Below are positions 1-64,000 of a stretch of DNA of 64,000 bases, piece after piece; within the stretch, counting starts at the first letter, position 1, and each line of letters opens with the position of its first letter. The position numbers were made by a program, and so were the translations under genes. The notes under the pieces are model-generated. The model was not told where the DNA came from, searched no databases, and saw nothing but the letters and a program-made list of their open reading frames with translations. This stretch comes from Trichodelitschia bisporula (taxonomy: Eukaryota), in contig ML996707.1 in the NCBI GenBank assembly GCA_010356995.1, positions 372,001-436,000 on the forward strand, written 5' to 3'.

Positions 1-106
1 CGTACATTCTCAAACGAATTATTTTCCTCCTCACCCCCAATATCCCCAATAACCCCAATACCCTCAACGCCCTCAGCACCCTCTCTCTTCTCCGTCTTCC
101 TTTACT

Positions 107-620
107 ATGGCTCCCAGTTTCTGGCAACAGCTGAAAAAGCAGGCCACCGGCCTCCGCGAAAAGACCGCTGCTTACGCTCTCACGAAGAAGGATAGTAGTA
201 AGATAAAGGCTGCCCCCCAGCCTCGCACCTCGCGGGATGCAACCGCCGGTATTCCTCGCCGGCACCAGAACGCGGACGCGTACGTGGCGGTCCTGGGCGA
301 CATCTGATATCCTGAAGGGTTGGATGATACTTATAACCCTGGTTGGGTATCATTTACTATTGTGCCCACGCGGCGCTGGAGCTGGGCTGGCTTCGAGTGT
401 ACCCGTGAGAACGATGCGGACTCCGAGTATAGCGATAGGGAATCCGAATTTTAAGGAAGTTGGAGCGATCGATGCGATGGAGAGGATCGAGGATATCCCA
501 TTCGGTAAGGTACCTTTGATGTCGAAGAAGCGATTGTTTTAGGGACTTAACTGCGGTAGGAGAGTGGGTTGAGATTAGCTGCAATGCTAACAACAATTAA
601 GAATCGAATATGGTCTAACT
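107..620 (+). pseudogene. Tandem-family copy 1 (premature stop and frameshift)
   Basis: The ORF 107..307 ends at TGA, but the same frame continues YPEGLDD...TRRWSWAGFECTRENDADSEYSDRESEF* to TAA 452-454, matching RRRSWAGFE in copy 4. A shifted frame then gives KEVGAIDAMERI, matching ELCAAIEAMKM in copy 3. Confidence 0.75.
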
Positions 621-1130
621 CGGATAGCTGCCATGCATCGCGTGATGTGAAGTGAACTAAACTGAAATAATTACCCCCACCTTGGTGATATGATGAGCCA
701 CAGATTGGCCTTGCGTACTGCTTAGGAAGGAACATGATCTATTGTGCGTATAGTGGGAGGAAGGGGTAGAGGAGGATACTTAGCATCTATCGTACATTTG
801 GACTCGAGAGTCTCTATTCTCTTCTATCTGCCCAGATTATGGGTTCGAGTAAGCACATAGCAGAATCGATACATCGAGACATTATCCGCCCTAGGTCATA
901 TTATTCGTTTCTGGGCGTTAGAACTTCACATTCATCAGGCTATACTTGAAGACTCACATCAGTGATGAACTTCCATCACGCCCATCAACTTCCAAACCTC
1001 ACGAAATCTCAACCGTTATCACAATCTCAAGGGCCTAGGAAGTATATATACACGCCGTCCATCCTCCAACGAATCTTGTTTTCCTCGCCAGTCCTCTCTA
1101 CACCCTATCTCCTCTCCTTCTTCCTTCAAA

Positions 1131-1316
1131 ATGGCTCCCCGCCTCTGGTCCCTGCTAAAAAGGCAAGCCGCCGGCCTGCGCGACGAGCTCCGCGAAAAGA
1201 TCGAAAAGCAAGCCGCTGGGCTCCGCAACGAGCTCCGCGACAAGCTCCCCACTCGCATTCTCACGAAGAAGGGCCGTGGTAAGATGCCTAGGCTTGCGAA
1301 GACGCGGTCGGTTTAG
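1131..1316 (+). CDS. Tandem-family copy 2, truncated (N-terminal module only, 45-nt internal duplication)
   Basis: MAPRLWSLLKRQAAGLRDELREKIEKQAAGLRNELRDKL. It lacks the RxxSWAG and acidic region. GTAAGA at 1279 is a possible splice donor. Confidence 0.6.
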   Translation: MAPRLWSLLKRQAAGLRDELREKIEKQAAGLRNELRDKLPTRILTKKGRGKMPRLAKTRSV

Positions 1317-2064
1317 GAGTTTAGCTGCGACGGGGTGTTTGATCTGGGGCCTTTTTGCGATACCGACTTGGAGTTAGGCGTTTTTGGGTTGGTGATAGAA
1401 ATCTAGAAATTGAAATTAGTCCGATGAAGATAGCAACCATGTGGAAGTGAAATGAAATGATTACCACTAACTTAGAATATGAAGGGAGAGGAGAGGAGCA
1501 AAGGATATTAGTATCGTACATCTTGACTCAAGAGTCTCTACTCTTTTTTGTCCGCCCAGATTGTAGGCTCGAGTAAGCGCGTGTCGGCTCTGGAAAATCG
1601 AGACGTTATCCGGTTGAACTCATTTCCTTAATATACACATTCTTCGTCAATAGGCGTCAGTCTTCCACTAGGTGGAGGCGCCCGCCTTGTGGACAGTCAA
1701 AGACTTCATACATATGAAAGACGTGTTGAAGACATCGTACGCTTCAAAGAGTAAGCGTTGAAGGCTTTCACTACGTTCCTCTGCGAGCGTTCCTCTCAAG
1801 CGTCTCTACGAGCGTCTTGCTAGAGCGTAGTGAGCGGTGGCATATTGAAAAGTGTGAGGATACTCGCCAGACTCCACCAAAAGGCCCAGCATTAGTGATG
1901 AACATCCATCACGTCCATCCCCTCCCAACCCTCAAACCCCCTCACAATCCCGCAGGCCTAGGAAGTTTTAAATAGCGCCGTACGTCCTCCAGCGAATTCT
2001 TCCACCACCACCTCTCTATACCCTCTCTCCTTTCCTTCTTCCTTCTTCTCCTTCTTCCATCAGA

Positions 2065-2538
2065 ATGGCCCCAAACCGCTGGAACTCGCTAAAAAAGCGA
2101 GCCACCGAGCTCGGTTCGAAGCTCGCCGTTCACACTCACATAAAGAAGGAAAGTAGTAAGAAGAAGAGCACCCCTCGGCCTGTCTCCAAGATCTATGAGT
2201 GGGACGTGACCGCAATGATGTGGCGCCGGATCAAACCTCTTAACCCCGACTGCGCCGTCCAGAGGGATTTCAGGGAACCCGAGCGGGTGTCTACGGCCGA
2301 CCCCGTCCAGAGGTCCTTTAGGAAACCCGAGCGCGCGTCCACGGCCGTCAACGATGCGGAACACGAGCCCATAGACACGCCCCCGCCCTCGCCCGAGCGG
2401 CACAGATCCTGGGCCGGCCAGTCGAATCCATCCGAACATCCCTCCGCAGACTCCGACTACTCAGAACTCTGCGCGGCCATAGAGGCGATGAAGATGATGA
2501 AGACCCCCTCTGAAGAAGCCGCCGAAGACTCCGACTAA
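2065..2538 (+). CDS. Tandem-family copy 3, 157-aa orphan protein
   Basis: MAPNRWNSLKKRATELGSKL..., with a 48-nt internal duplication (VQRDFREPERVSTA / VQRSFRKPERASTA), an RHRSWAG motif and an acidic tail. The TAA stop lies in the second copy of a duplicated GACTCCGACTAM segment. Confidence 0.7.
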   Translation: MAPNRWNSLKKRATELGSKLAVHTHIKKESSKKKSTPRPVSKIYEWDVTAMMWRRIKPLNPDCAVQRDFREPERVSTADPVQRSFRKPERASTAVNDAEHEPIDTPPPSPERHRSWAGQSNPSEHPSADSDYSELCAAIEAMKMMKTPSEEAAEDSD

Positions 2539-3295
2539 GAGGAACTGGCGGGGGCTATAGAGGCGATGGACACGATCGGGGGTAGGCGGTACCGTAAACA
2601 GCCCCCGGGCTATCGCAGAGGCGATCGGTTTAGGGAGTTGATTTTCTACGGTAGTAGAGGGGGTTGAGATTATGTAGTAATGCTGACTGGAATCAGGAAT
2701 TGGATATGGTTTAACTTTGGATAGATGCCATGTATCGCGTGAAGTTAAGTGAACTGATGTGCGCATGATGGGAGAAAGGGGAATAGGTGAGGATACTTAG
2801 CATTGTTGTGATTAGACCCGAGGGTCTCTACTCTCTTCTTTTCTTGCCTTCATCTCAATCTTCGCTTAACACAAGTCGCCCATTGCCCGTGTCAAGCCTT
2901 GCTCCCATTTCGTTTCGTTCGGCGCCGTAGCAAGCAAGGCTGACTTTCGTTCATCCGCCCAGATTCCGGGCTCGAGTAAGCGCATGACAGGCTCAGTACA
3001 TCGAGATGTTGTCCGATCTATGTCGCGTTCTCCGTTAATACGCATTCTGCGTCAATAGGCGTTGGACTTCCATACTCACCAAGCCGCACCAGAATCTCAG
3101 CACCAGTGATGAAGCCACATCACGTCCATCAGCTTCCAAACCTCACGAACCTTGAAGTTATATCACGTCCACCCCTTTCCAGCCCTCACACCCTCTAACC
3201 CCCCTCACAACACCAGATTCCCTAGATCCATATAACGCCCCCCCACCCACCCCCTCATCTCCCCCCCCAAACCCCCAAACCTCTCCTCTTCAAGA

Positions 3296-3834
3296 ATGGC
3301 TCCTTCGCTGTGGTCCTTCTTAAAGAAGCGCGCCTCCGGGCTCCGCTGCAAGCTGACCTCGCGCAAGCTCACCGGGCGCAAGTTCTCCCTCCGCCGCAAG
3401 AGAAAGTCCCCCCCTCATCCCACCCCCTCCCGCCTTGGCTCCTGGGACTCGATAATTTCGGGCGCCCACCACCGGCGCTACGACCCTGCTCATCCGGATC
3501 GCAACACGCACTTATGGGATGTAGAAGAAGATACTGGGAGGCTGCACGAGCCGGATTGGAAGTTCGTGGTGCCGCGCGAGGAGCGGAATGAGTACACGCG
3601 GCGGAGATCCTGGGCCGGGTTTGAGCTTGTCGATGAGGTGAAGTCGAGCGAGTCTGGTGAGAGTTTTGAGGAGATTGGGGCTGAGGAGGGGGATGAGGCT
3701 GTCAGTATGGAACTCGCGAGGGCGTGGACGAGATAGGGGTTTGGTCTGATGGGGAAGAACAGTTTGAAACCTGGAGTACTTGGAGTTGGGGTACGGGCTT
3801 TTGGGACTAATGATAGGAATTGGAATTGAACTGA
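3296..3834 (+). CDS. Tandem-family copy 4, apparently intact orphan protein (unspliced ORF ends 3736; predicted intron 3701-3816 gives a C-terminus ELELN*)
   Basis: MAPSLWSFLKKRASGLRCKL...RRRSWAGFE...acidic tail. A phase-0 donor GTCAGT at 3701, branch site ACTAAT near 3806 and TAG at 3814-3816. Confidence 0.72.
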
Positions 3835-3857
3835 CTTGGCTAGCAACTGCATATATC

Positions 3858-3885
3858 GAAGTGAAGTGAAGTGAAGTGAAGTGAA
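3858..3885 (+). repeat. (GTGAA)5 microsatellite
   Basis: gaagtgaagtgaagtgaagtgaagtgaa. It is an expanded form of the gtgaagtgaac motif that follows copies 1-3. Confidence 0.9.
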
Positions 3886-4514
3886 CTGACTGCCGCTAAC
3901 TTACATAGTAGACAGAGATGCCTTAGATTAGCCCGCATACTATTTGTCCCTGCAGTGATCGGCACTGTCATTATGCGGCCCTTCTTTAGCGTCGAACGTA
4001 CCGGCGGCTAAAAGGTAGTGCATAGCTATCCGGCGACCTTTGACTTAGATATCGATCAGCTTAGCAGCACTCAACCGAGCCGTGGGAACGACCACTCACA
4101 TAGAACTCTGCCCAAGGAGCACACCAGTCGACACCCCCCCCTCATTCACCATCAGTACAACAAGCGGAAGAATACCTCATCCATTGACACGATTTTACAT
4201 ACCCGCCATCCCCTCATCTCATGCACACTCCAAAACACCGTATCCGTGCGTATATACCATAACCTCATAACCCTCATCCCCAGCCCATCGGCCCGCTCAT
4301 CTCAATCATCGTGGGTATCAAGAACCTTTGTCTCGGTCCAAACGTGCCCAGTAAGCCATCATGCCCCATATCCCATGCCAAGTTCTTCTCACTCACACTC
4401 CACAAGCTCTAGGCGTAAACAGGAGTAGGGAGCTCGCACAGCCACCCCCCATCGGCCCACAAGCATCATGCCGCAAAGAAACAGCACCAAAGAAAAAATG
4501 CCACCGAAAGTCGT

Positions 4515-6706
4515 CTACACCCCATCGGCCTTCTCGCCATCGACCTTCTCCCCATCAACCTTCTCATCCCCCCCACCCATCTCCTTAACACTCTCCTTAC
4601 TCGGACTAACAACCGCATCCAACGGCGCCGCATGAAGCGCCGGCTTCTCACTCCTCGCCAACCTACCACTCCGCCTCTTCTCAATCGCCTCAATCACCCA
4701 CTCCGCAACCTCCGCGTCAACGACATTGTGAGGCAAGAGCGGGTTGCGGGTAATAGGCTGAGCCTCGGAGTCAGCCGTAGGCAAGGCCGGGGACTCGTTT
4801 TCGTCCGATTCAGACCCGGGCTCGGGGGTCACTTCCTCGTCCTCGTCCTCCTCGACGATGGCACTCGGCTTCGCGAGCGACGTCAGCCACGGGTGCAGCA
4901 GCAGCATCGGGTACGTAGGGCGCAGCTTGGGCGTCTTGTTCAGGCAGGAGCGGACGAAGTGGCGCGCGGGTTCGGAGAAGGAGCCCACGGGGAGATCAGG
5001 CGGCTCGCCATCAACAATGGCCTAGTATGTCAGTCACGATCTCTCTCACAGTAGGTAAAACTGACACTCAGTTGGCTGAAGATGTTGTTGTACGTCTCCG
5101 GCGGGTACGGATACCGCCCCAGAGCGCACTCAATGATCGTCAACCCCAAGCTCCAAATATCGCTCTGCACGCTGTACGTGCCGTCGCCAAAGCTAGCACC
5201 GCCCATGCCGCCCGTCGAGATACGTTCCGGCGCCATGTAGCTCTGGCAGCCGATGTTTGTCTTGGCGAAGCTGGCGACGAGGTTGCCGCTGACGCCGAAG
5301 TCGCAGATCTTGATTTGGCCGCGCGTGTTCATGAGTATGTTCGTCGGCTTCACGTCGCGGTGGATAATGTTGTGATCCTCCTTGAGGCACTTGAGGCCCA
5401 TGGTCGTCGCGTAGGTAATCTTGCGCAGCACGTTCTCTGGGATCCCGTCGCCGTACAACTTGTCGATCGAGCCGCCGTCCATGAACTCCATGCAGATGTA
5501 CACCGCGCCTTCCTGGAAGAAGGCGCCGTAGAAGTCGACGATGTAAGGTGATATGCAGCGATGCAGCACGTCGAGTTCCATAATGATAGCGGCGAACTTG
5601 GCGTCATCGAGCTCAAGCCGAATCTCCTTCATGGCCATGATGGCCCCAGTGGTGCCTTCCGATTTAGGCGACTGCGAGTCATCACCGTCCCCAGAGGCTT
5701 TCCGCACAGGTCCCGACGGTGTGTGTCCGAACTGGGGTCGGTTGCCAGCCAAACCCATTCCCGGCCGCCGTATCTTTGGCCTGCTATGGCGCACCTTGTA
5801 GACAGTGCCGTAGTTGCCCTTGCCTAGCTCATCCATCGTGTCCACTTCATCAAGCGATATGCTGAAGCTGGTGCCGTTCGTGAACTGCACGCCCTGCGAG
5901 TTGAGCACGGCTTTGCCAGCGAAGCGCAAGCTGCCAGTCTTCGCATCCAGGTAGTCGGCGTACTTGTCCATCATGGTGCCGCCTGTGCCTCCATTCTTCT
6001 GCGGCTCCTGGTCCTTGTTCTCGCCGCCGCCTTGCATCTGCGACAGCGAGAGGCCAGGCTTTTTCCGCCCAACAGGCACGGGCGTCCCGTTCGGCGTTGC
6101 CCCAGGTAGACCACCAGGAAGCGCCAAACCACGCTTCTCCGCCAGCGACGGCTTGTTCCGCCCAAGGCGCATGTTCGGCACCGCAGGTGCCGAATGCAGA
6201 TTTTTGAGCGCCGGTGCGCCATTCGGAAGCTGCAGACTCAGAGAGCCCGGCATGCTACCAGGGCCGGATGGGGAGGTGGGGCTGGTGATGCCTCCCGTGG
6301 GACCGTGAGCAGGCAGATCGGACGCCAAACGAGCGGGATGCTGTGGAGGGCCCTGTCGTGAGAGACGCCAGGCTGATACGCGCGCCAGCAGCTCCGACGA
6401 TTGCCGGCTAACGGGCTCACCGCGGCTGCTTGCGAATGTGGATTGATTTGACGGGCGGCGTGCGGCCATGATATTACCGAGCGGTGTAGATGAAGTGGTC
6501 ATGCCTGCTGTGGTGGCTGTCGATTCGGAGACGGAACGGGGAGAGAGTGGGGGATGGGGTGGCTGGAGAGACGAGACGTTGGGAGGCGAGATGGGAGATG
6601 TGGGCGTTGGCGTCGAGGGAGCGGGTGATGAAGACATTGCGGCGGAATCGGTGGGGGGTTGTTCTGCGTCAGGTTCGGTGATGGCAGGAGGGGGATCGGT
6701 AGTCAT
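4515..6706 (-). CDS. PBS2: HOG-pathway MAP kinase kinase Pbs2/Wis1 (exons 6706-5066 and 5021-4515)
   Basis: Kinase motifs ELGKGNYGTV, AMKEIRLELD, HRDVKPTN, DFGVSGNLVASFAKTNIGCQSYMAPERI and DIWSLG, preceded by a long Pro/Ser-rich N-terminus. Intron GTCAGT...CTGAC...TAG at 5065-5022 joins FSQLS to AIVDGEPP. Typical C-terminal KPALHAAPLD. Confidence 0.96.
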
Positions 6707-7380
6707 AATAATGCGAGTGTCATGTACGAGAGGAGCCGCTGGATCCGAGGGGTAACAGTAAGCACGCCGCAGACGATTTAATGCAGGTGATGTTTGAAGA
6801 GCGAGCGGGGTAGGTTGGATTCGTCTGGGCGGGTTTCTTCAGCGACGTAGGATTGGGGAACACTCAGAGCTGGTGGGAAGGGAGGGCGGAGAGGGGTAAT
6901 GTAGGAAAGGGAGAGTGTACGGAGTAGGTTGACGATGGAAGTGGAGTAGGGAGGGGAGGGAAAGTAGGAGGGGAGAAAGTGGAGATGGTGAATGTTCAAG
7001 GCGGGGCGGCCTTTTTTGGTGGGGCCTAGTTCTAGGGTTTACATACGAGATGGTGAAAGGGAACGTAAGGTTTTTGGCAGGGAAAGTCGACAAGATCAAA
7101 ATGAGTTGCGTCACGGCTCGCGCTTTCGCCTTTGCTGGTGTGTTTCCGTGGCGCTGAACTGCAGGTGGGAATGGCTGAACACTTGTTTCGACATGTGAGC
7201 CTGTTTAGTGCCGCCTTTCCTCCTCACGGGGCAACATAGGTACTTTCATGTACTTTTGCTATGCATTTTATGCATTGGACATGGAACAGTCCGCGGAGAA
7301 AGCGGTATTATAGGCTGCGAGGGTTCTTTCGGATAGCGGAAAGACATGGGACGGATGGCAAATCATGGCCCGAGAGTGGA

Positions 7381-7410
7381 GGAGGGGAAGGGAGGGGAGG
7401 GGAGGGGAGA
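7381..7410 (+). promoter_or_regulatory. (AGGGG)n tract, STRE-like and G-quadruplex-capable, ~0.7 kb upstream of PBS2
   Basis: ggaggggaagggaggggaggggaggggaga contains four AGGGG copies. Any function is inference. Confidence 0.35.
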
Positions 7411-8540
7411 ATAAGGGAGCAAAGGAGCTTGGAGATAGGAGGCAAAGCAACTTGGAGGACAAAGAGATTGCATATGCGGCTCTTCTGCATGCTTTCTGCT
7501 GCTTTTTCCGTCAGGGAATAGAGTCGGATACGTGTTGCTGCCTGTCGTTTCGCCCCGGTGGTACAGGAGAGAGTGCTGCTTCAGACTGATACTCCGTGGT
7601 TGATTGTCCGTCCATACACATATTGCCTCTCTGCCTCTTCTACCCTTTTGCCATCACTTCAACTGTTTACAAGTGGTAGGGTAGGGGAGATGGACGAGAT
7701 TGTGCAAAATCACAGATATCCTACCTATCGCCCGATGGCCGTGTTAGATACTCCAGACACTCCAGACGGCACTAGACCAGTAAGCACACCAAGCATTGAA
7801 CGAGACGTCTCTCGGTCCTCTGGTTACTTCGGGCCCTCCCGTACCGCTTCGGTATCTCGTTGTCGCCGCACCGACTCCACATCGCCGCACCATCAAGCAA
7901 ATTTTTAGCTGGAAATCGCCGCACTCGGGTCTAGATGCTGGTGGCGATCATCCTCTGAATCTTCTCTGGATCGGGCGAGCTGCAATTACCAAAGTTTGAA
8001 GCATGCTCCGAAGTATGTGCGCCATATTGAAGCAGTGGCGAGTGAGTCAAGCCACGCATGGGACGTTATTTAGAGGCCCAGGCTTGGAAACCAAGAAGAG
8101 CTTAGGCCCACCCCGCCTGTGGTGAAGAGGAGAGATTCGATGACGTTACCCTGCAGCTGGCCGTCTGCACCAGCGGACAGCATTGCAAGCAACAGGTCCA
8201 GGAACAAAGCTGCAGCGCTGCTTGGCCAGCTTTCCCACCAAACAGGCCCCGCGCAGCGTCATCGCCATGCCAGAGCGCTACTGATTGAAGGCACGGAGGG
8301 CGAAAGGCAGAGAGTCGTTCATTAATATTCTGCCGAAGTACATTTCTACATAACCCGCCGTGCCCGCTTCCCCGGTTTATCACCCAGTTAAATTCCGCCT
8401 TATTATAAAGAGTGCATCCCATGAATAAGCCCTCAATGAAGGCGCCTTTGTCACCAAGCCGACGGGATCTACAGGAATATCAATCCATCAGAAATAACTA
8501 GTCGTGCTATTATCAATAGAACAGCAATTGAGCTTGTACC

Positions 8541-8750
8541 TCATACACACCACCCTGACATAACCAATGCCTCGAGTTTGGGACTTTTCCGGCAGATCAT
8601 CCCCTTGCTTCCCAAGGAGTTACCGCTTTCAACCTCCAGCGAACGGAGGTTCGGTAACTCAGCGAGCCAGGTCGTAAGATCTTCAGCCCCACCATTTAAC
8701 CATAAAGACATGAACAGCCCAGCGTTCGACCATAAGGACATGAACAACCT
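8541..8750 (-). pseudogene. LRR/RNI-like exon fragment
   Basis: WLAELPNLRSLEV...CRKSPKLEALVM matches the LxxLxL repeats of fungal F-box/LRR proteins. It contains a 30-bp duplication (ccataargacatgaaca at 8700 and 8730). No complete gene is visible. Confidence 0.35.
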
Positions 8751-8899
8751 AAATTATGCACCGCACACCGAAACAAAGAACGAGAGAGGGATAAGTAATC
8801 ACCACCCCTTCCGTCAAGACAAGACCGACACTTTCCCACTACTTCCTGACCTCTTCCAAACAGTACGTCGTGACTGCCCCCAACAAAAACATAGACGCC

Positions 8900-9912
8900 C
8901 AAAGGCATCTGCGAGTACGGGTATGCCTCGTTCCGCTGCGCAGCTTGGACGAGATTTTCCGCCCTCAGAATGGCCATGTCACCTAGCGCGACTGCAAGGT
9001 CCGCTTCCAGCACGCTGAAGTTCACGGAAGCCTGGAGAGATGCGTCCAGGCTTAGAAGCCTGCCGACGTCGATCTGGAACGGGCCAGCGTGGTTGAGGAG
9101 GCCCTGAAGTTTTAGTAAAATAACCCTCGAATGCTATGCGCGCGATGACTTACGATAGGACCATCCGTTCTGGCCGCTATACCGTTGACCCGCTCCCGGA
9201 CGCAGAGCTTCACAGCCGCTAGGCGGCCGACGAACACCTTGCCAGCCAGGGTGATTGGGCCCAGCGCTGACTCCGCCTTGAACCCCCCTTTCCTCGCCTC
9301 GCACAAGGCGAAGGTATGGGGGAGGTTGAGCGCCTTGCAGGCGCTCAGGGTCGGGCGCTGGAATGGGGTGCGGTATGACGGATACTCCGTCATTTTGACC
9401 AGCACCACTTGGACGACCTCCGGCCAGCCCTCCAGTCACATCCTGGCCATGTCTCGGAGCTGCCTCTCAGTCTGTGAGAGGCCGACCTCCAGCACCCAGG
9501 GGACGCTGGTGCCCATCACTGGGTCACGTTGGTGAAGGCAGAGGTCGGGGACCCGGGTGCTCCTCATGTACTTCCCGCTGACGGAACGAAGGTGCGTTTG
9601 CGGTCGTGTAAACGCCTGACTCTTGTCCACCGCCCTCGCGAAGGCCAGGAAAAACAGGCCCCCGATCTCTTCGTGTGGCGGGAAGGGGGGTGCCAGCACC
9701 TGGAGGGTTTCTGTGACACTGTCGTAATTCGCTTTCAGCCCGGGCCTATTAAGTTATGAAGTTAGTACATGAGTGCCGAATGAAGGGAGCCCGACTGCTT
9801 AGTAGGAGTCAATGAGTTCACAAAGGCGCTCCGCCTTGCCCGGGGGCGTTGCGGTAAAGGTTAAAACAGCTCCCACTTCCTGGGAACAGGCCTGGATCTC
9901 TTCATCCTCCAT
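8900..9912 (-). pseudogene. Uma2-like PD-(D/E)xK restriction-endonuclease-fold gene, disrupted
   Basis: Spliced reading ...NYDSVTETLQVLAPPFPPHEE...TRVPDLCL...PWVLEVGLSQTERQLRDMARM*LEGWPEVVQVVLVKMTE... shows the Y-x-L-x-P-x-HE, PD, EVG-S and WL pattern I recall for this family. In-frame stops are TAA 9799-9801 and TGA 9436-9438 (at the expected Trp), with a frameshift near 9130. Confidence 0.7.
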
Positions 9913-10387
9913 GGTCCTAAAAATCTGTTAGGAAGAAGTTCCATCATGATACATAACTCATCCCAACTCACACGTGAAGGAGGGTCACAATCGTACTTCA
10001 TGGAGGTCGGACGTCAAAAAATAACAATTCCTTCGTGAGAAGTCTATACTGGTAAGGATGTGATGTTGTTGAAAGAGAAATGGGATGTGATGTGAAAGAT
10101 GTTGGAGGTGGGGATGAGCAGAAGATATGCATCACTGAATGTGGAGTGCCTTCCTCCCAGTGCATGGTGCCTCCCTCTCGACGCTAAGGGAACTGCGGGG
10201 GAACTGACTTACTTGAATGGCAGGTACTAGCTGCTCCGGTGTGAAATGGCAAGTGCGTATGAACAGTGCTGGGAGAAAGAGGGAAGAGCAATGGAATATA
10301 TATGCAGGAGCGAACAGAGTAGCAAGAGCGACCATGCGCGAACCGCCAGTGGCTCACAGGGAAATGTCAGCCACACGCCGGCCTCAG

Positions 10388-10449
10388 GAAAGGATATCAA
10401 CTCGCGACCACAGAAAGGATATCAACTCGCGACCATGGAAAGGAATCAA
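10388..10449 (+). repeat. 25-bp tandem repeat, 2.5 copies
   Basis: gaaaggatatcaactcgcgacca at 10388 and 10413, with a partial copy at 10438. Confidence 0.9.
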
Positions 10450-12027
10450 GTTAACTTGCTAGGCGTAATACTACCATTTAGGTGTAGCACAAACCAAGTT
10501 TAAGCAAATATCTATCGCTAGTTAGGATTCTAACGGCGTTGCGGACATACGAGTCCACCATGGTACGTTGTGAAGTGCGAGGATGGCTTGCGTGGACCAT
10601 TTTTGTTGCGTGCGCGTCTGATTGGCCGCACCGACGTGCCTGGCGCGACGGGTTGAGGTGGAAAGGCCAAAAGACCACGGGTAGAGTACGATAGAAGTGA
10701 CATTCCCGTCCGCCATGCAACTTTTGGGTAGGGAGGGGAGGTACAACGTAAGCTCTTTCACAGCCTGCTTCGGACCAGCGTTCGCGGAAGCGACTATCAC
10801 CAGCTGCTCGTGCTGCTGTACGTGGTAGTCAGGACCGAAGGGCCAAAGGCCACCCCAAAAGGTCGTGGCCAGCCCCGCCCGCAGAGATGCCCAGGCAGGC
10901 AGTCACGATTTCTGTCGGTGACTCTTCGACAAGGCTTGATATGTATCCCATAACATGCGGCAGAGCTCCCCTGTCAACTCCGCGCAGTGCCATTGGGATG
11001 CGAAAACTGCTTGAAGGGGCAGAGGATGGGTGAGGTTGACGTGGGGTACGGAAGGACTCCACGACGCGGCAGCAGACGGACCTTGGAACAACTTGGGCAA
11101 CCATATGTACTGTAGTTAGTACTTAGAACTAGTACGGAGTGTTGTACTATGCTGCTCCAATAGACCGCTAGGTCGGAGACTGTTGGTGGTTGCGTCACAG
11201 CACCAGTTCCCATGTCGTCCATATTATTGTTTACGTCCGGTCCGCAAGCTACTCCACCAGAGTCAGTCGAAGCCACTACCCTGCAGATGGGTTCGATGGA
11301 GGAGATCGTCTTTGCATAAAAGCTGCAGTCAATGAGCTGCAAGTTAAAAGATAAGTGACAGCATGCAGCCAAAAGGAATTCAGAGTTGGGGCTGGTGAAG
11401 ATTGACAAGGAACGAATGGAGTGGAGTTGAATGGATCGCCACCTTCTGATATGACCAACTACCCAATAACCTGCCGTAATTCTAGCCCGTGCACCGTCGC
11501 ACATAGCGATGGGCTGGACGAATCGAAGTAGCTGAGGCGGTGCAAATTCTGCACTCGCCACACTTGCACCGCCCCGTCCGTGGGGGGCGCTATGCCTTTC
11601 GCAGTTAAGCGCTAACCTGGAGCACGGCGTTAGTTGCGTGCTTTGCCGTCATAGATGCCTCGTACGATAGGCTTCGCGCGTCGCTTCATTCGCCGGACCG
11701 CCCAGCCCGTTCTGCCTTGGAGAAGGAACAAGTCTGAAGCCAAACACCAGAAGCATCTTCTTCTTCCCCCCGTCAACCAAAGCGAGCTGAAGTCGTAGCA
11801 GAACTCTCAGTCAACGCCAACGCACTTATCCGTCGCCTACTATCCCTCCTTCCCCATCTCTTTGGCTTTCCTTCAACTCTCTTCCGCTTCTCCTTCCATC
11901 TTCCGTCCGCGTCTCCGCCACCCTACCAGCGTCCCCTTTGAAACAAACCCTTCATCAATTACCAACACACCCCGACAACAACGTGATCGGGCCACTGCGC
12001 GAGTTCCAACAGCTTTAGCACCCCTTC

Positions 12028-13756
12028 ATGGCACTCTCCTCTGCCTGCCATGACACTCCAGCACTCCTCAACATGGCCGGCGGTGCCAGCGCCTTTGTCG
12101 CCGCTGTTCCGCACCAGTCGCATCCGCCCTTCCTGAACCTATGTCTGCTCGTCTTCGAGGCCGTTATGGAGGTCGTGTGCGTCAGTCTGCCGGGTTACAT
12201 TTTGGCCCGCCAGGGCATGTTCGATGCGGAATCGCAAAAGTTCCTCGCCAACTTAAACACGATGCTCTTTACACCGTGCCTCAGTGAGTACACCGGCCTG
12301 CGCGCACAGGCCCTGCTAACGGTGCAGTCTTCTACAAGATTGGCGACAAGCTCGAAATCAGCCAGCTCGGCGACCTCGCCATCATCCCGGTCATCTTCGT
12401 CGTGCAAACCGCGGTTTCCTACGGCTGTGCTAGGGTCGTGTCTCGCATGTTCGGTTTCAAAAAGCGTGCGACCAACTTCGTTACGGCTATGGCGGTGTTT
12501 GGTAACTCCAATTCGCTGCCCATCTCTCTCGTGACGTCACTCGCATACACCATTAAGGGCTTGCACTGGGATAAGATCCAGGGCGACAACGACGCCGAGG
12601 TTCAGGCCCGTGGTCTGCTCTACCTCATCGTCTTCCAGCAGCTCGGCCAATTTGTGCGTTGGAGCTGGGGCTTCCACGTGCTCCTGGCGCCGCCGGAGGC
12701 ATACGCGGACGATGAGGATGGCGAGCAGGGTCGTTTAGAGGGGGGCCAGTACCAGGACGAGCCGGAGGCGGAAGCGCTGCTGCAGGAGTTCGCGGATCCA
12801 GTCGCCAACGGCAACGGCAAGAAAAATGGTCTCCAGACGTCGCGCTCCGACCCGCAGCTCTCGACATCGGACTATGGATCGGGGGCCGCGACGCCGATGT
12901 ACCAAGATGACGGCTCCTACGAGTCCGAGGTGGACTCGGATGCTCTCAGCGGTAACTCCCGCAACGGCTTCAATGGGTTCCGCAAGCCGGATCCCAAGGG
13001 CTGGATCAAGCAGGGGAGGCACTGGATGCAGAAACAGTCCGATCGCGCCTCGAGTGGCACTGTCAATGCTTGCCATAAGGCGTGGGCCTCGCTCCCGCCT
13101 AAGGTTCAGACCGTCCTCAGCGCTATCTGGCGCCCAGTTAGCAAGGTCCTCAACGCATGCTGGGAACTCATGAGTCCGCCGCTGTGGGCAATGATCTTCG
13201 CGCTCATCATCGCCGCCGTCCCCAGCCTGAAGCATTACTTTTTCACCAAGGGCACTTTCGTCAACAACTCCGTCACCAAGGCCATCAAGCAATCCGGTGA
13301 CGTCGCCGTGCCATTGATCCTCGTCGTCCTCGGCGCCAACCTCGCGCGCAACACCCTGCCGCAGGACCAACTGGATGCTGAAGACCCGGTGCTGGAGAAG
13401 CGCCTCGTGTGGGCTTCGCTGCTTTCTCGTATGCTTCTCCCGCTTGCGATCATGGCGCCGCTTTTCGCGCTCACGGCGAAGTACCTGCCCATTAGCCGGC
13501 TCGAGGATCCGATTTTTGTGATTGTGGTGTTTTTGCTTAGTGGTGCGCCGACGGCGCTGCAGCTCGCTCAGATCTGCCAGATGAACAATGTGTACATGGG
13601 CGCTATGTCCCGGATTCTGTTCTCGAGCTATGTTGTTTGGTATGTTGTATCCTTTTACGTGGGGGGACGATTACTGACTGTTGCAGGATCCTTCCTTCAA
13701 CCATCGTGCTCGTCATGCTCGCTCTCGAGACGGTCGAGTGGACTGGTGCGGTGTAG
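12028..13756 (+). CDS. Auxin efflux carrier (AEC/PILS-like, Mem_trans) family transporter; exons 12028-12283, 12328-13639, 13687-13756
   Basis: LVFEAVMEVVCVSLPGY, LFTPCL|IFYKI, FGNSNSLPISL, RWSWG, PPLWAM and GDVAVPLILVVLG. N- and C-terminal transmembrane bundles are separated by a hydrophilic loop, with two canonical introns. Confidence 0.92.
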
Positions 13757-14479
13757 GCGGCATTTACGCATGCTGCGTACGGCGGCGTTTTAGCGGAGGT
13801 GCTTCAACTTGCTTTCCTCATGGCGGCGGCGTTTGGTGGAAAAATACCTTAGATTCGGGGGCGACCTTTTCGACTTTACTGCTTGGAGGCTTTGCGGATG
13901 GCGCGCTGGATATCTTGTATCAATACGCGTGGACCGGGGACGTTCGTGGTTGAAGGGTGGGTACATAGCATAGGCAATAGCTCATAGGCAACAGATAAGC
14001 GATTTCAGTTCTGCTTCTCGTGTGCGTGCGGGGTACATGTGACGAATATTGGCATCAGGAGAATGATATGGAGGAAATCAACATATTGCAACTTCACCCA
14101 TGGGCGTGCGAGGCTTGAGGTGTGTATTTAACGCCCCCTTAAGCGATCGTCGAGAGCATGGTCGGCCTTGGCCTCATTCCCATGGTCGGCGGGTGCGGCT
14201 GATGTTTCAGCGCGCTTACTGTGTCTTTCAGCCTCGCGCGAGGTATTGGATATTGGGGATCGGCATTGGGCGTTGAGGGTATGAGCTGGAGTTTGTTGGA
14301 CGAGTGAGGTGAGGCAGCTTTGGCGCTGGGAGTCGACTGGCGAGACATTGCATGGAGGGCAAGGTGATTGCGTCAGTATCTTCACTGTCGGGCAAGGGAA
14401 GGAGAAAACTGTACGTGGACATGTAATGATTCGGACTACGTGACAGTCGCCCTGCTCGCCTTGCTCACTCTCCACTAAG

Positions 14480-14800
14480 CTACCTAATCCTGAATACTTG
14501 CACTTCTTCTCGAATTTCGGCAAAATTTGGTCGAAGATGCGCTCGAGATGTTGCAGTAGTGTGCGGCATTCCGTGATAACGGCGCTTAGCTGCCCCTCAG
14601 CGCTCTCGCTCGGCGGATAATTCGTAATAGTGGATGCTGTCCGCTCCAGAGCCTCGGCGAACAAAGGCAACTGCACAGCGATAGATCGGAGTGATCTAGG
14701 GGTAGTTGTGGAATCGTCGCCGAATTCATTCCAGCGGCCAATGAGTTGATGTGAGAAGTGCGCGAGATGATTGCAAAAGTTGATCAGCCCGATATTTGAT
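14480..14800 (-). pseudogene. SesA-like (N-terminal domain of fungal NLR/STAND proteins) relic
   Basis: The frame reads IGLINFCNHLAHFSHQLIGRWNEFGDDSTTTPRSLRSIAVQLPLFAEALERT...QLSAVITECRTLLQHLERIFDQILP, resembling SesA N-termini (RLNEF..P...I...LPL...L.R...C...L..I...LP). There is no in-frame ATG and no downstream NACHT/NB-ARC P-loop. Confidence 0.6.
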
Positions 14801-15067
14801 TTGCCGGCGCTTGAGGGTGGATGTCCAGTCCCCCGTTATCCTGGTACCGGGAATTGGCGTCCGGTCCTTCATTCCATCGCGCGAGCATGTAGCTGTTGGC
14901 CCGAGCTATCTGCATGAGGTAGTGGAAGACTCGGCCATTCATTGGCCTTCAGGTCCGAGAAGGCCTTCTCAGCCTTCAAAACTTTGCGCTTCAAGACGTG
15001 TCTACGGTTGCACGCCCACTCCAGTATCAAGTATGCCCGGCTTCATGGCCTGGGGGAAGACGACGTG

Positions 15068-15215
15068 CCATGAAACCCTGAACCCTGAAGCCATGAAGCC
15101 ATGAAGCCATGCGTATCCCTGATCTATAACAACGTGTGCAAGCATCGTCCCCCATGTGGGTTGACCCATCAATGCCACGTGTGTGTAGACCCATTAATGC
15201 CATGAGGGTTGACCC
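15068..15215 (+). repeat. Short tandem repeat cluster
   Basis: An (aagccatg)-like 8-mer x5 at 15068-15110, then gggttgacccatcaatgcca / gtagacccattaatgcca / gggttgaccc at 15158-15215. Confidence 0.75.
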
Positions 15216-15422
15216 GAACAAACAGAGAAGAACAACAACCGGAATGCCTGTCTGGAAATATATGGACTGAGGGTTCAGTAGGGTACGGTAAGTAAGAAAG
15301 AGAAGTGCCTTACTCCTAAGAATTGGCAGAGCCGTCCGTCCCGACGCCGCGGCCGCGCAGCCGGCGGTGTACTAGGCCGTTCCATCCCGGAGAAATGGGT
15401 GTTGTTGAGAGTAAAGAGCAAG

Positions 15423-15582
15423 GATGACGTCGATAGAGCAATCGAAGGAGGGACGACGTGATGAAGCAATCGAAGGACGGAGGACGTCGATGAAGCGATC
15501 GAAAGATGACGTCGATAGAGCAATTGAGGGAGAGATGACGTCGATGAACAGTCGATGGGTGACGTTGACAAACAGTCGAAGG
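15423..15582 (+). repeat. Degenerate minisatellite, six ~24-29-bp units
   Basis: The core gatgacgtcgat(ga/ag)agcaatcga repeats six times with variation. Confidence 0.88.
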
Positions 15583-15626
15583 AGGGGGCTCAACCTCGGC
15601 GTCACGGTTTTCGGGAGGATCAGAAG

Positions 15627-16750
15627 TTATGACACTTCAGCCTTCTTAAACGCGACGGTCAAAGGAGACTTCGGAGGGCCGTTTCGGAAGAGAGTCCATC
15701 TGTCGACATATACCTTATCTAAGGCGTTGCCAACGGGGTCGCCTTGGTCCCGGATAAGGCACTTGACCACCGTATCATGGCACTTTCTTAGGACCTCTTC
15801 GTGGCTAGCAATCTCGAGGTGAAGGATTCTCTCAACCTCACGGCTCGGCGGATAATACAGCGTGCGTTGGACGTCGAAACAGGAGTTCATCTTGAGTTGC
15901 GAGAGCTCTGTCAGCGCATTTCTGAAGACAATCACCAGGGTACTTGAACGAGGTGGGGTTGACCTTGTGCAGGTACGTATAAGAAGCGAGATCGTCCACT
16001 GAGACGGAGCCAACGTCGATGACGTTCCCGACGAAATTGCTCTTGGAGATCATCTTGGGGTTAAGTGTGCGGCAGTGGCACAGCAGTGCATGCGTTTGTC
16101 GGAGAGTGCCTGGCACCACGTCTCTGGCGGGACATTCTGTCATCCGATCTTTGCTTGACTCTCTTGCTGGTTCTAGCTGATCTGCCGATTGAGGTTCTTT
16201 GATTGCTGGTTAACTGATACGTCAACGAACTGCTGCATGAATTCCCACAAGCTGTAGAAGTTCTCCTTCGAGTACGTCTGGGCAAAGTGGCTGGTGAGGA
16301 CATCTTCATCATTGACACTACAAAGGCAGGTGTTTCGCTCCAGCTGCTCCCGAACAGAGATCTCCATATGGCGGAGAGCCTTCTTCACCCGGTGCTGTAC
16401 GGTCCCCCAGGCATTCCCCGAAAACCTGGCCCTGGTATTGGGACTTGTGGCTCGACCGTTTGCACTCAAAGATGGACCAAGGGTCCGTTGGGTCTTAAGC
16501 GTTTAGACAGACGATTGATCCATCCGTCTCGGAGTTGACGCTGCGATTGCCGATGAAGACCTTGTTACTGACTGCTTCAGGGCTCCAGCACATATCGTAC
16601 TGGCGGTTCTCGATGCCGCCCTTTTCCTTCGCCCTCCAGCTTAAAAGGACCATTCTGATGAAGCCAGCAGCGACTGCTACCGTCGCTTGCTCGGTCTTTA
16701 TGGCGGACCCTGGATTTGTATTGGCGGATGCTGTGCATATTGCGGGCCCT
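15627..16750 (-). pseudogene. Second PD-(D/E)xK-like nuclease gene, disrupted (different subtype from 8900-9912)
   Basis: TEQATVAVAAGFIRMVLL...WSPE...FIGNRSVNSETDGSIVCLNA*DPTDPWSIFECKRSS...QYQGQVFGECLG, with D at 16522-16524 and E-x-K at 16467-16459. There is a stop at 16495, a frameshift in a G-run near 16405, and coding-like frames continue to 15627. Confidence 0.62.
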
Positions 16751-17180
16751 AGTCTCCTGGTAAGGGTGCCGATGCTGCGATACCTGATCACCGAAGACTT
16801 CATTCATGATCTTCTCCAGCGGATGGCGAACTGTTCTAGGGTCTCTCCCTGGACCCTTTGCCCTACGCCGGACTTTGGATTTTAAAGGCTCGCTCTCACC
16901 TTCTCCTTGTAGTTCTTGTCGGAGTACATGGCATTCAGGTCTTCGAAGAGTTGGTCGGCGCTTTGTACGCGTTAGGATTGGTCTCGTCGGCACAGTCATA
17001 GACTGTATCGAAAGCCATACCCTTGTATTTTGTAACGAGATAATCCAGCTTAGTCCTGTCCGACCTGAAGTGCCCCGGCATAGCTCTGAACCGCGCCTGT
17101 GCTTGAAGGCGCTATGCTCGGTACTTCGTGTAGGCATCCTCCCCTTCGCCGGAGAACATCGGAATGTCCGGCAGCTTGAG
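16750..17180 (-). mobile_element. Retrotransposon Gag (capsid)-like relic with RIP-type stops
   Basis: KLPDIPMFSGEGEDAYTKYRA*RLQAQARFRAMPGHFRSDRTKLDYLVTKYKGMAFDTV...Y[frameshift]ADQLFEDLNAMYSDKNYKEKVRASL*...GETLEQFAIRW fits the Ty3/Gypsy-type Gag pattern (P.F.G..Y..W; K..Y......G.A; L...Y.D; ET...F..R). Stops at 17112 and 16882. Confidence 0.68.
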
Positions 17181-18533
17181 TGGCTACAAGCTAGAGCCGT
17201 ACATGAAGGCTTCCCAGCGGGTCTCCTCGGCGACGATACGCGGCATCGAATCAAAATCCGTAGCGGCCGTTCGTGCTGTCGGTCCCGGCGGGTATCTACA
17301 AGCTTGGTTAACGGTGACTTCATACTTCCCGAGGTCTGCTGACTGAACTGTTTACGGCTTGAGTCTGCCGAAGAGTGTATTCTCCACAACTCTGGGCCCA
17401 GGTGGAACGTAAAGACAGTAAACGTGGTTGAATTCCAGCCTAAGCAGCAGAGCCAGCATTTTGATGCCAATGTCGTCGAGATGGTTGTCGCTGGACTTTG
17501 GAGGGAAACATACTATCAAGCTTCTTTCGCCGTTCAGCGTGTTCGGGACTGAGGGCAGGCAGGCCTGCTTGGTTATGGCTGATGATGGCTCGCGACATAA
17601 GCGGCGAAGGTCTGAGGTGGGAGGTACGTACCTTGAGGGGTGCTGAGAGACGAGTATAAGAAATGGCGATGAAAGATGATAGTGTTGATTCGGCTGAAAT
17701 TTCGAATGATGCATCTTCACCATGACGATTACTTGGCTCCTATATACGAGTACCGTAAGAGTTGATAATGGTTGGTGTTGATGGATGGTTTGATGGTGAT
17801 GTGGTTGGTCGGAGCAAGAATTGATGTGCAAACTGCAGCCCATATGGTCGGAAATAGAGTCACGTGACACGGAGACAGCCTAAGTGGGGAAGGAGCGGTC
17901 CAGACGTCATACGATCCCTGCCGGCGACAGTGGCTGATGCCTTTCTTGGCCTCGTGAGTGCGTCTTTGTCCGTCACTCTCCTCCACTCTCCTCAAGCCTT
18001 ATCCATTTGCAATTCATATCTTGCGCGTCCATGCCTCATGAGCCTCCACATATTTGCCTGAGGAGGCTGTGCAGGCCTCAGGCTCACCTGCAGCCCTGTT
18101 GGACGAAGCAAAGACGCGCAAAAAAAGTGACCTTGTGAGTCGTGGCGAGTGCACAGCCACTCAAGTATTCCCAAGCCCAATGACAAGGCAAAGAGCACAC
18201 ACCAACTCCACCCCCGTCACACGCCCGTCTCGGCCTTCGCCCAGAGCCCGTTGACTCACGCCGGTCCACGTCGAAGGCCACCGTGTGTGGGTGGGTCAAT
18301 GTGATCAGTCAAAGACTCCGTCAGGTCAGTCAGTCAGAGCCAGAGAGCCAGAGACTAGTCCCAAGTATATAATTCCCTTCGCACCACCACCCAAGCCATG
18401 TTTTCCTCTCTTCCTGCTCGTTACACTCCGCTCGGGGGACTTCGTCTCTCCTCTCCTCTCCTCTCCCCTCCTTCTCTACCATCTCCCCAACCCAACATTT
18501 TCTCAACTCTTGAACCTGATACCGCAGTCTGCT

Positions 18534-18917
18534 ATGGGTGCTCGTCACAATCGCAAGCGCACGCGTAGTAGACCTCGCAACCGCAATTCGCAACGCATCC
18601 AAGCGTTGTCAGTCTGTCCCACACCTGTACCGGCCTCAATCCCCGCCGGCGCCTTCCACTGGCAGCATCTGCATCAGCAGCTCAACGCCTGGCCAGGCCG
18701 TATTCCTCAGGTTCTACAGCAGCAGCAGCAGCAGCTCCAGCACTCTCCGCATACTCTGCAGGTCCAGCAACATGCCAATCACCAGCCCTACATGCCTCTA
18801 GCCGACCGTCTGCGGCTCTTCGGCGGCTCGGCCAGCGACGAAGTAAGCCTTTGCGCCCCGATGCTGGAGGTTGTCATGGGCCTGTTCAACGGCCAGATCG
18901 ACTATGAGGATCCTTGA
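18534..18917 (+). CDS. Small hypothetical protein (127 aa) with an Arg-rich N-terminus and a polyQ tract
   Basis: TATATAA near 18367, then a pyrimidine-rich leader and ATG at 18534. MGARHNRKRTRSRPRNR...Q7...RLFGGSASDEVSLCAPMLEVVMGLFNGQIDYEDP*, with gene-like codon usage. Confidence 0.7.
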   Translation: MGARHNRKRTRSRPRNRNSQRIQALSVCPTPVPASIPAGAFHWQHLHQQLNAWPGRIPQVLQQQQQQLQHSPHTLQVQQHANHQPYMPLADRLRLFGGSASDEVSLCAPMLEVVMGLFNGQIDYEDP

Positions 18918-19908
18918 ACATTTTTTTTTGTTCTACTTCGTCTTTAATCACACCCTCCCCTCCGCACACTTGCACCCTGCAATCTTTCCTTAGGCCCTCA
19001 CAAGTCTTTTTGGTTATCCAACACCACACTACTCGCCACTCTTCTCTTTTCTCTCGCTCTCTCATCGCACCTTCCCTGAAGTCGGTAGCTCATAGCCTCG
19101 CGCGCAGGTCAGCGCCGGCCGCCCCGGCCGGGGGACGCTCTCGCCATCACCGAGGCAACCGAGCACCGCAACACAACACGGAGGAAGCACACAGGCACAG
19201 GCATCAAAGGGAGGGTCAAGTCACGGCCGCAAACACAACTGTCATAGCACAAAATGCAAGCCCCCCTGTCCCCATATCACCCTTGCCCCCGCGGCCTGCC
19301 AGTGGCGATGACGCGAGCGAGCGGGCGCGGCAAGGCTGCAGCCTGGCCCGCCCGCCAAGAGACGGGAGAAACGTCTTCCACTTCCACACAACTTCCACGA
19401 TCCGCAGCACTGAACTCCGTACTTGATCTCACACCTTGACCGATCTCACACGCACACACTCAACGACATGACTCACCCACATCCTACTGTACCCTAGGCC
19501 ATCACAGCCCACCGGACTCGCAGCAGGTGCCTCCCCTCGCTTCCCGCGCCGGCGCGTGCGGCACAGCGGGGGCGGCATTGGTTCATGCGGCTGGGCCTTT
19601 GGGGGAGGGATACGCGTTTGGGGGATTTTGGGGGGCTGCCTGAGCTACAGGCGGCGGATTAAAAAAAGGGTTACGGCTGGGAAGAGGGCGCTAGATGCAC
19701 CTGCCTACCGGTAGTGAGCGTCGTGCCTGTTGACTCATGCTGTTGGGGCACGGGGAAAGTCAGTCGTTGGTGTGTCTGTATGAATGTGTGGAGGGGGTTG
19801 GGTGTGTGGAGGAGAGTGGGAATTTCCTTTGATCTTTGATACCCCGTACTGCGCAGTACGCTTTTCGCACATATCCCGAATCTGATTATTTGGCCACACA
19901 TGCTTTGA

Positions 19909-19966
19909 AACTGTGATTCTCGCTCAGAACCGTGATCCTCGCTCCGAACTGCGATCCTCGCATCTG
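19909..19966 (+). repeat. 19-bp tandem repeat x3
   Basis: aactgtgattctcgctcag / aaccgtgatcctcgctccg / aactgcgatcctcgcatctg. Confidence 0.85.
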
Positions 19967-20580
19967 AGCCATGAATCCGTCTAAACCGCCCCTACGTCCT
20001 CGGTGTCAGTTCCCAGACCCCGCGCCTTCTGCAGGCACCGACACCGCAGGCAGGGCCACGCGGCAAGCGCCCACCGTCCGCGCCTTTCCTCCCCGCCTCA
20101 AGCAGGCGGTCGTTACTTCTAGATACGTAGCTCGAGCGGGTAGTCACAGTACAGATACGTAGCATCAGCGCAACAAATAGCATCACGCCAGACGGGCGGC
20201 CGCCTACCCCACAGTGCGTGTCTTGCGGACACAGGGCGCGGGCACGAATGCAGGTCCGCTGCGGGGCGTGGGGCGGTGGCCGAATCGGGGGGGTACACAT
20301 CATATCGGAGACCTCATCTGATGACTGAGATCAAGGAGTGCGGGCGAATGAAGTTCCATTTTCAATGTATCTACGAGAGGTGACTACTTTGGGTTGATAT
20401 CTACAGTTTTGCGGGGGCCTTGCGCGGCGTAGGGTTTCTGGTGGCACGGGATATCAGCGATGTTCACCACAATAGGCGTGGGTGAATTAGGGATGTCTAT
20501 CGTAACTCGTTGTCGTTTATGGTTTACATGTCCATTGTCTCATATCCGCCCTCGCACTAGGTCTAGAGTAAGAAAAGCGC

Positions 20581-21790
20581 TCACCTGTTGCGCCCATACG
20601 TCGGCGCCTTCGCAGGCTTGTTCTGCAACACACCCTCAATCTCCTCCATCACCTCCGGGGTGAGCTTCTCCAGCAAGAGCAGCGCCTTGCAGTTATCATG
20701 AATCTGCTGCACCTTCGTCGCGCCCAAAATAACGCTCGACACATTCTCATTCTTCGCTGCCCAGGCCAGGGCCAACTGACTGGCGTTTCCACCCAGCCTC
20801 TCCGCAATGGTGCTCAGCTTGCGCACCTTCTCGATCTTGGCCTGGCCCTCGGGGGTCTTGAGTTCCTTGACCGTCTCGTTGAAGAAGCCCGGGTTGGTCG
20901 CGAAGCGGGAGTCCTCGGGAATGCCGTCGTTGTACTTCCCCGTCAGCAGGCCCGAGGCGAGAGGCGACCAGATCGTGGTTCCGTATTGGAATTGCTGGTA
21001 CAGAGGCGCGTACTCGGCTTCGAAGCGCTCGCGGTGGAAGGCGTTGTACTGCGGCTGCTCGGCGACGGGCGCGATGAGGTTGTACCGCTCGGCGATGGCG
21101 GTGGCTTCGGCGATTTGCACGGCTGACCATTCCGATGTGCCCCAGTAGTAGGCGAGGTTGAGGTTGCGGATGACCTGCGTGAAGCCCTCGACGATTTCCT
21201 TCATCGGGGTGCTAATTATGATTAGATGCTTCCTGACCGCGAGGGGAAGAAACCACTCACCCCACATCCGGCCGATGCGCAAACACAATATCCGCATACG
21301 GCGTCTGCAGCCGCTCGAGACAGCTCTTCACCCCCTCGACAACATGCTTCCTGCTCAAGCCGCGCGTGTTCGGCTCCTTGCGCCCCGTGCCAAAGAACAC
21401 CTTCGTGCTGATCACGTACTCGTCGCGTGGCCAATCGAGCTCCTTCAGCGCCTGACCCATTTCGATCTCGCACTGCCCGTTCGCATACACCTCCGCAGTG
21501 TCGAAGAAATTGATCCCGTTGTCCCAGGCCGCCTGCAGGCAGTCCTTCACGATACTGCCTTTCTGCGTCCCGCCGTAAGTGAGCCACCCGCCCAGGCTGA
21601 AGATGCTGACTTTGAGACCGGTGGGGCCTAGGTGCCGGAAGACCATGTTCTTGGGGTCGTAGGCGCTGCGCACGGCAACGGGCATGTGGGCGGAGGCCAT
21701 AGTTGCGGAGACGGTGGAGGCGCGAGTGGTAATTGCGGGAGTAACGGTCTTTGGGAAGGAATTGAGCAGTCGGGTGGTGCGGAGGAGCAT
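20581..21790 (-). CDS. Aldo-keto reductase, Kv-beta/KCNAB-like family; intron 21260-21212
   Basis: [60 protein letters not shown] and [13 protein letters not shown]. Confidence 0.95.
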
Positions 21791-24484
21791 ATACTGGTCC
21801 TGAGCTGTGGATGTGAGAAGCCGAGGTTTGAGATCCTGGCGCAGAGCCCAGACCTACTGGACTTTATAGCTGCGGTGAGGAGGGAGCGCGCTGTGCGGGG
21901 CTAGTCTTGCGATTAATGCGCAGGGGTGCCAACGTCATTGCGGGTCGGGAGTGGGGTTCGGGTATGTTCCCTGTGGAGAAGAAGGTCGAAGGTGGGGTGC
22001 GGAATATCAGCCCCGGCCATGGCATCGGAGAGGATGTGAAATGCTTGATGAGTTCGGCTGACGCTCACCATCGCATTGTGTTTAGCGATGCCTTTTTGCT
22101 GCAATGGATGAAGCACGTTGGATGACTGCATGCAAGGCTTTGAAGATGTGATCGGCGCTTCGTTTCTCCCATTCCGGATGCGACGGGGAAGAAATCCACG
22201 ATCCCGGAGAATTTTGCCTCTGAACTCTCGTTACATCCGCAGGAACACACGCAAGAGAATGGAGATCGAGCCAATGGCTAGCCCGGATCTTTGAACTAGC
22301 ACGATGCTTACGATGAAGTGGTGGGAATAAAGCCAGCTTAATTCCTATCACCGTCGTAGCGCATCCGATCTTCCGGCATTGATATCGCACGCAATTTGAT
22401 ATCTCGGCATCAGAGCCTTCATAAGATTCGGTATCAGCATCCCTAGGGACACCGCTTCCACGTCACCTCGTGTTCTTTTCCATTTCTGACTACGGATGCA
22501 CGTACTCGAGTCAGCTGCAAAGCCGTGAAGAGCTTAAAGATACGAAATGAACTTCGAATTATCGGGGGAATATGATGTCCAAATCCCCGGGTCCCGAGTC
22601 CGGGCTCTCTGGAGTCTCATCTCAGCTTGACATACCGCGTGTTAGGCATCACGATACCAGCCAAACACGAGACAGTCGCGATGCGAACGGGTGAGCTGAG
22701 CAGTCGCTCCGGAGCGCTCATCGTCCTTCAGACGACGCTCAGATCATATCAATTTGCGAGGGATATTTCCTCGACAGCGAGGACGGTCGCATGTCCAGAT
22801 GAAGGCAGCGCATATGTTAAGGACGTTGCATATTGGCGCAGGCGATGGCGATGGCTGGCCATCAAGTCGATGGGTTGTTGTTGAAGTGTCTGATCAGACT
22901 GGACCCCGATTAGCGCGAGTCAAAGCGCTAGACTTGTCGTCATCGCGACTTGCCGCTTCCTTTCATCTTCAACCTCTTCTCTCTCGTATGTACTGTATCG
23001 CTCACTCTGTTCTTCGTCATCATCATTGCAAGATGTCGTATCCTATACCACCTTGACCGGCATCACCGAAAAGCCATCTGCAAGCAACCTGCAGGCCATG
23101 AGGTCACTTCACCCCTTTGTGTCACTGTGGCAGCGCCAATGGCCGGCTGCAACATCCCATACTTCAAAGCCTTGTGTGTGCCGATGAGTTGGACGGAGGC
23201 AATAGGTGACTCTTCGTCTGCCACTCTGTTCTCCCGTCAAACACAGTTCCCAGGCATCAGGATCGGATACTCTCTAGGTGACTATCTGCGTGTCCAGCCT
23301 GCACCAACGCCTCATCCTCTGCAGACGGCCGCCGGCATCGCATCCGGGAGAGCGCAAAGGACTCCGTCATGACGTTGCAGGCAAGCAACATTACTGCACC
23401 TCTCGTACAACGGTCCAAACTCCGAATCGTAATGACCTGTTCCACACTACCGAAGGCCGCCGTCTTAACCTTATCTCTCCCGGACCAACTCACAGAACTA
23501 ATGATGCTAAAAGGGAGCACTGCAATATATATTGCCTTTCTCAAAATGCAGTTGGATGCAGGCTGCGCCCAGTCTCACCAATCCATAGCTATATTAGGCT
23601 CATGCAGTAACAGGGCTCGTTGGATTCAACCATGGATTTGCAGGCCCGATCCGCTGCCTGTAAGCCCAGTCTTGCGGGACACCCCTCGGAGCGATACCTC
23701 TATGCGTCTACACTAGAATCCTTCGCGTCCGCCATCTTCCCATTAACGTAAGGAGCCAGGAACAGTCTGCAGCGGCAGCTGAGCGGTCGCACCGCGCAAA
23801 ATCCAACAGGAATACCCCTCGCAGGAAAACGCAACGCAGCGCACACAGCACAGCCCATCAATTGCAGAATCGCACAAGGCCTGCCTCGCGCCTCGCGGAA
23901 AGGCCGTATCTTCGCAGCCGTTGGTGGTTCGCACAACCCGCTTCCGTGGACAGTGTACACCGAGCCCTCCATAAGCGAGCGCTTGAACGACATCAGCACA
24001 AATACCACGCCAATAGATTCGTGTAGTCGCTCAATCACCCGCCCGGCGGCAACCCTCGAGGCTGTTGGCCGTACTCCCGCCCATCATCGTCTGCCGTCGC
24101 TTCGTCCACCACCCAGCCAGCCTCGCCCCCTGCCGCATTGCCCTGCCACCCCACCCCGCACCACCCGCCGCCACGGCAGCATTCTCGAACCTCGCTCCTC
24201 GTCCTATCGCGACGGGCGGCCTGGTGGCCCGCAGGCTGAGCTGCGTGATCTCAATCCGTCCGCTGATGCGCTGCCGTCCGGACTAACTGCATTGTGCGTC
24301 CTGATTGCCATTGGATCCTGTGGGAGCTTTAAGTGTGCGACCCCGCGCGTGCCTTCTAGTTTTCATTCATCGTCGTGGTTTTCACCTCTGAAAACCTTCA
24401 CTTCGAACTGCCCCTCCATACCCCGCCGTCCTGACCTTCTCGCCATCCCCCACACCATCACCATCTCCACCTCCAACCGCAACA

Positions 24485-25347
24485 ATGCTCTCCTTCCTCG
24501 CTCGCCACCCCCCGCGCACAGAAGTCGCGCACCTAACCCACGTCTCCCTCGACGAAGGCCGGGCATCAATAACCTTCCACCCCCGCTCCTCCGCCTACCT
24601 CGTCACCGAACGCATCCCACCCCAAGCCTCCGATGAGGACGTACGCAGCGGGCGCGCCCCCACCAAAGCCAACAGCGCGCTAGACCCACCCTTGCACTGG
24701 CACGCCCACCAGGACGAAACCTTCCACGTCGTGCGCGGAACCGCGCGGTTCTTCGTAGAGGGCAAGGCGTCATATGCAACTGCGGGCGCGCAGGTCACGG
24801 TCCCGGAGCGCGCGTATCATTCGTTTAGGAATGCGAGCGAGGAGAATGAGCTGGTTATTGAGTTTGTGCTTGAGCCTAGGTTTCAGGAGAGGGATGAGAG
24901 CTTTTTTCGTACGCTGCCCCCGAGCCCCCGGGCGTAGGTTCAAGCTAACACCAGACAGGCAACCTCCAAACCTACCGCGACGACTGCCGCAAAGCCGGCA
25001 TCCCCTTCGCCCTGCCACAGGTCCTGCTCTTCCTCTACTACGCAGACACATTACTCGCTCTCCCGGGACCGCGGTTCATAGCCCGGCCACTCGCCTTCCT
25101 GATAAATTTCCTCGGCGGGTTGGTGCTGGGCCATTACATTCTTGGCTACCAGAATTGCTATCCCGAGTACTTCCAGCCCGGGAAGGTGGCGGAGGAGGTT
25201 AAGGAGAGGGATTTTGCGGAGGTTAAGAAGCTAGAGTTGAGGGAGGAGGGGCAGGGTGGAAGTCCGAAGGGGGGGAAGGAGGGGGGGAAGGAGGGGCGCC
25301 CGGTCAGGAGGACGAGGGGGAGTAGGGAGGTTAGTTATAGGGATTAA
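24485..25347 (+). CDS. Cupin-domain protein; intron 24909-24958
   Basis: PPLHWHAHQDETFHV..G and VPERAYHSF cupin motifs. Splicing gives FFRNLQTYRDD, followed by a hydrophobic segment and GY...YPEY. Confidence 0.88.
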
Positions 25348-25743
25348 GTTGGGGGGGGTGTACTTTTAGATGTGTGGGGAGGGGAAATGGAAGGGTAATA
25401 TAATGGGGCAAGGCTGAATTTAGTGTACTGCTCGCTGTCTGGTGCTCCGTGAAGCTGTATCGCCAGCCTATCGGCCAATTTGGCCCTTCTATCCAATGGT
25501 CGGCCCGAGCCGGATCGCGGGGTGCTGCATCCGTTCCTGAGGCCTAACTCGGCACGCTAATTGCAACCTCACGGGTGGATTCCGGTAGGCTCAAGCATTG
25601 GGGCTCCGGGAAAGGCCCCGGCACGGCAGCTTCACTTGTGAGACTTCCATGCATGGAGACTGAGTGTGCATTCGTTCAACGCTATGCCGTAATCAAGATC
25701 ACCACTCCCCGGCGGCACAGGTCGATGACCACTATACCAGCCC

Positions 25744-27578
25744 TCAATCCTCATCCTCGAGCATCTGATCAATACTCCTCCCCTCCCCCCCCTGAACACT
25801 CCCCTCATCCTCGCTGTACCCCTCGAAAACCATGTATTTTTGGTTCTTCTCCTCCGCTGCAAGCTGTCAGCCTCATTCATCGATTCACAGCCAAAATACT
25901 TACTGCCCCACGGCACCAAAAACCCCTCCTGCACCTCACACTCCTTCAAACTCGTCTTCGCGCGATCCGTCCTCGCACCACCCTCAACCTTCGCCCGTCG
26001 ACCAACGACACACCCGGCAAGCGTAACATTATCACCCACAACAACGCCGTCCATGAGCAGGCAGCCCTGCATCCGCACGCCGCTCCCAATCTCGCACCCC
26101 ACCCCTATGACGCTCTCTTTGATATTCGTCCGCTCGCCGATGGTCACGTTCTCCGCGACGAGGCTGCTCTCCGTCTCGACACGGGTCTGCTTCCCCAGCG
26201 TCGCGCTCGCCGCGATTTTCGCTGCGTGCGCGTACGGCCCGGCCGCTGCCTTGCTCCCGGCTTCAGCGACGGACGGGAGCTTCGCGAGCCGCAGGGAGAT
26301 GGCAAGTAGCAGCGCCACATTATCCACGCGGCGGATAACCGGACCCTCGGGGTTATCCGGATGCACATACGCCAACAACTTCGGCACCTTCATCTCCTCC
26401 TCGACCATCACCGCCCCCTGACCACGCACGCGGGTCGCAAACGTCCGCCTCCCCCCCCCCGGCTGCGCATACTGCGTCGTACTATAATCCGCCACATTCG
26501 GCTCCGGCTCCACCTCCTCCTCCTCCATATCATCCTCAGGATTCGACGCACTCCGTCTCTTAGGCCGGCGGACCGCCTTATCCATATTCAATTTCCGCGC
26601 GAGCCCGGTCTGCCACGACGCTTTCGCCCACCAGCCCAGCGCGTCTTCGGCTAGGGAGTCGAATGCGTTGAGCATGAAATACCGCGCCGCCCAGCGGGGC
26701 AGGAAATACACGCCTGCGTCTCTGTGCGTGGTGAGTAGGCGCGCGCGCCCGGCGGGTCGGAGGAGCGCGAGACGCATGGCGAAGTGCCCTTTTTCTTCGT
26801 TGCTTTCTTTGAGGCTGTCCGTCGGGATGAGCAGCGCCAGCTGTGCCATCTCACTGCGCAGACTAGCGGGAGGGCGCGGAACCACGGGCGGCGGGAGGGG
26901 AATCAGCGCCGTGAAATCCGTCTGCTCGCCCTTAACTGCGTCCGCGCCGCGGGTCGGATACAGCACGGCCAGGCCGCCGCGGCGCCCGATCAATTCCCCA
27001 GCCGGGCCTGCGTCGTCGTCGTCCTCGGAGCCGAAGCCCGCTTGGCTGATCATCCATTCCTGCAGGAGGGAGGTGCCGTTGAGTTGGCAGACTAGATCGC
27101 AGGGCAGAACTAGGAAGTCTTTTTGGATTAGGGATTGGACCTCTGGGAGGCGGAAGATTTCGGCGGTGCCGGTGGTTTGGGTTAGGGCCGCCGGGGCGAG
27201 GACGGAGGGGTTGGGGAGCGGGGTGAAGTGCGGGTCTAGGGAGAGGGCGGAGGAGATGGCGGATTTGGATTCGGGGGGGGTTATGAGGGTTATATCTGAT
27301 GTATGTTAGCGTGTATGAGAAATTTGGGAGACGATATATCGCTTCGCATGTGAAAATCAAAAATCTTCCGACGAGTAAAATCGGTTGACTGGAAGCTGAC
27401 CTGTGATGCCCATCCGCGCACACCATTCGATCGGATACCACACCATAGGCCGGTTCGCGATGGGCACGAGCGCCTTGGGGAAGCCCCGAGGGTTAGACGT
27501 GAAGGTGTTGAAGGACACGCCCGGTCCGCAGAGGATGAGGGCCTGGAAGCCCGGGGACGGCATTGTGGCGTGTGGCAT
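25744..27578 (-). CDS. GCD1: Translation initiation factor eIF2B gamma subunit; introns 27400-27296 and 25903-25857
   Basis: GFQALILCGPG, PKALVPIANRPMVWYP and DFLVLPCDL, then a C-terminal left-handed beta-helix (NIKESVIG..C.IG) and an acidic tail. Confidence 0.93.
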
Positions 27579-27763
27579 GCAATGCTCAAGTACTTAACCA
27601 AGCTGCAAACCTCACTGTTTACTGTCTAGGAAGAAGAGGCGTGATGGTGGTGGTTAGTAAACTTCAAATTATGGGTTTGATGAAGTGACTGCCGCCCGGT
27701 GACTGGACGCTTGCTGTGGCTGAGGTTGTGGCTGTTGATACTGTGGCGGAATGATGGTGCCGT

Positions 27764-27777
27764 TTAGGGTAGGGTTA
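27764..27777 (+). promoter_or_regulatory. Telobox/Tbf1-like site upstream of eIF2B-gamma
   Basis: TTAGGGTAGGGTTA lies ~190 bp upstream of the ATG. Tbf1 sites are known in fungal translation-gene promoters, but function here is inferred. Confidence 0.35.
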
Positions 27778-28207
27778 CATATAAAATCACGGCTTCACGT
27801 CTGCTCCTTCTTCACTCACCGACATCGCCAACTCTTCCCCGGCTCGAGCCTTCATAATTCCACAATTTGTGTATGGAACGAGATCAAACTGTAGAGACGG
27901 GACCGCAGAAATAGGATTTTAACTCGGAGTCCGTTTCGGTCCCTATCGGTCCAAGCTAATACGGACTGATATGCTCTAGGAAACGACGTCTTCGCCAGTT
28001 AATATGTCAAGGAACCACCAGCAGATCAGTCCGCAGAGCGTCTCTATTACTCGCCAACGCAGCCTAGCGGACACCCAGCTTTGTACATGACGGACATAAA
28101 ACGCAGAACCAAACGCATAACCTCATTCGCAGAAACATAGCATCAAACCAAAGATCGCGATCGCAAGAGGTACCCAATCCCACATCCCCACAACCATCTC
28201 AACCCCC

Positions 28208-29599
28208 CTACTGCCTCCCCACCACACGCCTCTCCCAATCATCCCCCACCCGCACCCCATCCACAACCTCCACCCCCTTCCCAAGTCCAATCATATCACT
28301 CCGTTCCCACCACTTACTCTTCTTCTCATTCCGCCCCTCACTCTCATCCTCCGTATCCACCAGCGCGCCCAGTCCGCTCCCATCCCCACCCACAACAACG
28401 CAAACCGTCCCATGCACCCACCCCTTCACCGCCTCAATATTCTCTCCCCGTTCCCCCGACAGCGCATCCACGACGTACACAACATCCGGCGCAAGATGCT
28501 TGAGCATGTGCACCCAGCCCGTGCGCGTGCCGAAGGGCATCACCCCGCTGGGCTCCGTGACATGCGCTACGGCGCTGCGGTACACCACGTCGAAGTAGCT
28601 CCCGCCGCTCGCACGCGTGGAGCCGGGCGTGCGGCTGCCGGGCGTGTAAGGTGCGGGATCCATTGAGGCGAGTTCTTCGCCGGGCGTGACGGCGGGCGTG
28701 TTTACGTTGGAGTAGGAGGAGCCGAGGGAGGGAGGCGCCGTGGTGCGCAGCGGGCCTTGGGCAGGCGATTTGTTGGCTTCGGGGTTGTAGATTAGGATTA
28801 AGAGTTTGGTGGTTGCGGGGTTGACGGGCGGGAGCTGCGAGAGGAGGGACTGCGGTGGTTAGACTGGTGATACCGTAAAGGGGGGTGGGGGACTTACGAC
28901 GTGCTCAGTATACGCTGCGCCTTGCGCCTCGTCCTCCTCGCCGCCTAGTGTCTCGCCAGATAGCACAACGACAACAGTCTTGCGCCTCGCATCCGGCGCG
29001 TACTTCTGCGGCCCGTCGCGACGGGTCTCGGTCGCATTGTACGTCGGCACAACAGGCGCAACAGCCGGAATGTTCTCAGTCTCCGTAGTCGACACCTCCC
29101 GGCGCGTAACCTCCTCACTCCACTGCCGATGATCATCGAACTCGCCCTTATGCTCCTCATCCCCCTCCCTAATGGCATTTAACGCCGTCCCCACCACCGC
29201 TCCCGCAGCCGCAACCCCCGCCACCACCCTCTTACTGGCTGTATCGAAAACCTGCTGCGGGGAGGGCGTGCGCCGGAGCACATCCGACACGCGCGTCATC
29301 ATATCGCCCTGGCCCTGTTGCTCTCCCGGGCCAGCACCGCGCGCCGCCGCGCCGTAGCCCGGTTGGGCGTCGAAACCGGGCGGCCCGTCGCGCCCGCGCG
29401 GGTCCTCCTCAGGGTAGGAAAGGTCATCGTCGTCGCTGCTGGAGGTGCTGGACTCGTGGTCGTCGCGCGTGGACCAGATCCAGGCGGCGAGGCCGCCGGC
29501 GGCGAGGACGCTGGTTACCAAGAGCGGGACCCAGTATCCGAGGGTGGAGCGGCGGGTGGAAGAACGACGGGAGTCGTAGCGGTCGTAGGAGAAGGACAT
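28208..29599 (-). CDS. Pex22-like peroxin of filamentous ascomycetes; intron 28897-28850
   Basis: N-terminal GYWVPLLVT...GLAAWIWS membrane segment, LRRTPSPQQ, F.DH..WSEE, MPF.T.TG.VHMLKHLAP, VVVGGDG.GL.DTEDE and GLGKGVEVVD...DDWERRV. Confidence 0.8.
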
Positions 29600-30199
29600 T
29601 TGGGCGGATTTACATGCTTTGGGGGGCGATGATAGTGTAGGGCGACGGCGTGAGGTTGGGGGGAGCGTGGTTGTTGAGCAGCTGAGATGGGGTGTTTTCG
29701 TGGAGGCTGGAGATGCTAGGAGCTTGGGGGCCGGGTTTGAGGTGTGATTGGCTGGCCCGGGGGGTGGCCGAGGGCTTCGATAATTCCGAGACTGACACAG
29801 CAACACACATTGCTGTTCGGCCTGTGAAGCTGGAACAACAACAATATAAACTCTACTCACTGATAAAGCGCATAGAGATACTTATTCCTAAAAATGAGGG
29901 GCCAAAATACTGCGCATTCGATCTTGATCTTGCACGCATTCACTCGAAAAATCGCCACTGCTTGTCCGAGTACATCGTGGCCATGAGCATGTGCGAAGCA
30001 GCTGGCGCATGATGTTTCCAACCACCTCAGGGTCTTTTACTCACGATCCACAGCTAAGGAAACCTTCTATTGGTGATATCTTTTCCAGGAGACATCTCCG
30101 ATAAGCGAATTCATTACCTTCCGCATTCGGTACCATCCAGTTTGATCTAGCGAATACCGCACAAAAGCAGCAGCACTCAAACTATCTACAGCAGCTCTC

Positions 30200-32096
30200 T
30201 TACGACTTCAAATCTTTCGAGACCTCGCGCTCCTGCGTCACGTCGTCAAGCTTCTCCCCATCAGTCCCCTCCGGAGTTTTGCCCTCCAGCGTGACATCCA
30301 AGCCCTCCTCGCGCAAGGCCTCCTTCTGCTCCTCCGTAAGCGTCGACTCATCAAGCGTGATCCTGGGACCAGTGAACCTGCTTTCATCAGCATCCTGTTA
30401 TCTCCAGGCACGAGACCGGGGACATACCACTTGCGCGCATCAATATAATAGTACGCCAGCGAGCCCCCCCAGACCGCCGAATTGATAACGACTGTGTAGT
30501 TCATGGTATCCGCGTCCGGATTCGGCCCACCGACCGGCATCATAGACAGCACAATACCGAAAATCAAGAAAATGATCGCCGTCCACGCAATCGGAATACT
30601 CAACTTCCCCGTGTAAAACGGGCCGGGCTTGAACTTATGCTGGCCCCAGATCACACGGCAGGCAATCGGAACCCCCCAAGAAAGGTTATTACCCGCCACG
30701 GCAAGACTGAAAAGGGCTTGCGCGGCCGCCGGCGCAATCAGACACAGCAACCCCAGGATCGCGGCTAGGATGACGCACCCCCACGTCGTGCGCAGAGGGA
30801 TGTATCCGAAGCGCTTGGAGATGGGGCGGAAGAAGGAGGAGAAGGGGAGGGCACCGTCGCGACTGAAGGCCCAGGACTGGCGCGAGGCGGCGACGGTGAT
30901 GGACAGGCCCATTAGGAACTGTGTGAAGGCTAAAAGGAGCATGAGCGCGATGGTTGCCTTTTTGCCTAGGGAGTCATAGTATATTTGCGCCATGGGCTGG
31001 CCGAAGGGGGTGGTGAGGAGGTGCTCTAGGTCCTGAGACATGCAGGCGGCAAGAACGATGGTTATGATCCAGCCGAAACCCCAGCAGGCCCCGATGGACA
31101 TCAGGATACCGTACGGCACGGCCTTTGTAGCATTGGTGGCCTCCTCTGAGATGTGGACTGTGCTATCAAAGGCGCCTAATGCTGTTAGCTGGAAATCATG
31201 GCTTGCACGGACAATACTTACCGATTGTCCAGATAGGGGAGAGCCAGGAGAGCATGAAGGTCCACCCCGTGGGCCAAGTAGTGAGGTTGGCGGTTGTAGC
31301 GAAGATATACTTCCCATCATTCCTGTGATGGCGACTACCGATCGGAAGCGCAATGACGGTAATGGCAATGAGGAGAAAATTGGCCACGACGAATACCGTC
31401 TGGAGTTTCCCCATGACTTTGGACAGCACCGAAGCGAGAACCCCATGCATCAGCACGCATGCAAGGAACACGGCGTACGTGACTCCATTCGAGGGCTTCC
31501 ATTCTCCGTCCCGAGCCACGACTACGACGGACAGGAGCATCAAGGAGAATCCATAGTCAATGGAGCAAAGACCGCCGATGAGACCGAGGGTGTTGGAGTA
31601 CCCGACCAGGAAGCTCAAGGGATTGCGCGCCTTCGGGCTGGCGAAGAAATGTGTCCACCAGTAGAGACCACCGGAGGTGGGCATGGCGCTGCCCAGATCG
31701 GCCATGGCGAGGCCCACGATGAAGATAAACATGCTGGCCAGAAACCAGCCCTTATCACGTCAGTACCGGGTAACCAAGGCGGAGCAACCAAACTGGGGTC
31801 GACGTACCCACACCAGTCCCACCGGCCCAGCAGGAATGCTGTATGCCAGCGTACTGGCAATTGAGGGGAGCAAGCCCATAATGCTAAAGGCAAGACCAAA
31901 CACTTCAATCAGGGTAAACGATCTCCTGAGCTCCTGCTTGTAACCAAGCCTCGCTGCGCATCACGGTGAGCTAAGATTCATACTAGAGAGCTTGGGCGGG
32001 CATACCAAGGACTGCAGCATCATCTTCGCTAGAAAGGTTAAGTTCAGGCGTATCAGCGTGGTGAGCCGCCTCTAGCGATGCCTTCGATTCAACCAT
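30200..32096 (-). CDS. APC-superfamily GABA/amino-acid permease (UGA4-like), multi-exon
   Basis: LGYKQELRR.F...EVFG.AFSIMG, SAMPTSGGLYWW, FDSTVHISEE, SRQSWAFSRDGALPFS, PGPF and MNY motifs, with about five GT-AG introns. Terminal exon FTGPRITL...DLKS*. Confidence 0.92.
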
Positions 32097-33062
32097 GGCG
32101 ATCCGTTGTATTGGAGTGTGAAAGTGCAAAGCAACACAGAGTCACTGCAGAACAGGGGATCCTCACCAATAAGTAGGGCCAGATTTTCGACAGCTTGGTT
32201 CAATCCAGATCTGCGGGCGAGATTGACGTCGGTGAATTTACCATAAGCTCTCATATCTGCACGATTATTGGCTCAGACGGTCATCATGATAGGCACTGCA
32301 CACTGATAAGTGATGGGCGGCAGGGTTCAAGCTGCAGCGTGTCAGACTCCGAAGACAGGCGTGGGAGGCCAGCCGCGGGACCAGTGCGCGGGATATTGCG
32401 GGGAAGATAGCTTCCACGTTGGAGAGATAGGCTCCGGAAAGGTTGTGTTGCTCAGCGGTAATTGCGTCTCTTTCGCGGCTGCTGTCGTGATTTCGCGATC
32501 TGGGTAACATCCCGATTTTGTGGGAGCATGGCCGGTTTGAGAATAAAGGTGGTATGAGCTGGCGCAGTGTTACCCAATCTCATCTTATGACACTGGGTGG
32601 GATGTAGGGTTGTTGCTACCAGCATCTCAGCACGACATGGAGGATAAGAGATCCCCGCATCGCATGTTTGGTAACGAGTTAACGTTAGTCCTGAATCGAA
32701 GGAATGCGGGCCATGTCTTGGTGGCGGGGCAATTCCGCCGTAGCATCCGCTAAACTCGGATTGGCATCTTCAACCATCCTCTTATAAGCTTGACAGCAAG
32801 AAGGCGTGGAAGGCTACCAAAGTTAGGCTTGGTGCGCGATGTTCATCCTGCTTTATTCCCGTGCTTTAATCTACGGCCAACGAGACAGCCAATCATCAAT
32901 GCGCTAACGTCGACGGTGAGCTGCAAGGCTATCAGTCAATGATAGCGTTTCACAACGGCCGCAGAGGACAACAAAAGCAAACTCCAAATGCTCCAACAAC
33001 CTTGCGACTCCAAAAACCAACCCGAGGAAACTCGACGCCACTTGACTTCACATGCCACCGGG

Positions 33063-33858
33063 CTAGAACATCACAGCCACACCCGCCGCAACTGCCAACA
33101 ACCCAAGCCCAGTCCGCGCCCGCTCGCCCGCACTGCGCGGAGCCGTGGTATTTGCCGCCGCGGCTCCGCCTCCGGCCTGCCCGCCCGAAACCGATGGCGT
33201 ACCGGCCTGGCCTGGCGAGACGTTGTTCGCTGCTTGCTTGGCCTTATCGGTGTACTGCTGGAGCGTCTGTCCCGAAGCCGGCCTATTTCTGTCAGCTCTG
33301 CCGGGTGGTGCCCTGAGGTAAGTCTTACGGGTTGATAACGCCCACCATGCCGTCCTGGCAGTGCCGGGCCTGCGAGCAGTAGAACCAGATCGGGTTGGTG
33401 TCTTTGATTGGCAGGGTATAGGTGAGTTGGCCCTCGGCGTTGGTGGGCATGAAGCCGGAGAAGAAGGCGTTGGGTGCGCTTTGCACTAGAGGCACGCAAG
33501 GCTGATCGAAAGATGATGAGACGACGGAGTGATTCTATCTGATCAGTACAGTGTCGAGCATCGGCAAATGACGCACCTTTGAGTAAAACTGGAACTGGAC
33601 CATCTCGCCCGGCTTCGCCATGATGCTATTCGGCGAAAACACCAGGTCGTTGTTCGCGCTTCCCACTTTGACAACCCACACGGGGACCGCTCCGGCCGCG
33701 CTGTTGCCGCCGTTGCCACTTTGCCCAATGACACCGCTGGCTGTGCTTCCTGCGGATGTGCTCACTGGTGTTCCGGTCACGCCCATGGTGAATGTCTGCT
33801 GGGCGGCGAGCGCAGGCGCGAGGAGCGCTGCTCCGAGAAGGAATGTCTTGAGCTGCAT
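33063..33858 (-). CDS. Secreted, probably GPI-anchored cupredoxin-like protein, two introns
   Basis: Signal peptide MQLKTFLLGAALLAPALA, then VFSPNSI.A.PG..VQFQF, NHSV, PC.P, FFSGF and WFYCSQARHCQDGMVGVIN, ending in a hydrophobic C-terminus. Confidence 0.9.
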
Positions 33859-35118
33859 GACTGCGGCCGTGGATTACTAGTAGAAGATAGCCTGATAGGT
33901 TGGGTTGCGAGATGAATCCCTATTATACGGCGTCAAGGCAGCGTCTAGGGCCGTGAAGTCGAAGTAAAGACTACCGGAATCAATGGACGAGAAGTGGAAA
34001 GGGACCGAGAGATTGAGCCACAGCTTCGACAGCGAAGCAGTAAAGGGTGGGAAGGAGAAGAAAGCCATTGTCACGGCGGAGAGCAGCAACCGCATTAAGA
34101 GTTATGTACGCCACAGCCCCCAGCTGTAACGCCGTGAATGTCATAATGGTGTTGCATCCAAACTGCTCCGGACCGGGTAGAGAGTCAATGAGTCTGGTTT
34201 GTTGCAATCTCGAAACGAAACTGTACCTGTGTCGCATTACAGCTGGAGGGCTCGCCGTCTTTGACGGGGCCGTGTGACGCTCGGCTCTCCCCAGAAGGCA
34301 TTTAGGTGAAGTAGGCGTCTACTCAAACTTTCTTGGATTCCCCAGCATTCTAAGTGCCTAGAGTTATGGATGCTAACAAGATGATTAAGAGGTTAGATTG
34401 GATAGCGCTTCTTTCATCGCGCTGAGGCCCGGCAAGGAATAGGGAGTACGGGGTTTGAAGAGGTCGGATGGGGAGCGTTCCGACGTTTGATCGTTTGAGG
34501 CCCGAAACACGACCCCCCACCGCCACCCGGGACGCCACCATCCGCAAGGCTATCACCGTTCATGATGCAGGTTCCGATCAGGAAACCGAAGCAAAACGGA
34601 AAGCTTATTGTTAAAGGCAGATTGCCCGGTGGGAAGAAAGTGTTCAAAGTCAGAATGGGATAAGGCGAGCCAGCCTTCCAAACCTTGGGACCGTCAATTG
34701 GTCGCTCCTCCAGCCTTCCCTTTAGTCCCTTCACTGCCAGTATCAGATAAAGCTTCAGCAACCAGAAGGTCAACCTCAAAGCAGTCCAGCCCTAAATAGA
34801 CCATGATTCTGGGCACTCCCCCAGCATATCGTGCCAGGACCGCAAAAGCAGCAGTCGATCTTCGCTTTGATGATCACAAGGTAAAGCAGAAGTCTAATCT
34901 GATGCCAGCCTCTCATATCCACATCTTGAACGTCTGATGCTCCTTCACAATCCAAAGATCATCAGCTCCATGGCAATATGAGAATCTTCAGCTGAACGTA
35001 CCATCTCGAAGGGTATTGCAATATCGCCGCCCATGACCGGACGCAACTCCATGCGCTTGAACGCCGCATCGATGCCCCACCCCACCATCTCAGTAGCCCA
35101 ACGTCATGCTCATGCCCG

Positions 35119-35678
35119 CTAAAAGTCAAGCACAAGCTGCGGCGCCAACTTCTCCAAATCCTCAACCTGCCCCTCATTAGCCCATCCCCACCTTCACGGC
35201 GCGCACTAACCTGCAAGAACCCCGCATCAGGCCCCATATCCCCCGCCTCCCTCTCCGCCGCCCTCCTCTCTTCCATCGCCCGCGCAATCGCCTCCCTCAC
35301 AAACGTCTCCACATATTTCCCCACAACACTCATAGCCTCCGCCCCAATCTTCGTGCCCTCGTCCTCGAACCCATCGCGCAGTAACCGGGCAAGTAGCTTC
35401 TCTGGTATCGGCGGCGGCTCGTCGTCGTCTACTATCCCGCGCCGCGCGGGCCGAACCTCCTCCTGCTCCTCGATCTCTGATCCTTCGGTCGAGCTCGCAT
35501 TTTCGTCGTCGGAGGCAGGTGCGGCGCGGGCTTTGCCCTTCCCTTTTGCGGTGGACTTGGTGACACCGCCGCTGGTGCGCGCGCTGGTCGCTTTGGTCCT
35601 GGAGGTGCTAGCCGCGGCGGGCTTCGCGACTGGACGCGGGGGCTTGAAAGGCGCGTGGCTGGCGCCTTTGGGAGGCAT
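35119..35678 (-). CDS. MHF2: CENP-X/MHF2 histone-fold protein; one 3' intron
   Basis: IPEKLLARLL..GF....TKI...A...VGKYVETFVREAIARA...FLQ|VEDLEKLAPQLVLDF*. Confidence 0.9.
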
Positions 35679-35814
35679 GATGTATATGCTCCGTTTGGAG
35701 GTCGTATGGAAGCTTGCGCTACTTCTTTGCTAGTAGGAGAACGACAGAAACTTTGCAGGCGTTTGAGGGGTGGCGCTCGCTACGCCGTAGAATGGGGCCC
35801 TTGAGAAAGTGGAT

Positions 35815-35865
35815 GCGCGTTTGAGGCGCGTCCAGCAACGCGTCGCATAAAGAAAGTCACGTGAT
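35815..35865. promoter_or_regulatory. MCB-like (ACGCGT/CGCG) and Cbf1-type (GTCACGTGA) motifs upstream of MHF2
   Basis: GCGCGT at 35815 and 35826, ACGCGT at 35838-35843 and GTCACGTGAT at 35856-35865. Confidence 0.45.
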
Positions 35866-36296
35866 TGATATAGAGACAGCAACCGTGAGTGAGAGGAACC
35901 GCTTCGCTCGCTAAGAGCCTTGTGAACCATCAATGCCAGTGGCCTATTACTAGTTATGTTATCTCACTTTTGTTACGAAAGAGTCCAGAAGGCTGGAACA
36001 TTGTTCGAGCCTCTCCGACGCGATTGACGTCATCAGGCCAGCACCCAGAACTGCATTAATCATAAAAGGCAGATGCGCTCCGCCGCTATCGTACACATCT
36101 AGGGAAAGAACACCTGCCTAGCCAGACCTCCATCACCGGATATCTAGAATGCGACCATAACCGTTACGCCGAACCCATGCTGACGCCATGAAAGATACCC
36201 GAAACCTTCGCGACAACCCCACTCACGCAAAGACACGCAGTAAGTAAGAGGGAAAGGGGACAGACCAAGATACAGGAGAGTTACCCCGATCAGCGA

Positions 36297-37619
36297 TCAG
36301 CGTTTGAATATTGCGGCGAGGCTCTTGCGTTTGCCGAGCTTCGGGGGACTGCTCTGAGGAATAGGCGGCGGCGGTGGGATTCGCGGAGTCTCGTTTTTGC
36401 TAATAGAGCTTTGCTCTACAGCAGCCGCCTTCCCGTTACTGCTCATGGGTGACTTGGAGCCGTCGTGGTTCGGGGGAGCGGGGGAAGGGGTCATGCGGCC
36501 ATCGGCACGCTCGATCGAAGCCGGAATCGCCGGGACGGCGGGATCTGTGGGTTCCGATGTTTTAGCGGATTTGTTTGACTTGAGGGACAAGATGGATTTG
36601 GCGGAAGATTTACGATTAAGGTCTTTGATCGACGGCTTTTTGCCCCCCAGGAACGACTTGCGCTTCTGCGATGCTACTTCACGCCCCTTCGCTTCTTGCT
36701 CTTTCTTCTCCGCCTTGCTCTTCTTGCGGGAACGGCCCGTCAGCGCACGGCGGATGCTGGGAGTAGTCTCTTCGGTATGGATCTTCTCCTGGCGCTCAAT
36801 CTCGCCAAATACGGTGGTGCCTCTCGTCGCGAGGCGTTCTTCCGGGATGGCCATGAAGCGCACGACTCCGCGCTCCGGCGGAACCTGAAGCAGCTCTGCC
36901 ACATACTGCTGAAGCAGGTAGGCGTTGCGCTTGTTGGTCACGGGCTGGACATCCACCGGAATCGTGGAGATGGCGAGGACGTAGGTGGGGTCAAAGGTGC
37001 CACCCATGAGCATGCAAAGGGAATGCTCAACAGTAAGGTGGATGTGTGCCTCGGAACGGCGATAACGCTGCGCTAGGTAGCTGGACAGGCCGGTGATGAC
37101 TGCGTATTCATCTTTTATCTAGCGTTCAACGTTAGGTAAAGCGGGTACGCACTCGGAGAGGCTCACGATGACGTTGCTGCGAAGCTCGACCACAACGGGC
37201 GATTCCCGGCGGACGCGCTCCTTGACATGGCTGACATGGTCCTCCTTGTAGGCAAACTCATCCTCGAAGTACTCAACCCGTTTTTTCGCAGCACTATCGC
37301 CAGACGTGATGGCCATTTTGTGCTCTTCCCCCACTAACCGCGGCCTTGCTTCAATGACTTCCACTTGTACCGCTGCGTCGAAGCGGGCTTCAAGAACCGG
37401 GTGGTCGTACGGGTCGATGTCAGCTGGGAGATTGTGGAATGAGAATCCAGACAGCGCACGCGAACGCTCTTGGCCGTCGCCGTGCGCCAACGAAAGTATC
37501 GTCTCGGCAGTAGCAGGTGAAGTTTCACTGCGCTCGCTCGGCGATGTGGATGAGTGTGTCGAATAGGTGTCAAGAATATCAGAGTTAACGGAAGAGTCTG
37601 AGCCAAACGAAGTCCTCAT
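36297..37619 (-). CDS. MIF/tautomerase-domain protein (fungal type); intron ~37166-37119; start codon uncertain
   Basis: SPVVVELRSNVI|IKDEY...LAQRY.R...I..TVEHS.CMLMGGTFDPTY.L.I...QPVTNKRNA...RGVVRF..I.E..LAT.G.T. Confidence 0.85.
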
Positions 37620-40244
37620 GGTCAACGAAACCAGCGCGCCCCAATGCGGTGAATGTCGGACAAATTCCAAAAAAAGCGGCCGAGCTCAACGGTCGCGGGG
37701 TTCCGCTGATACGGCGCCGAGAATAGCGGACAACGTCCTGTAGGATCAAGAAGGCGCACAGAAGCTACGACGCTGATGATCGGGTTTTCAGCTAAGCTGT
37801 CTTCGTAAAAGCTATTCCTATGCAAGTGTGGTGGTCGAAAGATGGTTGGTTCCCGGTTTTAACGGTGGGAGGACAAGTGCTGAACCGGGATCGAGGATGA
37901 TGATGTGTGTCTCCGATGGGTCGGCATCGGGTGGTGTTTTCGTCTGAATGTGCGCAACGAGCGGTAGACTACTGTAGGGCACTGCCGTCGATGTGGCGGG
38001 AATGCTTCACCACAGGGGATGAGGGATGATCACGATGAGGGGAAGTAGGAGGAAGTACGGATGGTAGTGAGAATGGTAACGACAAAAAATGACCGCAGTA
38101 CTTGCTTCAGACGTATAGCAGTACTTCAATGCACTTCCACTTATATCATAAGTGGTGAGGGAGGAAATGAAGAGGAAGAAAGATAGGACGCCCTTTTCAC
38201 GATGATGGCTTCACGGTACGACATAACCCCGACCATTCCCATGCCCGGCACTTACGCCCCTCTTCTTACTACTCCTCGACTTTGTTTGTTCTTGCCGCAC
38301 ATTATTCACGCTTGACTTCTTGAGGTTGTGATGTGAAAAGCACGACCCGCATCACACGCCTTACTACTTTGCGTTAGCACTGTGCGGCGTTCCTGGTCCA
38401 GTGGAGTGGTGCGGGCTTGCACCCCCTGCGACGACCTCTCCGTACCTCTTCAATTGACCAATAAGCAATCAGACGAGTTTTCATGCCAAGGCCCCTGAGA
38501 AGCGGGGGGCTTTTGTGCCGCGAACCGGAAGACAGGTCAAAGACATCTCGGTACGTGCCCTCTGGTCCTCCCGCTGCAGTTCGATGCATCTGCGATGAGA
38601 TGACAGCCGACGTTTGAGCAACTCATCTGTTCGACTTTGACGCGCTTCACAAACCTTCTGCAAAAAGGCGTATGCAGACAACCGCTGTCGGTCGTCGACC
38701 TCTAGACGCGGATAGCGACAGCTGGCAGCCCCCCACCGGCCTCACCCCTTCCAGCAAATTAAAAAGCCTCAGAACCGCGTTGATGCACTGGTCCTGTGTA
38801 TCTATTGACGGGAGATCAACTTCAAGGATCAGAACTCCTGAGCAATACGGATGTAGCCCAGTGAATTAAGGGCCTTGGTCTTTCAGCTGAACAAGAACTT
38901 CAGCTTCCAACGCGAGCCTGTATCCTGCATCGTCTCCTATATCAGACTTTTCTCAATAGTGTGGCGAAGGGCGCCCTATCATACAGCCCCCATCGCGCAC
39001 AAGAAGACTTCATCCCCCCTGAACCTCTATCCTGGATGTCCAACTGCATGCTGCCGTCGGTCGCGAAATCCGCCACTGGAGTCTTATCGCCTTTATATTC
39101 GCATCTGATCGTAGCCCTTTGCATTCGCGGCTTGAGCCTTGGCCCTTTTAGTTTAGAGCGATGCAGTTAGGTTGATCGCAATCTGCTATTGGCCTGGTCT
39201 AGGCCAAAAAGTAGCTGTCTGGATTGCGTCATGGTGGCTCCCGTAGTTCACTTCCGACTTTGGGGAGATCTACAAACCGCCGAGAATATTTTGTCTTGCC
39301 AGTTAAGGCTTACCAACAACCTCAAGCCTGACAGAGATCCCTGAATGCCTGAAGACGAAGGATTATTCCCGAAAAGCCTGGAGCTCATCGGATCAATTGA
39401 CTCGTATGAGTTGAATTGGTAGGTATCCGAATGCAACCGGTACTCCTGATGCGCTCCGTCCGCTGCCGAACCGTCAATCAGGGGTTTGAATGGATGCTAC
39501 TCGACGATGCGGACAGATGTGGTAACTACACATTGACGTCGATGCTCGTCACACCGGATGTCCGAGGAATATGAAAAGCCCATATCAAGTCGTTCTTCCC
39601 GAGCTTCTACTCTATATTCTACGAAAGGCCGTACACAGCGATCATTGAACAGAATTATCTTCAGCATGGACGGTTCGCCATATCAGGATATCGATCGAAA
39701 AAACTCGCTGATTATTGCTTAGGTGACAGTTCGGCCAGAGCCATGGAGCGTGGTGCTTCAACGTAAAGCTACGGGACCAGCCAGTTCGTCTGTTGACTCT
39801 TGAACAGAGCCATCAAAAATACCGACTTTACGGATGGCATATACGAAGATTGCGCGCCGGTTGTGGTGCGACAACTCCCTGGCTAACCTCCAGTGCTGAT
39901 GGCCTTTAGGAGCCGATGGGCGAAAAGACATCGGGCGATCCACCTCCAGCCATGAGCCCAAAGGGCTCCATTGGAAAGCATTTCATGTGTCCGCAGCACC
40001 CCTCCCTGGAAGCACAAGTGCTGATTATTTCTAGCCGAAGGGAGCATAGGCCGAGCCGCGCAAAAGAGTAAGGATAGAATGATTATGAATAAGTCTGGTG
40101 ACAACGGAGCATCTGCACCTATGTGGGAGAGGCATTCTGGGACTAGGAACTAGAATATACTACTACGTAGAGAACTGGTCTCGAGCATCCCAAAGTTGCT
40201 TCAAGGGAGGTTCCAGCATCAAACCAAACCTGTTGTCCATATCA

Positions 40245-40254
40245 GTCACGTGAT
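40245..40254. promoter_or_regulatory. Cbf1-type E-box upstream of SWC5
   Basis: GTCACGTGAT ~100 bp before the ATG. Confidence 0.4.
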
Positions 40255-40354
40255 AGGGCGCTCGGATAGAATCCGTGAACCTTAATTCCGCACTACGGGC
40301 AGCGAATGAGTCTTAGCTGCGGCGCTTCCAACGACTGCAAGTCAACAACTCACG

Positions 40355-41417
40355 ATGCCCCCGCCGGTGGAAGATGACGAGATTTACGATTCCGCCTCAG
40401 ACGGTGACTTCAACCCCGATTTGGTCCTAGCGGATGCCGGATCCTCCTCGGACGATGAAGACGCAGCACCGCGCGTGAAGAAGGCGGCACGGAAGCGCGT
40501 CCGTGATGACGACACCCTTCCCGACGCCGAGCTTGACTCCGGAGACGAGGCTACAATACAGGAGAGAAAGAAGAAGCGCCGGAAAGCAGAAAGTGATGCT
40601 GCCGAGGCTGATGATGAAGTGCTCTCTGATGGCGAAGGCGGGGAGGGCGGGTTTGTCAAGACGCGGGCACAGCGGCGGAACGAGTACGCCATACCTGCTG
40701 GATTCCCACGGCGCCCTACTGACTACCTATAGAGTACAGGAACGGAGACCGCTCGCTCGAGTGGACGGTGCCACTATTGACGTCGATGCGCTTTGGGCGC
40801 AAATGAGCAGCGCCCCGGTCGGCAAGCCTCCAGAGCCGCCTCCTGCCCCTCGCGAAAATCCCGGCGATTACATTGTGATCAAGCGCTCTACGGCCTTTGC
40901 GGGCCAGGTCACAACGGAGGAGCGGCGCGTGCTTAAGTCATCCAAGGAAGCGCAACTGTACCTAGCGGAGCAGGAGGCGCTCAAGAAAAAGGAAGCCGAG
41001 AAGGAGGCGGCACAAGCTGAGGCTCCTATGGATGATCGTGACGGCCCGAGCCGCCTACCGCTCAGACGGCCTTTGAAGCGACCTCAACGGTTTGAACCGA
41101 ATCCATCTGGACTAGTTAAAGGTCTCCCAGCCCACCAGCAACTGCGGTGGCCCCGAAGCAAGCCTGCCGTCTCAGACGCGGAGAACAGTGATATCCAAGG
41201 CGTACAAGTCAGGTCGAACCTTGCACCTGCGACAAAGCTCAACACGGTCGATAAGTCGAGACACGACTGGGCTGGCTTCGTGGACAAGGAGGGTATCGCG
41301 GACGAACTGGACGAGTACGGGAAGAGCAAACAGAACTACTCAGGCAGAGCGGACTTCTTGAATCGGACAGAGCACAGGCGCGAGCAAGAGAGGAGGGCGG
41401 CCAAAGCCAAGGGCTAG
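40355..41417 (+). CDS. SWC5: SWR1 complex subunit Swc5 (BCNT domain); intron 40684-40732
   Basis: Acidic N-terminus YDSASDGDF.P, ELDSGDEATI, GGEGG..KTR, FAG...E, and a C-terminal BCNT motif KLNTVDKSRHDWAGFVDKEGI.DEL...Y..R.DFL.R. Confidence 0.92.
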
Positions 41418-41922
41418 TCAGTTGTTTGGGCATCTTGTTGCTGGCGTTTGGCTTTGTGATACCCCGGTTGTTCACGCTTCTTCGCTTATATCTGCTGGTC
41501 TCTTGTTGGTCTGAAAAGCGGACATGTTTTGACGGAGAACTGAAAGTAAAGGTACGCTTTCAGCATAGGAGTAAGAGCGCTACATGGAAACTATGAGCTA
41601 GTAGTAATATTATGCAGCTCCTAATCGTGCTATGCAGACTGCAGTGCCCCGATCGGCGGTCCGACCCCGCTTGTGCTGACTGGAGCTGTCCGATGAGGGG
41701 TAGCTGCCCCCGCCGCCTGTGTGGCAGCTGCTACGAGGTATGTGCAGACACGTCTCTCTTCAACCTCAACCAGTCAAAGCAAGAAATATCTTGAGCACCA
41801 GGAAAAATCAACACTGTCTGAGCGGCGTCTTCAATCAAAGTTTGCGTTCTCGCACTTCAGCCTCGCGGCCAACCTCGTTTCAAGCTTCTAAACCGTATCG
41901 CCAGCTTCATATTCGATCCAAA

Positions 41923-42948
41923 ATGGCTTCAATGATCCCTCTCATCACACTCGAAGGTATCTACTCCTCTCGTCTCCAAACCATACCCTAATCCCCCGTA
42001 GAGCACTTCTTCTCCACCGCAATCGGCACCCCCCAAACCTACGCCGAAATGTACAAGCACCTCCCGGGCGTCGAAGACAAACTCCACGACGTCAGCGACC
42101 TGCGCCTGGCCGAAATGGCCAAAGGCGCCGTAACCAAGCAAGTCATCTCCCACGCCCCCGGCATGGGCGCCCTCTCGCCGTCCGACTGCTCTAGCGCAAA
42201 CGACGAGCTGGCAGCCAGCGTCCGGAAGCTCCCCAGCCGCTTCGCCGGCTTCGCGGTGCTCTCGCTCCGTGACCCTGAAGCGGCGGCGGCCGAGCTGCGC
42301 CGTTGTGTAACGGAGCTCGGGTTCGTGGGCGCGCTGATCGATAACCACGTCGAGGGGGTGCACTACGAGGGGTCCGCGTTTAAGCCGATCTGGGCCGCGG
42401 CGCAGGATCTCGATGTGCCGATCTACCTGCACCCCGTATTCCCGACGCGCGAGATGCAGACGCGGTATGCGGGGGAGATTTCAGTGGGCGCGGCGAGTAG
42501 TTTGGGGACGAGTGCGTGGGGATGGCACTCGGAGACAGGGCTGCACGTGCTGAAGCTGTTTGCCGCGGGGGTGTTCGATGAGTTTCCGCGGCTGAAGATT
42601 ATAGTGGGGCATTTCGGGGAGATGTTGCCATTTATGCTGGGTCGTGTGGTGAGGCTTTCGCAGAGATGGGGCCCCCGTGAGAGGCTGTTTAGGGAGGTGT
42701 ACCGTGAAAATATTTGGGTTACGACTAGTGGGGCGTCGAGTGATTGGGGGGTTGATGCTATGGGGACGATTCTGAGGAATACGAAGATGGATCACATACT
42801 GTACAGTGTGGACTATCCGTTCGCGAAGAATGAGGATGGGCTTACGTTTATGGAGGAGCTGCGCGAGAGTGGGCTGGTGACGGAGGAGGAGTTCAAGGAT
42901 ATCGGGTATCGGAATGCCGAGAAGCTGTTGCGGATAACGGTCGACTGA
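41923..42948 (+). CDS. Amidohydrolase-2 family (2,3-dihydroxybenzoate/ACMSD-like decarboxylase); intron 41957-42001
   Basis: ITLE|EHF, NDELA, RFAGFA.L, GFVGALI, VPIYLHP, GVFD.FP.LKIIVGH.GE and YSVDYPF. Confidence 0.92.
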
Positions 42949-43156
42949 GGTGGGATGGCCCGAGGCACTGGGTCTACTCCCTTGCATGGACGAGAGTTGC
43001 TCGATAGCATGGGTGGGTCAAGTTGCGTCGAAGCGGACAGAATGGGAGTACGAACTCATGGCATGGCCATGCAAAATTATGTTTCCTAGGTTCTCCAAGA
43101 GTGATGCCCAAACCGGCATGTCTACAAACCAAAAATTTCCGTACCCTATGTCACTG

Positions 43157-45962
43157 CTAACCAGCAGCCTAAGGAAGTTAGCTGGGAACTATCGAATGCG
43201 AGCTGAACGGTACCTACCAAGTTCAAAAACCACAACAGCCCCACCAATGCCCCAAACCTCATCTTGACATTCCTCACCTCGACCCTTTCCGTTTCGTTCT
43301 CCGTAACAGGCAGTCCAGACTTCAACCTGGACAGCTTACGCTTGCCAACAGGCCGCTCCGAATCAGACGGCCTCTCCACAACCGGCCCGTCAACAAACCA
43401 CTTAGCGAGGATATTGCTCGCCCACGAGACATTACTGCACATCCAGAAAAAGATGGGCGCGAGCAGTGCAAGCTCCACGTACCGATCAGCCAGGCTGCGA
43501 CCAGTACTCTGGAGTAACCCTATTCTTAATATGCCCTTTCCGTCCGCCGCCATCAGCAGGTGGTTCTGCAGCGTCAAGGCTTCCAGGGAGCACCCGCCGA
43601 GCCAGGCTAACGGCGGGCTGTAGTAACTCCGTAGCAACGAGGTCGAGTTTCGCAAAACGACGAAGGATAAAATGGGCACCCAGGCAAGGATGGGTTGCCA
43701 CCAGTTGTAATCCGCTTCGTCGGGAGAGGCGCGCGTGAGGATCCAGAAGACCGGAAGCGCGATTGCTGCGAGGATGGCGAAGATGGTGCGGAGGAAGGGG
43801 AAATAGAGCCAGATGAAAGAACGTAGCCGATCGCCGCTGGACTTGATTAGCAGTTGCAAAATGGACGAAATAGGGGGCATACCGGAAGTACTGTGGAGCG
43901 TCGAGAGCCTGCCGAGTCCACACTTGCAGAAATGCCACCAGCATGCCCACGTGGACGATGTACTGATCCAGAGAAACCCAAGTACGCCAGGCAGATGCAT
44001 CCCAGCTAATCCCAAATGCTGTGCGTAAAATGTGGAAAATTAAGTCTGTCGGTTCCGACCAGAAGTGGAGAAGTTGGCAGAGGATAGCTGAGATTATCAG
44101 CTTACCGAAAAGCCAAAATGGCTCGCTATTCAAATGTGATGCAACACGCATGGTAATCCAGACAACCAAGAACCAGAAGGTCAGGAGAGCGGCGTAGAAG
44201 TAAGGAAGGTAGCGGGTGTACATGAGGTAAGTCATCAAGCAGGTGAGAACATTGAGCCTGATGAGCACCGGAGCAGCCCGGCTGAAGGAGTAATCTGCCC
44301 GTTCATAGAAGTAGAGCGCATAACGGTACCCCAAGATGAAGAGGTATGAGGCGATGAGAAGTCTGGAGACTTCATAGGCCCAAAGCTCCTTGGTTGCATT
44401 GGTCCAGTTGAAAACTGTAAAGATTAGTGCACGCGGCGGGAAGAGTGAAGGCCGCTTACCGAGCATAAAAAGTGCCACCACGCCCTTCATCTCCTCCAAT
44501 ATTTCAACTGGAAGAAATGCATGCTGGGCAATATCCAAAAGCTCATCGGCATCCTTCCGGAGCGGGGAGTTCCCGGTCGGCCGCAGGTACAAAAGACCGC
44601 ACACCAAAGGGACGAGGAAAAGAAGCTTGAAATCTGACGGACGATAAAGCTTCGCATCTTTCTGGAAAAGAGTAGATCGATCCGCCAAAAAACTGTAAGC
44701 AAGGGCCACGCCAATGACGGCCAGCGCCTTGATCGGTACTTTCAGTTGGAAGTCGTGCTCTCCATGTTGTCAGCATGGTTACGTCGCTGAGGGGGAAACT
44801 TACTTCCAGCTGACCACAAAGCGGCAATGGGTAGGGCCGTGATGCTGACAATAAAAATGACCCATTGGAGCCAGTTGCCGGAAGTATAATTACTGCAGCA
44901 TGTCCGCTCATACGGTGCGCCCATGGAGCTGTCGACCTTATGGTTGCACCTCAAGTTGAGGAGTACGTCGGCTCTTAGGTTGGCGATGGTCTCGATTACA
45001 TGCAGCCCGCTCTGTTCATAGCTCCATTTCTTGCTACTCATCACGGACCAGACCCAGGGGATATTCACCCCTTGGGAAGGATCCAGCTGGTGCAGATATC
45101 CGTTCATCTGCTCGATTTCCTGCGGTTCAATTGAGCGTTGTCTGGCCGGCGACAACCGTTCATACAGAGGCTCCTCCACCGGGAGAAAGAAAACCAAGTC
45201 CCCGAGGCCCTCGAACCCAGCGGTGAACGGGTCAGTGGATTGCCAGGCGGCGCCATCAAGCCGTTGGGTGTAAGCCAGGACATCGTCCACGGCCGACTTG
45301 AACCGACGGACCGCGTCGGAATCGAAATGCCTCGCATAGGACATACCGCTTCCGATCACAATCATAATGGGGACATTGCCTTTGCTAGCTTGCGGGTCAT
45401 TGATGCTCTTCGAGTACGCCTGCAGCTCCGTGAATAAATCGCTGCTGTTGAGGAAGGGATCCGGTATGAAGTCCAGGCGTACATCTCGAGATGTGTAGTT
45501 GGTGTTCGAGTACTTGTTGCTCAGCTTCTGCTTCTTCAATGCGTCACCCTTGTCCAACTTTTTCGCCGTGGTCCAAAAGAGTTGGCGCACGGTAGAGTCC
45601 CCAGCAAACAGGATTCTTCTTGTGCTGCAGTGGGAGATATCATCGCTGTTGTACTCGCGCAAAAAGCATCCCAGCGGTTGCCATGTCTGGGGCGGATGTC
45701 TGACGGGACGGGAGGCGGGTAGATCGAGCCATCGGCCTTCGTTCATGAGCGCACTGCATTTGTAGGGATCGTGGACATCTACGGCTGTCAGTAAATTCCA
45801 ATGCGCGATTGAACGCAACGTACCGAGCGCATAGCGACGATGCAAGGCAGTGAGGAGCACAAAGGCCGTGAGAGCCAAAAGGCTAGGCCGGAGGACGCTT
45901 GAGAGGGTCCAAGATCTCGTGGAGGAGGACTGAGGTACAGCAGTCGGCGAGAGCTTCCCCAT
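43157..45962 (-). CDS. CAS1: Cas1p/CASD1-family O-acetyltransferase, multi-exon
   Basis: DPYKC.AL..EG.W, WQP.GC, GDSTVRQLFW, GLHV...A...ADVLLNLRCN and TCC..Y, then a multi-TM domain with EEMKG, YF..L.TFW and LRN. Canonical introns reconcile all the frame changes I checked. Confidence 0.88.
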
Positions 45963-47303
45963 TCTTCACGACCCTGCTAGGCACGCGACCCTTGTCCACA
46001 CACTGAAGTCGAAGAGGGGGCGCAAATGCGCGTCATTCAGCATCGAATCTGCAGAGACGATGACTGAGACGCTGTGCTTCGAGGTATTGCAGCAGGGAAG
46101 GTTGTAATCAGACAACTTCCCCTTTCGCTCGTACAATGGGAGACTACGGGCAGTCATGACGCGGCCTTGACCTGGGACCAAAACGAAAGCGGGACGGATT
46201 TCTAGTGCCAATCAGGTCTGACGCAGCCAAGAATCCAAGATGCACCAAACCCTCAAATCTTTGAAGGTTTGGATGGGGCAGTGATAAGGTGATGTGTCTT
46301 GCGGTGGAATTAACGCTCGAAGGCCTGCTGGAGGCTTTAACAACGGGCTCCGAAATCAGAGCATGGCATTTCCCATCATCCCGTGATCTTCACGATAAAC
46401 TTCCTCCTACTAATTTATCTGCAGCCAGCTCCAGTGCTGCTCCAACAGATTCCTTCAATTCCAGGAGCCTCAAAAGCGTTGCTATATATGTATCGACAGA
46501 TAAATTACGAGGAGGCCGCTGGACAGGTATCGACCGTCACCGTACTCAAAAATCGTCGAAGTTGATATGGTCTCGTGCACACAGTGCATCCAGCTCCAGA
46601 CCTGCCAAAGGGAAGCGAGGCCGAGCGAGGCAAGAGACGTTGGATGTCTACGTGGGTGCGAACAACGGTTCGGATGGCCCTGTCTACAGCTTGAGATGGT
46701 CTTAGACGAATGCCATACAGGGTAGAGCCGCTTCTGTTCGTAAATCTCAAGCGGCTGCAAAGGCCTACGGCTGAGGGTTGGTGAAGTTGAGAAGATTTGC
46801 AGGCCAATTTTAGGAAAGCTTGGTCATTGAGTGGAGCATCACGTGCTGATACGGGCACTCGTCGTCGGTATTCCGGCCCGGAGCCGGATGGAGGAAGCCA
46901 TCACGGGTGCGTGGGTATGTCTTGCCCAACAACCACGAGGCAACCGCATGCGACGGTAGGGAGAACCGCACGAGACGTCCGGCCTGCATCACCGGACCCA
47001 AGGTCGCATCAGCAAGGAAACTACATTCGCTCATGGAGAGGTATCATATCAAATCAAAAACACTCCGAACCCGAAAACCAGAGAGCGACACGAAAGCCTC
47101 CTACCCATCAACCCGCAACATATACTCCCAAGCCCCCAAACATCCGAATCAGCTTTACTCCTGCGGGGGAGGGATGGCATCAATGCGCCCGCTTCAACTC
47201 CCTTAGCACCAATGCAAACTCCGCCTTGAATGCGTACAACAATAGGAAAAGCATGATTCACGGGCAATATACATATCCAATTCATTCCATGTCGTCGTTA
47301 TCA

Positions 47304-48937
47304 TTACCGCCGTCCTGTGCGTGTTCCGCTCCGGCCCCGGCCGTGCTCACTCTCCGCCACCGCAGCATCGTAGCTCGGGATCGGCGGCCCGTCCGGCGGC
47401 TCATGACCTCCCAACAGCGGCGCGCGCTCACCGTCAAAAGTACCGCTCCGCTCGCGCGTCGGCGAGCTCTGCGGACTTTCGTAGTCGGGCGGGGCCTCAG
47501 GCATTCTGTAACCCATCGCTGCAGCGCCGCTGCTCGTACCTTCGCCCGCGTCATCGTAGTTCCCTTCGTGTGAGTCAACGAGACTGAGCTGTGCAAGCGA
47601 TATGTCGGTCGGTGAACGCTGGGGGCCGGGACTGGTAGGCTGGCGCGACGCGAGTCGGAGCTGGGCACTGGTTGAGCGAACATGCTGTGTATAGTGATGC
47701 ATGCCCGCGGCGCCGGCGGCGAGATACCCGCCCATGCCCTCACGGATACCATCTCGCCCTGCATCCAAGAGGATGCTGCCCTGCTCGCTACCGTAAGGGG
47801 GCGGAGGTGCCAAACTCCCAGTTGTGGGAGCCAGGCCCCATTTCTTGACGTTTGCCTCGATAAACACAAAGCCCAACTGGCCGAAGTTGACGTGCACTTG
47901 GCAAGGTCCGTTGGCACCCACCGTGGGGAAAAGGTTTTGCGACTTAAGGCCATGGACGACGTCCTCCAGCTTCTTTCCATTGCGGGTGAAGAAAACGGTG
48001 CCCGTGCGGGGGCGGTATCCGACTCCGATGACATCTCCTTGCACGAATTCCGGACCGTATGAGGTAGCACTAAACGGCTGATTGTGACGCCGTTGGCCTG
48101 TAGAAAGATATGCCACTGATTGCTTGTGATAGCCTAGGAGAGTTAGACGAAGTATAGAGAGACGTAAAGGACTCACCTGGTAGACGGAAGAGCGGGTAGG
48201 GCTTCGTCGTCATACCCACGCTGATCAACGTGTGCTCTGGCTTGTCGTAAATCTTTGCTTCCCAATAGTACACATCGTTCTGCTTCGGGACCGGAAGGTT
48301 GCTCTGCACGCTGCATTCCGAATCGAAAAACTCAATCTCGGTGCGCCCTTCCACAAAGCAATTCGCGATTTCCAATTCCGGCTCGAACTCCCATGCGGAG
48401 ACGCCCTTTTCTTGAATGGCTAAGAATTGCGACAACGATATATCGGTTTGGACGGACTCGGGTGGATTCGCCTGTATGAATGCTACCAAGTTATTAGGCT
48501 TGCGCAACGAACAGAAATGAAGACAAACCTTTGGCTCTCAGATACTCCATTCGCTGCATGTCATCCATCTCTTCCAGCGCCTCCGCCTCTTCTCGAATAA
48601 AGGCTTGCTCATCGTCAAATTCTCCAGGCCGGCCCATGCGATCCAACAAGATCCTGCCCCGTTGTGTGTATTGGAAAAAGTAGATGATGAGGAGTACGAG
48701 GGCTACAATCCCAGCTGACCCAAAAGCGGAGAGCATCCCAATAAGAATGCCTTTGCCGGTCGAATTCGCGACGGTTAGTATGCGCTCAGACTGCCAGGTT
48801 CGGTCAGGGACGGCGACATGTTGGGAGTTGTCGGCTGGATCGCTGGCCAGTATACTGGCGACAGTTGGGAGGGAGGAGTAGTAGCTGGTGGAGAAGGTCT
48901 CCAGCGACCGCACTGGGAGTCGGTCGACCCGACTCAT
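47304..48937 (-). CDS. SSH4: Ssh4/Ear1-family SPRY-domain Rsp5 adaptor, two introns
   Basis: N-terminal TM segment, GRPGEFDDEQ, IQEKGVSAWEF, YYWEAKIY, KPYPLFRLPG, GDVIGVGYRPRTG..FFTRNG, VNFGQ.GFVFIEANVKKWGLAP and PPxY motifs. Confidence 0.92.
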
Positions 48938-51900
48938 ACTGCCGGTTGCACCAGTGTAGAGATGTGTTCAGGGAAGCCTTTACTCGTGTAGTATGATGAG
49001 GAGATGCGGAGAAGGATAGTGGGTGATGGGCTTTCGCAGTCGCTGCCAATGCAAGCTGACAGGTGCTGATCGAACGGTCTGGCGTGGGGTGTGACGTTGG
49101 CGGCAAGCGACCAAGAGCTGGGATCACTGGCGTCGGGGAGCGTCGCAAGGCAAGAGGATAGCGAGTAGCAGTGAAGTGGGAGTTCGCTTGGGAGATATGA
49201 TATGGTATCAGAAGGGATGGCGAGATGGAAGAGGGGCGGAGAAGAGAAGCGGTGGATGTTGTTGCGGACGTGTGGGGGAGCGGCGGAGTGTGGAGAGCGG
49301 ATGGAGAGGAGAAGGAGCTTGGTTATCGTTCACTCTTCATACGACTTGGCGAGTCTAGACCCGGAGGCGTCACTCGCACACTTACGATGGGAGTGCCGGG
49401 TTAGTTTGCCGCCGACTACTTACTCGCCTCTCTGCTTGTGGATTGAATCCTCACGCAAAGATCATCCTTCACTCCTTCCGCTGTCGCAGGAGTCGATTTC
49501 TTGCGTGTTTTGACCTCCAAAATACGACTATTTGCTGGCCTGGGCGGCAGCGCTGCCGACACGCTAGGCTCTTGAAACCGTCGCACAATGGCTCCTCTCA
49601 GCCTCAGCTTCCCTCGCCCTTCTCATACGAGTATGAGAAGAGATAATTACATAGCCGCGCTTCGACCTTTACCAGCACGAAAGCGCGCCAACAGTAAACC
49701 TTTGCTTTGTCCTAGTATTTGAGGGCCTGGTGCAGTAAGCGCCTGTCCTAAACACTGGACCTGGGACTTTCGTACCAGTCCCTCCAGCACAATGGCTGCC
49801 TACGTCTCGAACCACGTAAGTCAATCGAGGGAACCTAACCACAGCCTCCTGCAAATGTGCACCCGTTCATGTTCTACTCCATACCTCATATCTTCATACC
49901 CTCAGAAGCCGAAGTGCTGTTTCCTCGGCAAACGCCTCAAACGTGTGGATGCTCAGATGTTGACATCTTCTGTAGGGCTTTCACACAGGGCTCCGCATGG
50001 ACTAGGGCTTGCCTTCTGGAACAACGGATCGAAGCTCAGTTGTCGCGGGTGTCAGGCACTTGTTCTGGCGGGCCGAAGCTTTAGATCCGTCCCGCAGGTT
50101 GCGCAGGGATGCCTTTGTACGGTTGACCTAGTTCTAGTTACTCCTAGACCTGAGATGTCGACATGGACGGCTTTCTCCACTCTCAGACACCCATTGACCA
50201 TGCTTATGAGGACGAATTCCGGTATCGGTAACCTAGAATACGAGGTGATGCAAGGTACACAACCTCATGCCTCCTCACAGGAGAATGGCAAGCTCAAATC
50301 ATCGAAATCCCGAAAAAGGTGTATTTGTCAAAACTAAATGCAACCCGGTGGTCGTAACTGGCAGGACACATATACAGGCGAGAGGCTGTCCGGCATCAAA
50401 TCCGTACTGCCTTATAACCTTTCTCGCTATTACCCTTACGACGTTGCTTCTGTGCGACCGGTAGTACATTCCAGAATTTTAAGCCTGGAGGCACCAGATT
50501 TCAAGCCATTCGGCGTTACCACGAGCTCGTGCATGGCGCGGGTTCCACGCCTGCTTGACTGCTGACGTGCCTTTGGAGACGGGTAGCCGCATGAAATCCG
50601 CGGTATTCCGACGTAGAGAAAGCCCGGGACTACCTACAAGGAATGGAATGTGGATACACATGAAGCTAGTCAAATTGAAGCTCGCGAGACGGCAGTGTCC
50701 ATGAAGATAGGCCTTGCCCATGTTCCAAGCGGACTATGGGTCAGTGTAACTGCCACTGGGCTCGCTGGGGTCTCATTCTGGACGACTTGGAGACTGTGAT
50801 ATGCCTGTTTCGGTATGCCTATTTGGAGAGTCTCCGGATGGCTTTACGGTTGATGCCCGTCCCAAAGCTGAGGGGAGGTCAGCTTGAGCCTTCTGTAACT
50901 GAGGTATGTCACCTTGGGGTCTGCATCGCAAGGAAACTGGAGTAGGACGTTGGAGACGTGCAATAATCCAGAAGAGCAAAGGACTTCTTGGCGGATGCCT
51001 TCATCGCTTCAGGCACCGATTGATGTCTCATGCACCCCGCAAACTGGGCAACTGTAATGAGAAAATGGCAACGAGTTGCAGGAAAGGGTAGGAGCGTTAA
51101 GAGATGAATTATATAAGGTCCCGGGGCATATCGGGTGCATATTTGGCATATGAGATGCAACGGAGAGTGGTCGGCAAAGGGCGTACAGCAGCACTGTACG
51201 GATGTATGGCGTAAGTACGCTATGGTAGAGGTGTACGGAGGACCGCAACATTTCGTGATGCGTCCAACTTTCAAGGCTAGTACTGTAAGCTCCTAGGAGC
51301 GGTTTCATCAGCCCGTGGCCGCGGTCGAGGCAGTACAGTGCTATAAGCCTGTACTCTGCTCCATACTCGTGGCAGAGGTTACGAACCCCAGCTGAAAGGC
51401 CGGTTTTGGACATTCTTTGCATCATTCACGACGTTCGCATCGCCTCCATTGTTCCATTGTCCGGGCGTGGAAGAGTCGGCAACAAATAGACCAGCTGAGA
51501 GGGAACGAAACTCTATCAAGCAAAAAAAGCCGCCTCAAAATCATCCGAACAGCCCATCAGGCGATAAAGGTTCTAAGAGGCATCAGACGTCCAGTCGAAA
51601 CTCACCGAAAGCTCTTGCTCTGCGCCTTGGCCAAATTCTTCCCCCACCTACTGCGCACGCACGCACGAGAACGCTCAAGTACTGGACCTTGACTACCCCC
51701 CCCCTCACTCACACCCCTCCATCCGCCTCTCAGTCGGCTGCCACACACGTCTGCACCGCTCTCTCGTAGTCTCTCCCCTCGCCCAACGAAGCCACATCCC
51801 GCCTTTGCCCACCAAAACCAAACCTCCACCAAAAACTCACCCCCCCCTCTTCCCCACTTCACAACGTCTACCCAAACCCGACGACTTCACACACCCAAAT

Positions 51901-52459
51901 ACTCCTTTACAAATACCTAAAAGCACCTCCAATACCCATTTTTCTACTCTCCAGTTACACACCGTGTTTCAACACATTTCCTCTGTACACCGTTGAACGT
52001 CTTTGCAGTCCATCTCCTGCACGCAGCCGCTCGCAGCATCATCCTACCCCTCCGGTGTCAAGGATCTTCACTCCCCTGGGTACAAACGGCCGTACTAAAA
52101 GCTCTACCTTCACGCTTCAAGGCGCCGTAGTTTGTTGCTTAGAAGATGGTTGTTGCACACATAGCCTAGCAACAGGACAGTCGCGACAAATTGGAGCGCA
52201 CCATCGATAAAATCAGGTCTCAGCGTTCACATCTTAATTAGGTGGGTATGTCGAGTTTTTTTGCTCCCTCGCTTCTGATAGCTTCGCCTCACACTTGCTT
52301 GCCTAGGGTTCCATACTCGCTCCTCCACGCACGAATCTCTGTTTGGCTTCAGCAAACACATCCCGCCGACTCTTCACCTGCCGTCAAGTCGCGACCCACG
52401 CGGATACGCATCCCGCACCTCTTTTCCCTCCGATCTTCTGCTCAGCCTCTCCGAGTATC

Positions 52460-55384
52460 ATGATGACTTGGCAGCCGGAGACCGAGCAGCTGCGCCAGCT
52501 GGCACAGTTTCTCCGAGATTCGCTTAGTGGACGCGACCAGAATGTGCAGAAGAATGCGGAGCTGGTAAGTTCCCCGTCATCCAGATCAAGCGTTAGGCGT
52601 GGTTTGCTGACTATATCATAGATGCTCGCCAGTGCCCAAAACTCACCCGACTTTATGAATTATCTCTCATACCTCTTCTCCGAAGCCCAACCTCCCGCCG
52701 TCATCAGCATGCCGGCAGACGCTTATTTCGTTGCGCGGAGCGGGGCCGCTATAATGCTGAAGAACAACATAAAGTCGTCCTACAAATCGATCCCTGATGT
52801 CAATAAAGCCTACTTCCGCTCCGTTGCCATGCAGGCGCTGCAAGACACGAACGTTCAAATTCGGAACTTTGCCGGTAACATCATCACAGAACTCGTGCGC
52901 CAAGGAGGCATCATGGCCTGGCCTCAACTGCTTCCCGAACTTGTCGCCTTGATTGAGAACAAGACCGGGGCCATCCCGCAGCGGACACAAGAGGGTGCTC
53001 TAAGCGCGTTGGTGAAGATCTGTGAGGACAACAAGCGTGCGTTGGATCGTGACTACCAAGGAGAGCGACCGTTGGGATTCCTTTTCCCGAAGCTGTTGGA
53101 CTTCACAGCGCTTGCGAATCCCATCATTCGAGCGAACGCTTTGGCCGCTATAGGCATCTTTCTGCCTGAGAAATCATCCGTGGTTTATTCTCATCTCGAG
53201 GACCTACTCTTGCATCTCTTTCGGTTAGCGTCTGATACCAGCCCCGAAGTTCGCAAGTATGTCTGCAGGGCGTTCACGCGCATTGCCGAGATTTCTCCTG
53301 AAAAAATCGCTCCGCACATGGCAGGCCTCGTGGACTACACCATCTCTCAGCAGCAGCAAATCGAGGAGCCGGAGCTTGCCATTGACGCTGCCGAGTTCTG
53401 GCTTTGTGTCGCCGAAGATGACCACCTTTCGGAATGCTTAGCTCCATTTCTATCCAAGATTGTGCCTCTGCTCCTCGATAGCATGGTGTATGACGAGGAT
53501 GAGGTTTTCCGGTTGGAGAGCGAGCAAGAAGATGCAGAGCAGGAAGATCGAGAACAGGACATTAAGCCGGTGCACGCTACTAACAAGGGCTCTAGACTCG
53601 GCTCAACTCTGAACGGGGATGCACACACCCTAAAGCCGAATCCGGAGCTTGTTCTTGACGACGAGAACCTCAGTGATGGTGAAATTGAAGAATCAGACGA
53701 TGAGGATGACGGCGATGACCCTGAAGATCAGTGGAATCTCCGGAAATGCTCAGCGGCCGCGCTCGATGTTCTGGCTTCTCAGTTCCACCAACCCGTTTTT
53801 GAGGTTACGCTGCCATGGCTGAGGGACAATCTGAAGAACTCTGAGTGGCCAAAGCGGGAAGCTGCCGTGCTCGCGATTGGCGCCATTGCGGAAGGCTGCA
53901 TGGAGGTGGTTCAGCCGCACCTCCCGGAGCTGACGCAATATTTTCTGTCGTTGCTACAGGACAATGTCGCTGTCGTGCGCCAGATCACCTGCTGGGCCCT
54001 TGGCCGCTACTCCTCCTGGCCTGTTCAGATGGATGAGAGCGGTCGCCAACAGTATCTGCTGCCTGTCATGGACGCTCTCCTTGGCCGGATGCTTGATAGG
54101 AACAAGCGGGTCCAAGAGGCTGCCGCTTCGGCGTTTGCGAATCTGGAAGAAAAGGCCAAGGGGCAACTGCAGCCTTATTGCCCAGTCATCGTTCAGCGCT
54201 TCGTCGAATGCTTCAGCATTTACAAGGATCGCAACATGTACATTCTGTACGACTGTGTTCAAACTCTGGCGGAGCATGTTGGCCCCTCTTTAAGAGATCC
54301 TGCAATGGTCGACCTCCTTATGCCGGCCCTGCTTCATAGATGGAGCCGGTTGACTGAACAGTCCCGGGAAACACTTCCTTTGGTGGAGTGTCTCTCCTAC
54401 GTCGCCGTCGCGCTCAGCACCTCGTTTACGCCGTACGCAAAGCCGATTTTCAATCGCTGCGTAGGTATGATCCACCAAAACCTGGAGGATACCTTCCGTG
54501 CTGTAAACAACCCAGGATTGGAAAGGCCGGACAAGGATTTTCTTGTTACCAGCCTCGATCTCCTCTCTGGTATCATTCAGGCCCTCGATATGTCCAAGTC
54601 CGCTGAGCTTGTGGCCGCGTCACAGCCGAATCTTTTCCAGCTTCTTGTTTTTTGCATGAAGAGTCCGCATAACGACGTGCGCCAGTCAGCTTACGCGGTT
54701 CTCGGTGACTGCGCTATCTATGTGTTTGACCAGCTTCAGCCCATTCTACCCGAGCTGATGCAGCTTGTCCTCGATCAACTCGAGGTTAGCCAGATCAACT
54801 ACGATGCCGAAGAGACTGGCTACGGTGTCATCAACAACGCGTGCTGGTCACTGGGGGAGATTGCTATGCGCCATGGCAGTGGCATGGCCGACTACGTCGA
54901 CAGTCTGCTTGAGAAACTGGCCACAATACTGTTCAGCGACAAGGTGCCTCCGTCGCTAAACGAGAATGCCGCGATTGCCCTCGGTCGACTCGGAACTGCG
55001 TGCCCGGATAAGTTTGCACCCCACCTGGAGATGATTGCACCGCCCTGGATTCGTGCCATCAGCCGCGTAGGCTGGACGGATGAAAAAGCGCATGCCATGC
55101 TCGGGTTCAATAAGGTGGTCATGCTCAATCCGCAGGCCATGGAGAAGTGCTTGCTTGAGTTCTTCAATGAGATCTCTTTGGCGCCGACCGAGTTCCTGCG
55201 TTTGGGCCAAGACAGGGTAGTGTCATTCAACCAAGTAAGTCCATTTCCCGTAGTGATTGTGCCAAAATTTAACACTTCATAGCTCTTCGTCCAGTACAAG
55301 AACATGATCCCCGACTTTGAGGCCTTCCTCCATAACCTCCCCGCCGACCGGCAGCAAGCTTTACGGCACAATTTCAACTTGTGA
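52460..55384 (+). CDS. KAP104: Importin beta-2/transportin; introns 52565-52621 and 55234-55281
   Basis: HEAT-repeat protein with MLKN, AAEFWL, the acidic loop D...DIKP, WNLRKCSAAALD, KRVQEAAASAF, YKDRN..ILYD, DKDFLVTSLDLLS, NNACW..GEI and ENAAIALGRL. Confidence 0.96.
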
Positions 55385-58300
55385 ATACGTACTTTTTACT
55401 TCTCCCCTGATGGCTGGTCAAACAGCTTAATGGTTCACGCGCATGGATGAACGAAAGGACAGGCTTATGGCACGGTTATGTAATTGCGGGCGGCATACGG
55501 TCAAGAAGTGTGTACTGGACCTGGATCGGAGGGTTTATGCGGGGCTACTCAGCATGGCGGACAGGCTGGGCCATCGGGAGTGGGCGTTTTCAGTTCAAAC
55601 GGCGGATATCATAGAGGAGTTGTGGGTGGTGGGATACATACTGGACCCAGCGGATGGTTCTGCCCCTGTTACGTATTTGAGGAAGAGAAGGAAGTTCTGC
55701 GGTTTGTAGCCTGGTGTCGAAGGAGCCGAAAACTCTGGTCATTGGGAGGATGGCTCCGCCGTTGTTGCCGTGGGGTTTGTCGCGTGCATCTTTAAATCAT
55801 TGTGGGCGTTGGCTTGCTGCTCTCTTCGAGTACTGGCTTCCTTAACTTAGCTTAGCATGCAGTAGGTAGATTCTCTTCGTGCAGGTAGTCTTTTGCGTTT
55901 TCCGAAGGCCGCTGGGTCTATTTGGAGGGTGCAACTCATATGGCGCGGGGGTGGTTGAGTAACAATGTCGGACCTGCGTCCGCTTTGAGGTATCTTCTTC
56001 GTCCTGAGTCTGCTGGTGGAGTGAACGAGAACATGTCACAAGTTCATTGCCATGACTGGCAAGGACGACACGTACTTCGCAAGACAGGTGCGGATTGCCG
56101 AAGGCGTTCCATCTTCGGCAATTGAAGAAGAGTTGACATCGTTGTCAGCTCAGTGCGTGATGCTATGCCGACATGATGGATTATCAGGCTGAGTTATTGT
56201 GACAGATCAGGCTTTGGAGAACTTCATCCTGCTAATCGGTAGCAGATGACCCAGTTGGTGCTCCAACGTGTTTCCTCACGCCTGGCAACATTGTTTACAA
56301 GCCAGTTAACATTGACCTTTTTGAAGTCTGTTTACGCTGTCGCTAAGCTCCAGCGCAGCTAAATGCGACCGAATGCCCATCTCCACTGGAATACGTCAAG
56401 TAGGTATCCGTCCTGGCTTCACCTCCACGGAATCTCATATCCTCAACACTCACGGAGCCATGCTTAACCAAAGCATACCCACAACCAACAGGCCTCCGCC
56501 AGACTGTCTTCTCCCTTTTGTGAATGGCTTCATTCCGCTAAACACAACCATTGCCTCTTTCTGTTCCTTCCACTCCGGCGGACATAGCTCCCAAAGCTCG
56601 AGCTGAAGCTGGCTGTCCCCGGGAAGCTCAGAAGTCACTCCATATTGCCTACTTAGATCCACCCAAGGTTCCGATGACCACTGGGTTAGCCATGATATCA
56701 AGCTTCGAATAGCTGATCCTCACAGACCGCCACCTCTTTCCTTCCGCCAATTTTCCCCGCAAGATGCTATTCCCGTCCACCCCCGCGGCCCTATATTCAG
56801 CTCAGAAGCTTGATATGTGCCGCCGAGCCCAGAACGTAGGCCCTATTCCCCCGAAAACCGGAAGCGAGATCTTCTTTTAGCAGCGCTGTCGATCAGCGGG
56901 CCTGACGGCTACATTGGCTCCACGCGCCCGCAAGGCCAAGGCGACTGTATTGATCTGATCAGAGCTTCGCAAGCTTCTATATATCATTTCCGGTCGCAGC
57001 CCAACATCGCATGGGGATTAAGGTGGACATCTACCTAGTCCCGGATCTTCATCGTCTTCATCAGGGTTCTCCATGTGGGCACATCATATAGCCCCCATGT
57101 TCATATATACCTGCGACTGCCCTGCTCGCACAAAACATCCCGAACAGACGTCGAACAGAAAAACCAACCTCTTAGCCCCCAAAGTCCATACTTGGAAAGC
57201 GACTTTTGCTTTCCCTTTCCCCGAGTTTCGGCAGCACCCGCGTTGCGATAGATTAAAAGATCCAGACAACCGGCATTCCAGCAAGGGAACCGGTCATTTC
57301 TGTATCGCACGAAACTCTAACAGATATCCCCAGCATCCCATAATACTTTTCCCGATGACCTGATTACCGCCATCATAAGCTTTGCCCTTTGCGAGTAGAA
57401 ATTCACGTTTCTGGCCGCTCACTTGATCCTTCACCCTCAAGCCCACCCCACTCAGACTAAACTTCGATATGGTCTGCCCTAAAGCGGGTCCATCTCGGCA
57501 CTCGCAAGGTCCCAACTCCCTAGTAATCAAGATCTACAAGCGTCAAGCACCTCAGGACCAATCCTCACAAAGTGCAATTGAAAATAATCTGTATATCCAC
57601 ATGCCCTCGACCCCCACCAACCCCATCTCTCCTCTGATCCATAACTAATCCTCACACCCCCCCCCACCGCACCTCCAATCCCACCCCTAACTACCCATCC
57701 CACATATATACAGCCACACTCTTCTCACCCACCGGGTCCCACCCCACCTAAAAATACCCCGGCCCAATCTTGCCCCTGCAGCAAACGAACCCCCCTCAGT
57801 ACAATAGTGCGTACCACAGTAGAGAGGATGGCCATCCATCAGACCACATCCCAACCAAAGCCACTGCTTTACCCTACCCCGGGCACTGCTTCAACCCCCA
57901 CAACGTCACCTCCCCCCGGCCCCAACCCGCCATCCCGCAAGGCAGAATAGGGCTGCCAGCCTCCCGCTCACCCGTATCGGCCCGCAGTCTGCCTTGCCCT
58001 ACGCTGCACCCGAACCCGAGGCTTGGGAGGCATGATGGTGCAGGCGCGCGCGACGCGAAGAGGCAGGAACGCGTGGGAGTCTCGTGCCTGGCGCGGATGT
58101 GCCAATGGGGGGGGCGGGGGAGGAGTGACCGGGAGGAATGGCCGCGCAACCGCGTGCGTGGGCGATGATTAAGGGCGAAAGGTCCGCGGCTGTGGATGAG
58201 TGGGAGGACGTAGGCTGTCGCAGGGTTGAAGAAGGAACTGCGTACAGGAATTTCGGGAAGGTGGTGAGGTGGTGTAGATGGCCAATGAAATCGTTCGGAT

Positions 58301-61300
58301 TAACAACTGTCGTGGCATCGTGAGCATCCACTTTCGAATTCAGCCTTACTGTCCCTTCTAGCCTGGCTGATATTCACTGTTTGGCTCGTCAACCTCTCTC
58401 TCCTCGACGTTTACTTACTGGCCCGGTTTGGGTTCCGAGCGACCCACTTATTGTCTCCTTTGAGCCTGTAACGGCGTTTGCAAGGTTGCACAGCCACACT
58501 GGCCGTTGCGCGTCAACCGCATGTGCCGAGAACGGGCTCCTTTGGGGTGCATCACTGCGTCGTCCACCTTGTCACTTCGCGACCAGCGTCTAGATTCAGT
58601 GTCCTACCCGACTCCATCATCGCGACAGACGATTACCAATCTCCTCGTACCCCACCTCCTTTCTCAGTCCCTTCTGCCGGAAGACACGCCGCTGCGCCTC
58701 CTGAAACCTGTGTGCATGCGTCAGTGACGTTGACAATGCTGCCTGGGTGTTCCGATGCTTCGGTGGAGAGTTGTGAATGGCCTTGGCCCATTGAGGGGTC
58801 AGCCACATCATCCCAAACGGTTGGATGTGGGGGCCAGGGTTCAACTGCGTACGGTAGACAGGTACGTACCTGGAACGTCTGGTGGGGTCGAAGCATCGGG
58901 TCCCCCTCGGACCCACCCGTCGTATATGCGGGCGGGCCGGGTCTAGTTCGCCAGCGGGAGCGGAGGCGAAGTCGGCTATACCGGTATGGCCCGACCCTGG
59001 AAGCTTAGGACGCTCGTAATCGTATCATGGCAATTCGACGCGAGGAATACAGTGAGGGAAGTCATAAAGTTAAGCCTGTGCTTCTGAACTGTGGGGAGAT
59101 CGACAGGATAAGGTGCGACACGTGTCGCGATCATTGCGAGTTAAATTTGGAAGCGGTCTATCGGGTTTTAGATCTGTACCAGCAATAGGATCGTATCGCC
59201 GGTGGAGCATGGTCCTTGCAAATGCCGTTTCTGAGGAACAGTGGGTCTCCGTCGCCAATCGGAGGGCAGGTCTGCATTTATGTCATCAATCATCCTGACT
59301 GAAAATAAAGCAAGCAACAGGAGTGGTGGATGCAGATGAGATCGAGCAATTGTTGGACTCCTCCGTGGCCATGACAATATGGAACTGGACGAAGTTTAGC
59401 CATAGTTGTTCAGGAAGCGGGAGTGGGATGTCGGGGGCAGATGCATCAGACATCCTAATGCTGCATTCTGATATCTCAATCAGAACCGGTACGTAATTGC
59501 AAACTGCCGACGGGAGGTCGTCTCGAGAAATCGCCGACATGCAATTTACACCCCCATGAAACGGTTGCATGGGACGAAGAGTGCAGAGCGTGGCTGAGTC
59601 CGAGAGGGTATGCTTGCAGTTTGGCCGTCACCTATTTCTTCATTTCCTGACCGGCGAAAGTGGAGCAGTCGTCGAGCAGGCGCTTGCATCGGTTGATAGT
59701 ATGAGGCGTTTTAGCGCAACACTAACCAAACCTTAGCCCAAAGAGCAACACGACGTTCGGTGAATCGTGAGAGTGTGAAGAGCAGTGACATCTGGGGGAA
59801 AGAAGTCGGTGACCGCTGGCGAGTTACAGTAGGAAACCCTCAAGGCCGTCAAGGAGTGGAGGGCTACTTCCATAGGCGGCATGTCTCCGAACGTAGGAGG
59901 GAAAGTGGAGCTGCGGAGAAGACAAAAATAGACTGCCGAGCTAGGGGTGCAGACAGCCACAAGACCCCACATCGCTGGGCAAGCTTGGCATCGTGCGACG
60001 ACGGGGCATTTGCGGCTGCTCGGCACATGAAGTCGCCTGGCTCTGTTCGTTTGTGTTGATGTACTTTAGAGTATTCGCATTGAGGTCGCATGTACTAAAA
60101 GAGACGTTCCCTGTTATCCTTCGCTCCATTGACGATGATGAACTCAGGATGCTAAGGATTACGCTGGTGGCGATGGGTATATAACTCAAGGTTGGCGATA
60201 CCATAGGTCGTAGTAACGGCTTAGTGGGTTGCAGGATCGGCTACAACTGCTGCAATGTCCTTGTCATCCTTTTAGGAGTGATACCAGAAGCAGATGTAGC
60301 AAATGCGCCTTGCTTGCTTGACATGCGACGCAATACAGCGCAAAGTAACTGTGCAAGGCGTACAGCTACGGAAACCGAACCTTCGTGGATGGAAGTGAAA
60401 CGATATCAGAAGCATTGGACAACGAAGCCGCGGAGAAAGGTAACGGACAGTTATCTGCGACGTCAAGAAGTTCGGACAGGGTGCGGCATATCACAACAGG
60501 AGCGTGTGGAGATGAGGCTGCTGGCTGAGGCGCATGCCACCGTCCTCCAACAAGGCTGAGCCTTACCGCCCTGAATCCTAAATGCTCCGAATAACATGCC
60601 ATGAAGGACAGGAGGGAAGCAGAACTTCTTGTTGGCCATTAGAGCGGGAGAAGTCGGATGGAACTAGCCAGAGAAAACCCGTGACGACGATGGTTACATG
60701 GTACCACGCTTACCGCGCATGCATACTCGCTGGATATGGACATGCAGGAGCCGGGCGAAGCGGTCTTTCCCACTGTGCCCGCGTGGGTTGCACTCCGTAG
60801 GGCGAAGCTGTCGCCTGCACGCCTCGTACAACCGATCGTGCGTCGGGCGCGGTACAACTGTTAACCATGTCTCCATACCACTACTTTCGGAGGTGCAACC
60901 AACGTCCTAAAGAGACCTCGTCTCAGCATAAGAATTCTTGCCACTTTCTCAACCGGATTAGATGCAGACTATCAAGAATTTCCAGGATACACAGTCAGTA
61001 CTCATTTCCTAGATCTGGGCCAGTGTTACCAGATACGCCCGCGGTGGCTCCAACTGCAGTAGCTAGTGGTTCTGTTTCCAAACCTAGCCGAAACGCCGTG
61101 GAGATGCTCGTGCAAGGCAGACCCGAACGACAGCGGCCACGGGCAGAAACGGTGCCCGGCTGGGCGCATTAGGTATGAGTGGTACAGCAGAACGTTCCAA
61201 CTTCACCTGCAGTAAATCCCTCTAAATCTAAAGTGTTGCGAACGATTGCTTGTACGGTGAATTATAACTTGGCAGCCGTCCTCGGAGCCACTTGGGATTC

Positions 61301-62916
61301 GGTCCAAGATTCCTGTGAAGAATTGAGTCCTTTCCCTTATAATTATCTCGAAAAAGGTGTCCAGAGTTAGTTTGGACGGTTCTAGGAGCAGGAAGCGTGC
61401 CAAATCACAAGAGGTTGCCTATAGGCAGGGAATCTAACGGAGCAACTGTGGCGAAGCTTTGACGTTTCTTGTGCTCGCATTTTGCTCCGCCTGGGGAAAA
61501 GGCCAGGACGAGGGTCTGACGACAGCGCGATCGCAGGTCTAACCTTAGACATCTGCCCTATTGCGTGGGTCAGCGAACCTGGTTGTTGGCCTTTCTCCGG
61601 AAAATCTCGAGGTTGTTGGGGCGAACGTCCTATGGTTCCGGGGCCAGCTCCGCAACATCACTTCGTCAGCAAAACGCTCTTCCTCCCTAACTTACTCTCG
61701 AAGTAGTGGTATTGCAAGGTCACACCCTCTCAGTTGTAAACTACGGATGTAGAACTAAGGTCCTTTACTATGCGTTGCGCAACAGGACGATCAGTGCACG
61801 TCGGCCGGCACTTGCCCGCAAGCCTCTTTGCGGGCCGGGGCAGAGGTGCAGTACCTGGTGACCACGGCGGGAGTGAGTCAAATGCGCGAAAGTGAAGGGG
61901 TGCAGCCGTGTGGAAATCCCGGCTTCAGAACGTGCAGGTTTAAAAGCGACATGTTGATGGAGGGATGTCTGGCATGCGCTAGACAAAGAAGGCAAAGGCG
62001 GCCGTGGCCGCAGGCCAGCTCGGACCCGGGCCCGGTGCTATATTTAACTCTGGCTCGGAGCTTGGCGAGTACAAGACCATCGCAAATACCGGGTGTCTGA
62101 TGGGGTTGTATTTTGCAGCATCTTTGTACGGGAGAGAAGATGTCAGAGGGCAACATTCCGTCGCGGTTGTGCGGCAGCGCAATCGGTCCTTTCGGCCGGG
62201 TACCGGTGCATCTTATTATTCGGAGATCCCGAACCCCACGTCCCTACAGACGCTCCACTTTTGTCATTTGTTGCTAGGACTGATCGGTAACAGCACTGCC
62301 CGAAAATAAATGGAAGAGGCGTCGACTCTAAATCATCGCTCGGGCTGGCGCTTTCATCTCACCTACACTATGGGATTCTGCCCCACATCGCGGCAGACGG
62401 CCTGACGGTTGAAGGCTGCCAGAGAGGTGAACAGTGACACTCCCGGGCTTGTTGTATTGGGAACTGGTAAGAGGACGCACATCGCATTCCTACACCTCAT
62501 TAGCTTTGACAAAAGACCTTTGGACTGCTACCAGGATTGCTATGGGGACCTCCTAGGTTCCTGGCAGGTCAACGGCGTGAATAATGTGTAGGTTGAAGCA
62601 GTGGATCACAGCACGGGGAAGGTCGCTTGACTGGCGAAGGGTGCGAGCATACACTCGTACTTTACATCTGCTATTGGCGGTTACAGTCTGCATCGCATGA
62701 TAGAGAGATCCTCCAGTTTGCGTAGGGGGAAATAGATGCTTGTACATAATACATATCTAATGGAGGAGCATCACCGCCGCCTTTTCGGAGCAAAGCGAGG
62801 GTGACAATTAACAAGGGACTTTCAATTCGGCGCACGTAGATGGTACATAGAGGCGCGGCGGTGACAGTAAGCGGTAGATACGATGCATGTATCAGCGACA
62901 TCTATGAGGACGACGA

Positions 62917-62943
62917 CATCGTCATCGTCATCGTCATCGTCAT
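62917..62943 (+). repeat. (CATCGT)4.5 microsatellite
   Basis: catcgtcatcgtcatcgtcatcgtcat. Confidence 0.85.
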
Positions 62944-64000
62944 AATTCCAGATCAGAAGAACACCCGGATAGTAACGGGCGAGTCGGTGGCTGTGGTGGA
63001 TGGTAGTGGTGAATAATATTGATGGACGGTGGTCAAGCCCCCTCTCCCCTGGCAGCGGAGGCGGAGCGGGAAGGAAGGCGCTGTACGGTCTGAACCCCCG
63101 GCCCGGTCCCTCCTACCTTTCGCGTGGGCTGTGGGTCCAGTTGTGCTTTTCCTACTGCGAGGGGTTGGCATATCTGTCAAGCATAACCGGTGACCAGAGG
63201 GAAAGCGCGACTTGAGCGTCAGGTACAGTACAGTACTTGTGCATGTCGTCATTTCGAGTTCTTTACGGATGTACGTACAGAGGCGAAGGTGGAGGACACT
63301 GAGGATTTGATACATCATGGAACAAACTCAGAATATCATGACTTGAAGGAAGTTACATGAAACGACTTCCCTTACCTCGCTATACCATTCAACACAAGGC
63401 GAGCATGTCGCCCTGGCCGTGCTTGATTTCCCCATGCCTCGCGGAGGAGAAGGAACAAAAGTCCTATACCCCTCCCCATGCATTCACCCCTCCTTCCCTA
63501 CCCTAGCGCGCCAAACTGGCAACGCTCTGAGCCTCTATCGAAATCTCCGTTCAGTTCGCCCATCCGTTCAAACAAACACTCTCCCTACAACCCCACCGCC
63601 TTCGCTTGTCTCCGACAGCGCTGAGGTTTTAACTCGGGTCTAATAATCTTCGTTCCCCCACCTTCTCTCTGGCGGTAAACGCAGGCGCGTGGCGGTTCTT
63701 TTCTCGTCTTTTCCCCTTTCTCTTGGGCATGCTGCCCGAATGGCATTTCGATGTCGGTCAGCGGCTTGCTGGACCAGAAGTTACACGCCCGTGGGGCTAT
63801 GCATACGAGAGCTGGCCGGGACACTGGACCACTGAGGCGACTCGAAGTTTGAAGCTTCATGCACGCCAATGTCGTCGAAGCTCTTCAAACCTTCCACCCC
63901 GTCTTCCTAGTCCCCAATGGGCTAAAGTGGCTTTTTTTTCTATTTTCAGGCATCTTCACTTGTTGTTACAACCATGCAATCCCTGACCCTTTACACTCAC

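Follow-up and report, generated by a model that had tools for sequence, protein, structure and literature searches.

A tandem array in the dung fungus Trichodelitschia bisporula, a Dothideomycete, is best read from its sequence as an ordinary lineage-restricted gene family in birth-and-death decay, and it is very probably a genuine family of genes, present or former. The fuller account that we favour, and think probable on balance, is that a gene multiplied in place, was kept in frame by selection and is now losing copies, its product being a small disordered regulator or adaptor. The array consists of eight head-to-tail units (about 9.6 kb), of which the window, the whole stretch of 64,000 nucleotides that was analysed, covers the right-hand four (copies 1 to 4, or U1 to U4; Table 1); four more (U-4 to U-1) lie upstream of it, from contig C21:366577 onwards. 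The earlier note had described a four-unit array. Its four head-to-tail units and their quoted N-termini are real, with starts at 107, 1131, 2065 and 3296, but the full array is twice that number. Its observations that the middles of the copies diverge strongly while non-coding blocks are common to the units were confirmed, and local birth-and-death, which it had also proposed, is supported.

The array is a single locus without a dispersed copy in the genome and adjoins a convergent protein-kinase gene, which by likeness we take to encode a MAPKK of the Pbs2 type. Several homologous ORFs stand in tandem in it, and seven of the eight units (seven ORFs) have the N-terminus in common. A degenerate start pattern, derived from the in-window copies themselves, matched three of these four against none in 100 shuffles; genome-wide it occurred at five places, every one within the array, and its reversed control at none. 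Outside the LTR described below, positions 1–3900 of the window match the genome elsewhere only through one 150-bp insertion. Over stretches of at least 100 nt, no two units are more than 79% identical, which argues against recent expansion. Also, the array carries no RIP signature, its indices (0.78 and 1.17) resembling those of the rest of the window (0.69 and 1.23).

Table 1. Features of the array and of its right-hand flank (positions in the window)
Feature	Position	Strand	Remarks
End of copy 1 promoter-like block	1..106	+	Array continues upstream of window
Copy 1 (U1), broken	107..542	+	ORF 107-307 (66 aa) and in-frame remnant to 454
Shared 3′ block, GTGAA-rich, probable 3′ UTR	599..660	+	Putative role
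Solo-LTR fragment	719..825	+	nhmmer E 3.8e-22, model positions 47-155 of 227
Shared spacer block after LTR	830..895	+	Shared between units
Copy 2 promoter-like block	962..1130	+	TATA-like word 88 nt before ATG, pyrimidine-rich leader; putative role
Copy 2 (U2), 61 aa	1131..1316	+	Helix segment duplicated (45-nt spacing)
Solo-LTR fragment	1477..1548	+	nhmmer E 2.2e-4
Insertion only in copy 2 spacer	1666..1817	.	One 69% match elsewhere in genome
Copy 3 (U3), 157-aa ORF	2065..2538	+	Two internal duplications (48- and 78-nt spacing)
Solo-LTR fragment	2735..2915	+	nhmmer E 5.8e-30; 3′ end 2910, 5-bp target-site copy 2911-2915
Copy 4 promoter-like block	3105..3295	+	Putative role
Copy 4 (U4), intact 146-aa ORF	3296..3736	+	Helix 3-20, RRKRK cluster, RRRSWAG, acidic tail
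Copy 4 shared 3′ block, array end	3815..3895	+	Shared between units
Neighbouring protein-kinase gene	4515..6706	-	Pfam Pkinase E 4.4e-46; convergent with array

Why do we take these reading frames to be genes? Frame-keeping indels, an in-frame RxxSW block and a low omega at the N-terminus indicate past purifying selection on the array ORFs. Over the N-terminal 18 codons of seven copies, a block picked for its conservation, omega was 0.37 with no stop in the ORF frame, the other five frames giving 0.75–2.20 (column permutation p = 0.016); a value near 1 in this block, joined with a lack of transcription, was one outcome on which the earlier note would have dropped its proposal. Omega was below 1 in the alignable blocks as well. 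The likelihood test is too generous, two of six frames of a non-coding control being nominally significant, though with omega above 1. The RxxSW block lies in frame in all five long copies, at distances of 474, 222, 258, 327 and 297 nt downstream of the start codon, a count that leaves out U2, U-3 and U-4, which have no clear match; U-1 was missed by a 33-nt probe and placed by one of 24 nt that was applied only beyond the first 100 nt. Well-flanked gaps, which are not independent between pairs, came in multiples of three in 7 of 10 cases in the ORFs versus 16 of 86 in the flanks. At one third of the flank divergence, neutral decay of seven copies would be expected to leave about 4 stops and 16 frameshifts, at a simulated indel rate that alignment error may have inflated; the alignable blocks hold 3 stops and 1 frameshift, and the middles, which cannot be aligned, may hide frame changes. 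Under neutrality, copy 4 would have remained intact with a chance of 0.05 if its branch were 0.05 long, and of 0.003 if it were 0.10. One weaker test, third-position excess alone, was not significant (p = 0.094), and U-4 was excluded from all selection tests.

Decay is also visible: in five of the seven recognisable copies there is a stop, a lost start, a frameshift or a large deletion. The ORF of copy 1 ends at codon 67 (in-frame TGA 305-307), ahead of its RxxSW; the remnant to 454 encodes RRWSWAG and an acidic stretch, and the shared C-terminal block follows to 542 in another frame. The earlier claim that RxxSWAG and an acidic tail persist in copies 1, 3 and 4 therefore needs amending for copy 1, where they lie behind the TGA and outside the 66-aa ORF. 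Copy 2 is the product of an internal deletion that removed the middle in frame and retained the shared C-terminal block. Copy 3 is probably truncated, as its TAA (2536-2538) precedes the C-terminal block common to other copies, a remnant of which continues in frame. Upstream, U-3 has no shared C-terminal block, U-2 keeps 213 open codons, and U-1 has a TAG opposite a TGG of copy 3, such a stop being found in one of seven copies; the other lesions of the array are TGA, TAA, GTG, a frameshift and a deletion. If any copies still work, copy 4 and U-3 would be the best candidates. In the protein collection, copy 3 is present as a singleton and the exact sequence of copy 4 is absent, and the public gene model KAF2396427.1 joins two broken copies. 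A fused U1–U2 model (intron 198-1167, AAG acceptor) we tentatively read as a prediction artefact. By eye, a possible 3′ intron could run from GTAAG in the FGK block to CTAAC and an AG some 95 nt further; we set it aside because the spliced frames would end differently in each copy and the unspliced stop is common to three.

As the earlier note had it, the family is not recognisable: no array protein has a Pfam family above the curated cut-off, gag and pol families included, and in the protein representatives, metagenome contigs and genome searched there is no detectable homologue outside the array. A phmmer search with copy 4 gave no confirmed match among five candidates, a profile search kept 2 of 8000 candidates, both from the array itself, and the profile matched 3 of 1.84 billion representatives, all on this contig. 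In metagenome contigs, none of 147 pattern matches to copy 3 was confirmed. The ESM Atlas, which yields leads only, returned a best feature score of 0.80 for copy 4 (recognition 1520) and no usable match for copy 3, with no TM above 0.36. We discarded a match to copy 4 on C12 (E 0.002), which is located opposite an ordinary long ORF. Among the papers listed on the genus, Dothideomycete editing, tandem orphan families, wtf or rfk-1, no title or abstract opening described the family. Two contig-only runs of one study, whose type was guessed, contained 0.58 and 0.27 of the words, which is neutral on expression.

The predicted product is one N-terminal helix plus disorder. In the model of copy 4 (pTM 0.16, 7 sequences) a single helix spans residues 3-20 and the remainder has no structure. 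The cationic amphipathic helix proposed earlier stands in part, as a basic N-terminal helix is predicted and under some constraint, but its amphipathicity is weak: the hydrophobic moment exceeded that of shuffles at p<0.05 in only two of eight units (U-3 and U-2), with p of 0.23, 0.05, 0.057 and 0.53 for copies 1 to 4. A mitochondrial presequence is Arg-rich, acid-free and amphipathic over its first 20 residues. Here this stretch contains acidic residues in seven of eight units and at least as many Lys as Arg in seven of eight, and together with the weak moment this does not support the suggested likeness to presequences. Secreted or membrane-active peptide precursors have a hydrophobic signal core or a cysteine scaffold, signs that were not seen (best 8-residue hydropathy 0.0-1.3, 0-2 Cys). 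Indeed, none of the eight units has a hydrophobic or membrane segment (maximum KD19 at most 0.79) or a PY motif, and a bipartite-NLS-like pattern occurs in four of them and is absent from the other four by the strict pattern.

The conserved non-coding blocks had been taken as shared cis-elements that signal function, a reading that is not supported. One of them (719-825, 1477-1548 and 2735-2910) consists of pieces of a dispersed solo LTR rather than of cis-elements specific to the array. This relic matches 37 places elsewhere, and the others are conserved no better than it: over five units, identity was 0.79 for the LTR core, 0.76 for the promoter, 0.75 for the post-LTR block, 0.72 for the 3′ block and 0.68 for the N-terminal coding DNA. 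Solo LTRs of fungal LTR retrotransposons have TG...CA-type ends and 4-5-bp target-site duplications. The spacer block resembles them in length (about 200-230 bp), ends, 5-bp copies and dispersal, and differs in that no gag-pol parent was seen, the one candidate pair looked at, 4 kb apart, enclosing a long ORF that appeared by eye to be an ordinary gene. With boundaries free to shift by 4 bases, exact 5-bp target-site copies flank 7 of 34 pieces, or 5 of 26 when only pieces whose ends are good are counted; of 650 mismatched pairs, 0 had them. A transposon fragment, which the earlier note had named among the findings that would refute it, is present, but in the spacer only. LTR pieces occupy six of the eight array spacers, the fragment at 1477..1548 grouping with those of U-2, U-1 and U1 (support 89/96); U-3 is an empty site, U4 has no LTR match and the LTR of U-4 sits at another position. 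From these junctions, the main LTR is seen to have entered the array once, after the first duplications, marking a sub-lineage, and one insertion and one later deletion give the order of duplications. As to start context, an A stands at -3 in seven of eight units, and all eight have a pyrimidine-rich leader and a loosely defined TATA-like word. The upstream block also carries an RTGATGA word, which resembles snoRNA box C.

Could the array be something other than a decaying gene family? Its shared DNA might be a non-coding repeat, RNA or regulatory, with incidental ORFs; the non-coding blocks are conserved as well as or better than the coding block, and the box C-like word fits, but a comparison of 10 kb of array with Rfam, at E up to 1, gave no match, and frame-specific constraint and frame-keeping indels make this reading quite improbable. 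Less probable still is a non-autonomous LTR element, that is, a tandem-array TRIM (LTR-internal-LTR) with the ORF as cargo or chance frame. The frequency of LTR pieces in the spacers would suit it, but not every unit is bounded by LTRs, the LTR lies within the spacer and has a 5-bp target-site copy of its own, the internal DNA is otherwise all but unmatched in the genome and lacks gag or pol, and the empty site in U-3 largely refutes it. A more serious contender, if still an unlikely one, is a once-functional family of which every copy is by now dead or on the way to it, those still intact being recent survivors with no current role. The share of damaged copies, the loss of the C-terminal block in U-3 and the missing recent births speak for it; the improbable intactness of copy 4 under neutrality and the long open frame of U-2 speak against it.

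The earlier note had proposed conflict genes, or else stage-specific ones; a conflict locus we consider improbable. Small basic proteins of a spore-killer or incompatibility family would poison a membrane or the nucleus, paralogues acting as antidotes or suppressors. Fast divergence, many pseudogenes, multiple copies and nearby solo LTRs recall the wtf genes of Schizosaccharomyces pombe, as PMC11497594 describes them. However, wtf proteins are multi-transmembrane with PY motifs, are made as a pair of isoforms and are subject to gene conversion, and the array has no membrane segment, PY motif, two-part layout, near-identical pair or recent expansion, nor any Pfam match above the curated cut-off; it is confined to one locus, omega is below 1, and the LTR, scattered genome-wide, entered it once. 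The other precedent is rfk-1 of the Neurospora Sk-2 spore killer (102/130 aa), whose early UAG is reportedly bypassed by A-to-I editing; the points of likeness are a small protein and the TAG that U-1 has opposite a TGG. That stop is confined to one copy, no antidote gene was identified, and the remaining kinds of lesion do not fit a UAG-editing switch. In the portion of PMC10041177 consulted, A-to-I editing is placed in Sordariomycetes and one Pezizomycete, not in Dothideomycetes, to which editing of the U-1 TAG, if true, would extend it. In the most specific version, disordered basic-helix poisons that may reach the nucleus or membrane would be countered by helix-only, dominant-negative antidotes (perhaps copies 1, 2 and U-1), with an editing-controlled U-1; this we regard as very improbable. 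Nothing found points to a selfish or toxic system, and a conflict role is unsupported.

Under the preferred explanation, that of a decaying gene family, a lineage-restricted coding gene would have grown to eight head-to-tail units by unequal crossing-over, purifying selection would have kept the frame for most of this history, and copies would now be being lost. The product, small and for the most part disordered, may serve as a non-enzymatic regulator or adaptor that is targeted by its basic N-terminal helix and the following Lys/Arg cluster. The nucleus would be the foremost candidate target, at somewhat under an even chance, followed at some distance by an anionic membrane, a mitochondrial destination being improbable. 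The RxxS(W) block might be a basophilic-kinase site or a short binding motif, and the acidic tail might bind a basic partner. We offer this targeting and adaptor mechanism tentatively, as less likely than not to be right.

The array resembles families of small orphan genes in filamentous ascomycetes, shaped by local duplication and loss, in having no homologue, no domain, short ORFs and tandem copies with pseudogenes, though its sequence family has no match. Species-unique genes are common in Dothideomycetes, which limits the weight of the array: according to PMC7082219, each newly sequenced species contributes about 1,950 unique gene clusters, with a Pfam domain present in 8.6% of unique genes. 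Compared with the average unique gene given there (394 codons), the array product is shorter, and the protein collection lacks copy 4. The array would gain much more weight if killing were seen in crosses or on expression, as it would then represent a fungal driver of a new kind, with a short disordered protein at its core. As it stands, it appears to be a small and tidy example of an orphan family with an internal clock, the sequence of duplications being marked by a single LTR insertion and a single deletion after it, of use for annotation and for the study of how orphan families originate and decay.

The array that opens the window (C21 positions 372001-436000 of assembly G000, 25.8 Mb) extends beyond the four copies of the earlier note: once the upstream 20 kb was fetched, eight units could be recognised. 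The four ORF starts first reported (U1-U4) hold at the same positions, and these units can be aligned with one another. Seven units have in common the helix W-x2-L-K-K/R-x-x-x-x-L, and the outermost one, U-4, shares only its flanks. Matches over at least 100 nt, present in 20 of the 28 unit pairs, do not exceed 79% identity. Protein, pattern and DNA searches, with the best candidates scored, found the family at no other locus of the genome; homology, profile and Pfam searches gave no relative of the protein, in agreement with its having been described as unrecognised, and Rfam gave no match in the array. On the sequence evidence, the array is a real orphan family, new in sequence and ordinary in concept, old and partly decayed, and in its workings it resembles other tandem families restricted to one lineage. 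Trichodelitschia bisporula is a Dothideomycete (Phaeotrichales); PMC7082219 lists it as a dung saprobe and gives about 1,950 clusters per species as unique in Dothideomycetes.

Units of the array and neighbouring features (start positions for units; L035 and L036 are genome segments, L036:4577-8656 being C21:366577-370656)
Feature	Location	State	Remark
U-4	C21 366577; L036:4577-5188	open, 203 aa	homology detected in the flanks, none in the ORF
U-3	C21 367874; L036:5874-6266	open, 130 aa, without the shared C-terminal block	KAF2396426.1; empty LTR site
U-2	C21 369145; L036:7145-7786	213 open codons	GTG replaces the ATG start
U-1	C21 370336; L036:8336-8656	TAG at codon 47	
U1	window 107	TGA at codon 67	last block in a different frame
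U2	window 1131	middle removed by in-frame deletion	
U3	window 2065	stop before C-terminal block	part of block retained via internal duplication
U4	window 3296	intact, 146 aa	
Large gene	L035:9285 to L036:4028		directly upstream of array
Insertion	L036:8820-9510		between U-1 and copy 1
Insertion	window 1666-1817		unique to copy 2 spacer
Protein-kinase gene	window 4515-6706		convergent to array

The kinase we take to be of the Pbs2 type. The C-terminal part of the large gene contains an internal tandem repeat of 345 bp, and three pieces of this gene scanned against Pfam gave no family above cut-off. The copy 2 insertion has one 69% match, on contig C5. The insertion next to U-1 includes a self-inverted segment of 256 bp (84%), a piece of 150 bp that matches two other places, and a second LTR copy that has diverged further; Pfam gave no match there.

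What of the non-coding blocks said to be conserved between units? They are indeed shared, but one is a dispersed LTR and the others are no better conserved than its core. Window 1-3900 has 46 matches in the genome: eight in the array, one private insertion and 37 to one dispersed element, all falling within 716-829 or 2741-2915. Its aligned copies measure 200-230 bp and have TG...CA-type ends. Exact 5-bp flanking copies occur in 7 of the 34 pieces and in 5 of the 26 whose ends are good; among 650 mismatched pairs there are 0. The element is a solo LTR, and these target-site copies speak for an LTR over a class of promoters; the best 40 of 139 candidates gave 41 matches genome-wide (for example in segments L023, L026, L029, L030 and L037). 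The left junction (U-2, U-1), the right junction (U3) and the empty site (U-3) align on one 5-bp target, and a later loss of the 3′ part is common to U-2, U-1, U1 and U2, which group together (89/96), although the LTR tree is weakly resolved and leaves the U3 piece unplaced. One LTR therefore entered after the first duplications; the insertion in U-4 is separate. The empty site also largely rules out a TRIM array. Likeness of the LTR core is 0.81 within the array, 0.77 between array and dispersed copies and 0.79 among the latter, which dates the duplications to roughly the time when the LTR family spread. Since the remaining blocks (0.72-0.76) do not exceed this core, selection is unnecessary to explain their likeness; the core itself could be under constraint, and the other blocks look promoter-like.

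Several measures speak for a coding past. On a protein-guided alignment, whose guide biases the result, omega (dN/dS) is 0.30 for the N-terminus and 0.47 for the rest; the ungapped N-terminal block gives 0.37, with a permutation p of 0.016. None of its other five frames is as low, nor is any of the six frames of a non-coding control (0.66-1.89). RxxSW is in frame in each of the five long copies, its distance from the start differing every time (a simple calculation puts chance at about 1 in 81), gaps are multiples of three in 7 of 10 cases in ORFs against 16 of 86 in flanks, and lesions lie far below the neutral-decay prediction. Against coding count the third-position excess (p = 0.094), nominal likelihood p-values that fail on the non-coding control, and an N-terminal block no better conserved than its flanks. 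Weighed together, these comparisons indicate moderate purifying selection through most of the family's history, then loss of several copies. In copy 1, the RxxSWAG previously noted exists as sequence but lies outside the ORF owing to the TGA. The 79-aa model KAF2396427.1 equals exactly the first 30 codons of U1 plus U2 (window 107-197 and 1168-1316), with a 970-nt intron and an AAG acceptor; this fusion is probably a gene-prediction artefact. Several units (window 501-620, 1275-1400 and upstream copies) carry a GTAAG-like word followed about 80-95 nt on by a CTAAC-like word and AG, which could be a candidate intron at the gene's 3′ end.

A role in genetic conflict, proposed from the tandem pattern, appears unlikely. 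The array proteins lack the wtf features tested (PMC11497594): they have neither a hydrophobic segment nor a PY motif. A cysteine scaffold is likewise absent. The likeness to rfk-1 depends on the single TAG of U-1. An editing switch of this kind is more improbable still; editing is reported in Sordariomycetes and one Pezizomycete (PMC10041177). The comparison with mitochondrial presequences also fails: the hydrophobic moment is significant in two of eight units, copy 4 not among them, and seven of eight have acidic residues within the first 20, where typical presequences have none.

The product would most likely be a short disordered adaptor or regulator. AlphaFold2 gives a single helix at residues 3-20, the rest being without structure (pTM 0.16). 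Net charge is +1 to +5 over residues 1-20 and +2 to +9 over residues 21-45; the helix and the Lys/Arg cluster may serve targeting, probably to the nucleus; a bipartite-NLS-like pattern occurs in four of eight units. RxxS is a basophilic-kinase motif and here a putative site, and the acidic tail (-8 or -9 over the last 40 residues in U-3, U3 and U4) would bind a basic partner. The outer copies sit outside the LTR-marked lineage, and the array probably grew through unequal crossing-over.
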